DNA of 64,000 nt from Alphaproteobacteria bacterium (GTDB taxonomy: Bacteria > Pseudomonadota > Alphaproteobacteria > MPNO01), in assembly GCA_964291675.2 (NCBI GenBank), contig OZ219866.1, forward strand, positions 3,360,001 to 3,424,000. The letters run 5' to 3'. Positions within the stretch are counted from its first letter, which is position 1. The number at the start of each line of letters is the position of its first letter. The notes beneath the pieces were generated by a model, which ran no database searches, was not told where the DNA came from, and was given only the letters and a program-made list of their open reading frames with translations. Below, piece after piece: positions 1-64,000 of the stretch. The position numbers and the translations under genes were made by a program.

Positions 1-1
1 C

Positions 2-739
2 GAACACACGCAGATCGAGGCCATCCCGGGATTGATCCGAACAGGCGAGGGATTCAAACAGCTCATCGAGCCGGTCATCGACGATCTGTCGGGAACGCTA
101 CCCGGCCCGGCCGTCTACGCGCTGAACTTCCCCATCGACACCCATCTCGGGGTGAGTCCGGCGGAACTCGACCGAATCCGGCGGAGGCTCATCGCTTGGA
201 TTCGGGCGCAGGCTCAGTCCCTGTACGACAGGAACAGGGACGACCTCGAACGGGAGTACATATCTCCGCGCAACCTCGATTCCATCGAGGCCAGGCCGCC
301 GGGCTTCCCCTATTCGGTGCGTCTCTGGATCGGTGCGGCGCGCTCCGAGTCGCAGCGGGGGGCTCTCCTACCCGCGCGCCTCAGCCTGGAAGACGAGGAA
401 TTGGAAGCTTGTCGTTCAGACCGGTTGTGGCAGGCACTTGATCGCAAGTGTCCGAAGCTTCAGCGCTGCAAGCAGGATGGCGCACGGACTGTGCTGGTGC
501 TGGAGAGCGACGACATCGCCCTCACGAACCAAGTTCTCGTCGGCGAATGTCTCTCTGCCCTACTGCCCGAGCGCACGGATCTGCCGGACGAGATTTACTT
601 GGTGGAGACCGCGGTGAAGTCCTGGACAGTACGCTGTATGAAGCTCGACGCCGAGCATTGGCCCGTGGAGCACTTGGACGAGCCGGTGATGTGCCATGTG
701 GACGACCTGATCGACCTGAGTGAAGCCATCACGGCGTGA
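2..739 (+). CDS. Hypothetical protein, 5'-truncated by the window edge
   Basis: Frame open from position 2 to TGA at 737-739. Globular-looking sequence (VLVLESDD, LPDEIYLVET); no family recognised. Confidence 0.7.
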   Translation, partial: EHTQIEAIPGLIRTGEGFKQLIEPVIDDLSGTLPGPAVYALNFPIDTHLGVSPAELDRIRRRLIAWIRAQAQSLYDRNRDDLEREYISPRNLDSIEARPPGFPYSVRLWIGAARSESQRGALLPARLSLEDEELEACRSDRLWQALDRKCPKLQRCKQDGARTVLVLESDDIALTNQVLVGECLSALLPERTDLPDEIYLVETAVKSWTVRCMKLDAEHWPVEHLDEPVMCHVDDLIDLSEAITA

Positions 740-879
740 CCTCCGGCAGGTTGAGCGTGGATGCCTCCATCAGCGCTCTTGGCGCCGACTGGTGCGCAAC
801 TCTTCGCGAGTCGATCTGTTATCTCCCGCTACCCATGAGGCCGACCGGAAGCCGCGCGGCGGCCGACCGGGAGGGATGG

Positions 880-1100
880 CGGCGGCGCCAGTGGATGCCC
901 GGATCAAGTCCACTGCTGTCCGGTTTAGATTTTCGACGCGGGCTCCGCGCCCGTGAGCATCTGCATCTCCGCTCCCGCTGTTGCCCATACGTCATGGCCG
1001 GACTTGATCCGGGCACCCATGCGGCCTCTCGGCGCGCACGACGGCGGGCGGGAGAGGCAGCGGCGCCAGTGGATGCCCGGATCAAGTCCGGGCATGACGG
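880..1100. repeat. REP-like palindrome cluster, family A (GTCATGGCCGGACTTGATCCGG...GATGCCCGGATCAAGTCCGGGCATGAC)
   Basis: Inverted palindromic halves at ~991-1015 and ~1070-1098, plus a variant at 890-940. The motif recurs across the window. Confidence 0.85.
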
Positions 1101-1134
1101 GGGGAGGCGGCCGTATCGACGGACCGCCACCCCC

Positions 1135-1611
1135 TCACACCCGCTCCAGCGGCAGCGCGGTCGCGTACTTCACCTGGTTGAGGGCGAAGCTCGACTTGAT
1201 CGAGGCGACGCCGGCGACCCTGGTCAGGTGCTCTTTCAGGAAGCGCTCGTAGGCCGTCAGGTCGGAGACCACGACGCGGAGCAGGTAGTCGGCGTCGCCG
1301 GTCATCAGGTAGCACTCCATCACCTCGGGGCGGCCGCCGACGGCGCGCTCGAAGGTCTCCAGCGCCCGCTCGATCTGGCGTTCCAGCGTCACCTGCACGA
1401 ACACCGAGATCGCCAGCCCCACCGCGCCGGGCTCGACCAGCGCCGCGTAGCCCTTGATCACGCCCCCGCGCTCCAGCGCGCGCACCCGGCGCAGGCAGGG
1501 CGACGGCGACAGCCCGACCGCCTCGGCAAGCGCCGCGTTGGAGATCCGCGCATCCGCCTGGAGCACGCCGAGGATGCGGCGGTCGATCGCATCGAGCTCG
1601 GGGTTTGGCAT
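1135..1611 (-). CDS. Lrp/AsnC family transcriptional regulator
   Basis: LDAIDRRIL...LAEAVGLSPSPCLRRVRALE HTH and ECYLMTGDADYLLRV RAM domain; divergent from the E1-like gene. Confidence 0.95.
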   Translation of the reverse strand: MPNPELDAIDRRILGVLQADARISNAALAEAVGLSPSPCLRRVRALERGGVIKGYAALVEPGAVGLAISVFVQVTLERQIERALETFERAVGGRPEVMECYLMTGDADYLLRVVVSDLTAYERFLKEHLTRVAGVASIKSSFALNQVKYATALPLERV

Positions 1612-1757
1612 AACCTGCCTCCGATATGCCGTCTGCGCGGGTTTCGTTGCGCAGACCCTGCATTTCGCGCAGCCCTTCGCAAGATAATTCTTTGCCGCCC
1701 GGCCTATACTTCGTCTCCGCGGGGCCCGCCGCGCCCCGCCCGGCCCGGGAGCAAGCG

Positions 1758-4136
1758 ATGTCCAGCCTGTCAGCCGAGTTGGCGCATCCGGCGCGCGCGC
1801 CGGCCGACCGCCGCGCGATCCTGGCGGCGCTCGAACGCAAGGTGCTGTGGCTCGCCGCCTGGACCATCCACCACGCGAACCACGTGAGGCCGTCGCGCGA
1901 CGGGCTCAAGGTGGGCGGGCACCAGGCGTCCTGCGCCTCGATCGCCTCGATCATGACGGCGCTCTATTTCGACGTGCTCAGGCCGGAGGACCGCATCGCC
2001 GTCAAGCCGCACGCCGCCCCCGTGTTCCACGCCATCCAGTATCTGTTCGGGCGCGAGAGCCGCGAGCGGCTGGAGGGTTTCCGCGCGCTCGGCGGCGCCC
2101 AGGCCTACCCCTCGCGCACCAAGGATCGCGACGTCGACTTCTCCACCGGCTCGGTCGGGCTCGGCGCGGCGCAGACCGTGTTCGCCGCGCTGGCGCGCGA
2201 CTACCTCGCCTGCAAGGGGCTGATCGAGCAGGGCTCGGGCGGGCGCATGATCGCCCTGGTCGGCGATGCCGAGCTCGACGAGGGCAACGTGTTCGAGGCG
2301 CTGCTGGAGAGCTGGAAGCACGACGCGCGCGATCTCTGGTGGGTGGTCGACTACAACCGCCAGAGCCTCGACTCGGTGGTCTCGGACCGGCTGTTCGGGC
2401 GCATCGACGAGCTGTTCCGCTCGGTCGGCTGGCGGGTGGCGACGCTCAAATACGGCCGCAAGCTGGAGACCGCCTTCGCCGAGCCCGGCGGGCAGGCGCT
2501 GAAGCGCTGGATCGACGCCTGCCCCAACTCGCTCTACTCGGCGCTCACCTTCAAGGGCGGCGCGGGGTGGCGCGAGCGCCTGGCGCGCGATCTCTCCGGC
2601 GACGCCGAGGCCCTGGCGCTGATCGCGCGGCGCGACGACGCGGCGCTGCACGCGCTGATGACCAACCTCGCCGGCAACGACCTCGACATGCTGCTGGAGG
2701 CGTTTCGCGGCATCGACGACGACCGGCCGACCTGCCTGATCTGCTACACCACCAAGGGCTACGGCCTCCCCTTCGCCGGGCACAAGGACAACCATGCCGG
2801 GCTGATGACGCCAGACCAGATGGCAGCGTTCCGCGCCGGGATGGGGATCGCGCCGGGCGAGGAGTGGGAGCGCTTCGCCGGGCTCGACATCGCCGCCGAC
2901 GAGCTCGAGGCGTTTCTCGCCGCCGCCCCCTTCGCCGCGTCGTTCCCGCGGCGGCGCGCGGCGGCGCGCATCGCCGTGCCGGCGCGCATCGAGGCGCCTG
3001 CGCGGGAGAGGATGTCGACCCAGGACGGGTTCGGGCGCATCCTCGCCGAGATCGCGCGCGCGGGCGGCGAGCTGGCCGAGCGCATCGTCACCACCTCGCC
3101 CGACGTGGCGGTCTCGACCGGGCTCGGCTCCTGGGTCAACCGGCAGGGCGTGTTCGCCCGCCAGCGCGCCGCCGACACCTATGCCGAGGAGGCGGTGCTC
3201 ACGCCGCAGCTTTGGGCGATGTCGCCCGAGGGCCGGCATGTCGAGCTCGGCATCGCCGAGAACAACCTGTTCCTGATGCTGTCGGCCTTCGGGCTCGCCG
3301 CCGGGACGTTCGGTGCAAGGCTGCTGCCGGTCGGCACGCTGTACGATCCGTTCATCCGGCGCGGGCTGGATGCGCTGCACTACGCCTGCTACCAGGACGC
3401 GCGGTTCATGCTGGCGGCGACGCCGTCGGGCGTCACGCTGGCGCCGGAGGGCGGCGCGCACCAGTCGCAGGAGACCCCGCTGATCACCCTCGGCCAGGCC
3501 GGGCTCGCCGCCTTCGAGCCCGCCTTCGTCGACGAGCTCGCCGAGATCGTCGCCTGGGGCTTTGGCCACATGCAGGCGGATGACGGCGGCTCGGTGGCGC
3601 TCCGCCTGTCGACGCGGGCGGTCCGCCAGCCGGTGCGCGCCGACGCGGGCTGGCGCGCGGGCACCATCGCCGGCGCCTATTGGCGGGACGGCGCGCCGCC
3701 CGAGGGCGCCGGGCTCGCCGTCGCCTATATGGGGGCGATGGCGCCCGAGGCCGAGGCGGCGGTCGCGGCGCTGCGTGAGGACCTGCCCGATGCCGCCCTG
3801 CTCGCCGTCACCTCGCCCGACCGGCTGCATGCCGGCTGGCTCGCCGCCCGCCAGGCGCGCATCGCCGGCGACCGCCGGCGCACCGCGCCGATCGAGGATC
3901 TGCTCGCCCCGCTCGCCGCCGACGCCGCCCTGGTCACCGTGCTCGACGGCCACCCGGCGGCGCTCTCCTGGCTGGGCTCGGTCGCCGGGCACCGCATCTA
4001 CCCGCTCGGCGTGGCCGGCTTCGGCCAGTCCGGCGACATCCCCGACCTGCACGCCGCCTGCGGCATCGACGCCGCCGCCATCATCGACGCCGCCGCCCGC
4101 GCCGCGATCCGCCGCTTCCGCCCGCCCGCCCCCTGA
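1758..4136 (+). CDS. TPP-dependent 2-oxoacid dehydrogenase E1 (AceE/MdeB-type) / transketolase-like protein
   Basis: KVGGHQAS, FSTGSVGLG, TPP motif GDAELDEG...DYN, ELGIAE, EGGAHQS. Start set at ATG 1758 after GGAG. Confidence 0.9.
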   Translation: MSSLSAELAHPARAPADRRAILAALERKVLWLAAWTIHHANHVRPSRDGLKVGGHQASCASIASIMTALYFDVLRPEDRIAVKPHAAPVFHAIQYLFGRESRERLEGFRALGGAQAYPSRTKDRDVDFSTGSVGLGAAQTVFAALARDYLACKGLIEQGSGGRMIALVGDAELDEGNVFEALLESWKHDARDLWWVVDYNRQSLDSVVSDRLFGRIDELFRSVGWRVATLKYGRKLETAFAEPGGQALKRWIDACPNSLYSALTFKGGAGWRERLARDLSGDAEALALIARRDDAALHALMTNLAGNDLDMLLEAFRGIDDDRPTCLICYTTKGYGLPFAGHKDNHAGLMTPDQMAAFRAGMGIAPGEEWERFAGLDIAADELEAFLAAAPFAASFPRRRAAARIAVPARIEAPARERMSTQDGFGRILAEIARAGGELAERIVTTSPDVAVSTGLGSWVNRQGVFARQRAADTYAEEAVLTPQLWAMSPEGRHVELGIAENNLFLMLSAFGLAAGTFGARLLPVGTLYDPFIRRGLDALHYACYQDARFMLAATPSGVTLAPEGGAHQSQETPLITLGQAGLAAFEPAFVDELAEIVAWGFGHMQADDGGSVALRLSTRAVRQPVRADAGWRAGTIAGAYWRDGAPPEGAGLAVAYMGAMAPEAEAAVAALREDLPDAALLAVTSPDRLHAGWLAARQARIAGDRRRTAPIEDLLAPLAADAALVTVLDGHPAALSWLGSVAGHRIYPLGVAGFGQSGDIPDLHAACGIDAAAIIDAAARAAIRRFRPPAP

Positions 4137-4218
4137 GCCACCAGCCGCCTCCCCCGCCCCCCTCCGCTACAGCCCCGGTGCCCCCCGACCACGCCGCATC
4201 CCCCACAAAATTTCCGCT

Positions 4219-4249
4219 ATTGACAATCATTCGCATCGCAACATATTGT
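4219..4249 (+). promoter_or_regulatory. Putative sigma70 promoter overlapping a Fur/iron-box-like site upstream of bfd
   Basis: ATTGACAATCATTCGCAT holds TTGACA and resembles the GATAATCATTNNCA iron-box consensus; CATATT follows; AT-rich patch before an iron gene. Confidence 0.55.
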
Positions 4250-4284
4250 CATTCGCGTCTGGGATTGGGGCGGCATTTGGCGCC

Positions 4285-4464
4285 ATGTATGTCTGCATCT
4301 GCAACCGCCATCGGGAGTGCGACTTGCGCGATCTCGCGGCGGGCGGGGCGCGGTCGGCGGAGGAGGCCTATTCGGCGCTCGGCGGCGAGCCGCGCTGCGG
4401 GCGCTGCCTGGGCTTCGCGCAGCGGCTGATGGACGAGGTCTCGGCGCAGGCGGGGCGGCGCTGA
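4285..4464 (+). CDS. bfd: Bacterioferritin-associated (2Fe-2S) ferredoxin
   Basis: MYVCICN...CGRC, 59 aa, adjacent to bfr. Confidence 0.9.
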   Translation: MYVCICNRHRECDLRDLAAGGARSAEEAYSALGGEPRCGRCLGFAQRLMDEVSAQAGRR

Positions 4465-4468
4465 CGCC

Positions 4469-4936
4469 TCACGCGCTGTGGTGCTGGATGAAGTTTTCCG
4501 GCCCCATGCGCTCGATCAGCCCGAGCTGGGTCTCCAGCCAGTCGACATGCGCCTCCTCGCCCTCCAGGATCTTCTCCAGCAATTCGCGGGTGATGTAGTC
4601 CCCCTCCGCCTCGCAGGCGGCGATCGCCTCGCGCACCGCCGGGATCGCGGCGTGCTCCAGCCTGAGGTCGCATTCGAGGATCTCGCGCGCCGTCTCGCCG
4701 ATCAGCAGCTTGCCGATATCCTGCAGATTGGGCAGCCCCTCGAGGAACAGGATGCGCTCGACCAGCGCGTCGGCATGGCGCATCTCGTCGAGCGATTCGT
4801 CGTACTCGTGCTTGGCGAGGCCGGCGATCCCCCAGTTCTTCAGCATCCTGGAGTGCAGGAAGTACTGGTTGATGGCGGTCAGCTCGTTGAGCAGAACGCG
4901 GTTGAGATGCTCGATGATCGCAGCACTTCCCTGCAC
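4469..4936 (-). CDS. bfr: Bacterioferritin
   Basis: ELTAINQYFLH, DEMRHAD, ERILFLEGLPNLQ, EEAHVDWLETQL. Confidence 0.97.
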   Translation of the reverse strand: MQGSAAIIEHLNRVLLNELTAINQYFLHSRMLKNWGIAGLAKHEYDESLDEMRHADALVERILFLEGLPNLQDIGKLLIGETAREILECDLRLEHAAIPAVREAIAACEAEGDYITRELLEKILEGEEAHVDWLETQLGLIERMGPENFIQHHSA

Positions 4937-5004
4937 GATGCCCTCCCTGTCCGGTCCGCTTGCCCTGGCGGCGGGCGGCGACTATACCATGGCGCCGCCC
5001 GCAG

Positions 5005-5089
5005 GCGGGTGTGGTGGAACTGGTAGACACGCCGGATTTAGGATCCGGTGGCGCAAGCCATGGGGGTTCGAGTCCCTCCGCCCGCACCA
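5005..5089 (+). tRNA. tRNA-Leu (anticodon TAG)
   Basis: GCGGGTG/CGCCCGC acceptor stem, CCGGA-TTTAGGA-TCCGG anticodon arm, long variable arm, GGTTCGAGTCC, 3' CCA. Confidence 0.95.
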
Positions 5090-5125
5090 TCCCCGCCGCC
5101 CGACGACAGGACCCACGGGACCGCC

Positions 5126-6481
5126 ATGCAAGTCACCCAGATCAGCGCCGACGGGCTCAAGCGGGCCTACCGCATCAGCGTCCCCGCCGCCGACATCGAG
5201 GACAAGGTGGTCGCCCGGCTGACCGATCTCGGCCGCGAGGCGCGCATCCCCGGCTTCCGCGCCGGCAAGGCGCCGCTCGCCATCTTGCGCCGGCGCTTCG
5301 GCGAGGCGGTCAGGGGCGAAATTCTGCAATCGGCGATCGTGGATGCGACGCAGAGCGCGATCGATGGCGAGGGCATCCGCCCGGCCATGCAGCCCGACAT
5401 CGAGGACCTCGAATTCGAGGACGGCAAGGACCTCGAATACACGCTTGCGCTGGAGCTGATGCCCGAGATCGAGCCGCCCGACCTCGCGGCGCTCGCGCTG
5501 GAGCGCATGGTGGTCGCGGTCGACGAGGCGCGGGTCGAGGAGGCGATCGGCCGCCTCGCCGAACGGCACCGGCATTTCAGCCCGGCGGCCGACGGCGCGG
5601 CGGCCGCCGACGGCGACGAGCTGGTGATCGACTTCGAGGGCAGCATCGACGGCGAGCCCTTCGAGGGCGGCGCGGCGGAGGATTTCGTGCTCCGCCTGGG
5701 CTCGGACCGCTTCGTCCCCGGCTTCGAGGCGCAGCTCGTCGGCGCGCGGGCGGGCGATGAGAAGACCGTCGCGATCGACTTCCCCGACGACTACCCGAAC
5801 GACGCGCTCGCCGGCAAGGCGGCGAGCTTCGCCGTCGCCGTCAAGGAGTTGCGCAGCGCCGACGCGCTCCTGATCGACGACGCGCTCGCCAAGCATCTCG
5901 GCGCCGAGGACCTCGATGCGCTCAGGACCGCGATCCGGGGACAGATCGAGGACGAGTTCGCCAGCCTCTCGCGCGCCCGGCTCAAGCGCTCGCTGCTCGA
6001 CACGCTGGCCGAGCGCGACGGGTTCGACCTGCCGCCCGGCATGGTGGAGCGCGAGTTCGAGACCATCTGGAGCCAGGTCGAGGAGGCGAAGCGGAAGGGC
6101 GATCTCGACGCCGACGACGAGGCGCTCGCCGAGGACGAGCTGCGGGCGCGCTACCGCACCATCGCCGAGCGCCGGGTCCGCCTCGCGCTGATCCTGTCGG
6201 AGATCGGCCGGGCCAACAACATCCAGGTGAGCGAGGACGAGCTCAACCGGGCGATGATGGAGCAGGCCCGCATGATGCCCGACCGGGCGGCGCAGGTCTT
6301 CGAGTTCTACCGCGACAACCCCGACGCGATGCAGTCGCTGCAGGCGCCGATCTTCGAGGACAAGGTGGTGGATTTCGTCATCGAGATGGCGCAGGTGACG
6401 GAGCGCGCGGTCGAGCTCGACGAGCTCACCGCCGAGCCCGCCGATGGGGACGCCGCGCCGGAGGAGGGGCAGGACGGATGA
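5126..6481 (+). CDS. tig: Trigger factor
   Basis: PGFRAGKAP ribosome-binding signature, FKBP domain (IDFEG, FVPGFE, FPDDY), [11 protein letters not shown]. Confidence 0.97.
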
Positions 6482-7124
6482 GCACGGACGCGAGGATGAA
6501 CGCCCTGGTGCCGATGGTGGTCGAGCAGACCAACCGCGGCGAGCGGGCCTACGACATCTTCTCCCGGCTGCTGAAGGAGCGCATAATCTTCCTGATCGGC
6601 GGGGTCGACGATGCGGTCGCCTCGCTGATCTGCGCCCAGATGCTGTATCTCGAATCGGAGAACCCGACCAAGGACATCGCGTTCTACGTCAACTCGCCGG
6701 GCGGGCTGGTGACCTCGGGGCTCGCGGTCTACGACACCATGCAGTACATCCGCCCGGAGATCTCGACGGTGTGCATCGGCCAGGCCGCCTCGATGGGCTC
6801 GCTGCTGCTGGCCGCCGGCGCCAAGGGCAAGCGCTACTCGCTGCCGCATGCGCGGATCATGGTGCACCAGCCCTCGGGCGGGTTCCAGGGCCAGGCCTCC
6901 GACATCGAGATCCACGCGCGCGAGATCCTGACCCTGCGCGGGAGGCTCAACCGGATCTATGTCGAGCACACCGGCCAGGACATCGGCACCATCGAGGAGG
7001 CGATGGAGCGCGACCGCTTCCTGTCGCCCGACGACGCCAAGGCGTTCGGCATCATCGACGAGGTCGTCGCCAGCCGCCCCGCCCCCGAGGCCGAGCCCGC
7101 CAGCGGCGGGTGAAGGGGGGGGAC
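6146..7124 (+). repeat. Direct repeat copy 1 (tig 3' end + clpP)
   Basis: Near-identical to 11719-12698 at offset 5573; I counted about 9 substitutions by eye. Confidence 0.95.
6478..7113 (+). CDS. clpP: ATP-dependent Clp protease proteolytic subunit, copy 1
   Basis: [30 protein letters not shown]. Confidence 0.98.
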
Positions 7125-7452
7125 CCGTCCGTCGTTTCGACCGCAGCTCCAAAGACGCGAAGCGGAAAGAGCCGTTGCTTGAGGGGCAGGACGCCTCCGC
7201 CCCGCGCGGACGCCCCGCCGTTCCCGAAAGCCATCATCCCTGGCCGCCGGGAGAGGCAACTGTCAGGCGATTGCCCTATCTGTACAAACCGAAGGCGATT
7301 GAGGTCGCCGTCACATCCACGACAAGTTCTTCCACTAACCAACTAGTCGGCCATTCTCGGAACAGGCGCTAATTGTGTCGGAATGTCATAACACGATCTT
7401 GTTGTGAGCAATGGCGAGCCAATACGCGCCAGGACGTCAGCGTTGCCCCGTA

Positions 7453-7875
7453 CTACTTGTTTCCCGCCGCCACCAAGTGCGGCCTGAATCCCGACTCGTC
7501 CGGCATGATCTCCGTGTAATGGCAGTACCCCTCTGCCGTACGAACTTCCGCCGCCCGTTCGATCCACTTCTGAGTCCGTAGAAGGCCAACGAACAGCGTC
7601 AGCGCATTGCCATCCTGAATTCGGTGGAACGTCTCTCGCGTGTACATCCCGAACGACAGGAAACTACGCCGCCGAGGAGGACCCCCCTCTTTGCCGACGA
7701 CTTCCAGCAGTGTGCCTCTGAGCACGATCCCGAAGGCTAATGCCCACGGGTGGCTGTGCAAGCGCTCAGTGCTCTCCTGACCGCCGTATTGGTGTACGTA
7801 AACTGTAATCCAATGCCCGCGCAGCCCACGCCGATGGAGCCACGAGCCTTGAATTTTTACGTTGATGGTTCTCAT
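7453..7875 (-). CDS. Small cupin-fold protein
   Basis: RLHSHPW...IVLRG...E and FHRI...LTLFV match cupin motifs 1 and 2; GAGGA RBS; last gene of the cassette. Confidence 0.65.
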   Translation of the reverse strand: MRTINVKIQGSWLHRRGLRGHWITVYVHQYGGQESTERLHSHPWALAFGIVLRGTLLEVVGKEGGPPRRRSFLSFGMYTRETFHRIQDGNALTLFVGLLRTQKWIERAAEVRTAEGYCHYTEIMPDESGFRPHLVAAGNK

Positions 7876-7880
7876 GTCCT

Positions 7881-8588
7881 CTACGTCTTACCCGCTGCGC
7901 CCTCGACCCCTGATGTCGAAGCGATGCACGCACCTGCCCACCGCCAGCTGTCGATGAGTCCAATGCATCGCTCGATCACGGCTCGGCTGGTTAGAGAGCT
8001 GTCTACTATCGCATCGGCCGCCAAAGGCAACTTGTCCGTCATGTCTGCTTCGACGACATGACTTGACGCCCTGTCGAAGTCCTCCGATTCCGTGGCAGAT
8101 CGTTCTCCGACCCGGATCGAGCGCAATCTGGAGTCCGTCTCCAGGTAAATCATGCGCATCTCAGAAGGTGCCGCCATCCGAATGAGATGCGGCAGCACGT
8201 CGACATGCCGCACGCCGTCCAACACGAAATCCTCGCCGGGAACGAACCCTCCCGCTGCTAGCACGTCCCTGCAAAACGCCTCCGCGTCTTGCTCAATCCG
8301 GTATTGACCAAGATCTTGAAGCAACTCCCGGCAATCGGGATCGCTCCCGCGCGCTGCCAACACGTTGCTCAGGTAGCCGCCAAAGCTGGTGTACCCACAC
8401 CCCAGGGCTTTCGCGACCGCGACGCTTGTCGAGGTCTTGCCGCTGCCGATCTTTCCCGAAAAGCACACGAGCACGGCATTCGGCATTATCCGGGCGGAAT
8501 CCGTATCAGTACCAGACACCTCGTGCCCGGTCTGTGTGCCGCCTTCCGCGGCTCCGTCCGTGCTCATCTCGGGTCTCCCTCGCTCCAC
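7881..8588 (-). CDS. P-loop nucleotide-monophosphate-kinase-like protein (start uncertain)
   Basis: Walker A SGKIGSGKTS, RELLQDLG, VLDGVRH and ADAIVDS follow the dNMP/dephospho-CoA kinase-like pattern. Confidence 0.8.
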   Translation of the reverse strand: MERGRPEMSTDGAAEGGTQTGHEVSGTDTDSARIMPNAVLVCFSGKIGSGKTSTSVAVAKALGCGYTSFGGYLSNVLAARGSDPDCRELLQDLGQYRIEQDAEAFCRDVLAAGGFVPGEDFVLDGVRHVDVLPHLIRMAAPSEMRMIYLETDSRLRSIRVGERSATESEDFDRASSHVVEADMTDKLPLAADAIVDSSLTSRAVIERCIGLIDSWRWAGACIASTSGVEGAAGKT

Positions 8589-8653
8589 TGGTTACAGCTC
8601 TCCACCGATCGCGTCTCATGAATTTCGCCGTCCCATCGACCACGCTCTCACGC

Positions 8654-9247
8654 TCACCAAACCGAGGGAGGAGCTTGTCGCAGGTTCGGCACCTTGACGG
8701 GTATCTCTGCCAACTCGGGCAGACGATCGTCAAGAAAACAATCCACCAGTGCAGCGCAGTACTCCTGCTCCTCGGCGGTCAATTCCCTGCCTTTCGGAAT
8801 GTTATGCCAGTACTCAAGGCAGGTCCGGCAACATGTGGCCGTCGCGTGCTGGGCGTAGAATATGGCGTTCCCTTCGAACGGCGTCTGGCGTCCGTCCCGG
8901 GCGGGCTGCGCAGGAGCGAGATACTTGGTGAGCCGGTGCCGTGCCGCCTCTTTGAGCCGAATTCGACCCTTCCGCTGTGCATGCCGAACAGCCTTCTCGT
9001 CAAGTTTCCTGTGGAAGAAGTAGTGCCGGATCATCTCGTTCCTTAAAGCCGCGAAGGTGTACTCGACATCACCGAAGTCGCGCACGTGAAGCCTATTCCA
9101 GTCCACAAGATCAGCACCGCAGTACCGGCACCTCCCGCGTTGCTCCTGGGTCATCTTCTTCAGCTGTTTGAAGCAATGCAGATCATTCTCGCAGTCCGCC
9201 GACGTGCACTTGATGTTGAGGGGTGGCGGTCTTTGAAACTCGGGCAT
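8654..9247 (-). CDS. DUF4186 family protein with a Cys-rich N-terminal extension
   Basis: DGRQTP..GNAIFYAQHATATCCRTCLEYWHNIPKGRELT matches DUF4186; extra CTSADC..HC and CRYC; GAGGAG RBS. Confidence 0.85.
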   Translation of the reverse strand: MPEFQRPPPLNIKCTSADCENDLHCFKQLKKMTQEQRGRCRYCGADLVDWNRLHVRDFGDVEYTFAALRNEMIRHYFFHRKLDEKAVRHAQRKGRIRLKEAARHRLTKYLAPAQPARDGRQTPFEGNAIFYAQHATATCCRTCLEYWHNIPKGRELTAEEQEYCAALVDCFLDDRLPELAEIPVKVPNLRQAPPSVW

Positions 9248-9257
9248 TCGGATCTCC

Positions 9258-10712
9258 TCAATTCAGCGCACGATCAAGCAAAGAGCGATCGATTTCGTCT
9301 TCGATATGGTACGGATACCGCTCAAAAAATACGTCGCGCGCGACGGTCCACGGGTCTTCGTCCTCGCGCTGAAGCTTGGCAGCCGCACCCCACCAGTCGA
9401 GGCCCTGCCGGGACAACCGGAAGGCCAGGTAGTTCGCGAGCGCGCCGACGCTCACTCCCCGCTTCTTCGCCACTCGCCGGACCACACGTTGCAATCGCGG
9501 GATCATGTTGTTGGCCTGTGCAACGCAATCCTCGGCGAGTTCGTTCGCCTTGCCATCTAGCATCACGTCTCCGGCAAACTGGCTGGCCGCGATCTCCTCA
9601 TCCGATTCCCGACGTTCGCTGGACGTTGCTTCCGCCTCAACCAGCTCGAATGCCTGTTCGTCAGGCCGTTGCGCCGCATGGAACACCTCGTGGAGCAGAT
9701 CAAACGTCCAACGCGCTTCATGCCTCGACGTCTGCTTCAGCACGATCGCGTTACGGCCCTCGTAGCGCCAACACGCGCCGTGGAAAGTCCCTGTTCCCCT
9801 GAGTGGAAGCACAACCACCCCAAGGTCCCACACCGTGTGAAGAACCGTGCGGAGATCGTCCCTTCCCTCGCCGCGAGCCAAAATCTTCTTTCGCATTTCG
9901 CCCGGATCGGTCGGGATTGACTCAATAGGGTAGCCGGCCATCCCCCGTATGGCCACGACGGCCAGGTGATTGGCGTAGGTCGCGAAGAGTCCTGCGGCGC
10001 CCTCGTCACGTCGCTTCGGCATCTTGAAACGTGCGGCAGCCGCCGCCGTCATAGGTGCGGGCAATGCTTGAGCGCCGAAGATGTCGTCGCGCCTCCATCC
10101 GAAGACGCGCTCCAGCGCGGCTGCCGCTTTCGCGGTCAGTCTCTGGTCATTCCACTGATCCGGCACTTCGCCATCTGCGATGGCGGCATCCGCTGAACAC
10201 AACAAGCGTTCCACCACGAAGTCCCGACCCAGCCCCACCTGGCTGACCTTCGCGAGGAACCCCTTGAAGCTATCCGGCACGACGGGAAGTAGAATTTCGT
10301 TTTCTATCCGTAGCTCCAGGGCGCGCGCTACCTGGCACAGTCGCTGGTAGCTTGCGGACGCATAGCGCTCCGCCTCGTATCGTTGGATCTGCTGTTCCTT
10401 GAGATTTAGACGTTGCGCAAGCGCCCGTTGGCTGAGACCCCCTGCGATCCTGGCCTTGATCAAGCCATCCGCAAGTTCTTCGAACGAGCCTACTGAAATG
10501 ACTGACACCTCGGCTGATTTCAACTGCTCGTATTCCTCCAACTCTTCCCGCAGGTCTTCCAGTTGGCTCTCCATGGCCTCTCGTTCGGCCTGCACGAGCC
10601 TTGGATGCACGTCTGCCCGGTTGTCCGATTTGACATCGAATTCCTCGATTGCACGGGCAAAGCCGTGCGCCTTCTTTCGCGTGATTCGGTACTGTCTCTC
10701 GTTGGTGATCAT
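9258..10712 (-). CDS. XRE-family HTH protein fused to an ImmA/IrrE-type metallopeptidase
   Basis: MITNERQY N-terminus; ARIAGGLSQRALAQRLNLKEQQIQRYE HTH; FDLLHEVFH (HExxH) and EEIAASQFA. ATGA overlap with the upstream gene. Confidence 0.88.
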   Translation of the reverse strand: MITNERQYRITRKKAHGFARAIEEFDVKSDNRADVHPRLVQAEREAMESQLEDLREELEEYEQLKSAEVSVISVGSFEELADGLIKARIAGGLSQRALAQRLNLKEQQIQRYEAERYASASYQRLCQVARALELRIENEILLPVVPDSFKGFLAKVSQVGLGRDFVVERLLCSADAAIADGEVPDQWNDQRLTAKAAAALERVFGWRRDDIFGAQALPAPMTAAAAARFKMPKRRDEGAAGLFATYANHLAVVAIRGMAGYPIESIPTDPGEMRKKILARGEGRDDLRTVLHTVWDLGVVVLPLRGTGTFHGACWRYEGRNAIVLKQTSRHEARWTFDLLHEVFHAAQRPDEQAFELVEAEATSSERRESDEEIAASQFAGDVMLDGKANELAEDCVAQANNMIPRLQRVVRRVAKKRGVSVGALANYLAFRLSRQGLDWWGAAAKLQREDEDPWTVARDVFFERYPYHIEDEIDRSLLDRALN

Positions 10713-11146
10713 GGCAAACTCCCCAGATCGATCAGCACGACGCCTTTTTGGACGCCGTTGCGGTCGGTCATAAAGAAGTCTCGAAAGAGCACTCCCGGCG
10801 CGGCACGTGCCGACGCCGGGAAGAGGTCTCCGAGATATTTCGCTTTCATCGCCGCCCGGGGGTGCTCCAAGTCGAGAAGCACCGGGTCCAATCGGTTCAG
10901 ATCGACACCCGCCGTTTCCCAAGCGGCGTCGTAATCCCCCGGCAGCGCCTTGGCCGTAACGAAGCTCCCGTCCAGCAACAGCTTCGCGCATCCGGCCATC
11001 GCCAAGTTGCGGCACGCAGCCAGCAAACCTTCCATCAGTCGAGCGCGATGGCTATTGCCAGCGAAGCGACGGGCGACATCGTGCCACCCAGCATCGTGGA
11101 TGCCTGGTGGGAGGTAGCCGGTCTTGGAGTCAAGTTTGGGTATCAC
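10709..11146 (-). CDS. DUF6932-like putative Pol-beta-superfamily nucleotidyltransferase
   Basis: GYLPPGIH, LLDGSFVTAK..PGDYD (GS + DxD), DR.GVQKGVV. Start GTG 11146 or ATG 11176. Confidence 0.8.
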   Translation of the reverse strand: MIPKLDSKTGYLPPGIHDAGWHDVARRFAGNSHRARLMEGLLAACRNLAMAGCAKLLLDGSFVTAKALPGDYDAAWETAGVDLNRLDPVLLDLEHPRAAMKAKYLGDLFPASARAAPGVLFRDFFMTDRNGVQKGVVLIDLGSLP

Positions 11147-11319
11147 ACACCCAACTATATTGTTGTGTAGAATCATGTCAACCCCAACGCCCCGTCCCCG
11201 ACTGCCACCCCGCACAAGGCCGGGGCGACAGGTTGGGCGCGAGCGGCGGCGTGGGCATTCCGGCCGCCATTGGCGAGAAAATCGGGCTTGCCGGCCTCGT
11301 CGCCGGCTTCCGTCGCGGT

Positions 11320-11718
11320 CATTTCCGGCAACACGCCCAGCAGCACCAGGGCGTCGCGGAGATCGGGGTCGTGGGCGGCGGCCCTTCGCGGATCGTTCGC
11401 GTCGAAGCGGTCTCACAGCGGGGCGGCCGGCGTGGGCTTTCGGTAGGTCGGCCACAGCTCTCGCAAGCGGCTCTCGGCGTGTTCCGCGGCCGGAAAATGT
11501 GCTTCGCGGCAGGGGTGATGCCGGACCAGCAGGCCTTCAAGCTTCGGCCTGAGATAGACCAACGGCAAGTCCCCGAGGCCGGGCACGGTTTCCGGGTCGC
11601 GGCCGGCGACGCGGTCCGCCGCGAGCCGGTCGGCGTCCGGGAAGACCAGCGCCCCGCTGTCCCGCATCCGCTGATCGTTGCGCCGCCGCCGGCGGTCGAC
11701 GGCGAATTCGACGACCGC
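11320..11718 (-). pseudogene. RloB-like gene remnant (middle and C-terminal part)
   Basis: Reads [39 protein letters not shown], in-frame TGA at 11413-15, then RAAAHDPDLRDAL. The 5' part is cut by the tig duplicate; DNA is similar to 14875-14955. Confidence 0.6.
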
Positions 11719-12054
11719 GCGCGCTACCGCACCATCGCCGAGCGCCGGGTCCGCCTCGCGCTGATCCTGTCGGAGATCGGCCGGGCCAACAACATCCAGG
11801 TGAGCGAGGACGAGCTCAACCGGGCGATGATGGAGCAGGCCCGCATGATGCCCGACCGGGCGGCGCAGGTCTTCGAGTTCTACCGCGACAACCCCGACGC
11901 GATGCAGTCGCTGCAGGCGCCGATCTTCGAGGACAAGGTGGTGGATTTCGTCATCGAGATGGCGCAGGTGACGGACCGCGCGGTCGAGCTCGACGAGCTC
12001 ACCGCCGAGCCCGCCGATGGGGACGCCGCGCCGGAGGAGGGGCAGGACGGATGA
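11719..12054 (+). pseudogene. tig: Duplicated 3' fragment of tig
   Basis: Same protein as the tig C-terminus from [10 protein letters not shown] onward, except one E to D change; no N-terminus. Confidence 0.92.
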
Positions 12055-12686
12055 GCACCGACGCGAGGATGAACGCCCTGGTGCCGATGGTGGTCGAGCA
12101 GACCAACCGCGGCGAGCGGGCCTACGACATCTTCTCCCGGCTGTTGAAGGAGCGCATAATCTTCCTGATCGGCGGGGTCGACGATGCGGTCGCCTCGCTG
12201 ATCTGCGCCCAGATGCTGTATCTCGAATCGGAGAACCCGACCAAGGACATCGCCTTCTACGTCAACTCGCCGGGCGGGCTGGTGACCTCGGGGCTCGCGG
12301 TCTACGACACCATGCAGTACATCCGCCCGGAGATCTCGACGGTGTGCATCGGCCAGGCCGCCTCGATGGGCTCGCTGCTGCTGGCCGCCGGCGCCAAGGG
12401 CAAGCGCTACTCGCTGCCGCATGCGCGGATCATGGTGCACCAGCCCTCGGGCGGGTTCCAGGGCCAGGCCTCCGACATCGAGATCCACGCGCGCGAGATC
12501 CTGACCCTGCGCGGCAGGCTCAACCAGATCTATGTCGAGCACACCGGCCAGGACATCGGCACCATCGAGGAGGCGATGGAGCGCGACCGCTTCCTGTCGC
12601 CCGACGACGCCAAGGCGTTCGGCATCATCGACGAGGTCGTCACCAGCCGCCCCGCCCCGGAGGCCGAGGCCGCCAGCGGCGGGTGA
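12051..12686 (+). CDS. clpP: ATP-dependent Clp protease proteolytic subunit, copy 2
   Basis: 211 aa; differs from copy 1 by R/Q, A/T and P/A substitutions. Confidence 0.97.
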
Positions 12687-12809
12687 AGGGGGGGGGACGG
12701 AGAGCAGGCCGAGGCCGGCCACGCCACCCCGTACCGTTCACAGCGCATTTGCGGCGCGGCGTATCGAGGGACCGCCGCGCCCCTTGCCAACGCCCCGCCG
12801 TTTCCCGCA

Positions 12810-13590
12810 TCCCGTCATGCCCGGCCCCCGGATCGAGTTCGGGGGTGATCCGGGCACCAACTGCCGCCGCCGGCACAACGCCCCCCGTCGGGCGAGGCTG
12901 TGGCAGCAGTGGGTGGCCGGTACGGCCCCGCTCATCCCCCCCGTCATGGCCGGACTTGATCCGGCCATCCATGCGGCGTCCCCGCCTGCGAGGCGGCCGG
13001 CGGGAAGGGGCGGCGGCGCCAGTGGATGCCCGGATCAAGTCCGGGCATGACGATGGGGGGAGGCATGGCGCTGGGGCGGGGAACGCCGGGCGCGATCCGC
13101 GTCGAAGGCTAAACCGGACAGCAGTGGACTTGATCCGGGCATCCACTGGCGCCGCCGCTCCTCCCGACGGGGCGTTGTACCGGTGGCGCCAGTGGTTGCG
13201 CGGATCGAGTCCGCGCATGGATGGCCGGATCAAGTCCGGCCATGACGGGGTGGTGAAGATGGGGGGTGAAGTTGGGGGGACGAGGCGTCCCTCGATGCGC
13301 GGCTTCGCCGCTACTCACGATGAGGGCGAGGCTTGGGCCGGGCACCGACTGCTGCCGCCGGCACATCGGCCCGTCGGGCGCGGCTGTGGCGCCAGTGGGT
13401 GGCCGATACGGCCCCGCTCATCCCCCCCGTCATGCCCGGACTTGATCCGGGCATCCACTGCCGCCGCCGGCACATCGGCCCGTCGAGCGCGGCTGTGGCG
13501 CCAGTTGGTGGCCGGATCACCCCCGGACTCGATCCGGGGGCCGGCCATGACGAGGGGGGTGAAGATGGGGGGTGACGATGGGGGGCCGGA
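12810..13590. repeat. Mosaic cluster of REP-like palindromes containing a ~312-bp composite unit (13131-13442)
   Basis: Many GTCATG(G/C)CCGG..GATC..CCGG(G/C)CATGAC palindromes and one family-B REP; the unit recurs at 16408 and 16721. Confidence 0.85.
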
Positions 13591-14115
13591 TCAGCCCGAC
13601 GGCCGATGTCGGAACAGGCCGAGCCCGAGGCTTCGACGCAGGGTCAATTGCCGGCGTCGGTATTTCTGGAAATACAGGATGAGGTCCGCCGCCTCCTGCT
13701 GGACCGCCATGGCGCGGGAGACATCGATGGCGCGATCGTCGACCTCGTAGTCCGGCCCTCCGGTCGTCAGGTCCCCGAATTCGACCAAGCGCTTCGCATG
13801 CGTGAGAGGGTCGTCTCTCGAGGCGCGTGCCAACTCTACCGCGAGCCCATTGAGACGGCGAAAGAGTCCGACGAGGCGCGCTTCGGCCTGCCGGTCGCTG
13901 AGGTCGTCGATCTTCAGCCAGTAGTTGGTCGAAATTTCCGCCGCCTGCAGTATCGCGCCCCGGAGTTCGTCGTATCGCTGGGAGTGCTCGTCGACCCTGC
14001 TTTGCCAGACGCGAATGGCGAGGGCGGCGAACCATCCCAACAGGAAAGCGAGCAGGAGCTTGACGCCGTCCGACGTCAAACTCAGCCAAGGGTCTGGTGG
14101 CGGAGGTTCCGGCAA
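13591..14115 (-). CDS. Hypothetical protein with an N-terminal transmembrane helix
   Basis: VKLLLAFLLGWFAALAIRVW TM segment then a helical domain; follows the STAS-like gene. Start uncertain (TTG 14115). Confidence 0.65.
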   Translation of the reverse strand: MPEPPPPDPWLSLTSDGVKLLLAFLLGWFAALAIRVWQSRVDEHSQRYDELRGAILQAAEISTNYWLKIDDLSDRQAEARLVGLFRRLNGLAVELARASRDDPLTHAKRLVEFGDLTTGGPDYEVDDRAIDVSRAMAVQQEAADLILYFQKYRRRQLTLRRSLGLGLFRHRPSG

Positions 14116-14146
14116 GGCGTTGCCTGTGCTGTCGTGGCGGCGCGGA

Positions 14147-14485
14147 CTATTGCGGTCGCGCGTTGTCCATGTACCGGTTCGCGGACAACCGATAGGTCTC
14201 GTAGAGCGGGTCCAACGCCTTGAGTTCAAGGTGGCGCTTCACCTGTTCGCGGCCGAACAGGCGCCGACGGATCAGTCCGCCGAATGCTTCCTCCAGGAAC
14301 GACGAACCGTAGCCGTGGGTTCCGTCCAGTACGATGACCAGCTTGTCGTCCGACCCAATGGCCCTCCCCAGCAGATGGCCGAGCACATCGTCGCGGAACT
14401 CTTCGCCGCTATAGGGTCCGTGTTTCCTGAAGCGCCCTCCCGGCGTCGTCGAGAACTCGTCCGCGATTCTGTAGGTCATCGCCAT
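14147..14485 (-). CDS. STAS-like domain protein (DUF4325)
   Basis: FSTTPGGRF...SGEEFR...LDGTHGYGSSFLEEAFGGL signature. Confidence 0.88.
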   Translation of the reverse strand: MAMTYRIADEFSTTPGGRFRKHGPYSGEEFRDDVLGHLLGRAIGSDDKLVIVLDGTHGYGSSFLEEAFGGLIRRRLFGREQVKRHLELKALDPLYETYRLSANRYMDNARPQ

Positions 14486-14489
14486 CCTG

Positions 14490-14862
14490 CCGCGCTCCCA
14501 CCAAAGCCGGAAACGCCAACGAACCGGCGTACCGCCGATCGAGCGATCGAGGGTTTCCGCCGTTTCGCCAGTACCCTTCCGATATATGTACCGTCCCCTT
14601 CTTGACAAGATTTGCGGGGACCCGAACGCAGCGCGATCTTTCGTTCCCGCATCTGCGCCGAGTCGCAGCCGCGTCCCGGCTCCTCGTAGGCACTGCGGCC
14701 CGCCGCCCAGGCCGCCCGGATACGCAGGCCGTCGTTTGCCGAGTCGAGACCCATCGCATTCGCGGACCGTTCCAGCCATTGACGCGCAAGTTCGCGCCGG
14801 CCGGAGTGCGGCAGCGCAGCGGGGGTGGCCGCTCCCGGATCGAGGAATATCGCCTCCAATGC
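14490..14862 (-). pseudogene. 3' remnant of the HATPase-like gene that typically precedes DUF4325
   Basis: IFLDPGAATPAALP (G1-like) and GRSAYEEPGRG (G2-like) in one frame; ILSRRGRYIY..SIGGTPVRWRF in another; frameshifted and 5'-deleted. Confidence 0.55.
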
Positions 14863-14864
14863 GC

Positions 14865-15008
14865 ACCCGGCGGCGCGGTCCGCCGCGAGCCGGTCGGCGT
14901 CGAGGAAGACCGGCGCCCCGCCGTCCCGCATCCGCGACCCGTTGCGCCGTCGCCTTCCGCCGCGGCGAAGATGCGTCGGCGGCGCGCGATGGGCCTGCGC
15001 GGCGGCAC
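14865..15008 (-). pseudogene. RloB-like gene remnant (N-terminus with internal deletion)
   Basis: MPPRRPIARRRRIFAAAEGDG starts 3 bp after the ATPase stop, then shifts frame to [12 protein letters not shown]. Confidence 0.6.
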
Positions 15009-15011
15009 GGG

Positions 15012-16220
15012 TCAGCCGAGCGAGGGCAGCCCGCCCAGCGCGCCGCCGCGGTAGAGCTTTCGGAGATCGGCGCCCCGGCGCAGCCCCGCGACATCGCGCA
15101 CGCCATAGGCCTGGGTGGCTCCTTCCCGGTCCTTCTCGACGATGAACACCTCTTCCTTTTCCAGGTCGTCGAGCGCCGACAGGCCGTGCAGCGAGCAGAT
15201 AAGCTGTGCGTTACGGGGGTTGGTGTCTTCGCGCCGGAACCAGCCCAAAATCTCGTCCACCAGGTCGGCGTGCAGGTCGTTGTCGAGCGCGTCCATTACC
15301 GCCAGCCCGCCGGATTCGAGCGCGTTGTCGAGCGCCGGAAATACTTGCACGGCCTGACGGGTCCCGGCGGACTCCCCTTCGAAGGTCACTGGCATGCCGA
15401 GACCGGAATGGGCAAAGACCAGGTACCAGTTCCCGTTACCCGCCTGAACCACGTTCATGCTCTCGATCCCGAGATCGAATCGTTCGAACCTGTCGGAGAT
15501 TCGTTTCCTCGCTCCGGGGGTTTCCCGGAAATAGGCGGTTATGGCGCGGTCCGAGAGGCGCATCGGTTCGACCGCCGTGACGTTCGTTTGCACCCCGTCC
15601 AAATCGTCCACCATCGCTGAAAACGTCTCGACGCCCATACGGGAAAGGGTCGACAGGGCCGAGGCGTCCCGCGGAACCGAGGCGAGCCGGTCGTCGCTCG
15701 GTCTGATGCCCATGTGCCTCGCGACGTAGACCGGTCCATCGCCGCGGCGTTCCATCAACCGCCGGGGCCGGCCCCGCGGGAAATCGTGCAGCGCCTCGTA
15801 GCCCACGGCGCCGGGTTTGAAATCCCGTGTGTCCCTCCGCAATTCCACGGTGTAGCGGTACACGTCATTGGGCGCGTCCGGGCCGGAGAGCGGCCAGGGC
15901 GCGTCGAAACCCATTTCGACCCGGGTGGGCTTGCGCAGGGAGTCCTCGGAGGCAAACGCGTTGAAGCCTCCGAGGGAATCCGGTCCGTCGCCGTAGGAGC
16001 GCACCGCGAAGCGAACCGTATCCGCCAGCGCCCGCAAACAGGCCGACTTCCCCGACCCGTTGGGGCCGATCAGCGCAACCGCGGCCGGAACCCGGAGGTC
16101 GGACCGCGCGGTGGGGCGGCGCAGCCACGGCCGCTCCGGCGTGGTCCCCGGGACGCGGAAGTCCAGCGTGACCTCGTCCCGTATAGATCGGTAGTTGTTG
16201 ACCTTGATCCAGTGCAACAT
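15012..16220 (-). CDS. ABC-type AAA_21 ATPase (RloA/AbiEii-like)
   Basis: NYRSI, GPNGSGKS, ESAGT signature, QLICSLH. Walker B reads VMDALD rather than DE, so it may be degenerate. Confidence 0.88.
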   Translation of the reverse strand: MLHWIKVNNYRSIRDEVTLDFRVPGTTPERPWLRRPTARSDLRVPAAVALIGPNGSGKSACLRALADTVRFAVRSYGDGPDSLGGFNAFASEDSLRKPTRVEMGFDAPWPLSGPDAPNDVYRYTVELRRDTRDFKPGAVGYEALHDFPRGRPRRLMERRGDGPVYVARHMGIRPSDDRLASVPRDASALSTLSRMGVETFSAMVDDLDGVQTNVTAVEPMRLSDRAITAYFRETPGARKRISDRFERFDLGIESMNVVQAGNGNWYLVFAHSGLGMPVTFEGESAGTRQAVQVFPALDNALESGGLAVMDALDNDLHADLVDEILGWFRREDTNPRNAQLICSLHGLSALDDLEKEEVFIVEKDREGATQAYGVRDVAGLRRGADLRKLYRGGALGGLPSLG

Positions 16221-16374
16221 ATGTCTAGCCTGACATTTTTTTGTCGACTATGGGCTTTAACTTGAAAAGTGTCGTCAACAATGTCAATCGGCGTCGTTGC
16301 CGGAGGCGGTCCGCCCCGCCGCCATCCCGGGAAGTCCCGCTGGGCCGGATCGAGAGACCTCCATTCCCCCAACC

Positions 16375-17105
16375 CGTCATGCCTGGCCCCCGGATCAAGT
16401 CCGGGGGTGATCCGGGCATCCACTGGCGCCGCCGCTCCTCCCGACGGGGCGTTGTACCGGTGGCGCCAGTGGTTGCGCGGATCGAGTCCGCGCATGGATG
16501 GCCGGATCAAGTCCGGCCATGACGGGGTGGTGAAGATGGGGGGTGAAGTTGGGGGGACGAGGCGTCCCTCGATGCGCGGCTTCGCCGCTACTCACGATGA
16601 GGGCGAGGCTTGGCCCGGGCACCAACTGCCGCCGCCGGCACAACGCCCCGTCGGGCGCGGCTGTGGCGCCAGTGGGTGCCCGATACGGCCCCGCTCATCC
16701 CCCCCCGTCATGCCCGGACTTGATCCGGGCATCCACTGGCGCCGCCGCTCCTCCCGACGGGGCGTTGTACCGGTGGCGCCAGTGGTTGCGCGGATCGAGT
16801 CCGCGCATGGGTGGCCGGATCAAGTCCGGCCATGACGAGGGGGGTGACGATGGGGGGTGACGATGGGGGACGAGGCGTCCCTCGATACGCGGCTTCGCCG
16901 CTACTCACGATGACGGCGAGGCTTGGCCCGGGCACCAACTGCCGCCGCCGGCACATCGGCCCGTCGGGCGCGGCCGTGGCACCGGTGGGTGGCCGCGGCG
17001 GCGCGTCGATGCGCGGGCGCGTGTCCCCCGATACGCCCCCGGCCCCCGCTCGTCCCCCCCGTCATGCCCGGCCCCCGGACTCGATCCGGGGGCCGGGCAT
17101 GACGC
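16375..17105. repeat. REP mosaic with about two tandem copies of the ~312-bp composite unit
   Basis: Units start at 16408 and 16721 and are near-identical to 13131-13442. Confidence 0.88.
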
Positions 17106-17231
17106 GGGGAGGGGGCGGGCGCGTCCCTGGATGCGCCCCCCTCCGGGAGGTCTCAGGATGGGAGGCGGTGGCCGGGACGAAGTGGGCCGAGCCCGGCCCC
17201 TCCGCCCCGCCTTCCGCGCCCCGGCCCGCCG

Positions 17232-18341
17232 CTACCGCTTGTCGGCGAACCAGCTCCCCAGGAACACGCCCTGGCCGCCGTCGGCCTCGGTCCATTCGGC
17301 GCCGGCGGTGCCGGCGGCGAGGCGCGGGTCGCCGGCGGCGTCGGCGACGGTGGAGAAGCGCCCGCCCCAGGCGCCGCCGCTGTCAGCGATGTCGCGCCCC
17401 GCGATCGCCACCGTCACGCCGTCGTCGCGGAACGTGCCGTCCGCGCCGATCGGGGCGGGGCTGAGCGCGATGTTGGCGGGGATCGTCGCGGGCCCGATCG
17501 CGACCTCTTCCGCCGCCGACGCGGCGTCGTCCGCCAGGACCATTATGCCGCCCGTACAGCCGATGCAGCCCGCGACGGTGCCGGCGTCGAAATCTGCGGT
17601 GAGCCGCGCCATGGCCCAGAACAGCCCGGCCTCGGCGGGCCCGCCGTCATGGCCATGGGCGTAGAGACCGCTCGCCCCGCCCTCGTAAGTCGCCGTGCCG
17701 CCGCTCGGCAAGGTGGGCGTTCCGCGCAAATCGGGGCCGTCGACGAAGCTGCCGACCCCCGCCACCGCCAGGCCGGAAAGCGCCTCCGCGTCCAGATCGA
17801 ATTCGAGGGAGGCCCAGGACCCCCAGGTCAGGAAATCGCCGGGATCGCCGTCCTTCCAGCGCGTCTGCACGAACCCGACGGCGATGCCCGGGTTGGCGCC
17901 CATGTCCGCGTCCGGCGGGTCCACGAGCGTGTCGAAGCGCTGCGCGTACCCGCCCGTGGCGGGGGTTATGTCCGGAGGTCCGCTCTCCTCCTCCGCCGAG
18001 TCCAGGATCAGGGTGCCGCGTCCCGGGCGGTCCACCGTCACCCGGATGTCGTGGCCGTCGAACGACGCCGAGGCGCTGTCGGCGGTGACGCGGACCGCGC
18101 CGTCGAGCGTGAAGTTGGACGATTGCGTGACGCTGCCGAAATTGGGGAGCGCCGTCGCGGCCATCGCGGCCTCGGCCCGCTGCCCGCCCGGATCGTCGGA
18201 GAGTGCGCCGGCAGTCGACGGCGGCGGCGATTCCGGCATGGGGGCGATGCCGCCGACATCGCCGTCGCCGCCCCCGCAGGCGGGCAGGAGCAGCAGGGAG
18301 GCGAGGGCGGCCAGCGCCCCCGGGGATGTCGCGGACTTCAT
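17232..18341 (-). CDS. Surface lipoprotein with a TbpB-like C-terminal beta-barrel
   Basis: Lipobox LLLPAC-GGG, Pro/Gly linker, [21 protein letters not shown], terminal [10 protein letters not shown]. Confidence 0.7.
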
Positions 18342-18542
18342 GGCGTTCCCCTCTCTCGGCGGTCCGGGCGCGGCCGGATCCATTATCGCGCATCGCCCGC
18401 AAGATACAGTGAGCAAGAACGAATCGGTATGGAAACCCGACAACAAATGTCTTGCGGCCGTCCTTCGATACGGCCTTGCCCTCCGCCGGCGCCGCGCATA
18501 CACAGGGTCAGCCCGGGCGACCGCCGCGGGGGAGGGGAAACG

Positions 18543-19286
18543 GTGCCGACGCTGATCCTGGTGCGCCATGGCCAGAGCGACTGGAACCTGCAGAACCGGT
18601 TCACCGGCTGGGTCGATGTCGACCTCGCGCCGGCGGGCGTCGCCGAGGCGCGCGATGCCGGGCGCGCGCTCGCCCGCGAGGGGATCGGCGTCGACCGCGC
18701 CTTCACCTCGGTGCTCAAGCGGGCGATCCGCACGCTCTGGCTGATGCTCGACGAGATGGACCAGATGTGGGTGCCGGTCGAGCGCTCGTGGCGGCTGAAC
18801 GAACGCCATTACGGCGCGCTCCAGGGGCTCGACAAGGCCGAGACCGCGGCGCGGCACGGCGCCGCGCAGGTAAAGATCTGGCGCCGCAGCTTCGCCACCC
18901 CGCCGCCGGCGCTGGACGCGGCCGACCCGGGCCATCCGCGCTTCGAGCGGCGCTATGGCGGGCTGTCCGCGGCCGAGCTGCCGTCGGGCGAGAGCCTGGA
19001 GATGACGCTGGCCCGCGTGCTGCCGTATTGGCGCCAGGCGATCGGCCCGTCGCTCGCGCGCGGCGAGACCGTGCTGGTCGCCGCCCACGGCAACAGCCTG
19101 CGCGCGCTGGCGATGTATCTCGACGGGATGAGCGAGTCCGAGGTGCTCGAGCTCAACATCCCGACCGGGCTGCCGCTGGTCTACGACCTGGCCGAAGACC
19201 TCGCGCCGCGCTCGCGCCGCTACCTCGCCGACGCGGCGGCGGTCGAGGCGGCGGCGCGGGCGGTCGCCGACCAGGCCGGGGGGTAG
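18543..19286 (+). CDS. gpmA: 2,3-bisphosphoglycerate-dependent phosphoglycerate mutase
   Basis: [39 protein letters not shown]; GTG start. Confidence 0.96.
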
Positions 19287-19375
19287 GGGCGGCGGCGAGG
19301 ATGGCCGGATCGCCCCCGGACTCGATCCGGGGGCCGGCCATCCACTGCGCGCCGTGCGGGCGGAAGCGTCCGAAC

Positions 19376-20419
19376 CTACTCCGGCCGGCCTTGAATCATG
19401 CGGAACAGCGGCAGGGTGACCAGGGCGATCAGCACGATCCGGGCGATGTGGTAGGCGGTCACCAGCGGCACGCCGAGGCCGAGGATCTCGGCGGTGATGC
19501 TCATCTCGGCGAGCCCGCCGGGGCAGGTCGCGGCCACCAGGGTGGCGAGCGGCACGCCCGAGGCGGCGCTTATGCCCCAGGCCAGCGCGACGCTGGCGGC
19601 CAGCAATATCGCCGTCGACAGCGCGGCGCCGACGATGACCCGGGGCGCGCGGCGCATCGGCTCGCGCTCGAAGCGCTCGCCGAGCGCGGCGCCGACCAGG
19701 AGCTGGCCCAGCACCAGGAACACGTCGGGCATGCCGGAGAGCTCGATTTCGCCCACCGTCAGCCCGGCGGCGAGGAAGCAGGCGCCCAGCATCCAGGCGT
19801 TGGTCACGCCGAGCCGGGCGAGCAGGAAGGACGCGCCGGCCGAGCCCGCGAGCAGCAGCGGCAGCAGCGACCAGTCGACCGGGATCGTCCGCAGCCCGAG
19901 GAACGACTCCCCCGTGGCGCCGAGCCAGGCGAGCCCGACCGGCACGGTGACCACGACGATGCCGACGCGCACCGTCTGCGACAGCGCGGTGGCCACCGGC
20001 TCGGCCCGGAAGCGGTCGCCGATGACGATCATCTCCGCCATGCCGCCCGGCACGCTGCCGAAATAGGCGGTCGCGGCGTCGAGCCGGGCGATGCGCATCT
20101 GGATCAGCGCGCCCACCCCGCCGAGCAGCACCGCGGCGATCGCGGCCAGCGCCATCCAGTGCAGCTGGCCCGCCACGACCGCGGCGACCTCGGGGGTGAA
20201 GCGGAGCCCGATCGCGGTGCCGATGACGATCTGGCCGAGCTGGCGGGTGCCGTTCGGACAGGCGATGCGGAAGCCCGCGAGGTTGATCCCGGCGACGCAG
20301 GCGAGCGGGCCCAGCAGCCACGGGATCGGCGTGCCGAGCGCCTGGAACACGAACCCGCCCAGCGCCGCCGCGCCGAGCGCGAGGCAGTTGAGGGCGATCG
20401 GGCGGAGCGCGGGAACCAT
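19376..20419 (-). CDS. AbrB-family membrane protein (duplicated domain)
   Basis: PIPWLLGP, GQIVIG..IG.RF, PGGMAEM and PGGLAEM repeats; many TM helices. Confidence 0.88.
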   Translation of the reverse strand: MVPALRPIALNCLALGAAALGGFVFQALGTPIPWLLGPLACVAGINLAGFRIACPNGTRQLGQIVIGTAIGLRFTPEVAAVVAGQLHWMALAAIAAVLLGGVGALIQMRIARLDAATAYFGSVPGGMAEMIVIGDRFRAEPVATALSQTVRVGIVVVTVPVGLAWLGATGESFLGLRTIPVDWSLLPLLLAGSAGASFLLARLGVTNAWMLGACFLAAGLTVGEIELSGMPDVFLVLGQLLVGAALGERFEREPMRRAPRVIVGAALSTAILLAASVALAWGISAASGVPLATLVAATCPGGLAEMSITAEILGLGVPLVTAYHIARIVLIALVTLPLFRMIQGRPE

Positions 20420-20541
20420 GCGGGGCCGGTCTTGTCGGGCGGCGGCGGCGGGCGGAAAATAGCCGCATCACCCGGCGGGCGCGACCCGACCGCCCGCGCG
20501 GCACGGCTTCGATCCGAATAGACGAGAGGAAATAACATCTT

Positions 20542-21303
<762 letters not shown>

Positions 21304-21304
21304 G

Positions 21305-21612
21305 GGTCCCTCGATACGGCGCTGGCGCGCCTACTCGGGATGAGGCCCTTCGATACGGCCCCTGCGGGGCCTACTCAGGATGAGGCCCTTCGATACGGCC
21401 CCTGCGGGGCCTACTCAGGATGAGGCTCTTCGATACGGCCCCTGCGGGGCCTACTCAGGATGAGGCCCTTCGATACGGCCCCTGCGGGGCCTACTCAGGA
21501 TGAGGCCCTTCGATACGGCCCCTGCGGGGCCTACTCAGGATGAGGAAAGAGCCTTGCCCCCACCCCCACCCCTCATCCTGAGTAGCCCGCCGCAGGCGGG
21601 CGTATCGAAGGA
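21305..21612. repeat. Tandem 40-bp REP family-B units (5 near-perfect, 1 degenerate) plus one inverted copy
   Basis: TGAGGCCCTTCGATACGGCCCCTGCGGGGCCTACTCAGGA at 21341, 21381, 21421, 21461 and 21501; inverted copy at 21571-21612; no spacers. Confidence 0.95.
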
Positions 21613-21776
21613 CCGCCTGCGACAATTCGCCGCGGCGGCGGGGCCGGGCCGCGCCGGGCGGAACGCCGCGCGGCGCCCGGATTCGCCGCCCGCGACGGGG
21701 CGCGGCCCATTGTCAATGGACGCTGCGCGGTCTCTCGGCTAGACTCGCGGCGGCGCCGAGTGTCGACGAGGTCCCG

Positions 21777-23042
<1,266 letters not shown>

Positions 23043-23049
23043 TCGGGGG

Positions 23050-23240
23050 GCCGTCCTTCGATACGCCCCCTGCGGGGGCTACTCAGGATGAGGGTGGTTG
23101 TTGGCCGTCCATAACCCACCCTCATCCTGAGTAGCGGCGAAGCCGCGTATCGAAGGACGCCCGCTCAGGATGGTGGGCGGGTCCGCCAAGGCCCTTCCCT
23201 CATCCCGAGTAGGCGCCGCAGGCGCCGTATCGAGGGACCG
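23050..23240. repeat. REP family-B inverted pair plus an extra copy
   Basis: CCTTCGATACG...CTACTCAGGATGAGG followed by CCTCATCCTGAGTAG...CGTATCGAAGG. Confidence 0.85.
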
Positions 23241-23272
23241 CCGAAGGGGCCGCGAGATCCCGAGTCGCCGGG

Positions 23273-23301
23273 GTTGAAGTTTCCGGCTATTTGTCCATGT
23301 T
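23273..23301 (+). promoter_or_regulatory. Putative RpoH (sigma32) promoter of lon
   Basis: GTTGAA-N16-CCATGT resembles the alphaproteobacterial CTTGAA...CCATAT consensus. Confidence 0.5.
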
Positions 23302-23366
23302 ACAATCCTGCCTCGACGGCCTGCCGCCACCCGCGGCGGGCCCGTTCAACGGTTCCGGATCGCGCC

Positions 23367-25769
<2,403 letters not shown>

Positions 25770-25832
25770 CCGCCCCGCCGGGGTGATTCGGCAAAACCCC
25801 GGAATTTCCACGGAAATCCGCCGTATTCCCGA

Positions 25833-25862
25833 TTGACGCTCGAATTTTGGGCGCACTACACT
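25833..25862 (+). promoter_or_regulatory. Putative sigma70 promoter of hupB
   Basis: TTGACG-N18-TACACT. Confidence 0.45.
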
Positions 25863-25977
25863 CCATGGTCGGGCGCGCCCGGTTTGACATGGCGCGTGTG
25901 TGGTTGACGGCTTGGTTGACGCGCTTCCAAGCCATTCTTTTTGCTTTTTTTTAATGTCATCATGAAGGAGGCGTGAG

Positions 25978-26250
25978 GTGAACAAGAGCGATCTCGTCCA
26001 GTCGGTGGCCGACAGTTCCGGGCTCTCCAGGGCGGATTCCGCGAAGGCGGTCGATGCGGTGTTCGACTGCATCACGGCGTCGCTCCAGGACGGCGGCGAC
26101 GTTCGAGTGGTCGGGTTCGGGACGTTCAGCGTGTCCCGGCGCGCGGCCTCCACCGGCCGCAACCCGCAGACCGGCGAAACCATCCAGATTGCGGCCTCCA
26201 ACCAGCCCAAGTTCAAGGCCGGCAAGGCCCTCAAGGACGCGCTCAACTAG
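25978..26250 (+). CDS. hupB: DNA-binding protein HU
   Basis: GFGTF, GRNPQTGE, PKFKAGKALKD; follows lon. Confidence 0.95.
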   Translation: MNKSDLVQSVADSSGLSRADSAKAVDAVFDCITASLQDGGDVRVVGFGTFSVSRRAASTGRNPQTGETIQIAASNQPKFKAGKALKDALN

Positions 26251-26305
26251 GTCCGGGCGGGCCGCGTTGACCCGGAAGCCGGACCCGCGCTAGGGTCCGG
26301 CGCCC

Positions 26306-26381
26306 GGGCGGTTAGCTCAGCCGGTAGAGCGCCACGTTTACACCGTGGAAGTCGGCGGTTCGATCCCGTCACCGCCCACCA
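26306..26381 (+). tRNA. tRNA-Val (anticodon TAC)
   Basis: GGGCGGT/ACCGCCC stem, CCACG-TTTACAC-CGTGG, 3' CCA. Confidence 0.96.
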
Positions 26382-26456
26382 TCACCCCGAATTCCCCGCC
26401 GCGCCGCGCGGTTGTTGACACCGCCGCCCCCGGCGTTCTACATCGTCGCCGGCGCC

Positions 26457-26533
26457 GGGGGTGTAGCTCAGATGGTTAGAGCGCTGGCCTGTCACGCCAG
26501 AGGCCGCGGGTTCGAGTCCCGTCACTCCCGCCA
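26457..26533 (+). tRNA. tRNA-Asp (anticodon GTC)
   Basis: GGGGGTG/CACTCCC stem, CTGGC-CTGTCAC-GCCAG, 3' CCA. Confidence 0.96.
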
Positions 26534-26683
26534 CTTCTCCCGGCCCGTCCACCGCCACCCCGTCATGGCCGGGCTTGCCCCGGATCACGGTCCGGGGGCG
26601 ATCCGGCCATCCATGCGGCCTCGCCGTCCGCACGGCGGAGGGGCGGGAGGGGGCGACGGCACGGCGGCTTCCGGGCCGGAACG

Positions 26684-27490
26684 CTACCCCCGCCGCCGTC
26701 CCAGGAAGCCGGTGCGGATCGCCTTCATCCGGGCGGCGGCCGCGGCGTCGAACTCTTTCTCGGTGCGCGGCTCGGGCGCCCAGTGGCCGTAGCGGTCGGC
26801 GTCGCGCACCAGCGCCGCCGTCGGGCGCTCGGCGTAGCGGGTCTGGCGCGCACGGGTCGGGCAGTAGTGGATCGAGAGCCCGATGCGCCGGTAATCCGCC
26901 CGGTTGGGCTCGGACGAATGCACCGTGCATTCGTGGTGGAGCGAGAACTGCCCGGCCGCCAGCGGCATGGCGACCGCCCGCGCCTCGTCCACGTCCCGCG
27001 TGGTCTGGCCCCTGGACAGCAGGTTGGCGGGATCGGGCGTCTCGTCGAACGCGGTGTCGGCGAGATGGCTCCCCGGGATGCAGCGGATGCAGCCCGAGTC
27101 CCGGTCCGACGGCGTGAAGGCGACCCAGGCGGTGACCGTCTCGCGCGGCTCGATGCCGTAATAGTAGGTGTCGCAGTGCCACGACACGTAGGCAGGGTCG
27201 CGCGCCTCCTTGACGAAGAAGCTGGAGCCCCAGCACAGGATGTCGGGGCCGATCAGATCCTCCACCGCGTCGAGGATGCGCGGATGGCGGACGATGTCGC
27301 TGAACCGGCGGAACGGGAGGTGCGACTTGTGGGCCAGCGTCGCCATGGCGCGCTCGCCGGTGTCGCGCTCGTAGCGCTCCAGGCAGTCGACCGCCGCGCG
27401 CGCCTGCTCCGCCGTCAACGCGTCGATCGGGAACACGAACCCGTCGCGGCGGAACCCCGCCACCCGGTCCTCGGAGAGGCTTTTCGGCAC
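26684..27490 (-). CDS. Phytanoyl-CoA dioxygenase (PhyH) family Fe/2OG enzyme
   Basis: WHCD (HxD), TAWVAF, IPGSH, HSSEPN...RIGL. Confidence 0.9.
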   Translation of the reverse strand: MPKSLSEDRVAGFRRDGFVFPIDALTAEQARAAVDCLERYERDTGERAMATLAHKSHLPFRRFSDIVRHPRILDAVEDLIGPDILCWGSSFFVKEARDPAYVSWHCDTYYYGIEPRETVTAWVAFTPSDRDSGCIRCIPGSHLADTAFDETPDPANLLSRGQTTRDVDEARAVAMPLAAGQFSLHHECTVHSSEPNRADYRRIGLSIHYCPTRARQTRYAERPTAALVRDADRYGHWAPEPRTEKEFDAAAAARMKAIRTGFLGRRRG

Positions 27491-27676
27491 CGGCCGAGGG
27501 TAGGGGGCGGCTGATCGGCGGTCAACGCGGGCGCCCCTTCGTCATATCGACCGAACCCCGCACTCGATCCGGGGCGGAGCCGTGCCCAGCACGGCGGCGC
27601 GTCGCGCGCGGACGGGCGCTGGACAGGGCGCGGCCTTCGCCGCCACACTCGCGCGGCAACCGGGGGAGGACGAGAG

Positions 27677-28726
27677 ATGGCCGAATCGCCGACCGGGCTT
27701 GCCGCGCACATGGTCGGCAGCCTGCCGCTCGACGACGCGGAGACCGCGTTCCGCACGCTGGGGCAGGCGCTGGGGCCGCATCTGCGCTGCCTGCCGGACG
27801 GCGAGACCGGGCGGCGGCGGCGCTGGATCAGCTTCGTCAACGACATGCTCAAGGCCCATCCCGACCTGGAGGTCGATCCCGACGTGCCGGTCCTCGAGTT
27901 CCGCCAGTGGGACGGCAGGCTGGTCTATTCGGTCGAGCGCCTGCGCGTCCGCGCAGGCGTGGATGCGGCGCGCCTCGGCTTCGCCACCGGCTATGCCGAG
28001 GACGCGATCCGCAACCACGCGGTCTTCGCCAGGCTCAAGGGCGAGGGCGCGGTGCCGGACGGGGCGAAGTACCAGATCTGCATGGCGACGCCGCTGGCGA
28101 TCGCCTACAACTTCATCTCGCCCAACGCCTACGACGATTTCATCCCCCCCTACACCGCCCATCTCCGCGCCGAGCTCGGGCGCATCGCCAACGCCCTGCC
28201 GCATGGCGGGATCGCGTATCAGTGGGACGTCTGCCCCGAGGTGCTGATGTGGGAGGGGTATTACGGGCTGGAGGAAGACCAGCGGGGGCGGATCCTCGCC
28301 TCGCTCGGCGAGATCGGCGACATGGTGCCGGACGGCGTCGATCTCGGCTATCACCTGTGCTACGGCAGCCCGCAGGACGAGCACATGGTGCAGCCCGCCG
28401 ATCTCGGGGTCTGCGTCGCCATCGCCAACGGCATCGCCGACAGCGTGTCGCGCGCCATCCGGTACATCCACATGCCGGTGCCCAGGGAGCGCGGCGACGA
28501 GGCGTTCTTCCAGCCGCTCCAGGACCTCGCTCTGGGGCGGGGGACGGCGCTCTATCTCGGGCTGGTGCACGAGGGCGATGCGGTGGGCAACGCGCACAAG
28601 CTCGCCTGCGCGCGCCGCTTCGCCGCCGTCGCCGGCATCGCCGCCGAATGCGGCCTCGGGCGCGGCGACCCGGACTCGCTCGCCGACATCCTGGAGCAGC
28701 ACCGCCTGCTGGCGGCGGCGGGGTAG
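27677..28726 (+). CDS. UROD/MetE-like TIM-barrel protein
   Basis: VGSLP, PDGETG, YHLCYG, LYLGLVH, AECGLGR; HxC...C metal motif. Confidence 0.7.
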   Translation: MAESPTGLAAHMVGSLPLDDAETAFRTLGQALGPHLRCLPDGETGRRRRWISFVNDMLKAHPDLEVDPDVPVLEFRQWDGRLVYSVERLRVRAGVDAARLGFATGYAEDAIRNHAVFARLKGEGAVPDGAKYQICMATPLAIAYNFISPNAYDDFIPPYTAHLRAELGRIANALPHGGIAYQWDVCPEVLMWEGYYGLEEDQRGRILASLGEIGDMVPDGVDLGYHLCYGSPQDEHMVQPADLGVCVAIANGIADSVSRAIRYIHMPVPRERGDEAFFQPLQDLALGRGTALYLGLVHEGDAVGNAHKLACARRFAAVAGIAAECGLGRGDPDSLADILEQHRLLAAAG

Positions 28727-28728
28727 GG

Positions 28729-29100
28729 CGTCCTTCGATACGCGGCTTCGCCGCTACTCAGGATGAGGGTGGGCGGTGCCAGGCCCAGGACCCTCTTCCG
28801 ATCCCGAGCGGGGGCGTCCTTCGATACGCGGCTTCGCCGCTACTCAGGGTGAGGGTGGGCGGTGCCAGGCCCAGGACCCTCTTCCGATCCCGAGCGGGGG
28901 CGTCCTTCGATACGCGGCTTCGCCGCTACTCAGGATGAGGGTGGGCGGTGCCAAGCCCGGGACCCGCTTCCGATCCCGAGCGGGGGTGTCCTTCGATACG
29001 CCCGCCTCCGGCGGGCTACTCAGGATGAGGGATTTCCTTTGAGGCGTACTGACCTCGCCTCATCCTGAGTAGCCCCCGCAGGGGGCGTATCGAAGGACGC
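28729..29100. repeat. Tandem 86-bp units (REP-B plus constant linker) x3, a fourth REP and an inverted copy
   Basis: TCCTTCGATACG at 28731, 28817, 28903 and 28989; linkers nearly identical. Confidence 0.93.
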
Positions 29101-29101
29101 C

Positions 29102-31396
29102 TCACCCGGCGCCGTTGGACGCCTCGCGGATCGCCTTGAGCACCTTGGGCGGCGACATCGGCTGTTCGCGCAGGCGGATGCCGATGGCGTCGTGGATGGC
29201 GTTCGAGATCGCCGCGATCGGCGGGATGATCGGCACCTCGCCGATGCCGCGCACGCCGTAGGGGTGGTTGGGGTTGGGCACCTCGACGATCTCGGTGCCG
29301 ATGAACGGCACGTCGGAGGCGACCGGCACCCGGTAGTCGAGGAAGCCCGGGTTCTCCAGCCTGCCGTCGGCGTCGTAGATGTACTCCTCGTTCAAGGCCC
29401 AGCCGATCCCCTGTACCGCGCCGCCCTGGAACTGGCCCTCGACATAGGCCGGGTGGATCGCCTTGCCGGTGTCCTGGATCACGGTGTAGCGCAGGATCTT
29501 GACCAGCCCGGTGCGGCGGTCGACCTCGACGTCGACGATATGGGTGCCGAAGCCCGGCCCCGCGCCCTCGGCGGTGATCTCCGCATGCCCCGCGATCGGG
29601 CCGCCGGTGACGCCCGCCTTGCGGGCGATGTCGACGATGGAGAGCGGCTCGAACTCGCCGACATTGGAGCTCGCCGGCCGCGCGTGGCCGTCCTCCCACA
29701 CCACCCCGTCGACCGGCACGTCCCACACCCGGGCGGCGCGCTCGCGCATCGTGTCGATCGCCTTGCGCGCGGCCACGGTCACCGCCATGCCGCTGGCGAA
29801 GGTGCCGCGGCTGCCGGCGGTGACGAAGTTGAAGCCGAGCGCCTGGGTGTCGCCGATCTGCGGGCGCACCTTGTCGACGTCGATGCCGAGCTCCTCGGCC
29901 ACCATCATCGCCATCGCCGCGCGCGACCCGCCGGCCACGTCGATGGTGCCGAGGATGACGGTCACGCTACCGTCCTCGTTGACGTTGAGCGTCGTCGTGG
30001 TCTCCTTGCCGATGTTGAACCAGAACCCGGTGGCGATGCCGCGCCCCTGGTCGGGGCCGAGCTTCTCGTCGAGATGCGGGTGTTCCTGCGCCCGCTTCAG
30101 GGTCTCCTCGTAGCCGATGGGGCCGAAGGTCGGGCCGTAATAGGTCTGCGTGCCCTCGCTGGCGGCGTTCTTCAGGCGCAGCTCGATCGGGTCGATGCCG
30201 AGCTCGCGCGACATCTCGTCCAGAATGCTCTCGACACCGAAGATCGAGATCGGCGCGCCCGGCGCGCGGTAGGCGGCGACCTTGGGCCGGTTCACGGTGA
30301 TGTCGTTGCCCCTGACCTTGACGTTGTCGAGGTCGTAGCGGGTGAACGTGCACATCGCCGCCATCGGCACCGAGGAGCCGGCGAAGGCGCCGGCCTGGAA
30401 GTCGAGCTCGGCCTCGGCGGCGACGATCCGCCCGTCCTTGCGGCAGCCGATCTTGATCCGCGTATGCGCGCCCGAGGTCGGGCCGGTCGAGCGGAACACG
30501 TCCTCCCGGCTCATCGTCATCTTGACCGGCCGGTTCGACTTCCTGGACAGCACGATGGCGAGCGGCTCGAGATAGACGTTGTTCTTGCCGCCGAACCCGC
30601 CGCCGAGCTCGGTCGGGATCACGCGGATCTTGGAGATGTCCATCTGCAAGAGCTTGGCGCATTGCGCGCGGATCACGAAATGGCCCTGGGTGGCGGTGTA
30701 GAGCTCGACCTGGCCGTCCTCGGTGTAGCTCGCGATCGAGGCCTGCGGCTCGATATAGCCCTGGTGCACGGGCTTGGTGTCGAACTCGCGCTCGATCACC
30801 AGATCGGCCTCGGCGAAGCCCTGCTCCACGTCGCCCCTGGCGAAGGCGACCACCTTGGCGAGGTTGGAGGGCTTTTCCGGCGCCGGGTCGAGCCCCACCG
30901 TCATCTGCTCCTCGTGCAGCAGCGGCGCATCGTCGGCCATGGCCTCCACCGGGTCGATGACATGCGGCAGCACCTCGTAATCGACCTCGATCAGCCGCGC
31001 CGCGCGGCGCGCGATCGCCTCCGAGGTGGCGGCGACGGCGGCCACCGGGTGGCCGTCATAGAGCACCTTCTCGCGCGCCATCATGTTGCGGGTCACGTCG
31101 CGGAAATTGACGATCAGCTCGCCCGCGGCGGCGTACTCGACGGGCATCTCCGGGAAGTCCTCGCGCGTGACTACCGCCTTGACGCCCTTGACCGCCTCGG
31201 CCTTGTCGGTGCGGATGGCGAGCACCCGCGCGTGCGCGTGCGGGCTCCTGACCACGCGGCCGTAAAGCTGGCCCGGCAGGTTGATGTCGGCGCCGTAGCG
31301 GGCGCGGCCGGTCACCTTGTCGACCCCGTCCGGGCGGATCGGCCGGGTGCCGACGACCTTGAGATCCTTGTCCTCGTATTTGAGCATCGTCGCCAT
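29102..31396 (-). CDS. Xanthine dehydrogenase-family molybdopterin-binding large subunit (CoxL-like)
   Basis: KVTGRARY, GGGFGGK, AYRAPG, VEGQFQGG, GVRGIGE. Confidence 0.93.
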   Translation of the reverse strand: MATMLKYEDKDLKVVGTRPIRPDGVDKVTGRARYGADINLPGQLYGRVVRSPHAHARVLAIRTDKAEAVKGVKAVVTREDFPEMPVEYAAAGELIVNFRDVTRNMMAREKVLYDGHPVAAVAATSEAIARRAARLIEVDYEVLPHVIDPVEAMADDAPLLHEEQMTVGLDPAPEKPSNLAKVVAFARGDVEQGFAEADLVIEREFDTKPVHQGYIEPQASIASYTEDGQVELYTATQGHFVIRAQCAKLLQMDISKIRVIPTELGGGFGGKNNVYLEPLAIVLSRKSNRPVKMTMSREDVFRSTGPTSGAHTRIKIGCRKDGRIVAAEAELDFQAGAFAGSSVPMAAMCTFTRYDLDNVKVRGNDITVNRPKVAAYRAPGAPISIFGVESILDEMSRELGIDPIELRLKNAASEGTQTYYGPTFGPIGYEETLKRAQEHPHLDEKLGPDQGRGIATGFWFNIGKETTTTLNVNEDGSVTVILGTIDVAGGSRAAMAMMVAEELGIDVDKVRPQIGDTQALGFNFVTAGSRGTFASGMAVTVAARKAIDTMRERAARVWDVPVDGVVWEDGHARPASSNVGEFEPLSIVDIARKAGVTGGPIAGHAEITAEGAGPGFGTHIVDVEVDRRTGLVKILRYTVIQDTGKAIHPAYVEGQFQGGAVQGIGWALNEEYIYDADGRLENPGFLDYRVPVASDVPFIGTEIVEVPNPNHPYGVRGIGEVPIIPPIAAISNAIHDAIGIRLREQPMSPPKVLKAIREASNGAG

Positions 31397-31397
31397 C

Positions 31398-31874
31398 TCA
31401 GACCTCCCTCATCTCGCGGGCGGCGTCGGCCACCGCCTCGACGATCTTGTGATATCCGGTGCAGCGGCAGAGATTGCCGGCGAGCCAGTAGCGGATTTCC
31501 GTCTCGCTCGGGTCGGGGTTGCGCTCCAGCAGCGCCCGCGAGGCGACCAGCAGGCCCGGCGTGCAGATGCCGCATTGCAGCGCCGCGTGTTCGAGGAATT
31601 TTTGCTGCAGCGGGTGCAGCGCCTCGCCGTCGGCCATGCCCTCGATGGTCTCGACCCGCTTGCCCTCGATTTCGACGCCGAGCACCAGGCAGGAGCACAT
31701 CAGCCGGTCGTCGACGGTGACCGAGCAGGCGCCGCAATCGCCGGTGCCGCAGCCCTCCTTGGTGCCGGTCATCACCAGTTCGTCGCGCAGCACCGAGAGC
31801 AGCGTCTGGTCGCTCTCGCACAGAAAATCGACCTCGTCGCCGTTGATCGTCGTCGTCACGTGGTAGCGCGCCAT
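31398..31874 (-). CDS. (2Fe-2S) small subunit (CoxS-like)
   Basis: GCGTGDCGAC, QCGICTPG, NLCRCTGY. Confidence 0.94.
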   Translation of the reverse strand: MARYHVTTTINGDEVDFLCESDQTLLSVLRDELVMTGTKEGCGTGDCGACSVTVDDRLMCSCLVLGVEIEGKRVETIEGMADGEALHPLQQKFLEHAALQCGICTPGLLVASRALLERNPDPSETEIRYWLAGNLCRCTGYHKIVEAVADAAREMREV

Positions 31875-32734
31875 CAGCTCTGCTCCGCCCGTTGCAGCGC
31901 GATCCGGGCCGCCCGTTCGGCGAGAACGCCGGCGACCTCGATCCTGAATTCTACGGTGCCCCGCTTGTCGTCGATCGGCCGGCAGGCCGCCGAGGCGGCC
32001 TCGGACAGCGCGGCGAGCGCCTCGTCGTCGACCCGCGTGCCGATCAGCGCGGCGGCGGCCTCGTCGACCAGCAGCGCGCGTTCGGCGACCGCGCCGAGCG
32101 CCACCCGTGCGGACGTGCACACCCCCGCCTCGTCCAGCGCAAGGTTGACGCCGACGCCGACCACCGCGATGTCCATCTCGGTGCGCGGGGTGAAGCGGAG
32201 ATAGGCATCGCCCGAGCGCGGCCTGCGCTCCGGCAGGTCGAACGAGACCACGATCTCGCCGTCCGCCAGCGAGGTCCGGCCCGGCGCGGTCGCGATGTCC
32301 TCGACCGGCACCGCGCGCCGCCCGTCCGGGCCGATGACCTGGGCGAGGGCGCCGGCCGCGATCAGCGCCGGTACGCTGTCGGCGGCGGGCGATGCGTTGC
32401 ACAGATTGCCGCCGAGCGTCGCCCGGCCGCGGATCTGGATCGAGCCGATCAGCCTGGCGCCGTCGACGATCCCGGGCCAGGCGGCGTTGAAGCCTTCATG
32501 CTCCATGATCTCCATGCCGGTGACCGCGGCGCCGAGGCGGAAGCGGCCGTCTTGCTCGGCGATCTCGCGCATCTCGGCGATGTTCTTGATATCGACCAGC
32601 ACCGTCGGCTCGACCAGATCGGCGCGCATCTGGATCAACAGGTCGGTGCCGCCCGCCAGCACCCTCGCGGACCCGCCGGCCTCCGCCAGCAGCCTGGTCG
32701 CCGCGTCCAGTGACGCCGGCGCTTCATAGCGCAT
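31874..32734 (-). CDS. FAD-binding medium subunit (CoxM-like)
   Basis: [28 protein letters not shown]. Confidence 0.93.
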
Positions 32735-32907
32735 CCGATCCCGCCTCCTCGAGCCTTCAACGATGCCGGCCGCGACCGCGCCCGGGTCTGAGCAGTCATA
32801 TACCGGGCCGGGCAAGGCGAGGAAAGTGCGGCGCTGGGCCGTGCGCGGCGGGACGGCGCGGTTCCGCACGAGCCCGATTTGCTCTAGGGTCCGCCGCCGG
32901 AGGGGCC

Positions 32908-34053
32908 ATGGAATTCGGGCTTTCCGAGGAGCAGCAGCAATTCCGCGCGGCGGCGCGGGCCTTCGCCGCGGGCGAGCTGGCGCCGAACGCGGCGGCCTGG
33001 GACGAGGACTCGGTCTTCCCGGTCGATACGCTGCGCGCCGCCGCCGCGCTCGGCTTCGCCGGGCTCTATGTCGGCGAGGACGTGGGCGGTTCGGCCTGCC
33101 GGCGGCTCGACGCGGCGATCGTGCTGGAGGAGCTCGCCGCCGGCTGCACCTCGACGGCGGCCTATATCTCGATCCACAACATGGCCGCCTGGATGATCGA
33201 CGCCTTCGCGGGCGAGGACCGGCGCCACGCGTGGCTGCCGAAGCTCAATTCCATGGCGTGGTTCGCGAGCTACTGCCTGACCGAGCCCGGCAGCGGGTCG
33301 GATGCCGCCTCGCTGACCACGCGGGCCGAGCGCGACGGCGGGGACTACGTGCTCAACGGCGCCAAGGCGTTCATCTCGGGCGCCGGGAGCGCCGACCTCT
33401 ACGTCACCATGGCGCGCACCGGCACCGACGGTCCGGGCGGGATCACCTGCATCGGCGTCGAGGCCGGCACGCCCGGGCTCTCCTTCGGCGAGCAGGAGAA
33501 AAAGCTCGGCTGGCACTCCCAGCCCACCGCAATGGTCTATTTCGACGACTGCCGGGTGCCGGTGGCCCACCGCATCGGCGCCGAGGGGGAGGGGTTCCGC
33601 ATCGCCATGGCGGGGCTCGACGGCGGGCGGATCAATATCGGCGCGTGTTCGATCGGCGGCGCCCGGGCGTGCTACGAGGCGGCGCGGGCCTATGTCGGCG
33701 AGCGCCGGCAGTTCGGCCGCGCCATCGCCGACTTCCAGGCGACCCGGTTCAAGCTCGCCGACATGGCGACCGCGCTCGAATCGGCGCGGCTCATGGTGTG
33801 GCGCGCGGCGGCGGCGATCGACGAGGGCGAGGCGGACGCGACGCTCCGCTGCGCGATGGCCAAGCGCCTCGCCACCGATGCCGGGTTCGAGGTCTGCAAC
33901 GAGGCCCTGCAGCTGCATGGCGGGTACGGCTATCTTCGCGACCACGCGATCGAGCGCTACCTGCGCGATCTGCGCGTCCACCAGATCCTCGAAGGAACCA
34001 ACGAGATCATGCGGGTCATCATCGCCCGGCGCCTGCTGGCGGAAGCCCGATGA
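32908..34053 (+). CDS. Acyl-CoA dehydrogenase (isobutyryl-CoA dehydrogenase-like)
   Basis: [32 protein letters not shown]; sits in a valine catabolism cluster. Confidence 0.92.
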
Positions 34054-35099
34054 CGGCGGACATCGCCTTCGCCGTCGAAGGCGGCATCGGCCGGGTCGAG
34101 CTCGACGCCCCCGCCACCTTCAACGCGCTCACGAGGGAGATGTGCATCGCCTTCCGCGCCCGCCTGCTCGAATGGGCCGACGAGCCCGCGATCGGCGCCG
34201 TCGTGGTGTCGGGCGCCGGCGAGCGCGCGTTCTGCGCCGGCGGCGACATCCGCGCGCTCTACGACTCCCGTCGCGCGGGCGACGGCACGGCCAGCACCTT
34301 CTTCTGGCACGAGTACCGGCTCGACCACGCGGTGCACGAATTCCCCAAGCCCTATGTCGCGCTGGTCGACGGCATCGTCATGGGCGGCGGGGTCGGCATA
34401 TCGGTGCACGGATCGCACCGGGTGATGACCGAGCGCACGATGTTCGCCATGCCGGAATGCGGCATCGGGCTGTTTCCCGATGTCGGGGCGACCGAGTTCT
34501 TGCCGCGCGCGCCGGGCGAGCTCGGCATGTATCTCGCGCTCACCGGGGCGCGGCTCAAGGCGGCGGACGCGATCCATGCCGGCATCGGCACCCACTTCAT
34601 GCCGAGCGCGACACTGCCCGCCTTCGTCGAACGCCTCGCCGCCGCCGACCTGTCGGAGGGCGAAGCGGCGGTCGATGCGGTCCTCGCCGAGTTCGCGGAG
34701 AATCCCGGGCCGGTGCAGCTCCGCGAGCATGCGAGGGCGATCGACCGCTGCTTCTCCGCCCCGACCGTGCAAGGGATAATCGACGCGCTGGAGGCCGAGG
34801 ACGGCTATTTCGCCATCGAGACGGCGGATACGCTGCGCACCAAGTCGCCGACCAGCATGCTGGTCACCCTCCGCCAGCTGCGCGGCGGCGGCGGGCTCGA
34901 TTTCGAATCCGCGATGCGCCGGGAGTACCGCATGGCGTGTGCCTTCCTCGCCGGGCACGATTTCTTCGAGGGTATCCGCGCCGCGGTGATCGACAAGGAC
35001 CGCAAGCCGCGCTGGGACCCGGCGCGGATCGAAGATGTCGGCGAGGCGGATGTCGAACGCTACTTCGCGCCGGTCGAGCGCGAGCTTGCCTTCGACTGA
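34050..35099 (+). CDS. 3-hydroxyisobutyryl-CoA hydrolase (crotonase family)
   Basis: [43 protein letters not shown]. Confidence 0.9.
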
Positions 35100-35115
35100 C
35101 GGCGGGGGAGGGACG

Positions 35116-36006
35116 ATGGCGGAAATCGGATTCGTCGGGCTCGGCAATATGGGCCGGCCCATGGCTTGCCGGCTGATCGCGGCCGGCCACGCGGTGCAGG
35201 GCTTCGACGTGGCGGCGCCGGCGCGCGAGGCGGCCGGGGCGGCGGGAATCCCGCTGGCGGGCGACCTCGCGGCGGCGGCGGCGGGCGCGGACGCGGTGTT
35301 CACCATGCTGCCGGCGGGCGACCACGTACGCGCGGTCTATTGCGGCGCCGGCGGGCTGCTGGCCGAGGCGAACGGGGATGCGCTGCTGGTCGACTGCTCG
35401 ACGATCGACCTCGCGACCGCGCGCGCGGTGCACGGGGAGGCGGCGGGCAGGGGTTTCGCGATGCTGGACGCGCCGGTCTCCGGCGGGGTCGGCGGCGCCG
35501 AGGCGGGCACGCTCACCTTCATGGTCGGCGGGGCCGAAGACGCCGTCGCCCGCGGCGAGCCCCTGATGGCGGCGATGGGGCGCAACGTCGTGCACGCCGG
35601 CGGGGCGGGCAACGGCCAGGCGGCGAAGATGTGCAACAACATGGTGCTCGGGGTCTCGATGATCGCCGTCTCGGAGGCCTTCGCGCTCGCCGAGCGGGTC
35701 GGGCTCGACGCCCGGACCCTGTTCGACATCATGTCGACCGCCTCGGGGCAGTGCTGGTCGCTCACCAGCTACTGCCCGGTGCCGGGACCGGTGCCCTCGT
35801 CGCCCGCCAACCGCGACTACCGGGCGGGGTTCACCGCGGCGATGATGCTGAAGGACCTCAGGCTCGCGCGCGGCGCCGCCCAGGCGAACGACGCCAACAC
35901 CCCGCTCGGCAGCCACGCCGCCGCGCTCTACGAGCAGTACTGCGCCGACGGCGGGGAGGCGTCCGACTTCTCCGGCATCGTCCGCATGCTGCGGGGCGGG
36001 GGGTAG
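35116..36006 (+). CDS. mmsB: 3-hydroxyisobutyrate dehydrogenase
   Basis: GLGNMG, DAPVSGG, KMCNNM, YCPVPG. Confidence 0.93.
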   Translation: MAEIGFVGLGNMGRPMACRLIAAGHAVQGFDVAAPAREAAGAAGIPLAGDLAAAAAGADAVFTMLPAGDHVRAVYCGAGGLLAEANGDALLVDCSTIDLATARAVHGEAAGRGFAMLDAPVSGGVGGAEAGTLTFMVGGAEDAVARGEPLMAAMGRNVVHAGGAGNGQAAKMCNNMVLGVSMIAVSEAFALAERVGLDARTLFDIMSTASGQCWSLTSYCPVPGPVPSSPANRDYRAGFTAAMMLKDLRLARGAAQANDANTPLGSHAAALYEQYCADGGEASDFSGIVRMLRGGG

Positions 36007-36189
36007 CGTCCCCACCACGTCGTGGCCGGACCCGTTCCGGCCATCCACGCCGCCGGCCGCTCGCAAGAGATGCCCGGAAAAAGTCCGGGCATGACGTGGT
36101 GGGGCCGTATCGAGGGGCCGCCGGTTGACACCGCCCGCGGGCGTTTCGATAGTCGCGCGCGCCAAGGACTCCTCGCACCCGGACTGGAC

Positions 36190-38274
36190 ATGGCGGAACC
36201 GGAAATTCCCGGCGGGCTCAGGCTCGCCGCCGATATCGGCGGCACGTTCACCGACATCGCCGCCTTCGACGCGGCGAGCGGAACGCTGCGGCTCGGCAAG
36301 GCGCCGTCGACGCCGGCGCATCTGGTGGACGGCATCGCCGCCGGGGTGGAGCGCGCCGGTGTCGCGTTCTCCGACGCGGCGTTGTTCCTGCACGGCTCGA
36401 CCATCGCCATCAACACCATGCTGGAACGCACCGGCGCGCGCGCCGCGCTGGTGATCACCAAGGGGTTCCGCGACATCTACGAGATCGGCCGGGTCAACCG
36501 GCCGGATTCCTACAATTTGTTCTTCAAGAAGCACCGCCCGCTGATCGAGCGCGCGATGTGCTTCGAGCTCGACGAGCGCATGCTCGCCGAGGGCGAGGCG
36601 CTGACCCCGCTCGACGAGGACGAGGTGCGCGCGCTCGGCCAACGCCTCGCCGGGCTCGATGTCGAGGCGGTGGCGATCCTGCTCCTGCACAGCTACCGCA
36701 ACCCCGACCACGAGAGGCGGACCAAGGCGATCCTCGAATCCTGCCTGCCGGGCGCGTTCGTCACGGCGTCGTGCGAGCTGTCGCAGGAGTACCGCGAGTT
36801 CGAACGCTGCTCGACGGTCGCCGCCAACGCCTATATCGGCCCCGGCGTCAGGCGCTATCTGGGCGAGATCGGCGACCACCTCGAGGCGCAATCCTTCCCC
36901 GGCGCCTTCCTCGTGGTGCAGTCGACCGGCGGGCTCTACGACGTGGCCCAGGCGCGGCGGGACTGCGTCCACATGCTCGAATCGGGACCGGCGGCGGGCG
37001 TCATCGCCGGCCGCGCGCTGGCCCGCGCCGCCGGGATCGGGAACGCGATCACCTTCGACATGGGCGGGACCACGGCCAAGTCGGGGGTGATATACGGCGG
37101 CGAGGCGCTGACCACGGGAAGTGCCAAGATCGGCGGCTACGAGCAGGGCCTGCCGGTGCAGATCGCGATGATGGACATCTTCGAGGTCGGCACCGGCGGC
37201 GGGTCGATCGCGCGGGCCGACTCGCAGGGCGCGCTCCGCGTCGGGCCGGAGAGCGCCGGCGCGAGCCCGGGTCCGGCCTGCTACGGCGCCGGAGGAACCC
37301 GGGCCACGGTGACCGACGCCAACCTGGTGCTCGGCCGGATCGCCGCCGACCGCTTCCTCGGCGGCGCGATGACGCTCGATTCCGCGGCCGCGCTCGAGGC
37401 GATGAAATCGGGCGTCGCCGATCCGCTCGGCATGGACCCGGTCGAGGCCGCCGCCGGCGTGCTGCAGATCGCCGCCACCGCGATGTCGTTCGCGGTCAAG
37501 GGCGTGTCGACCGAGCGCGGGCTCGACGCCGGCGCGTTCGCCCTCGTCGCCTGCGGCGGCGCCGGGCCGCTGCACGCAAGCGCGGTGGCGCGCGAGATCG
37601 GCATGCGGGAGATCGTCGTCCCGCCGGCGCCCGGCCATTTCTCGGCGATCGGCATGCTGCACGCCGATTTGCGCTACGACTACGTGCGCACCTGGTTCGC
37701 CCGCCTCGCCGAGGCGCCGCTGGAAGAGATCGAGCGGCTCTACGCCGAGATGGAGGCGGACGGAAGGGCCGCGGTCGCCGCCACCGGCGCGGCCGTCTCG
37801 GAGATCGTCGTCGGGCGCGCCGCCGACATGCGCTATGTCGGACAGGAGCACGCGGTGACGGTCGATTTGCCGGCCGCGCTGTTCGCTGCCGGCGACCGGG
37901 CGGCGATCAAGCGGCGCTTCGACGAGGTGCACGGCATCCGCTACGGCACCTCGGCGCCGGACGAGCCGGCCGAGCTGGTGAGCTTGCGCATGACGGTGTC
38001 CGGCCTCCTGCCCAAGCCGCCGATGGTGCAGGGCGGCGCGGGCGGCACGGCCGATCCGGCGCCGTTCGAGACGCGGCGCATCTATTTCTCCGAGACCGGC
38101 GGCTTCGTCGCCACCCCGGTCTATGCAAGGGCCGGGCTCGGCGCCGGTGCGGCGCTCGACGGCCCGGCGGTGATCGAGGAGGCGGCATCGACCACGCTGC
38201 TGCTGCCGGGCGACAGGCTCGGCGTCGACGAGCACGGCAATCTCCGGATCCGGGTGGGGGCCGGCGGGCGATGA
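36190..38274 (+). CDS. Hydantoinase/oxoprolinase subunit A
   Basis: [35 protein letters not shown]. Confidence 0.92.
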
Positions 38275-40118
38275 GCGGAGCCTCGCCCGACCCGGTGGTC
38301 ACCGAGCTGGTGCGGGGCGGCGTCATCGCCATCACCGAGGAGATGAAGACCAACCTCACCCGCACCGCCTACAACATGATCATCTACGAGGCGCTCGACT
38401 TCACCGTCGGGCTGTTCACCGCCGAGGGCGAGACGGTCTCCATCGGGCTCGGCCTGCCGATGTTCATCCGCGGCATGGCCGAGACGGTGAAGGCGAAGCT
38501 CCGGCATTTCGGCGCCGACATCGGGCCGGGCGACATATTGCTCACCAACGACGCCTATATCACCGGCAGCCATCTCAACCACCTGACCTTCTCGATGCCG
38601 GTGTTCGACGACGGCGCGCTGGTCGGCTTCGCCGTCTGCATGGCGCACTGGCCCGATATCGGCGGCACGCTCGACGGCATGACCACCGACATCTACTCGG
38701 AAGGCCTGCAGATCCCGATCCTCAAATACCAGCGGGCCGGCGTCGTCAACCGGGACCTGCTCGACATCCTGCGCATGAACGTCCGCCTGCCGGACCGCGC
38801 GATGGGCGATCTCCGCGCCCAGCTCACCGCGATCTCCAGCGGCGAGCGGCGCTTCCTCGAGCTGATCCGCCGCTACGGGCGGGACGAGGTGCTCGGCGCC
38901 ATCGCGTCGATCATGGACCAGTCCGAACGGGCGGCGCGGGAGCGCACGCTGGCGATCCCGGACGGCGTCTACGAGGCCGAGTCCTTCATGGACGACGACG
39001 GGGTCGATATCGCCGAGCCGGTGCCGATCCGCGTCCGGGTGACCGTTGCGGGGGACAGGATGACGGTCGACCTCTCCCATGTCTCCGAGCAGGTCAAGGG
39101 GTTCTATAACTCGGGCGTGACCACCGGGCACGCCTGTTCCCAGGTCGCCTTCAAGTGCCTGACCTCGCCGACCGACTACCCGATCAACGACGGCAGCTTC
39201 CGCAACCTCGACGTGGTCATCCCGATGGGCCGCGTGGTCAGCGCCGAGAAGCCGGCGCCGATGCGCTGGTGGATGACCTTTCCGATGACCATCGTCGATA
39301 CCGTGTTCAAGGCGCTGGCCCCGGCGATCCCCGAGCGCATCGTCGCCGGGCACCACGCCGATCTGATCATCGGCATGCTGAACGGGGTCAACCCGGCGAC
39401 GGAGGAGTTTTATATCGCCTTCATCGGCCCGACCGGCGGCGGCTGGGGCGCCAAGCAGGCGGAGGACGGCAACTCGGCCACCATCTGCATGAACGACGGC
39501 GACACCCACAACAGCCCGGTCGAGCAGTTGGAGGCCAAGTACCCGCTGCTGTTCGAGGCGCATGCGCTGCGCCCGGATTCCTGCGGCGCCGGGCGCAGGC
39601 GCGGCGGGCTCGGGATCGAGAACGTGGTGCAGGCGCGCGCCCCGCTCACCGTCAACACCCAGATCGACCGCGTGCATTGCCGGCCCTGGGGGCTCGCCGG
39701 CGGGCTGGATGCGATGGGCAATCGGGTGGCGCTCCGCCGCGACGGCGCCTGGCGCGAGGATTTTCCCAACGCCAAGGTGCTCACCGCCCGCCTCGCCGCC
39801 GGCGAGGCGTTCGCGCTGCGATCGGGCGGCGGCGGCGGGTTCGGCCCGCCGCTGGAGCGACCCGTCGAGGCGGTGGCGCACGATTTGCGCCAGGGCTACG
39901 TCACGCCCGAGGCCGCGTTCCGCGACTACGGCGTGGTGTGCGACGCCGCGACGCTGGCGGTCGACACGGCGGCGTCGGAGAGGATCCGCGCCGCCAAGGC
40001 GACGCTCGCCGGGGCGGGCGAGCCGTCCCTCGATACGGCCCCTGCGGGGCCTACTCGGGATGAGGAAGTGTTTTCTGGGCGTGAGCGCTTATCCGCCCCA
40101 GCCAAACCCTCATCCTGA
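38271..40118 (+). CDS. Hydantoinase B/oxoprolinase subunit; C-terminus runs into REP DNA
   Basis: NDAY..GSHLNH, HWPDIGG, GGGGFGPP.ER; stop lies inside the REP pair. Confidence 0.9.
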   Translation: MSGASPDPVVTELVRGGVIAITEEMKTNLTRTAYNMIIYEALDFTVGLFTAEGETVSIGLGLPMFIRGMAETVKAKLRHFGADIGPGDILLTNDAYITGSHLNHLTFSMPVFDDGALVGFAVCMAHWPDIGGTLDGMTTDIYSEGLQIPILKYQRAGVVNRDLLDILRMNVRLPDRAMGDLRAQLTAISSGERRFLELIRRYGRDEVLGAIASIMDQSERAARERTLAIPDGVYEAESFMDDDGVDIAEPVPIRVRVTVAGDRMTVDLSHVSEQVKGFYNSGVTTGHACSQVAFKCLTSPTDYPINDGSFRNLDVVIPMGRVVSAEKPAPMRWWMTFPMTIVDTVFKALAPAIPERIVAGHHADLIIGMLNGVNPATEEFYIAFIGPTGGGWGAKQAEDGNSATICMNDGDTHNSPVEQLEAKYPLLFEAHALRPDSCGAGRRRGGLGIENVVQARAPLTVNTQIDRVHCRPWGLAGGLDAMGNRVALRRDGAWREDFPNAKVLTARLAAGEAFALRSGGGGGFGPPLERPVEAVAHDLRQGYVTPEAAFRDYGVVCDAATLAVDTAASERIRAAKATLAGAGEPSLDTAPAGPTRDEEVFSGRERLSAPAKPSS

Positions 40119-40148
40119 GTAGCCCCCGCAGGGGGCGTATCGAAGGAC
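40025..40148. repeat. REP family-B inverted pair
   Basis: CCCTCGATACGGCCCCTGCGGGGCCTACTCGGGATGAGG ... CCTCATCCTGAGTAG...CGTATCGAAGG. Confidence 0.88.
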
Positions 40149-40161
40149 GGGCCGAGACACC

Positions 40162-40461
40162 CTAAAACCCCGCCTGCGCGGCCGGCTTGATGGCGATCGC
40201 GAAGCTCGCCCCGGTGCCGCCGCAGCACGGGCAGGCGATAGAGTCGAAGATCTCGCGGCGCCGCTCGGGCGCGATGCCGGTGTCGGCCAGCAGCTCCTCG
40301 ACCTGGCGGCGGATCGCCGCGTGGATCGGGTCCGGCGGGTTCTCGGCGGCCGGCGGGGCGTCGTCCGGCGGGCGTCGTTCGGCCTCCCGGGCGGCGTGCC
40401 AGAGCGCGCGGAACGGGCCGGTGAGGTTGAGGTGGCGCCGGTCGTCGATCCCGCCCGGCAC
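40162..40461 (-). CDS. Small hypothetical protein with a CPCC motif
   Basis: GTG start 2 bp after the upstream stop; 99 aa; IACPCCGG. Confidence 0.6.
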   Translation of the reverse strand: MPGGIDDRRHLNLTGPFRALWHAAREAERRPPDDAPPAAENPPDPIHAAIRRQVEELLADTGIAPERRREIFDSIACPCCGGTGASFAIAIKPAAQAGF

Positions 40462-40463
40462 GG

Positions 40464-41075
40464 TCAGTTCTGCGGCGCGCCGGGGTGGATGACCACCCCT
40501 TCCAGCCGCTCGACATAGCGCAGGAAGCGGTACTTGTCCTCGATCCCGTCGGTCGGCTTGCGGTCCTCCCACTTCCAGGGGTGCTTGCCGGGCTCGATCC
40601 TGGCGACCAGGTAGCCCATCTCGCCGTCGCCCAGCATCGCGGCGAAGCGTTCGGCAAGCGTCTCCGGGTCGCGCACCGTCTCGCAGTTGAGGCAGCCGGC
40701 GCCGTCGGCCATGCGCGCGAGGTCGGTGTTGCGCGAGGTCAGCGTCGGCGGCCCGCCGATGTTCTCGTAGATCCCGTTGTCGAACACCAGCACCGTCAGG
40801 TTGGGCGGGCGCTCGGCGCCCAGGGTGCAAAGGATGCCGGTGTTCATCAGCATCGAGCCGTCGCTCTCGAAAGCGACGATGCGGCGATGCGGCAGCGAGA
40901 CCGCGAGCCCGAGCGCGGTCGAGGTCACCGAGCCCAGCACGCCGGTGAAGAAGGTGTTGTCGGCGTCGGGCTTCAGATTCCACCAGTCGTCCCAGGTGGC
41001 GCCGATCGAGGTGGTCACCAGATCCTCCGCCGTTATCAGCGGCGCGATGGCGCGGAAGGCCTCAATCCGCTGCAT
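40464..41075 (-). CDS. TPP-binding decarboxylase beta subunit (ComE-like)
   Basis: SDGSMLMN...VFDNG TPP motif. Confidence 0.85.
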   Translation of the reverse strand: MQRIEAFRAIAPLITAEDLVTTSIGATWDDWWNLKPDADNTFFTGVLGSVTSTALGLAVSLPHRRIVAFESDGSMLMNTGILCTLGAERPPNLTVLVFDNGIYENIGGPPTLTSRNTDLARMADGAGCLNCETVRDPETLAERFAAMLGDGEMGYLVARIEPGKHPWKWEDRKPTDGIEDKYRFLRYVERLEGVVIHPGAPQN

Positions 41076-41595
41076 AGGCGGGGCGCTCCACGCAGTTGCC
41101 CGAGAACACCAGCGCGACCGGCCAGTTGCTGCCGTCGGCGTGCTTGAAGGCGCGCCCGATCGCCGGCTTGATGTCCGCCGTCTCGGTGACGAAGCGGTAC
41201 GGGATGCGGAGCGAATCCAGGATCGGCGCCATGGTCTGGGCGTGGTTGTGGCCCCACCAGTTCTGCTCGCCCCATTCGCCGCGATAGCTCATGGCCATCA
41301 CCATCGGCAGCGCGTGCTGGAAGGCGAGCCGCGCCACCGGCTCGCAGCACTGGCGGATGCCGGAGTTCTCCATGATCATCAGCGCCCGCCTGCCGGCGAG
41401 ATAGGTGCCGGCGCAGATCCCCGGCATGTCGCCCTCGTTGGAGACCTGGATGTAGCGGATCGCGTTGTCCGCCGCGCACAGCCGGTAGACGCTGGCGAGC
41501 AGCGATTCGGGGAGCGCGGTCACGACCCCGACATCGGCTTCCTTGAGCCCCTCGACGAACAGCCTGGCGTATTCGGGGACCGCCTCGCCGGTCAT
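41062..41595 (-). CDS. Decarboxylase alpha subunit (ComD-like)
   Basis: LPES, NEGD..GICAG, MENSG, SYRG..GE. Confidence 0.85.
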   Translation of the reverse strand: MTGEAVPEYARLFVEGLKEADVGVVTALPESLLASVYRLCAADNAIRYIQVSNEGDMPGICAGTYLAGRRALMIMENSGIRQCCEPVARLAFQHALPMVMAMSYRGEWGEQNWWGHNHAQTMAPILDSLRIPYRFVTETADIKPAIGRAFKHADGSNWPVALVFSGNCVERPAYAAD

Positions 41596-42044
41596 GCGGC
41601 GCTCCCCTCGGCCTTCTCGCGAAAATTGTCGGCGAAGGCGCGGCCGATGTCGCGCGCCTTCTTCTTCATCACGCCGAGCCCGAACTTGCCGAGCCGGCCG
41701 AACACCGAGACGTCGGAGGCGTAGGCGATCTCGGTGCCGCCCTCGACCTCCGAGAGGGTGAGCGTGCTGGTCGCGTTGAGCGTGCTGGCCCGGCCGCCCT
41801 CCTCGCCCTTGGTGGCGGAGGAGGCGAAATGGGGTGGCCGTTCCTCGGTCTTCTCGACGGTGACGGAGAACGTGGTCTTGATCGGCCCCACCGCGACCCT
41901 GATGTCGGCCTTGTAGGTGGCAGGCCCGGTCACCTCGATCCCCTGGCAGCCCGGGATGCACGGCCCCACCACCTCGGGGTCGGTGATCATCGACCACACG
42001 CGTTGAAGCGGCGCATCAACGACAAAGCTGTCCGCGACCTGCAA
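41592..42044 (-). CDS. CoxG/SRPBCC family protein
   Basis: VW....DP.....CIPGC, VAVGPI, GRLGKFG. Confidence 0.85.
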   Translation of the reverse strand: MQVADSFVVDAPLQRVWSMITDPEVVGPCIPGCQGIEVTGPATYKADIRVAVGPIKTTFSVTVEKTEERPPHFASSATKGEEGGRASTLNATSTLTLSEVEGGTEIAYASDVSVFGRLGKFGLGVMKKKARDIGRAFADNFREKAEGSAA

Positions 42045-42129
42045 TCCCGTTCCTCCCCCGTTGCCGGCATCCTATGGGCGGTCCGGCGGGGCCGCAACCG
42101 AAGGGGCGATTCGCCTCGATGCGGGGGAA

Positions 42130-42624
42130 CTAGACGTCCAGAGCAGTGCGCAGGGCGGCCGGCAACTCGACGATCGGCGCCATCTCGTCCAGCCGCTTTG
42201 TGAGCTTGTAGGTCACTCCCTGCCCCTCCGCCATTCGAACCAGACGACCGGCGCGATTCTCTGCGACTTCGCCCTTGCGCCACATGTTGAAGACGATTTC
42301 GTGGGGGCAGATTCCAAGGCACAACAGGTAGTCGTAGTCCCGGTCGAGGCGGACATGGTTGAACTGGAATGCACGTTTGGCTCCGAGAGAAGCGGTTTTG
42401 ACTTCGAACCGGCCGGTTCCAATTCTGAGATCCAAAGGGGAGGTTCGCCCGCCATTGGTCACCGGGATATCGTGGGCTCTCACGTAGCGCCGGATGAACT
42501 CTTCCCCGATTTCCCCGCGGTTGGTGTTGCCGAGCAGACGGTACCCGATCAGTGGAGAGTTCTGCCAAATGTCCTCGGGCGCGTGTTCATCGATGACTTG
42601 GACCAGCAATTCGATAGGGTTCAT
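42130..42624 (-). CDS. Putative PD-(D/E)XK restriction endonuclease-like protein
   Basis: RGEIGEEF...LDLRI...EVKTA, FQFNHVR; ATGA-coupled to the MTase. Confidence 0.7.
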   Translation of the reverse strand: MNPIELLVQVIDEHAPEDIWQNSPLIGYRLLGNTNRGEIGEEFIRRYVRAHDIPVTNGGRTSPLDLRIGTGRFEVKTASLGAKRAFQFNHVRLDRDYDYLLCLGICPHEIVFNMWRKGEVAENRAGRLVRMAEGQGVTYKLTKRLDEMAPIVELPAALRTALDV

Positions 42625-43349
42625 TCGGGCGGTTCCCAGATCCCCTTGGTTTCGCCCCGTTTCCAGAACACCAGGAAATAGGAATGGTTCTTGCGGGCAT
42701 GCACCTGACGGACGGTGCGGCTGACGCCCGGTCGATTGTTTCGCGCCGCCACGAAGAGGTCTTCGGCGACGTAGCCCATGCCCTCGTACATTTGAATGAT
42801 CTCGACATGGGTAAAGCGCTGGCGGTTCGAACAAACCTCGTCCTGGCACTTGACGATCAGCACCCCCTTGTCGCGCAGCACGCGATACGCTTCCTCGCCG
42901 CCCTCGCGATAGAGGTCCAGAACCGCTTCGTGATACTTCCCGCCGGTCCGATTGCCGCTTCCGTTGTTGCGGTAGTGGTCCTCGAATGGAGGCTGCGATC
43001 CGTGCGCCGTCCCACCGGGCGAGTGCATGTAGGGCGGGTCCAGGACCACGCAGTCGATTTCGCCGTCCTCATAAGGAAGGTCGCGGCAATCCACCCCTGT
43101 CTGGATGTCGCTCGCCAGAACTTCGTAGCGATCTTCGGGCACGTGCCGCCAGAACACGCCCTTGCCAAACGTCACATCGGCGACCACGCTGCCCGGGCTC
43201 ACATAAAGACCGAGCACGCGGGGAAAGATGCGATCGTTGCCGTCCGCGTAGGCGCTGAAGATCAGATCGTTGGTCGCTTCGCCGTTGCGAACCCGGCGCT
43301 TTTCCTTGTCCTGTCGGTCGGGTTCGGGAACGGTGGCATCCACGCGCAT
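42621..43349 (-). CDS. DNA amino-methyltransferase (m6A/m4C)
   Basis: VADVTFGKG SAM-binding motif, VLDPPY catalytic motif, RVLRDKGVLIVK. Confidence 0.85.
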   Translation of the reverse strand: MRVDATVPEPDRQDKEKRRVRNGEATNDLIFSAYADGNDRIFPRVLGLYVSPGSVVADVTFGKGVFWRHVPEDRYEVLASDIQTGVDCRDLPYEDGEIDCVVLDPPYMHSPGGTAHGSQPPFEDHYRNNGSGNRTGGKYHEAVLDLYREGGEEAYRVLRDKGVLIVKCQDEVCSNRQRFTHVEIIQMYEGMGYVAEDLFVAARNNRPGVSRTVRQVHARKNHSYFLVFWKRGETKGIWEPPE

Positions 43350-43609
43350 CAGGCAGTCCAATGCTTGGCCGTGAGGATGTTCTTATTTTGTTCCTCGGCG
43401 CAGGTCTTGTCAACCGCTGTCTGGCAGCAAGATAGACGAGCCGTTTCGGCCGACCAAGCCTCTCCGATTCGCTCCAGCATGAACCGTGAGATCGCCTGCG
43501 TGAACGCGATCCCGCGACTCAACCGACGCCTCTCCCGTTTCGGCGCAGCATGGTATTCCACTAAAATGCGGCGCCCGGGGAAACCGCCCGGAGCGGGAGG
43601 AAGACGGCG

Positions 43610-45145
43610 ATGCTGACCATGGTCTCCGCGATGGATCGGGCGCGGCGGCTCTATGCGGCGCGGACCGCGGTGGTCGACGACGAGCGCGTGTTCACCTGGG
43701 GCGAATTCGTCGACCGGGCGCGCCGCGCGGCGAGCGTGCTCGACGGGCTCGGCGTCGGCCCGGGCGAGCGCTACGCGATCCTCTCGCGCAACACCTTCCG
43801 CAACGCCGAGCTGATGCATGCCGGGTACTGGTCGGGCCGGGTGCCGGTGCCGGTCAATATCCGGCTCGCGGGCCCCGAGATCCGCCACATCCTCGACGAT
43901 TCGGATTGCCGGCTGCTGGTCGTCGACGAGGCGCTGACCGAGCTCGCAAACGCCGACGAGCTCGCCCCGTGGCGCGAGCGGACCCTGCCGGTCGCGTCGC
44001 AATACGAGGCGCTGCTCGCCGACGCGGTGCCCGCCGACGCGCATGAGGCGCGCGAGGACGACACCGCCGTGCTGCTCTATACCGGCGGCACCACGGGGCG
44101 CTCCAAGGGCGTGCCCTTGAGCCACCGCAACGTGTTCGCCAACGGCCAGCAATGCGCGATCGCGCTGGGCGCGAGGACCGACGATGTGTTTCTCCACGCA
44201 GCGCCGATGTTCCACTCGGCCGACCTGCTGGGGACCGCCTACACGTTGCAGGGCGCGGCGCACATGTTCCTGCCGGTCTTCTCGCCGGAATCGGTGCTGC
44301 GCGCGATGGAGCGCCACGGCGTCACCGTCGCCTTCCTCGCGCCGACGATGATCATCATGGTCCTGCAGGACCCGTCCTTCGCGGATTGCGATCTGGCGAA
44401 GCTGCGGCTGCTGTTCTACGGCTCCTCGCCGATGGCCGTCGAGTGGATTCGCCGCGCGATGGAGGCGCTCCCGGGCGCCGAGATCCAGCAGGGCTACGGG
44501 CTTACCGAGACCTCGCCGATCCTGACGACGCTCGACCCGGACGAGCACCGGAACGCGCTCGAAAGCGGGCGCTACGACCGGCTCAAGGCGGCCGGGCGGC
44601 CGGTCACCGGGGTCGACATGCGCATCGTCGACGGCAACGGCGCCGAGGTGCCGCTCGGCGAGGCGGGCGAGGTGGCGGTGCGCGGCCCCAACGTGACGGC
44701 CGGCTATCTCAACCGGCCCGAGGAGACCGCGGCGGCGTTCCGCGGCGGCTGGTTTCATACCGGCGATATCGGGCGGATCGACGAGGACGGGTTCATGTAC
44801 CTCCTCGACCGCAAGAAGGACATGGTGATCACCGGCGGCGAGAACGTCTATTCCTCCGAGGTCGAGGCGGTGCTCTACCAGCACCCCGGGGTCAACGAGG
44901 CGGCGGTGGTCGGCGTGCCGGACGAGAAATACGGCGAGGCGCTGTTCGCGGTGATCGTGCCCGCGCCCGGCGCCGCGCTGGATGCCGAGGAGATGATCGC
45001 CCATTGCCGCGAACGCATCGGCGGCTACAAGATCCCCCGCCGCATGGCCTTCGTCGACGCGATGCCGAAGAGCGCCATGGGCAAGATCCTCAAGACCGAG
45101 CTGCGCCGCATCTACGGCGGCGGGGCCCGACGGGAGACGACATGA
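43610..45145 (+). CDS. Long-chain fatty acid--CoA ligase (AMP-binding)
   Basis: YTGGTTGRSKG, YGLTET, FHTGD, GKILK. Confidence 0.93.
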   Translation: MLTMVSAMDRARRLYAARTAVVDDERVFTWGEFVDRARRAASVLDGLGVGPGERYAILSRNTFRNAELMHAGYWSGRVPVPVNIRLAGPEIRHILDDSDCRLLVVDEALTELANADELAPWRERTLPVASQYEALLADAVPADAHEAREDDTAVLLYTGGTTGRSKGVPLSHRNVFANGQQCAIALGARTDDVFLHAAPMFHSADLLGTAYTLQGAAHMFLPVFSPESVLRAMERHGVTVAFLAPTMIIMVLQDPSFADCDLAKLRLLFYGSSPMAVEWIRRAMEALPGAEIQQGYGLTETSPILTTLDPDEHRNALESGRYDRLKAAGRPVTGVDMRIVDGNGAEVPLGEAGEVAVRGPNVTAGYLNRPEETAAAFRGGWFHTGDIGRIDEDGFMYLLDRKKDMVITGGENVYSSEVEAVLYQHPGVNEAAVVGVPDEKYGEALFAVIVPAPGAALDAEEMIAHCRERIGGYKIPRRMAFVDAMPKSAMGKILKTELRRIYGGGARRETT

Positions 45146-45555
45146 AGGACAGCTTGAAGCCGGGGCTCGGCGTCGCGCGCCGGTTCGATATCCCGCGCGA
45201 GAGCACCATCGACGTGCTCGGCGAGGACCGGCGGGTGTATGCCACGCCCGCCATGGTGCGCGACATCGAGATTGCCTGCCTGGAGATGATCGCCGAACAT
45301 CTCGATCCGGGCGAGGCGACGGTCGGCATGCGGGTCGCGGTCGACCATCTCGGCGCCTCGCTGGAGGGCTCCTGGGTCGAAATCGCCGCCAGCGTCGCCG
45401 AGATCGACGGCAGGCGGGTCACGCTCGACGTCGAGGTCCGCGACCCGGTCGAGGTGGTCGGCAGGGGAAGTCACGTCCGCTTCGTGGTCGACCTCGCGCG
45501 GCAGGCCGGGCGGGTCGACGCCAAGCGCGCGCAGCTCGCCGGCGAGACCGCATGA
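45142..45555 (+). CDS. Hot-dog thioesterase (FlK-like)
   Basis: VYATPAM...E, TVG..V.VDH. Confidence 0.85.
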   Translation: MKDSLKPGLGVARRFDIPRESTIDVLGEDRRVYATPAMVRDIEIACLEMIAEHLDPGEATVGMRVAVDHLGASLEGSWVEIAASVAEIDGRRVTLDVEVRDPVEVVGRGSHVRFVVDLARQAGRVDAKRAQLAGETA

Positions 45556-46271
45556 TCGACGCCAGGCGGCGGCTGATCGTCGCCCTCGACGTGCGCACCG
45601 TCGACGAGGCGCGGGCGCTGATCGAGACCCTCGGCGACGCGGCGGCCTATTACAAGATCGGCCCCTGGCTGCTCTATGCGCGGGGCGTCGAGGGGCTGAT
45701 CGATTCTGTGCTCAGGGCCGGCAAGGAGCTGTTCCTCGACTGCAAGATGTACGACATCGGCGAGACCGTGCGCGAAGGAGTCGCCAGCCTGGCGGCGCGC
45801 GGGGTGAGCCTGGTGACCGTCCACGGCAACCGCGACATCCTGCTCGCCGCCAACGAGGCCAAGCGGGGCTCGGCGCTCAAGGTGTTCGCGATCTCGGTGC
45901 TGACCAATCTCGACGATGACGACATGCGCGAGCTCGGCTATCTCCGCCCGGTCGAGGAGCTGGTCGAGATCCGCGTCAGGAAGGCGATGGAGTACGGCTG
46001 CGACGGGTTGATCGCCGCGCCGCGGGACGCGGCGAAAATCCGCGCCATCGCGCCGCGCGAAAGACTGTTGCTCGGAACCCCGGGGGTGCGCCCGGCCGGG
46101 CACGGCGCGGACGACCACAAGCGCGGCGGCACGCCGATCGAGGCGATCCGGGCGGGGGCCGACTACATCGTCATGGGCCGCCCCATCGTGCGCGCCGCCG
46201 ATCCCGCATCGGTCGCGCGCGCGGTCGCGGCCGAGATGCAGGCCGCCTTCGACGAGCGAAAGGAGGGGTAG
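45552..46271 (+). CDS. pyrF: Orotidine-5'-phosphate decarboxylase
   Basis: IVALD, FLDCKMYDIGET, TPGVRP, VMGRPI. Confidence 0.93.
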   Translation: MIDARRRLIVALDVRTVDEARALIETLGDAAAYYKIGPWLLYARGVEGLIDSVLRAGKELFLDCKMYDIGETVREGVASLAARGVSLVTVHGNRDILLAANEAKRGSALKVFAISVLTNLDDDDMRELGYLRPVEELVEIRVRKAMEYGCDGLIAAPRDAAKIRAIAPRERLLLGTPGVRPAGHGADDHKRGGTPIEAIRAGADYIVMGRPIVRAADPASVARAVAAEMQAAFDERKEG

Positions 46272-46272
46272 G

Positions 46273-46827
46273 GTGCCGTTCTTCAGATCGCTGCCGGACG
46301 ACGCCGGCCCGGGCAATGTGTTCGAGGCCTATCCGGACATCTACCTGCCCTGGGCGGATACCAGCCAGGCGCTGATGCGCGGCCCGTCGCCGCTCACCCC
46401 GGGCGAGCGCGAGACGATCGCCGCCTTCGTCGTCGGCATCGCGGATTGCCGCTACGCCTGGGTCGCCCACCGGGCGGCCGCGGTCGCCTGGGGGATGGAC
46501 GGCGAGGCGATCGACAGCGCGGTCGAGGATCTGGAGAGCGCGCCCGTCGAGGACCGCTTCAAGCCGCTGCTCGCCTATGCCCGCAAGCTCACTTTGGCGC
46601 CCACGGAGGTAGGCCAGGACGACGCCGACGCGGTGTTCGCGGCCGGCTGGGACGAGAAGGCGCTGCACGACGCGATCGCGGTGACCGCGCGGATGAACTT
46701 CATGTGCCGGCTGGTCCAGGGCTACGGCTTCACCCCGATGAGTGCCGAGAAGGCGCGCGAGAACGCCGAGAGCCGCAAGAAGCTCGGCTACCGCAACCTG
46801 TACCCCAAATTCGCCGGCGGGGACTGA
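46273..46827 (+). CDS. AhpD/CMD-like peroxidase-related protein
   Basis: GERE.IA..V....CRYA..AH, LLAYARKLT, FMCRLV. Confidence 0.8.
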   Translation: MPFFRSLPDDAGPGNVFEAYPDIYLPWADTSQALMRGPSPLTPGERETIAAFVVGIADCRYAWVAHRAAAVAWGMDGEAIDSAVEDLESAPVEDRFKPLLAYARKLTLAPTEVGQDDADAVFAAGWDEKALHDAIAVTARMNFMCRLVQGYGFTPMSAEKARENAESRKKLGYRNLYPKFAGGD

Positions 46828-46929
46828 TTCCGGGGTCTGCATATTGTTGGCCGCCGGGCTTTGGCATATGGTTTCGAAATACCGCCGGGCACATCGTCGC
46901 GGCCGTCGCGAAAGCACAGGGAGGACGCC

Positions 46930-47409
46930 ATGTCAGCCAGCAAACTGTCTACCGGCGCGGCCGGAATCTTGCTCGCCATCTCTTTGGGCTTCGCCGCCCC
47001 GGCGCCGGTGGCCGCCCAGGATGCCCAGCAGGTCGCCGAGAAGCGCAGCGCGGCCATGAAGGGCATGGGCGGGTCGATGCGGACGATCAAGGGATACACC
47101 GGCGGCCGCGGCTCCAAGGACGACGCCCTCAAGGCGGTCGCGGTGATCTCGGAGACCGCGCCCGGGATCCTGGCGCTGTTTCCCAAGGGAACCGGCATGG
47201 AAGCCCTGCCGAAATCCGAGGCCAAGCCGGTGATCTGGGAGAAGTGGGACGAGTTCGGCGCCGCCGCCAAGACGCTCGGCGAGAAGGCCGCCGTCCTCGC
47301 CGCCGCCATCGAGGGCGGCGACAAGGCCAAGATCGGCGCGGCGTTCGGCGAGCTCGGCCGGGTGGGCTGCGGCGGGTGCCACCGGGTGTTCCGCGAGAAG
47401 CGGAACTGA
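46930..47409 (+). CDS. Class II cytochrome c (c'/c556)
   Basis: Signal peptide, IWEKWDEF, C-terminal CGGCH. Confidence 0.9.
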   Translation: MSASKLSTGAAGILLAISLGFAAPAPVAAQDAQQVAEKRSAAMKGMGGSMRTIKGYTGGRGSKDDALKAVAVISETAPGILALFPKGTGMEALPKSEAKPVIWEKWDEFGAAAKTLGEKAAVLAAAIEGGDKAKIGAAFGELGRVGCGGCHRVFREKRN

Positions 47410-47423
47410 TCGCCCGCGTATCC

Positions 47424-48125
47424 TCAGAGCACCCTCCGGGCGAGCTCGATCCCGCCGACCACGACGACGATCGCAAGCCCGAGCACCAGCACCGCCCGCC
47501 CGTCGCCGGCGATGCGCGGCGCCTTGCGCCCGTCCGGCACCGGCCCGCGCCCCGTCACCATGGCGGCGGTGAGGTTCTCGCGCTTGTAGACCAGGTGGAA
47601 CAGGACCGCCGCGAGGTGCAATCCGACCAGGACCAGCAGGATGTCGACGACCAGCGCATGCAGTTCCGACGCCTCGCGCGCGAGGTCGTAGCTGACCAGG
47701 AACGATAGCGGGCCCTCGTTGAGCCCGTCGACGTCGGCGGCGAACAGGCCGAGACCGGTCTGCAGCAGGAGCAGACCCAGCATGGCGAGAACGGAAAACC
47801 CGCCGAGCGGGTTGTGGCCGCCATAGCGGTCCGGCACGCGGCGCGGCACCGTCCGAAGATAGGCAAGCACCGTCGCGGGCGACCGGAAGAGGGCGAGGAG
47901 CCGCGACGTCTCGCTGCCGACGAGTCCCCAGACGATCCGCGCGACCACCAGCACCAGCAGCGCCTGGCCGGCCGGGATGTGGATGTCGAAGCGGCCCTGG
48001 CTGCCGCTCACGTAGCAGACCACGAACAAAATCGCGAGCAGCCAGTGGAAGATCCGCGTCGGACGGTCCCAGATCGGGACCCTGCGCGAGGTTTCGCCTG
48101 CCGCGCCACGGTCCTCATCCGCCAC
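47424..48125 (-). CDS. Cytochrome b (Ni/Fe-hydrogenase b-type family)
   Basis: WD.PTRIFHW, GHNPLGG, LHLAAV, ENL..AMVTG; start uncertain. Confidence 0.87.
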   Translation of the reverse strand: MADEDRGAAGETSRRVPIWDRPTRIFHWLLAILFVVCYVSGSQGRFDIHIPAGQALLVLVVARIVWGLVGSETSRLLALFRSPATVLAYLRTVPRRVPDRYGGHNPLGGFSVLAMLGLLLLQTGLGLFAADVDGLNEGPLSFLVSYDLAREASELHALVVDILLVLVGLHLAAVLFHLVYKRENLTAAMVTGRGPVPDGRKAPRIAGDGRAVLVLGLAIVVVVGGIELARRVL

Positions 48126-48436
48126 CTGTCCCACCCTCCTTCGCGCCGCCCGGGACGCAAGCATCCCCCGCCCCAGGGCGGCCGGTCAAGGCGGGCGGCC
48201 GCCGCCCGTGGGTGCCCGGATCAAGTCCGGGCATGACGAGGGGTGTTGGCGCTTCCCCCACTACGTCATGGCCGGACTTGTTCCGGCCACCCATGCGGCC
48301 CTTCCGCCCGCAAGGTGGTGGGTCGGAAGGGTGCCCGGCGCCGTGCCAGATCCGGGTGCGACGAAGGCCGTGGCATTGGCGGGAGAACCGGTCTACGCTC
48401 GCCCCATCCTCCGTCCCCGAGGCACCGATTTTTCCA

Positions 48437-49183
48437 ATGGGTTCCCGCGTCCTCTTCCTGTTCCTCGCCGGTCTGGCTCTTGCCTTTCCGGCCGGCGCCG
48501 GCGCCCAGCCCGTCGAAGAGGCACGGGCGGCCCATGCGGAGGGGCGGTTCGCCGAGGCGGCGCGGATCGGCGCTTCCGTCGGCACCTCGGAAGGCTACGC
48601 GCTGGCTGCCCGGGCGCTCGCCTATCACGCCCATTTCCTGGCGCCTCACGACCGGAAGGAGGGCCTTCTGGACGAGGCCGCCGCGCTGGCGGAGAAGGCC
48701 GTCCGGGCCGATCCGGACAACCCGGAGGCGCATCTCCAGGTCGCCCACACCATCGGCCGGCTGTCGCAGGCCATCGGCTCGTTCGAAGCGGCCAACCGCG
48801 GCTATGCCGAGAAGATCCGCGAGGCGGCGGAGAACGCGCTCAAGCTGAATCCCGGGATGGCCGCCGCCCATCTCGCGATGGGCGCCTGGCACGCCGAGGT
48901 GGTCGCCGCGGTCGGGTCGTTCCTCGCCCGCATCACCTACGGCGCGCGCGAGAGGGATGCGATCGCCCATTTCGACAAGGCCGTGAAGGGTGCGCCGCAG
49001 GTGAAGGCGGTGTATCTGGAATATGCGCTCGGCTTGCTGGCGCTCGACGAGGACGAGTACCGCGACAGGGCGCGCGGCCTGCTCGCCCGTGCCATCGAGA
49101 TACCGGCGAAGGACGCCTATGACCGGATTCTTCATCGGAATGCGGTCGAGCGCCTCAAGGCGCTCGACGCGTCCGGCGGGTGA
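48437..49183 (+). CDS. Exported TPR-like helical protein
   Basis: Signal peptide; AEKAVRADPDNPEAH and ALKLNP..AAAH repeats. Confidence 0.75.
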   Translation: MGSRVLFLFLAGLALAFPAGAGAQPVEEARAAHAEGRFAEAARIGASVGTSEGYALAARALAYHAHFLAPHDRKEGLLDEAAALAEKAVRADPDNPEAHLQVAHTIGRLSQAIGSFEAANRGYAEKIREAAENALKLNPGMAAAHLAMGAWHAEVVAAVGSFLARITYGARERDAIAHFDKAVKGAPQVKAVYLEYALGLLALDEDEYRDRARGLLARAIEIPAKDAYDRILHRNAVERLKALDASGG

Positions 49184-49248
49184 GCGCCTTGCCGCGCCGC
49201 CGGGATTCGGCAATCGTAGGATGAATCAGCGACGATCGGGGGCCACCG

Positions 49249-50202
49249 ATGAACGAGAAAGAGATTTACCTCAACGGCGCGTTCGTGCCCGAGAGCGAGG
49301 CCAGGGTCTCGGTGCTGGACTGGGGATTTTCGGGCGGCGACGGGGTCTATGAGGTCGCCCGCACCTTCGCCGGAAAGCTGTTCCGGCTGGAGACCCATCT
49401 CGCGCGGCTGTTCCGCTCGCTCGCCTATACGCGGATCGATTGCGGGCTGAGCCGGGAGGAGATCGCGGCGATCGGCGAGGAGACCGTCGCGCGCAACCTG
49501 CCGCTGCTCGAGGACGGCAGCGACTACGCGCTGTGGATGGTGATCAGCCGCGGCGACCGCCGGCTCGGCGATGCGGCGCCGGCGACGGTGACGATGTACT
49601 GCCTGGAGGTCGCGTTCGCCGGCTTCGCGCACGCGTACCTCAACGGCCTCAAGCTGGTGACGCCGGGGGTGCGGCGCACCCCGCCGCAATGCGCCGACCC
49701 GAAGGCCAAGCTCACCAACCGGATGAACCAGCTCCAGGCCCGGTTCGAGGCGCAGCAATCCGATCCCGAGGCGCTGCCGCTGATGCTCGACATCGACGGC
49801 AACATCGCCGAATCGAACACCGCCAACTTCTTCTTCGTCTCCGGCGGCAGGCTGTGCACGCCGAAGGCGCGCAACGTGCTCGGCGGCATCACCCGCAAGA
49901 CGGTGATCCAGCTCGCCCACGAGCTCGGCATCGAGGTGGTCGAGGACGCGTTCGCGCCCTACGACGTCTACACCGCCGACGAGGCGTTCCTGTCGGGGAC
50001 CAGCGGCACCGTGCTGCCGGCCACGAGCCTGAACGGCTCTGCGATCGGCGACGGCACCCTGCCGGGCCCGGTCACGCTGCGGCTGATCCGCGCCTGGAAC
50101 GAGATGGTGGGGATGGATTTCGTCGCCCAGGCGCTCGGCCATCTCGGCGACAACGAGCGCGGGCCGGCGCTCGCCGAATGGGAACGGCGGCTCGCCGCAT
50201 AG
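49249..50202 (+). CDS. Class IV aminotransferase (BCAT/DAT-like)
   Basis: GDGVYE, HLARL, AK, E...ANFF, LGGITR, EAFLSGT. Confidence 0.92.
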   Translation: MNEKEIYLNGAFVPESEARVSVLDWGFSGGDGVYEVARTFAGKLFRLETHLARLFRSLAYTRIDCGLSREEIAAIGEETVARNLPLLEDGSDYALWMVISRGDRRLGDAAPATVTMYCLEVAFAGFAHAYLNGLKLVTPGVRRTPPQCADPKAKLTNRMNQLQARFEAQQSDPEALPLMLDIDGNIAESNTANFFFVSGGRLCTPKARNVLGGITRKTVIQLAHELGIEVVEDAFAPYDVYTADEAFLSGTSGTVLPATSLNGSAIGDGTLPGPVTLRLIRAWNEMVGMDFVAQALGHLGDNERGPALAEWERRLAA

Positions 50203-50213
50203 GGGAGGGGGCG

Positions 50214-50630
50214 ATGTCCGAAGCGTTCGACCTGGCCAAGGCGCTGAGCGCGCTCGCCATCCACGAATGCGACGAGGCGGCGTTCAAGCCGGTCGGGCTC
50301 TGGGACGCCTTCGACTACCGCGACCTCGGCATGGCGGAGGCGACCGGCGGCAAGGTGGGCGCCATCCATCTGCGCGCCAAGGGGCCGTGCCGGCGCGATC
50401 TCGGCTTTCACCGCCACGAGCTCGACTTCCAGATGGTCTATATCCTCAAGGGCTGGGTGACCTACCGATGGCAGGGGCATGCCGAGCCGATCACCGCGCA
50501 TGCAGGCGCCTCGGTCTACTCGCCGCCCGGCGAGGTCCACAACGTGGTCGACTACAGCGAGGACATGGAGGTGATCGAGGTCACCATGCCGGCGGACTAT
50601 CCGACCACAGACATCGAGGTGGCGGGCTGA
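50214..50630 (+). CDS. Cupin domain protein
   Basis: FHRHELDFQMVYILKGW, PPGEVHN. Confidence 0.85.
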   Translation: MSEAFDLAKALSALAIHECDEAAFKPVGLWDAFDYRDLGMAEATGGKVGAIHLRAKGPCRRDLGFHRHELDFQMVYILKGWVTYRWQGHAEPITAHAGASVYSPPGEVHNVVDYSEDMEVIEVTMPADYPTTDIEVAG

Positions 50631-51766
50631 CCGGGGTCACGCCCGTCCGCATCGGGATCGGCGCGCTCTGCGCCGCGCTGCTGCTCGGCGCGGCCCCCGC
50701 CGCAGCGGCGGACGCGCGCGACTACCGCTCGGAAAAGCACGATTTCCGCCTGGTGCCGGTCGGCGGACCGCTCGACCAGGCTTGGGGCATGGCGTTCCTG
50801 CCGGACGGCCGCATCCTGGTCACCGAGAAGGACGGGACTCTCCGCATTCTCGACCGCGGCGGGCGGCCCTCGGCGCCGCTGCGCGGGCTGCCCCGCATCG
50901 AGGCTTACGGCCAGGGCGGGCTGATGGACGTGGCGCTCGACCCCGATTTTGCGCGCAACCGGAGGCTCTATCTGAGCCTCGCCTGGGACGCCAAAGGCGG
51001 CAAGACCACCGCGGTCGCCACCGCGCGGCTGACCAGCGGCCGGCTGGGCGGGTTCAGGCTGATCTTCGCCGCAAGGCCGGGCAGCGGCTCGGGGCGGCAT
51101 TTCGGATCGCGGCTGCGCTTCGGCCCCGACGGCAAGCTTTTCGTCACCGTCGGCGACCGCGGCCACCGGCCGAACGCCCAGGATCTCGGCACCCATGCCG
51201 GCGCGATCCTCAGACTCAACCGCGACGGCAGCGCACCCGCCGACAACCCCTTCGCCGGCCGGGCAGGGGCGCTGGCCGAGATCTGGTCCTACGGGCACCG
51301 CAACCCGCAGGGCCTCGCCTTCGACCCGGCGACCGGCCTGCTGTGGTCGCAGGAGCACGGGCCCAGGGGCGGCGACGAGGTCAACCTGGTCGAGCGCGGG
51401 CGGAACTATGGCTGGCCGGCGATCACCCACGGGCGCAACTATATCGGCACCAAGATCACCGACGAGACCGCGCGGCCCGGCATGGAGCAGCCGAAGACCT
51501 GGTGGGTGCCGTCGATCGCGCCCTCCGGGCTCACCGTCTATCGCGGCGACGCGTTTCCCCGCTGGAGGGGCAACCTGTTCGTCGGCGCGCTGCGGGCGCA
51601 GCTCCTCGTCCGGCTCGAGCTCGACGGCGACAAGGTGGTCCACGAGGAACGCCTGCTGGAGGATTTCGGCAACCGCATCCGCGACGTGCGCAGCGGGCCG
51701 GACGGGTCGATCTACCTGCTGCTCGACGAGAACGACGCCGCCGTCTGGCGGCTGGAGCCGCGCTAG
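50627..51766 (+). CDS. PQQ-dependent sugar dehydrogenase (GSDH family), probable CTG start
   Basis: Signal peptide, GQGGLMD, HFGSR, GHRNPQG, HGPRGGDE, NYGWP, RIRDV. Confidence 0.9.
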   Translation: MTGVTPVRIGIGALCAALLLGAAPAAAADARDYRSEKHDFRLVPVGGPLDQAWGMAFLPDGRILVTEKDGTLRILDRGGRPSAPLRGLPRIEAYGQGGLMDVALDPDFARNRRLYLSLAWDAKGGKTTAVATARLTSGRLGGFRLIFAARPGSGSGRHFGSRLRFGPDGKLFVTVGDRGHRPNAQDLGTHAGAILRLNRDGSAPADNPFAGRAGALAEIWSYGHRNPQGLAFDPATGLLWSQEHGPRGGDEVNLVERGRNYGWPAITHGRNYIGTKITDETARPGMEQPKTWWVPSIAPSGLTVYRGDAFPRWRGNLFVGALRAQLLVRLELDGDKVVHEERLLEDFGNRIRDVRSGPDGSIYLLLDENDAAVWRLEPR

Positions 51767-51847
51767 CGGGAGGGGCGGGGACCGCTTGCCCGGCGCGGGC
51801 TTTGCGGCCATCTTGCGAACTCGCCGCGGCGGCTGGAGGGAACGGTC

Positions 51848-52681
51848 ATGGGACACAACACGATCCGGGTGATGCCGGTGACGCCCAATATCGGCGGGCT
51901 GGTCGAGGGGATCGACCTGACGCGGCCGCTCGACGCGCCGGTGGTGGAAGACCTGCACGAGGCGCTGATGGAGCACCAGGTCCTGTTCTTCCGCGAACAG
52001 GAGCTGACCCACGAGACCCAGAAGGCGCTCGGCGAGCATTTCGGCAAGCTGCACATCAGCGTCGGCGGCGACGGCACCAACTCCAAGCAGCTGCAGGCCT
52101 ACCCCGAGGTGCGGGCGCTCCATTTCGACGGGAGCTCGAAATCGGTGTCCGGCAACGAGACCTGGCACACCGACCAGTCGTGCATGGAAACCCCGCCGAT
52201 GGGCTCGATCCTCTATATCCACACCGTGCCCCCGGCGGGCGGCGGCGACACCATGTTCGCCAGCATGTACGCCGCCTACGAGGCGCTGTCCCCGGCCATG
52301 AAGCGCTATCTCCAAGGCATGACGGCGGTGCATGACGGCTCCGGCGCGTTCTCCAACACCGCGACCAACGACCTGCCGGTCACCGAGCAGCCGATGATCG
52401 CTAGGCACCCGGTGACCGGGCGCAGGCTGCTCTATGTCAATCCCGGATTCACGTCGCATGTCTGCGGCGTCTCGAAGGCGGAGAGCGATGCCATCCTCGG
52501 CTTCCTCTACCGCCACTGCGAGCACCCCAACTTCCACGTGCGGTTCCGCTGGGAGCCGCATTCGGTGGCGTTCTGGGACAATCGCTGCACCCACCACTTC
52601 GCGATCTGGGACTACCACCCGCATACGCGGTCTGGCTACCGCATCCAGATCAAGGGCGAGCACCGGGTGATTCCCGGCTAG
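51848..52681 (+). CDS. TauD/TfdA family dioxygenase
   Basis: HQVLFFREQ, WHTD, GGDT.F, WDNRCTHH. Confidence 0.92.
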   Translation: MGHNTIRVMPVTPNIGGLVEGIDLTRPLDAPVVEDLHEALMEHQVLFFREQELTHETQKALGEHFGKLHISVGGDGTNSKQLQAYPEVRALHFDGSSKSVSGNETWHTDQSCMETPPMGSILYIHTVPPAGGGDTMFASMYAAYEALSPAMKRYLQGMTAVHDGSGAFSNTATNDLPVTEQPMIARHPVTGRRLLYVNPGFTSHVCGVSKAESDAILGFLYRHCEHPNFHVRFRWEPHSVAFWDNRCTHHFAIWDYHPHTRSGYRIQIKGEHRVIPG

Positions 52682-52931
52682 CCCGCAATTCTCGCCCCTG
52701 TCAAGGCCTGCGTCGCGCCCGGGCGTTCGTCCCGCCAGGAGCGGGCCGAAGAGCGTAGCAGGAACTACGGTCGAGGCCCGCGACGCCGCGGGCGGGCGCC
52801 CGGGCGCGACCCTTCGGGCGGCGCTCTCCGGCCGACAGGGTGCGTCGAGGCGCTTGCCCGATGTGCCGCATCGCGCCGCGCGCCTCTCCTGCCCTGTCGG
52901 CCGGACAGCGCCGCGCAGGCCATGACAGGGG

Positions 52932-54914
<1,983 letters not shown>

Positions 54915-54937
54915 CGAGAATTGCGGGCTAAGGATGC

Positions 54938-55675
54938 TCACCAGGTGAGCTGGCCGCCGTTCGGGTGGATTATCTGGCCGGTGATGTAGGACGACCGCTC
55001 GCTCAGCAGGAAATCGACCACCGCGGCCACCTCTTCCGGGCGGCCGAGCCGGCCGACCGGCAAGTTGCCCGCGAGCCTCTTACGCACTTCCTCGTATTCC
55101 GCCTCGCTCCGGCCGGAGCGCAGGATCGGCGTGTCGATCGGCCCCGGGCCGAGCGCGTTGATGCGGATCCCCTCGGGCGCGAATTCCTGGGCGATCGACT
55201 TGGTGAGCGAGTGGATCGCCGCCTTGGCCGCGCAATAGGCCGCACCCCCCGGCACCGCCATCACCGCGTAGTCCGACGACATGGTGACGATGGCCCCGCC
55301 GGTGCCCTGTTCCCGCATGCGCCGCAGCGTCGCCTGGCAGCACAGGAACGTGCCCTTGACGTGGACGTCGACCATCCGGTCCCAGTCCCGCTCGGCGACG
55401 CTCTCGGCGGTGCCCCGGATATGGATGCCGGCGGCGAAGAAGCCGGCCTCGATCGGGCCGTCGACCGCCGCCACCATGGCCTCGACCGAGGCGCGGTCCG
55501 CCACGTCGACCGCGACCGCCCGCGCGTCGCCGCCCGCTTCGCGGATCGTGTCCACCGTCTGCGCCAGACCCGCCTCGTCGATGTCCGCGGCGTGGACCGT
55601 CATGCGCCCGGCGAGGCGAATCGCCGCCGCCCGGGCGATGCCGCTCGCCGCACCGGTGACCAGCACGTTGCCCAT
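54938..55675 (-). CDS. SDR oxidoreductase
   Basis: TGAASGIA, YCAAK. Confidence 0.9.
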   Translation of the reverse strand: MGNVLVTGAASGIARAAAIRLAGRMTVHAADIDEAGLAQTVDTIREAGGDARAVAVDVADRASVEAMVAAVDGPIEAGFFAAGIHIRGTAESVAERDWDRMVDVHVKGTFLCCQATLRRMREQGTGGAIVTMSSDYAVMAVPGGAAYCAAKAAIHSLTKSIAQEFAPEGIRINALGPGPIDTPILRSGRSEAEYEEVRKRLAGNLPVGRLGRPEEVAAVVDFLLSERSSYITGQIIHPNGGQLTW

Positions 55676-56410
55676 CTAGATCATCAGCCTTCCGCCGTTG
55701 ATGCGGATGTCCTGGCCGGTGACGAAGCTCGCATCGTCCTCCATCAGGAACAGCGCGGCCTCGGCCATGTCCTCCGGCGCGCCGATGCGGCCCATCGGGT
55801 TGGCCGCCGCCGCGGCGTCGAGATCGGCCTGGCTGCGATGGCCGCGCGGCTGCGGCGTGTCGGTGATTCCGGGCGAGATCGCGTTGACCCGGATGCCGTC
55901 ACGCGCGGTCTCCAGCGCCATCGCCCGGGCGAGCCCCAGCACCCCGCCCTTGGTTGCCGCGTAATGCGCCCCGCCGGCGGCGCCGTTGCGCGCGATCGAG
56001 GACGAGAACATGACGATGGCGCCCTTGCCGCGGCGGCGCATCCCGGGCAGCACCGCCTGGCTGGCGAGCAGCGTGCCCTTGAGGTTGATGTCGAGATGCC
56101 GGTCCCACGCCGCGTCGTCGAGCTCGAGGAAGGGGACCGGCTTGTAGACCGCGGCGCAGGCGGCGAGGCCCACGATGGTCCCGCCGGCCTCCGCGATGCC
56201 GGCGACCGCGGCTTCCATCGCCGCCTTGTCGCGCACGTCGAGAAGGTGGAACGACAGGCCGGGCCGGTTCACCCCGGCGAGCGCGCCCTCGGCCACGTCC
56301 CAGGCCGAGACCGCGTAGCCCGCCGCCAGCGCGCGGCGGACGATCGCGTTGCCGATGCCGCTGCCGCCGCCGGTGACCACGATGGTCGGTTTTTCGGGCT
56401 CCGCCGTCAC
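55676..56410 (-). CDS. SDR oxidoreductase
   Basis: TGGGSGIG, YAATK. Confidence 0.9.
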   Translation of the reverse strand: MTAEPEKPTIVVTGGGSGIGNAIVRRALAAGYAVSAWDVAEGALAGVNRPGLSFHLLDVRDKAAMEAAVAGIAEAGGTIVGLAACAAVYKPVPFLELDDAAWDRHLDINLKGTLLASQAVLPGMRRRGKGAIVMFSSSIARNGAAGGAHYAATKGGVLGLARAMALETARDGIRVNAISPGITDTPQPRGHRSQADLDAAAAANPMGRIGAPEDMAEAALFLMEDDASFVTGQDIRINGGRLMI

Positions 56411-56529
56411 CGATAACGCCCTCCCTCGCCGCCGCACCCTACGCGAGGGGCGGCGGACCGGGCAAGCGGCCGGCGGTCGGCATCGACCCTGGTGCGACGG
56501 AGTAGTACCCTGCCGTCGGAGTGACCCGG

Positions 56530-56805
56530 ATGACCGTAAAGTCCTCGATCTCTCTCACCGACGAACAGCACGCCTTCGCCAAGGCGCAGGTGGAAGCCGG
56601 GCGCTACCCGAGCCTCAGCGCCGTCCTGCAGCAGGGCGTCGAGTTGCTGCGCCGGCGAACGGATGCGGAGGCGCTGGAGACCGCGGCGCTGCGCGCGCTC
56701 CTGTCGCGGCGCCGCGAGGGCGAATTCGTCGAAGCGGAGCGGATGGACGAGCGCCTGTCGCGGATGATCGCCGGCAAGCGCCGCGCGCATGACGTTCCGT
56801 CTTGA
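56530..56805 (+). CDS. ParD-like ribbon-helix-helix antitoxin
   Basis: SISLTDEQ..F....VEAGRYPSLSAV; overlaps the toxin gene. Confidence 0.85.
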   Translation: MTVKSSISLTDEQHAFAKAQVEAGRYPSLSAVLQQGVELLRRRTDAEALETAALRALLSRRREGEFVEAERMDERLSRMIAGKRRAHDVPS

Positions 56806-57136
56806 GTTCTCGGCCGAGGCGGAACGCGATTTCGGACTGATTTTCGATCATCTGACGGGCAGCTACCTCGCTTTCGGCGAGAGCCCGAAGGACGCGCTCG
56901 ACCATGCCGCGGCGCGGGTCCTCGAAATTCGGGCGGCCGCGCAGCGCATCCTGGCGGCACCCCATCGCGGGGAACGCCACGACGACATCCTGCCCGGATT
57001 GCGGCATCTGGCCGTGGGACGCGCGATCTACCGGTTCGACGTCGACGATGGCCGCCGGACGGTGCGCGTCCTGGCGGTGTTCTTCGGCGGGCAGGACCAT
57101 GTCCGCCGCATGACGATCCGGCTGCTCGATGAGTGA
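56789..57136 (+). CDS. RelE/ParE family toxin
   Basis: FSAEAERD, P.RG..HDD..PGLR, VRVLAVFFGGQD. Confidence 0.85.
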   Translation: MTFRLEFSAEAERDFGLIFDHLTGSYLAFGESPKDALDHAAARVLEIRAAAQRILAAPHRGERHDDILPGLRHLAVGRAIYRFDVDDGRRTVRVLAVFFGGQDHVRRMTIRLLDE

Positions 57137-57188
57137 CGACCGCCGTTGTATGGTCGGCGGCGTTCGCGAAACCGACGGAGACCGCAAG

Positions 57189-57797
57189 ATGAAAGGATTT
57201 TCCAGCCCCAACTCGCCGTTCTCGCGCAAGGTGCGCGTGGTCGCGATCGAGACCGGCCAGGCGGATGCGATCGACTGGACGGTGGTGGCGCTCGGCGGCG
57301 CGATCCCGGCGCTGGAGGCGACCAACCCGATGGGGCAGGTTCCGGCGATCGTCACCGACGACGGCGCGGCGCTCTACGATTCGGCGGTGATCTGCGAATA
57401 CCTCGATGCCCGGCATGACGGGAAGCGGCTGTTTCCCGCCGCCGGCGAGGCGCGCTGGGAAGCGCTCCGCCTGCAGGCGCTGGGCGACGGGCTGGGCGCC
57501 GCCTCGGCCGCTCTCGCCGGCGAGCGCCGGCGTCCCGAGGAGCGCCGCTTCCAGCCCTTTTCCGACAACCAGTCCGGCAAGATCGCGCGTGCGCTCGCCC
57601 GTCTGGAGCACGACCTCGCCGCGCTCGAGGAGACGCTCACCATCGCGCCCATCGCCGCGGCCTGCGCGATCGGCTACATGGAGCTGCGCGATTGCGCTCC
57701 CGGCTGGCGCGACCGGCATCCGGCTCTCGCCGGCTGGTACGACCGCTTCGCCGCGCGGCCGTCGATGCGCGCCACCGCGCCGCCGCCTGTCGGATGA
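57189..57797 (+). CDS. Glutathione S-transferase
   Basis: SPFSRKVR, NPMGQVP, YDSAVICEYL. Confidence 0.9.
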   Translation: MKGFSSPNSPFSRKVRVVAIETGQADAIDWTVVALGGAIPALEATNPMGQVPAIVTDDGAALYDSAVICEYLDARHDGKRLFPAAGEARWEALRLQALGDGLGAASAALAGERRRPEERRFQPFSDNQSGKIARALARLEHDLAALEETLTIAPIAAACAIGYMELRDCAPGWRDRHPALAGWYDRFAARPSMRATAPPPVG

Positions 57798-57878
57798 AGC
57801 CGCCGGCGGCGGCTTGGAACGGGGCGCGTCGTCTGTTGTACTAGGGGTGTTTTCCAAACGAGGAACGGGGAGGCATTG

Positions 57879-58892
57879 ATGAAGTTCGCTCTGACGGCGT
57901 CGTGCGTCGCGGCGCTTGCGGCCGCGCTGGCCGCGGCGGGCGAGGCCCGCGCGCAGCAGACGACCAAGGTGAAATACGCCGAGGTCGTGCGCTCGGTGTT
58001 CTACCTGCCGAAATACGTTGCCATGGCCAACGGCTATTTCCGCGACCAGGGGATCGAGGTCGACATGACCACCGCCTGGGGCGGCGACAAGGGCACGGCG
58101 ATGCTGCTGTCCGGCAAGGTGGACGTGGTCCTCCAGGGACCGGAGACCGCGATCTATGTCGAGAACGGCGCCTCGCCCGAGAAGACCAAGATGTTCGCGG
58201 CCATCACCGCGACCGACGGGCTGTTCCTGATGTCCCGCGAGAAGATGACCATGGAGCAGTTCAAGTGGTCGATGATCAAGGGCAAGACGGTGATGGGCTG
58301 GCGCCCCGGCTCGACCCCCGGGCTGTTCCTCGAATACGCCATGAAGAAGCACGGCATCAGCCCGAAGAAGGACATCGACCACGTGACCAACATCGCCATC
58401 CCCGCCCGGGTCGGCGCCTGGATGGTCAACAAGGCGAGCTTCTCGGTGTTCTTCGAGCCCGATGTCAGCAAGCTCTCGCGCCAGGGGATCGCCTATCCCG
58501 TCGCCTCGGTCGGCAAGGAGGTCGGGCCGGTCGACTACACCGTGTTCATGGCGACCGACAGCTATATCGAGAAGAACCCAAAGATCGTCCAGGGCTGGGC
58601 CAACGCCATCCACAAGGCGCAGAAATGGATCCAGACCGCCGATGCCGAGACCGCGGCCAAGGCCATCACCAAGTGGTTCCCCAAGGTCGAGCTCGGCGAC
58701 ATCGCCGCCTCGGTCACGCGCTACCGCAAGTTCGGCATCTGGAAGACCGACCCGACCACCCATCCGCAGGCGATCTCCGCCTTGCAGGACATTTTGGTCG
58801 AGGGCGGCGTGCTGAAGGCCGACAAGCGGGTCGCCTATGAGCGTGTGGTGACCACGAAGTTCTCCGAGGCCGCCAAGAAGTCGATGCAATAG
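57879..58892 (+). CDS. ABC transporter substrate-binding protein (NMT1/SsuA-like)
   Basis: Signal peptide, FYLP.YVA...GYF..QG, FEP. Confidence 0.88.
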   Translation: MKFALTASCVAALAAALAAAGEARAQQTTKVKYAEVVRSVFYLPKYVAMANGYFRDQGIEVDMTTAWGGDKGTAMLLSGKVDVVLQGPETAIYVENGASPEKTKMFAAITATDGLFLMSREKMTMEQFKWSMIKGKTVMGWRPGSTPGLFLEYAMKKHGISPKKDIDHVTNIAIPARVGAWMVNKASFSVFFEPDVSKLSRQGIAYPVASVGKEVGPVDYTVFMATDSYIEKNPKIVQGWANAIHKAQKWIQTADAETAAKAITKWFPKVELGDIAASVTRYRKFGIWKTDPTTHPQAISALQDILVEGGVLKADKRVAYERVVTTKFSEAAKKSMQ

Positions 58893-58905
58893 GCGGCGGC
58901 GCGGC

Positions 58906-59703
58906 ATGGCGGCGGGCGAGGCGACCCCCAAGGTCGAGCTGCGCGACATCCACCTCCGCTACTTCACCCTGGAGGGGGAGACGGAGGCGGTGCGCGGGCT
59001 GTCGCTCGGGATCCGGCCGGGCGAGTTCGTCGGCATCGTCGGCCAGAGCGGCTGCGGCAAGTCGACGCTGCTCTCGCTGATCGCCGGCATCCTCGAGCCC
59101 ACCGCCGGCGAGGTGCTGGTGGACGGCCGGCCGGTGCGCGGGCCCTCGCCGGTCTGCGGCTACATGCTGCAGCAGGACTATCTGTTCGAGTGGCGCTCGA
59201 TCCTGCAGAACGTGCTGATCGGGCCGGAGATCCAGGGGCTCGACATGGGCCGCGCGCGGGAGCGGGCGCTGGAGCTCCTGCGCCGCTACGGCCTCGGCGA
59301 GTTCACCGGGCACTACCCGCACCAGCTCTCGGGCGGGATGCGCCAGCGCGCGGCGCTCGCCCGCACGCTGTGCACCGAGCCCGAGATCCTGCTGCTCGAC
59401 GAGCCGTTCTCGGCGCTCGACTTCCAGACCCGCCTCGCGCTGGCCGACGAGGTGGGCGAGATCCTGCGCCGCGAGGGCAAGACGGTGATCCTGGTCACCC
59501 ACGACATCTCGGAGGCCGTCAGCATGGCCGACCGGGTGGTGGTGATGAGCAAGCGGCCGGGCTTCGTCAAGGCGGAGCACGAGATCCGCTTCGCCGATGC
59601 CGGCGCCGGCCGGCCGACGCCGTTCGAGGCGCGCAACCGGCCCGAGTTCCGAGACTACTTCAACCAGATCTGGGGAGAGCTGGAGATCCATGTCGGCGGC
59701 TGA
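58906..59703 (+). CDS. ABC transporter ATP-binding protein (TauB/SsuB-like)
   Basis: GQSGCGKS, LSGGMRQR, LLDEPFSALD. Confidence 0.95.
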   Translation: MAAGEATPKVELRDIHLRYFTLEGETEAVRGLSLGIRPGEFVGIVGQSGCGKSTLLSLIAGILEPTAGEVLVDGRPVRGPSPVCGYMLQQDYLFEWRSILQNVLIGPEIQGLDMGRARERALELLRRYGLGEFTGHYPHQLSGGMRQRAALARTLCTEPEILLLDEPFSALDFQTRLALADEVGEILRREGKTVILVTHDISEAVSMADRVVVMSKRPGFVKAEHEIRFADAGAGRPTPFEARNRPEFRDYFNQIWGELEIHVGG

Positions 59704-60538
59704 CCGCGACGCAGGGCCGGAAGCGAGCGGGCAGGCCGGCGCCCCGAGCGACATGTACGCGGCCTTCCTGCGCCGGGTGCGCATCCGGCGGCGGATGATC
59801 CTCGCCTGCCAGATCCTCGCCCTGCTCGGCTTCGTGCTGGTCTGGGAGATCGCCCCGCGGGCGCATTGGGTGAACCCGATGCTGACCAGCTACCCCTCGG
59901 CGATCTGGCCGGCCTTCGTCGAGATGGTCGGGGCCGAGGACAACAACATCCTGTTCCACACCTGGATCACCCTGGTCGAGACCGTGGTCGGCTTCGCCAT
60001 CTCCATGGCGCTCGGCGTGGCGGTGGCCATGGCGCTCTGGTGGTGGGAGTTCCTCTACCGCGTGGTCGACCCGTTCATGGTGGTGGCCAATGCGCTGCCC
60101 AAGATCGCGCTGGTGCCGATCTTCTATATCTGGCTCGGCGACGAAGCCTCGATCTACGCCATGGCGGTGGCGATCGCGCTGTTCATCACCATCCTGATGG
60201 TCTATTCGGGGTTCCGCGAGACCGACCCCAACAAGATCAAGCTGATCCGCACCTTCGGCGCCAGCAAGGCGCAGATCCTGCGCAAGGTGGTGCTGCCCGG
60301 CAACGTCCCGGTGATGATCGCCGCGCTCAAGATCAATGTCGGGCTCGCTTTGGTGGGCGTCATCGTCGGCGAGTTCCAGGCGGCCAAGGCCGGGCTCGGC
60401 CACCTGATCATCTACGGCAGCCAGATCTTCGCCATGAACCTGGTGATGACCGCGATCACCATCCTCGCGGCGATCTCGACGGTGATGTACCTGATCATCC
60501 TCTATGTCGAGAACCGGGTGATGCAGCACCGGCAATAG
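59690..60538 (+). CDS. ABC transporter permease
   Basis: TM helices, LPKIALVP, GVIVGEF....GLG. Confidence 0.92.
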   Translation: MSAADRDAGPEASGQAGAPSDMYAAFLRRVRIRRRMILACQILALLGFVLVWEIAPRAHWVNPMLTSYPSAIWPAFVEMVGAEDNNILFHTWITLVETVVGFAISMALGVAVAMALWWWEFLYRVVDPFMVVANALPKIALVPIFYIWLGDEASIYAMAVAIALFITILMVYSGFRETDPNKIKLIRTFGASKAQILRKVVLPGNVPVMIAALKINVGLALVGVIVGEFQAAKAGLGHLIIYGSQIFAMNLVMTAITILAAISTVMYLIILYVENRVMQHRQ

Positions 60539-60619
60539 CCGGCTCCGCCCGGTGCCCGGCGTCCGGCGTACAAGTGGGCGCGGTGGCGGCTCGCGCCCCC
60601 TTGCGGAAGCTCCACCGGC

Positions 60620-60945
60620 ATGAGCCAACGGTCGGGTATTTCGGCGCGATCGGCTCGGGCGGCGGTTCGGTGCGTCGCTTCGTGCGCAGGCTGGAGCGGC
60701 CGGGCGTGGCGCTCCGTTTCCGCTACCAGGCGGCGCCGACCGGGTACGCCGCGTTCTGGCCGGGAGCGCGTTGTTCTACCGCTATCCCGCCCGAGTGGGG
60801 AAGAAGAAGCAACTCGCGGCGCGGCACCTGCCGGAAGCCGCCCGGGAGGCGGCATGGAAGGCGCGGGCGCGTCTGACGAGGCGCTACCGCGCGCTGACCG
60901 CGCCGGGCAAACGCAGCACGGTCGCCATCGCCACGGCGGTGGAGC
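60620..60945 (+). pseudogene. IS110-family transposase remnant, internally deleted
   Basis: VRRFVRRL...FRYQAAPTGY resembles the N-terminal CYEAGPTG; YRYPARVG...AWKARARL..RYR.L...GK..VA resembles the IS110 C-terminus. Confidence 0.65.
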
Positions 60946-61297
60946 TCGGTCTGGACATCTGTTCCGGGGCGATGACGATCTTCCGCTCGAAGCGCGGCGA
61001 CCGGCTTTCTTCTCGCGTCACCGCGAAGCGACGGCCCGTCTCCAGGACCATGTCGAGCGCCTCGGCCGATCGTCAATCGCGGCAGAGTGGTGCGCGATTT
61101 GAGATGGTTTGCCGACGTGGGTGCCCGGTCGGTGTAGCGCTACGACATATGCTGCAACCCGAAGGCCCGCAACGCCACGTCATGGGCCGCCGGAGCCGCA
61201 ATCCCGCACGGCATCGCGCGGGCCAATCGGGCGAGCCCGCGAAGCAGGAGAAAATGGAGGCTCGCCAGGCGTGCCTTGCGCATGGGAGGCGAAACCG

Positions 61298-62056
61298 TCA
61301 CCCGGTGATCGTGCCGCCGTCCACGGTGATCGTCTGGCCGGTAACCAGCGCGGCCGCGTCGGACGCAAGAAACGCCGCCGTGCCGACAAGGTCGGACGGT
61401 TCGATCAGCCGCTTGACGCTTTGCGACCGCATGATTTCGGCTTCCAGCTCGCTCACGGCCGCCGCATCCGCCATCGATCTCGTCGCCTCGGTGGTGATGT
61501 AGCCCGGAGCCAGCGCGTTCACCGTCACGCCCGAGCCGGCGAGCTCACGCGAGAGGGCGCCGGTCAGCGCCCAGACAGCCCCCTTGGACGCGACGTAGTG
61601 GAGAAAGCCGGGCTTTCCCATGAAGATCACGTTGCTGGCGACATTGATGATGCGCCCTGCGCCCTGCGCCCGCATCGGGGCCGCGACCGCCCGGCACATC
61701 TGCCAGACGCCCTTTACGTTGACCGACATCACCCGGTCCCATTCCGGTTCCGGGATATCTTCAAAACCCCTGATGGCGATCCCGCCATAGAGCGCGGCGT
61801 TGTTGAGAAGCACGTCGACACGCCCGAACGCATCCACCGCGGCGGCGACGATCGCCGCAGCATCGCCCGCCGAGGTCACGTCGCCGGTGGCCGGGATCGC
61901 CTCGCCCGACGCCTCCCCGATTTGCCGGATCGTCGCGTCGCAGCTCAGCCGGTCGGCGGCGACGACCCGTGCGCCCAGGCTCGCGAAATGCAGCGCGAAT
62001 TCGCGGCCGATCCCGCGGGCGGCGCCGGTGACGATGCAGACGCGCCCCTTCAGCAT
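61298..62056 (-). CDS. SDR oxidoreductase
   Basis: TGAARGIG, NNAA, YVASK. Confidence 0.92.
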   Translation of the reverse strand: MLKGRVCIVTGAARGIGREFALHFASLGARVVAADRLSCDATIRQIGEASGEAIPATGDVTSAGDAAAIVAAAVDAFGRVDVLLNNAALYGGIAIRGFEDIPEPEWDRVMSVNVKGVWQMCRAVAAPMRAQGAGRIINVASNVIFMGKPGFLHYVASKGAVWALTGALSRELAGSGVTVNALAPGYITTEATRSMADAAAVSELEAEIMRSQSVKRLIEPSDLVGTAAFLASDAAALVTGQTITVDGGTITG

Positions 62057-62062
62057 GACCCG

Positions 62063-62755
62063 CTAGCCGGCGAAGCTCCCGGGGCCGGGCCACGGATCGC
62101 CCAGGCGCCAGGCGGCGTCGAAGACGTGGACCTGGTGCTGAACGCTGCGCAGGAAGACACGGTCCAACGCCTGAAGATTGGATTCGCGCAGATCGGCCGT
62201 GCAGGTCTCCAGCGCGGCGACGAGGGCGTTCACCTGCTGCCTCTGGAAGGGGCGGCGGTAGTGGTCGATCCATTTGCGATAGACCGCGCGGTGCCGCGAG
62301 AGATCCTTGTCCTTCAGCCAGTCGCCGATCTCGGCGAAACCGACGCAGCAGGGCAGGGTGGCGGCGAATATCTCGAACGCGGTCCCTTCATGGGCGGTGC
62401 GCACGAGGTGGTTCATGTACCCTTCCCGCGCCTTGAGGGCGGCCCAGCGGTCCGTCGAGTACTCGTTGCAGCCGATCTCGGCGAGCCACTCTTCCTCGAC
62501 ATTGCCTTCGTCGTAATCGGCGATCAGCTTGAGGAAGGGGCGGAAGTGCCGCAGGTCGCCGGGGCCCAGCTTGGCGAAGCCCATGAAATAGACCCGGGAG
62601 AAATCGGCGAGATACGGCAGGTCCTGGACCAGGAAGAAGCGGAACCGCTCGACGCTGAGATCGCCGTCGTGGATGCCGACCAGCCAGGGGTGGCGGACAT
62701 AGGCGGTCCAGCTCTCCCCCGCATGCGCCTTGAGCCGTTCCACCAGCCTGCCCAT
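62063..62755 (-). CDS. TenA/thiaminase II family protein
   Basis: HPWL..I.DG.L....F.FFLVQD..YL, LPC, Y.KWI..Y. Confidence 0.85.
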   Translation of the reverse strand: MGRLVERLKAHAGESWTAYVRHPWLVGIHDGDLSVERFRFFLVQDLPYLADFSRVYFMGFAKLGPGDLRHFRPFLKLIADYDEGNVEEEWLAEIGCNEYSTDRWAALKAREGYMNHLVRTAHEGTAFEIFAATLPCCVGFAEIGDWLKDKDLSRHRAVYRKWIDHYRRPFQRQQVNALVAALETCTADLRESNLQALDRVFLRSVQHQVHVFDAAWRLGDPWPGPGSFAG

Positions 62756-62952
62756 CGCGGCCTCGCTCTCCGCCCCGAACCGGATGCCCCACGGCGCACA
62801 GGCTAGCGGTGGCGGCGCGCCCGCGCCAACCGTTTTCCCGCCCTATCGAAGGCCGCCCGCAGTGGTTATCCTTCTTCCGGATCTCTGACGAACCCACGTG
62901 TCGGTGCCTGAATTCGCGTGACCCGATGGACCACAAGAATGGGAGGCTGACC

Positions 62953-64000
62953 ATGAACTCAGCGACTTCGAGACGGCGTTTCCTTCAGACCACGGCGCTC
63001 GGCGGGATGGCCGCGGCCGTCGGATCGTCCGGGTGGATCGCGCCCGCCTTCGCCGCCGACCCGCTCCGCGTGACGCATTACGGCGGCCCGTACCGGGCGC
63101 TGGAAAAGCTCGTCGGGCAGACCTTCGAGAAGGCGGGTCACGGTCGCGTCGAGTACGAGCAGGACCAGCCCGGGCTGATCATCAGCAAGTGGAAGGCGCA
63201 GCCCGACGATCCGATCTACGACATCGGCTTCCTGACGAGGGATCCGACGGTCCGCGCCGGCAATGCCGGGCTGGTCGAGATCCTGTCGGACGCCGACATC
63301 CCGCTGCTCAAGGAGTGCCGTCCCGGGACGCTCGCGCCCGGCGGCGCCGGCGTCGCGATGGTCTTCGACGCCGTCGACGTGGTCTACAACAAGGATGGCG
63401 TCGGCAACCCGGTCGACTCGTGGCTCGATCTGTGGCGCCCGGAGGTGCGCGGCAAGCTGATGCTGCCGGCCGCGCCGCTCAACAGCATGATCGCGGTGGT
63501 GCTGTGCAGCATCGCGCGCGCCATGGGCGGCGACGAGAAGACCGTCGACAAGATCTTCCCCAAGGTCGCCGAGCTCAAGCCGCACGTGCGGAGCTTCTTC
63601 GGCGATCCGAACCAGGTCACGCAGCTCATGGAGCGAAAGGAGGTCGTGATCGCGCCGCAATACAGCGCGCGCATCGGGCTCGCGATCTCGAAGAACGCCT
63701 TCCTCGCCCGCGGCACGCCCAAGGAGGGGGTGCCCTCGCAGCCCTACGACCTGGCGATCGCCAAGGGCTCGAAGCGGATGAAGCTCGCGAAGACCTATGT
63801 GAACTACACCCTCCGGCAGGACGTGCAGAAGGCGATCTGCTCGGCGATCCCGCTCACCCCGGCCAACAAGAACGTCGAGCTGGACGAAGAGTTCGCCAAG
63901 CTGATCATTCAGGATCCGAGCCGGCTGTTCGAGTACGATTACGCCTATGTGGCGAGCCGGCAGGCCGAGTGGGCGGACCGCTGGGCGCGGGAGATCGCGG
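62953..64000 (+). CDS. Tat-exported ABC substrate-binding protein (PotD-like), 3'-truncated
   Basis: MNSATSRRRFLQ Tat signal, YGG, SWLDLW, PKEG; open to the window end and absent from the ORF track. Confidence 0.85.
   Translation, partial: MNSATSRRRFLQTTALGGMAAAVGSSGWIAPAFAADPLRVTHYGGPYRALEKLVGQTFEKAGHGRVEYEQDQPGLIISKWKAQPDDPIYDIGFLTRDPTVRAGNAGLVEILSDADIPLLKECRPGTLAPGGAGVAMVFDAVDVVYNKDGVGNPVDSWLDLWRPEVRGKLMLPAAPLNSMIAVVLCSIARAMGGDEKTVDKIFPKVAELKPHVRSFFGDPNQVTQLMERKEVVIAPQYSARIGLAISKNAFLARGTPKEGVPSQPYDLAIAKGSKRMKLAKTYVNYTLRQDVQKAICSAIPLTPANKNVELDEEFAKLIIQDPSRLFEYDYAYVASRQAEWADRWAREIA

Follow-up and report, generated by a model that had tools for sequence, protein, structure and literature searches.

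What kind of system is encoded by five tightly packed minus-strand genes that fill a low-GC island in this alphaproteobacterial genome? The genes, A to E, lie at 7453–11146 of the window (the whole stretch of 64,000 nucleotides that was analysed), and an earlier note had suggested that they could form an inducible anti-phage or nucleotide-modifying system. We read the cassette as a self-contained conflict operon that was acquired horizontally and that most probably serves as an inducible anti-phage or abortive-infection system; our confidence in this is moderate. The reading draws on the gene order, a candidate operator, invariant sites and selection, the coupling of B to C, the class to which A and B belong, and the genomic context. 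Against it stand the lack of a whole-system match in PADLOC, a negative defence test of the one candidate pair whose model A matches, the weak similarities of B, the lack of relatives of known function for C, the absence of ribbon-type C from phage records, and the frequent decay of the operon.

All five genes are present and intact, in the co-oriented and tightly packed arrangement that had been described. A and B share a 4-bp ATGA overlap (10709–10712), and gaps of 10 and 5 bp separate B from C and D from E; the C/D gap, passed over previously, is 65–86 bp. The lower GC content is borne out (0.596–0.617 over 7001–11000 versus 0.68–0.75 on either flank). The five genes are the sole content of the island, which has no mobility gene and is bracketed by two repeat copies of ~975 bp that are about 99% identical. 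The earlier picture of a cassette intact among pseudogenes stands for the cassette but not for its surroundings, where the one clear broken gene is the truncated second tig copy (11716–12054), itself part of the direct repeat.

7116..11715, no strand: low-GC island, whole, 4.6 kb
6143..7115, plus strand: direct repeat, left copy; 3' end of tig and clpP
11716..12690, plus strand: direct repeat, right copy; truncated tig and second whole clpP
10709..11146, minus strand: gene A, DUF6932 minimal Pol-beta-type nucleotidyltransferase, 145 aa, GTG start
9258..10712, minus strand: gene B, Xre-HTH and HExxH peptidase, 484 aa; ATG overlaps the stop of A
8654..9247, minus strand: gene C, N-terminal Cys-rich ribbon and DUF4186, 197 aa
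7881..8567, minus strand: gene D, P-loop NMP-kinase-fold protein, 228 aa from the ATG at 8567
7453..7875, minus strand: gene E, cupin of a small family without a Pfam model, 140 aa

The earlier domain assignments hold for all five proteins. A matches Pfam DUF6932 at 7.3e-30, and its GS and DxD residues (D69-G-S-F, P79, D81, and D83, numbered on the 155-aa form from a longer ATG) are invariant in 34/34 sequences. This longer ATG, at 11176, falls within the −35 hexamer from which the operon is transcribed; the previously chosen GTG at 11146 yields MIPK..., which fits the family consensus MIPxxDxxTGYLPPG, and the gene is probably leaderless. Neither sequence nor profile searches found a PDB relative of A. 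B (HTH_3 at 3.5e-7) consists of HigA-like N-terminal helices, an Xre/Cro-type HTH (about residues 84–137), and a C-terminal ImmA/IrrE-like HExxH metallopeptidase, in which H341 is conserved in 33/34 sequences and E342 and H345 in 34/34. It also resembles the spr1629 antitoxin family (6.8e-6) and, by PDB profile, 434 Cro/repressor (about 1e-3).

C matches DUF4186 at 1.7e-34 and has 1133 homologues, with C14, C19, H24, C25, C40, H134, C139, C140, C143, H148, and C164 invariant in 16 sequences; no relative of known function was found by fold or sequence. For D, whose ATG at 8567 is preceded at 7 nt by GGGAG and whose alternative GTG start at 8588 would give 235 aa, matches include AAA_18 (5.6e-6) and a phrog_139 dNMP kinase (6.5e-4). 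Its family profile finds adenylate kinase (1.3e-5), AdkA-like (2.9e-5), dephospho-CoA kinase, and cytidylate kinase structures in the PDB; G50-K51 and R127-H128 are invariant in 29/29 sequences, and a weak likeness to PADLOC VakA appears at 0.025 for the window's protein and 4e-5 for that of L022. E has no Pfam match but matches phrog_4786 'cysteine dioxygenase' at 7e-9; its family is small (65 close homologues; 130 representatives out of 1.84 billion), and 26 sequences all keep H40, H42, E58, H84, and H119. The Foldseek comparison proposed in the earlier note was informative for E, whose AF2 model (pLDDT 83) matches 67 PDB chains at E≤1e-3, all cupins among the matches listed; the poor model of C (pLDDT 61) returned no match. 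The catalytic motif residues are all intact in the window's genes, and in comparisons with both other loci that keep all five genes intact, pN/pS is 0.21–0.49 for every gene, with synonymous sites near saturation.

The upstream region holds the following elements, together with a hairpin at the far end of the operon.

11176..11181, minus strand: −35 hexamer TTGACA of the operon promoter
11154..11159, minus strand: −10 hexamer TATAGT, inside the palindrome
11149..11168, no strand: 20-bp palindrome ACACAAC-N6-GTTGTGT, one mismatch, candidate operator
7294..7309, minus strand: weak terminator-like hairpin, about 145 nt 3' of E

The promoter (TTGACA, 16 nt, TATAGT) is near-consensus, with 11/12 matches. 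It is the sole promoter-like site in 7000–11900, a count that is not significant by itself because shuffles give a mean of 1.0; a TTGAC-type hexamer occupies the equivalent place in most of the relatives' upstream sequences printed. The palindrome is centred on the −10 element, ends 2 nt ahead of the GTG of A, and occurs once in the window against 0.02 expected. With up to two mismatches, it is found within 45 nt upstream of A in 31/34 loci and nowhere else on either strand of the 983,353 bases of 80 loci. The hairpin is considered weak because such sites are no more numerous in the region than in shuffles.

One scan of 185,579 species genomes defines the neighbourhood of ribbon-type C. The co-occurrence that the earlier note hoped to find is real, in 38 loci elsewhere, but the basic unit is wider than these five genes. 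B lies directly upstream of C in 38/38 loci; 34 loci also have A (two of the four without it are cut by contig ends) and 31 have D (three of those without it are cut in this way), while the cupin accompanies only five. A radical-SAM gene is present in 28/38; genes for a DPPW methyltransferase-like protein and an ASCH protein usually come after it, giving the order A-B-C-radical SAM-(DPPW methyltransferase-like)-(ASCH)-kinase. This unnamed seven-gene operon is found across many bacterial phyla, and the five-gene form is a trimmed clade derived from within it: in the window's clade, the cupin has taken the place of the oxygen-sensitive radical-SAM, DPPW methyltransferase-like, and ASCH module. 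Hosts comprise Alpha-, Beta-, and Gammaproteobacteria, Acidobacteriota, Bacillota, Planctomycetota, Actinomycetota, Chloroflexota, and one Thorarchaeota MAG, and the operon also occurs on cyanobacterial plasmids. Among 72,556 plasmid records, the seven with full-length B are the same seven with C at ≥92% coverage; ribbon-type C appears in 0/50,697 phage records. The genomic site differs in every locus. Intact A-B-C-D-E is found in the window, L003 (Acidobacteriota), and L005 (Pseudomonadales), at 53–83% protein identity. On the B tree, three of the seven rows of the window's clade retain only a C stub, and L001, L007, and L046 are likewise broken; with so many copies decayed, loss of the operon is frequent.

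No PADLOC, NCBIfam, or PHROG model names the whole cassette, nor does the literature searched. The earlier claim that no named system has this composition is therefore upheld for the operon as a whole and not for the A-B pair, which has precedent in DUF6932 with a PD-Lambda-2_B-type partner and in the RosmerTA class. By architecture, A and B fall into the class of a toxin-like gene plus an Xre-peptidase, exemplified by RosmerTA and PD-lambda-2. Elsewhere, DUF6932 precedes an Xre/ImmA protein scoring as PD-Lambda-2_B (4e-74 to 7e-78) as a stand-alone pair; one such case is cargo of a Tn7-like element, and in another PD-Lambda-2_C follows.

RosmerTA, as described in PMC10440598, combines varied toxins with an HTH-ImmA antitoxin in phage defence, and in RosmerTA-type pairs the toxin gene comes first in 58%. 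Shared with the cassette is a single operon in which a protein with an Xre HTH and an ImmA/IrrE zinc peptidase accompanies a small, family-variable partner. RosmerTA, however, has two genes, whereas the window's operon type carries three to five more, invariably attached, and the window's B is ~90 residues longer than the RmrA models, with a HigA-like N-terminal extension. Membership fails: the RmrA match of B (5e-7 on the peptidase core, 1e-4 on the HTH) is weak at 27 bits, and A matches no RmrT model. PD-lambda-2 is an abortive-infection defence whose B is toxic unless A is present, and its A is described as HigB-like, not as an NTase (PMC9519451). This three-gene system (Vassallo et al. 2022) has the same layout of a toxin-like gene, a HigA-like Xre HTH-peptidase, and a third gene that defence also requires, the 'beta family protein' PD-Lambda-2_C, in whose place the cassette has C-D-E. 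This assignment also fails, with B at only 0.014 against PD-Lambda-2_B (residues 312–407), where members reach 1e-74, and PD-Lambda-2_C absent. The two-gene PADLOC candidate PDC-M63 is the only candidate whose model A matches (PDC-M63A, 6.8e-10, 37 bits), and no cassette gene matches a PDC-M63B model; in the available text of bioRxiv 10.1101/2024.12.20.629700, PDC-M63AB gave no defence in a native-host test in E. coli NILS69.

Three further parallels concern individual components. Like prokaryotic viperins with their nucleotide kinases, the cassette's relatives combine a radical-SAM enzyme and a protein of NMP-kinase fold, although the window itself has no radical-SAM gene. The relatives' enzyme is not a viperin, because its pVip and viperin matches (3e-3, 6e-5) are confined to the CxxxCxxC stretch and the NCBIfam score of 18 bits lies far below the cut-off of 180. 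In CapH/CapP (CBASS) and ImmR/ImmA (ICEBs1), an HTH repressor and an ImmA-type metallopeptidase form a signal-triggered switch before variable effector genes; the window's B, in contrast, joins both in one polypeptide. The B relative in locus L008 matches capH at 5e-4, and PD-Lambda-2_B-type relatives match capP at about 1e-8. The CBASS parallel drawn earlier amounts to an analogy, and nucleotide signalling is unsupported: A, a minimal NTase, has no CD-NTase match, and the cassette contains no CD-NTase, cyclase, or CBASS effector. Stand-alone E. coli YneG has in common with C the DUF4186 core and its conserved ATCCRxC motif. YneG-type proteins, however, are about 110–120 aa long without the N-terminal Cys ribbon, and A, B, D, and E lie near such short cores in 0/41 loci; their function is likewise given as unknown in the available text of PMC9283627 and PMC11502571.

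A defence role could be organised in two layers. The first would be a toxin-antitoxin-like switch, in which repression most likely comes from a dimer of B bound at the palindrome, since B, with its Cro/434-type HTH, is the only DNA-binding protein that the cassette encodes. The precedents of ImmA/ImmR, RmrA, and PD-lambda-2B lead us to expect, by analogy, that a signal of phage or damage would trigger proteolysis by the peptidase of B, which would lift repression, free a partner, or both. A, with its intact GS...DxD at the toxin-like position, is presumed to be that partner, either controlled by B or controlling it. The second layer would be the attached enzyme module of C, D, and E. C probably forms a complex with B, in which it would serve as sensor or as nucleic-acid-binding adaptor, because the two are tightly coupled and are fused in some genomes (P0189, P0190); P0189 aligns to B at 4e-100 (residues 1–478) and to C at 1e-82 (residues 495–670). 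D and the metal-dependent cupin E may act jointly on a nucleotide or nucleic-acid base. We speculate that the cupin is chemically equivalent to the radical-SAM module it replaced.

The same enzymes might instead make up a pathway, under an Xre repressor, that modifies nucleic acids or nucleotides and has no immune-effector role of its own, yielding either a self-marking DNA or tRNA base modification or a small nucleoside product of NTase, kinase, and cupin (in relatives, with radical SAM, methyltransferase-like protein, and ASCH in the cupin's stead). We consider this unlikely, although the enzyme set of the wider operon (radical SAM, DPPW motif-IV protein, ASCH, kinase, NTase) is typical of base-modification clusters, and ASCH is a PUA-like reader of modified bases. 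Fusion partners of DUF4186 include an N6_N4 DNA methylase (in P0193) and an SF1 helicase (in P0191), one distant cupin relative carries a NUDIX fusion, and ASCH recurs with AAA_17-type ATPases in modified-base operons (PMC7641849). Yet the window lacks the radical-SAM, methyltransferase-like, and ASCH genes while the remainder is under purifying selection; the toxin-like position of A and the presence of an ImmA-type peptidase typify mobile-element switches rather than biosynthetic regulators; and the patchy, horizontally spread distribution does not suit a housekeeping role.

It is improbable, too, that A-B is a plain toxin-antitoxin addiction module stabilising the island, with C, D, and E as co-transcribed, unrelated cargo of no immune role. 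An A-type gene with an Xre-peptidase does exist as an independent pair, A and B overlap, an island without mobility genes might need stabilising, and the decayed L037, L051, and L032 keep A-B without the rest. However, C never occurs without B (38/38), plasmid-borne full-length B never occurs without C (7/7), and natural B-C fusions exist. D is kept across at least eight phyla with overlapping or abutting reading frames, and linkage over such distances is not expected of chance passengers. It is very improbable that deletion of the radical-SAM module from the seven-gene operon left the five-gene form as a mere non-functional remnant: the cupin clade is nested in radical-SAM diversity, an X2-like ORF persists between C and D in L002, and many clade members are visibly broken, but three intact copies survive at the identities given above, the pN/pS values and motif residues hold in the window, promoter and operator are intact, and E was gained rather than left over, since for at least 17 of its 65 close homologues the longest contig equals in length that of a C match, which suggests that the two share contigs.

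For the conflict-operon reading, the surroundings of the loci are also of interest. Defence or mobility genes are among the two nearest ORFs per side in 16/37 loci, a raw count without background control, and 21/37 have only housekeeping or unassigned neighbours. The neighbours counted in the former group are restriction-modification, Abi, Gabija, IetAS, GmrSD, integrase, transposase, or conjugation genes. The window's cassette has an AbiLi gene (2.9e-54) as its own neighbour.

The window carries five co-oriented minus-strand ORFs that fill 7453-11146 with almost no spacing, as the earlier note had described: gene A (10709-11146), a DUF6932 nucleotidyltransferase (NTase); B (9258-10712), an Xre-type HTH protein with a HExxH peptidase region; C (8654-9247), a Cys-rich ribbon followed by DUF4186; D (7881 to 8567 or 8588), a protein of the NMP-kinase fold; and E (7453-7875), a cupin. 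The finer layout claimed for them also holds, with the ATG of B containing the stop of A (ATGA, 10709-10712) and gaps of 10 bp between B and C and 5 bp between D and E. The C-D gap measures 65-86 bp depending on the choice of D start, for which ATG 8567 is favored because GGGAG lies 7 nt before it. The C/D gap and the region downstream of E yielded neither an inverted repeat nor a promoter.

The domain calls first made from the sequence alone held up in profile and structure searches. Gene A matches DUF6932 in Pfam at 7e-30, and its residues D69-G70-S71-F72 and D81-x-D83 are kept in 34/34 relatives; this order of hG[GS] and DxD carboxylates points to an NTase of the Pol-beta type, here in a minimal form of 145 aa. 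Against the PDB, its single sequence gave nothing useful and its profile gave nothing. Protein B is built in three parts, a HigA-like helical N terminus, a Cro/434-type HTH (HTH_3 at 3.5e-7, scoring 30.6 bits where the cut-off is 23), and a C-terminal HExxH region in which H341 is kept in 33 of 34 relatives and E342 and H345 in all 34. Its profile matches 434 Cro and the 434 repressor in the PDB, and the HExxH region bears a weak resemblance to RmrA, PD-Lambda-2_B, and the spr1629 antitoxin family.

For D, the profile aligned with adenylate kinase (1z83, residues 3-139, 1.3e-5) and an AdkA-like protein (3lw7, residues 6-179, 2.9e-5), and also with dephospho-CoA kinase and cytidylate kinase. 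The GK of its Walker A motif is kept in 29/29 sequences, and the P-loop together with full-length similarity argues for an NMP-kinase fold. An AlphaFold2 (AF2) model of E reached a pLDDT of 83, and all Foldseek matches listed for it were cupins, many of them at a probability of 1.00 with TM scores of 0.43-0.54. The predicted double-stranded beta-helix with its His-rich site, in which H40, H42, H84, and E58 are invariant, makes E a cupin, and one that would bind metal. As single sequences, B, D, and E gave nothing useful against the PDB. The E family is small and has no Pfam model, with 65 close homologs and 130 representatives out of 1.84 billion; 74 of the 76 distant relatives scanned had no Pfam match, and the domain signals seen comprised one weak Cupin_2 match, one NUDIX fusion, and one Sel1 fusion.

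Protein C matches DUF4186 at 2e-34 after its Cys-rich ribbon, and eleven of its Cys/His positions are invariant. With 16 sequences as input, AF2 gave a model of low quality (pLDDT 61), a Foldseek search with it returned nothing from the PDB under E 0.38, PDB profile searches gave only insignificant zinc-finger matches, and an Atlas search brought back only DUF4186 clusters. Two clusters at 90% identity (P0189 and P0190; 672 and 644 aa) join an Xre-peptidase to DUF4186 in one polypeptide, which ties C to the Xre-peptidase switch, although single records could reflect read-through across the 10-bp B-C gap instead of a true fusion. Elsewhere, DUF4186 shares a polypeptide with an SF1 helicase (P0191) or with an N6_N4 DNA methylase (P0193), a hint that the domain may work on nucleic acids. 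In the accessible text of two papers, DUF4186 is mentioned only as the E. coli orphan YneG (PMC9283627, PMC11502571), and a literature search for DUF6932 by name found no mention.

A scan with the C-homolog alignment against one genome per species (185,579 species) recovered 80 loci, and 38 of these have a C match that includes the ribbon. In these 38, the linkage is strict: B lies directly upstream of C in every one, A is present in 34 (two of the four absences fall at contig ends), and D follows downstream in 31 (three absences at contig ends). One further locus (L035) has a partial ribbon-type C and no B, and the other 41, mostly actinobacterial, hold a short DUF4186 core only and lack A, B, D, and E altogether. 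The cassette is a real and conserved functional unit of 5 genes in the window and 5-7 in relatives. The membership proposed earlier stands only in part. The full set of five does recur, but it is intact only in the window and in two other loci (L003 and L005), and E occurs in just 5/38 ribbon-type loci; the window form is the rarer, cupin variant. Among the three intact sets, pN/pS ranges from 0.21 to 0.49, with synonymous sites near saturation.

In place of the cupin, a radical-SAM gene follows C in 28/38 loci, usually succeeded by a protein of ~444 aa that carries FGTPG and DPPW motifs, which we take to be the typical motifs I and IV of N6/N4 methyltransferases, and then by a ~167-aa protein annotated by PGAP as ASCH. 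A midpoint-rooted B tree groups the cupin-type cassettes with several decayed A-B-C' stubs in a single clade (100/100), whose sister group is a radical-SAM clade from Alphaproteobacteria (99/96); by this placement, the window's five-gene form is derived. Between C and D, one locus (L002) retains an X2-like ORF. The replacement of the radical-SAM module by a cupin within one clade serves as a test, made by nature, of which parts are indispensable.

Directly upstream of A in the window lies a promoter (TTGACA, 16 nt, TATAGT), and a 20-bp palindrome, ACACAAC-N6-GTTGTGT with one mismatch, is centered on its -10 element and ends 2 nt before the GTG of A. This GTG, which bears out the upper boundary of 11146 in the earlier note, yields a protein beginning MIPK, in agreement with the N-terminal consensus of 24 relatives; the alternative ATG at 11176 falls inside the -35 hexamer and was rejected. 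Because the start codon follows the promoter immediately, the mRNA is probably leaderless. The palindrome occurs once in the window against an expectation of 0.02. With up to 2 mismatches, it is found within 45 nt upstream of A in 31/34 loci; both strands of the 80 loci (983,353 bases) contain no further match. It is recognizable in loci from Actinomycetota, Chloroflexota, Planctomycetota, and Thorarchaeota. Since B is the sole DNA-binding protein encoded, autorepression by B is the natural reading, and the palindrome would be its operator. This conserved promoter and candidate operator are new here; a 20-bp element placed on a probably leaderless promoter, and retained from proteobacteria to an archaeal metagenome-assembled genome (MAG), offers an unusually clean regulatory handle.

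The A-B pair shares its architecture with two known systems, RosmerTA and PD-lambda-2, but to judge from profile matches belongs to neither. In RosmerTA, an HTH-ImmA antitoxin is paired with varied toxins, according to the portion of the source available (PMC10440598). B has the RmrA layout, with an Xre HTH and an ImmA/IrrE HExxH peptidase in one protein; however, RmrA models match it only weakly (5e-7, 27 bits), so that the architecture agrees and close kinship does not. RosmerTA is, moreover, a two-gene operon with an RmrT-family partner, whereas the cassette has five genes and A matches no RmrT model at E<=0.1.

PD-lambda-2 is described, in the sections available to us, as an abortive-infection system in which the Xre-peptidase is toxic alone, the first gene rescues, and defense needs a third gene (PMC9519451). 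Its first gene is HigB-like, whereas A is a DUF6932 protein without a HigB-type match in Pfam, NCBIfam, or PADLOC. The PD-Lambda-2_B model scores the window's B at E 0.014 (12.7 bits) and that of L008, another cassette locus, at 9e-5, compared with 4e-74 and 7e-78 for true members, and the third-gene model PD-Lambda-2_C ("beta family"/P4 antitoxin-like) has no match in C, D, or E, while a Rhizobium plasmid locus (L083) scores 5.5e-38. Full-length B is carried by 7 of 72,556 plasmid records, identical to the 7 with ribbon-type C, and A-type genes are carried by 28. In both non-cassette records opened, the A-type gene is followed by a ~415-aa Xre/ImmA protein, and these two are the true PD-Lambda-2_B members just mentioned. 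One, on an Acinetobacter pittii plasmid (L084, 3956-5676), is a stand-alone pair that closes the cargo of a Tn7-like element, next to an IS30 and blaNDM-1; the second, on a Rhizobium lentis plasmid (L083, 4001-6817), is a pair followed by PD-Lambda-2_C, and it adjoins a reverse transcriptase/helicase/TOPRIM cluster. These loci are PD-lambda-2-like systems in which an NTase stands where the HigB-like first gene would be.

Further systems were compared. Gene A matches the A model of the PADLOC candidate PDC-M63 at 6.8e-10, and no PDC-M63B match appeared for any cassette gene at E<=0.1, so that membership is possible on the A side alone; the PDC-M63 pair gave no defense in one study, as far as its available text goes (bioRxiv 10.1101/2024.12.20.629700). 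Systems combining viperin with a kinase differ in that the window's island has no radical-SAM ORF, and the radical-SAM protein of the relatives is not a viperin, reaching 18 bits where NF038283 demands 180. The likeness to CapH/CapP regulation of CBASS suggested earlier is only an analogy, as none of the five proteins matches a PADLOC CBASS cyclase or effector model, and CBASS requires a CD-NTase with a cyclic-nucleotide-activated effector where the cassette has the minimal NTase. AbiE/MenT-type and HEPN-MNT systems are set apart by the lack of an AbiEii, NTP_transf_2, or HEPN match in A and of a HEPN gene in the cassette. The earlier view that no named system has this composition agrees with the titles, abstracts, and main-text passages covered, in which we found no description of the operon.

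In our reading, the cassette couples a switch of a known class, made of an Xre-peptidase and an NTase, permanently to DUF4186 and a kinase; its remaining enzyme module is exchangeable, and it brings a conserved candidate operator of its own. Genes of defense or mobility classes (restriction-modification, AbiE, Gabija, IetAS, DUF4238, GmrSD/NsnA, HNH, patatin/ApeA, integrase, transposase, and conjugation) stand among the two nearest ORFs per side in 16/37 loci, with three weaker cases; as this count has no background rate for comparison, the neighborhood is only suggestive. A role in defense or conflict is the best-supported reading, and we give it slightly better than an even chance. A bolder proposal, which we consider improbable, is that the A-B-C core and its operator form a portable, phylum-spanning immune switch governing the synthesis of a modified nucleotide. 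Infection would inactivate the Xre-peptidase; kinase and NTase would then supply a nucleotide to the radical-SAM/methyltransferase-like/ASCH module; in aerobic hosts, the window's among them, an oxygen-using cupin would receive it instead and carry out the equivalent step; and the product would poison phage replication or transcription, a viperin-like strategy arrived at by unrelated enzymes. Were this so, DUF4186 (the family of E. coli YneG) would gain a first function, that of a sensor or nucleic-acid-binding subunit. If the operon works as proposed, the RosmerTA/PD-lambda-2 class would grow from toxin-antitoxin modules of two or three genes to a switch driving a multi-enzyme, nucleotide-directed module, and DUF4186, DUF6932, and a cupin family without a model would gain a first functional context. 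Even without a defense role, the strict A-B-C-kinase linkage, which spans at least eight phyla, identifies a real functional unit that is as yet undescribed.

The lower GC content claimed for the cassette was confirmed (~0.60 against 0.68-0.75 on either side), and it lies within an island whose setting comprises the following features.

7116-11715: low-GC island, flanked by a ~975-bp direct repeat
6143-7115 and 11716-12690: the direct repeat, ~975 bp, ~99% identity, holding the tig 3' end and the whole of clpP
14150-16220, minus strand: AbiLi-type ATPase (PADLOC 2.9e-54) adjoining a DUF4325 (STAS-like) partner

Since clpP is whole on both flanks, the genome carries it twice in intact form, alongside a truncated copy of tig. 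A Campbell-type integration of a circle bearing tig'-clpP together with the island would fit such a repeat pair, as would a duplication, and the pair may also be an artefact of the assembly. The island contains no integrase or transposase, and no Rfam family was found in window positions 6900-13800. The genomic site of the cassette differs in every locus, and in no other locus do tig, clpP, or the island's non-coding flanks adjoin it. The AbiLi and DUF4325 genes, 3 kb from the cassette, probably form an AbiL-type defense pair in the same clpP-clpX gap. The genes clpX and lon usually come after clpP; here, clpX starts at 21777 and lon at 23115, the first of them 21.8 kb into the window.

Several minor observations accompany these loci. 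A 93-nt segment of the island's upstream spacer (11598-11690) recurs at 87% identity in the DUF4325 gene region (14862-14954); despite this common DNA, an 84-aa ORF at 11416-11667 failed to match the DUF4325 protein in that frame. Just past the second clpP copy, 12700-13600 holds a dense REP-like cluster, in which the GC-rich repeats are both direct and inverted and their arms measure 36-76 nt at 83-98% complementarity. A tRNA-Leu(tag) gene (5005-5089) lies just upstream of tig, and because the longest tig ORF (GTG 5048) overlaps it, the true tig start is probably further downstream. In the Thorarchaeota MAG (L034, 2645-7540), an archaeal A-B-C with the same palindrome has its radical-SAM and kinase genes upstream, on the opposite strand instead, and a UDG-family gene downstream. 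Two unrelated alphaproteobacterial loci (L009, 6156-8782; L015, 11004-13777) share an HNH_2 endonuclease gene and a ~620-660-aa ORF without a match, convergent to the kinase. In two Rhizobium loci (L019, 8894-10165; L081, 11947-13209), a DUF763 gene directly follows the kinase on the same strand and may be an eighth operon member in that lineage.
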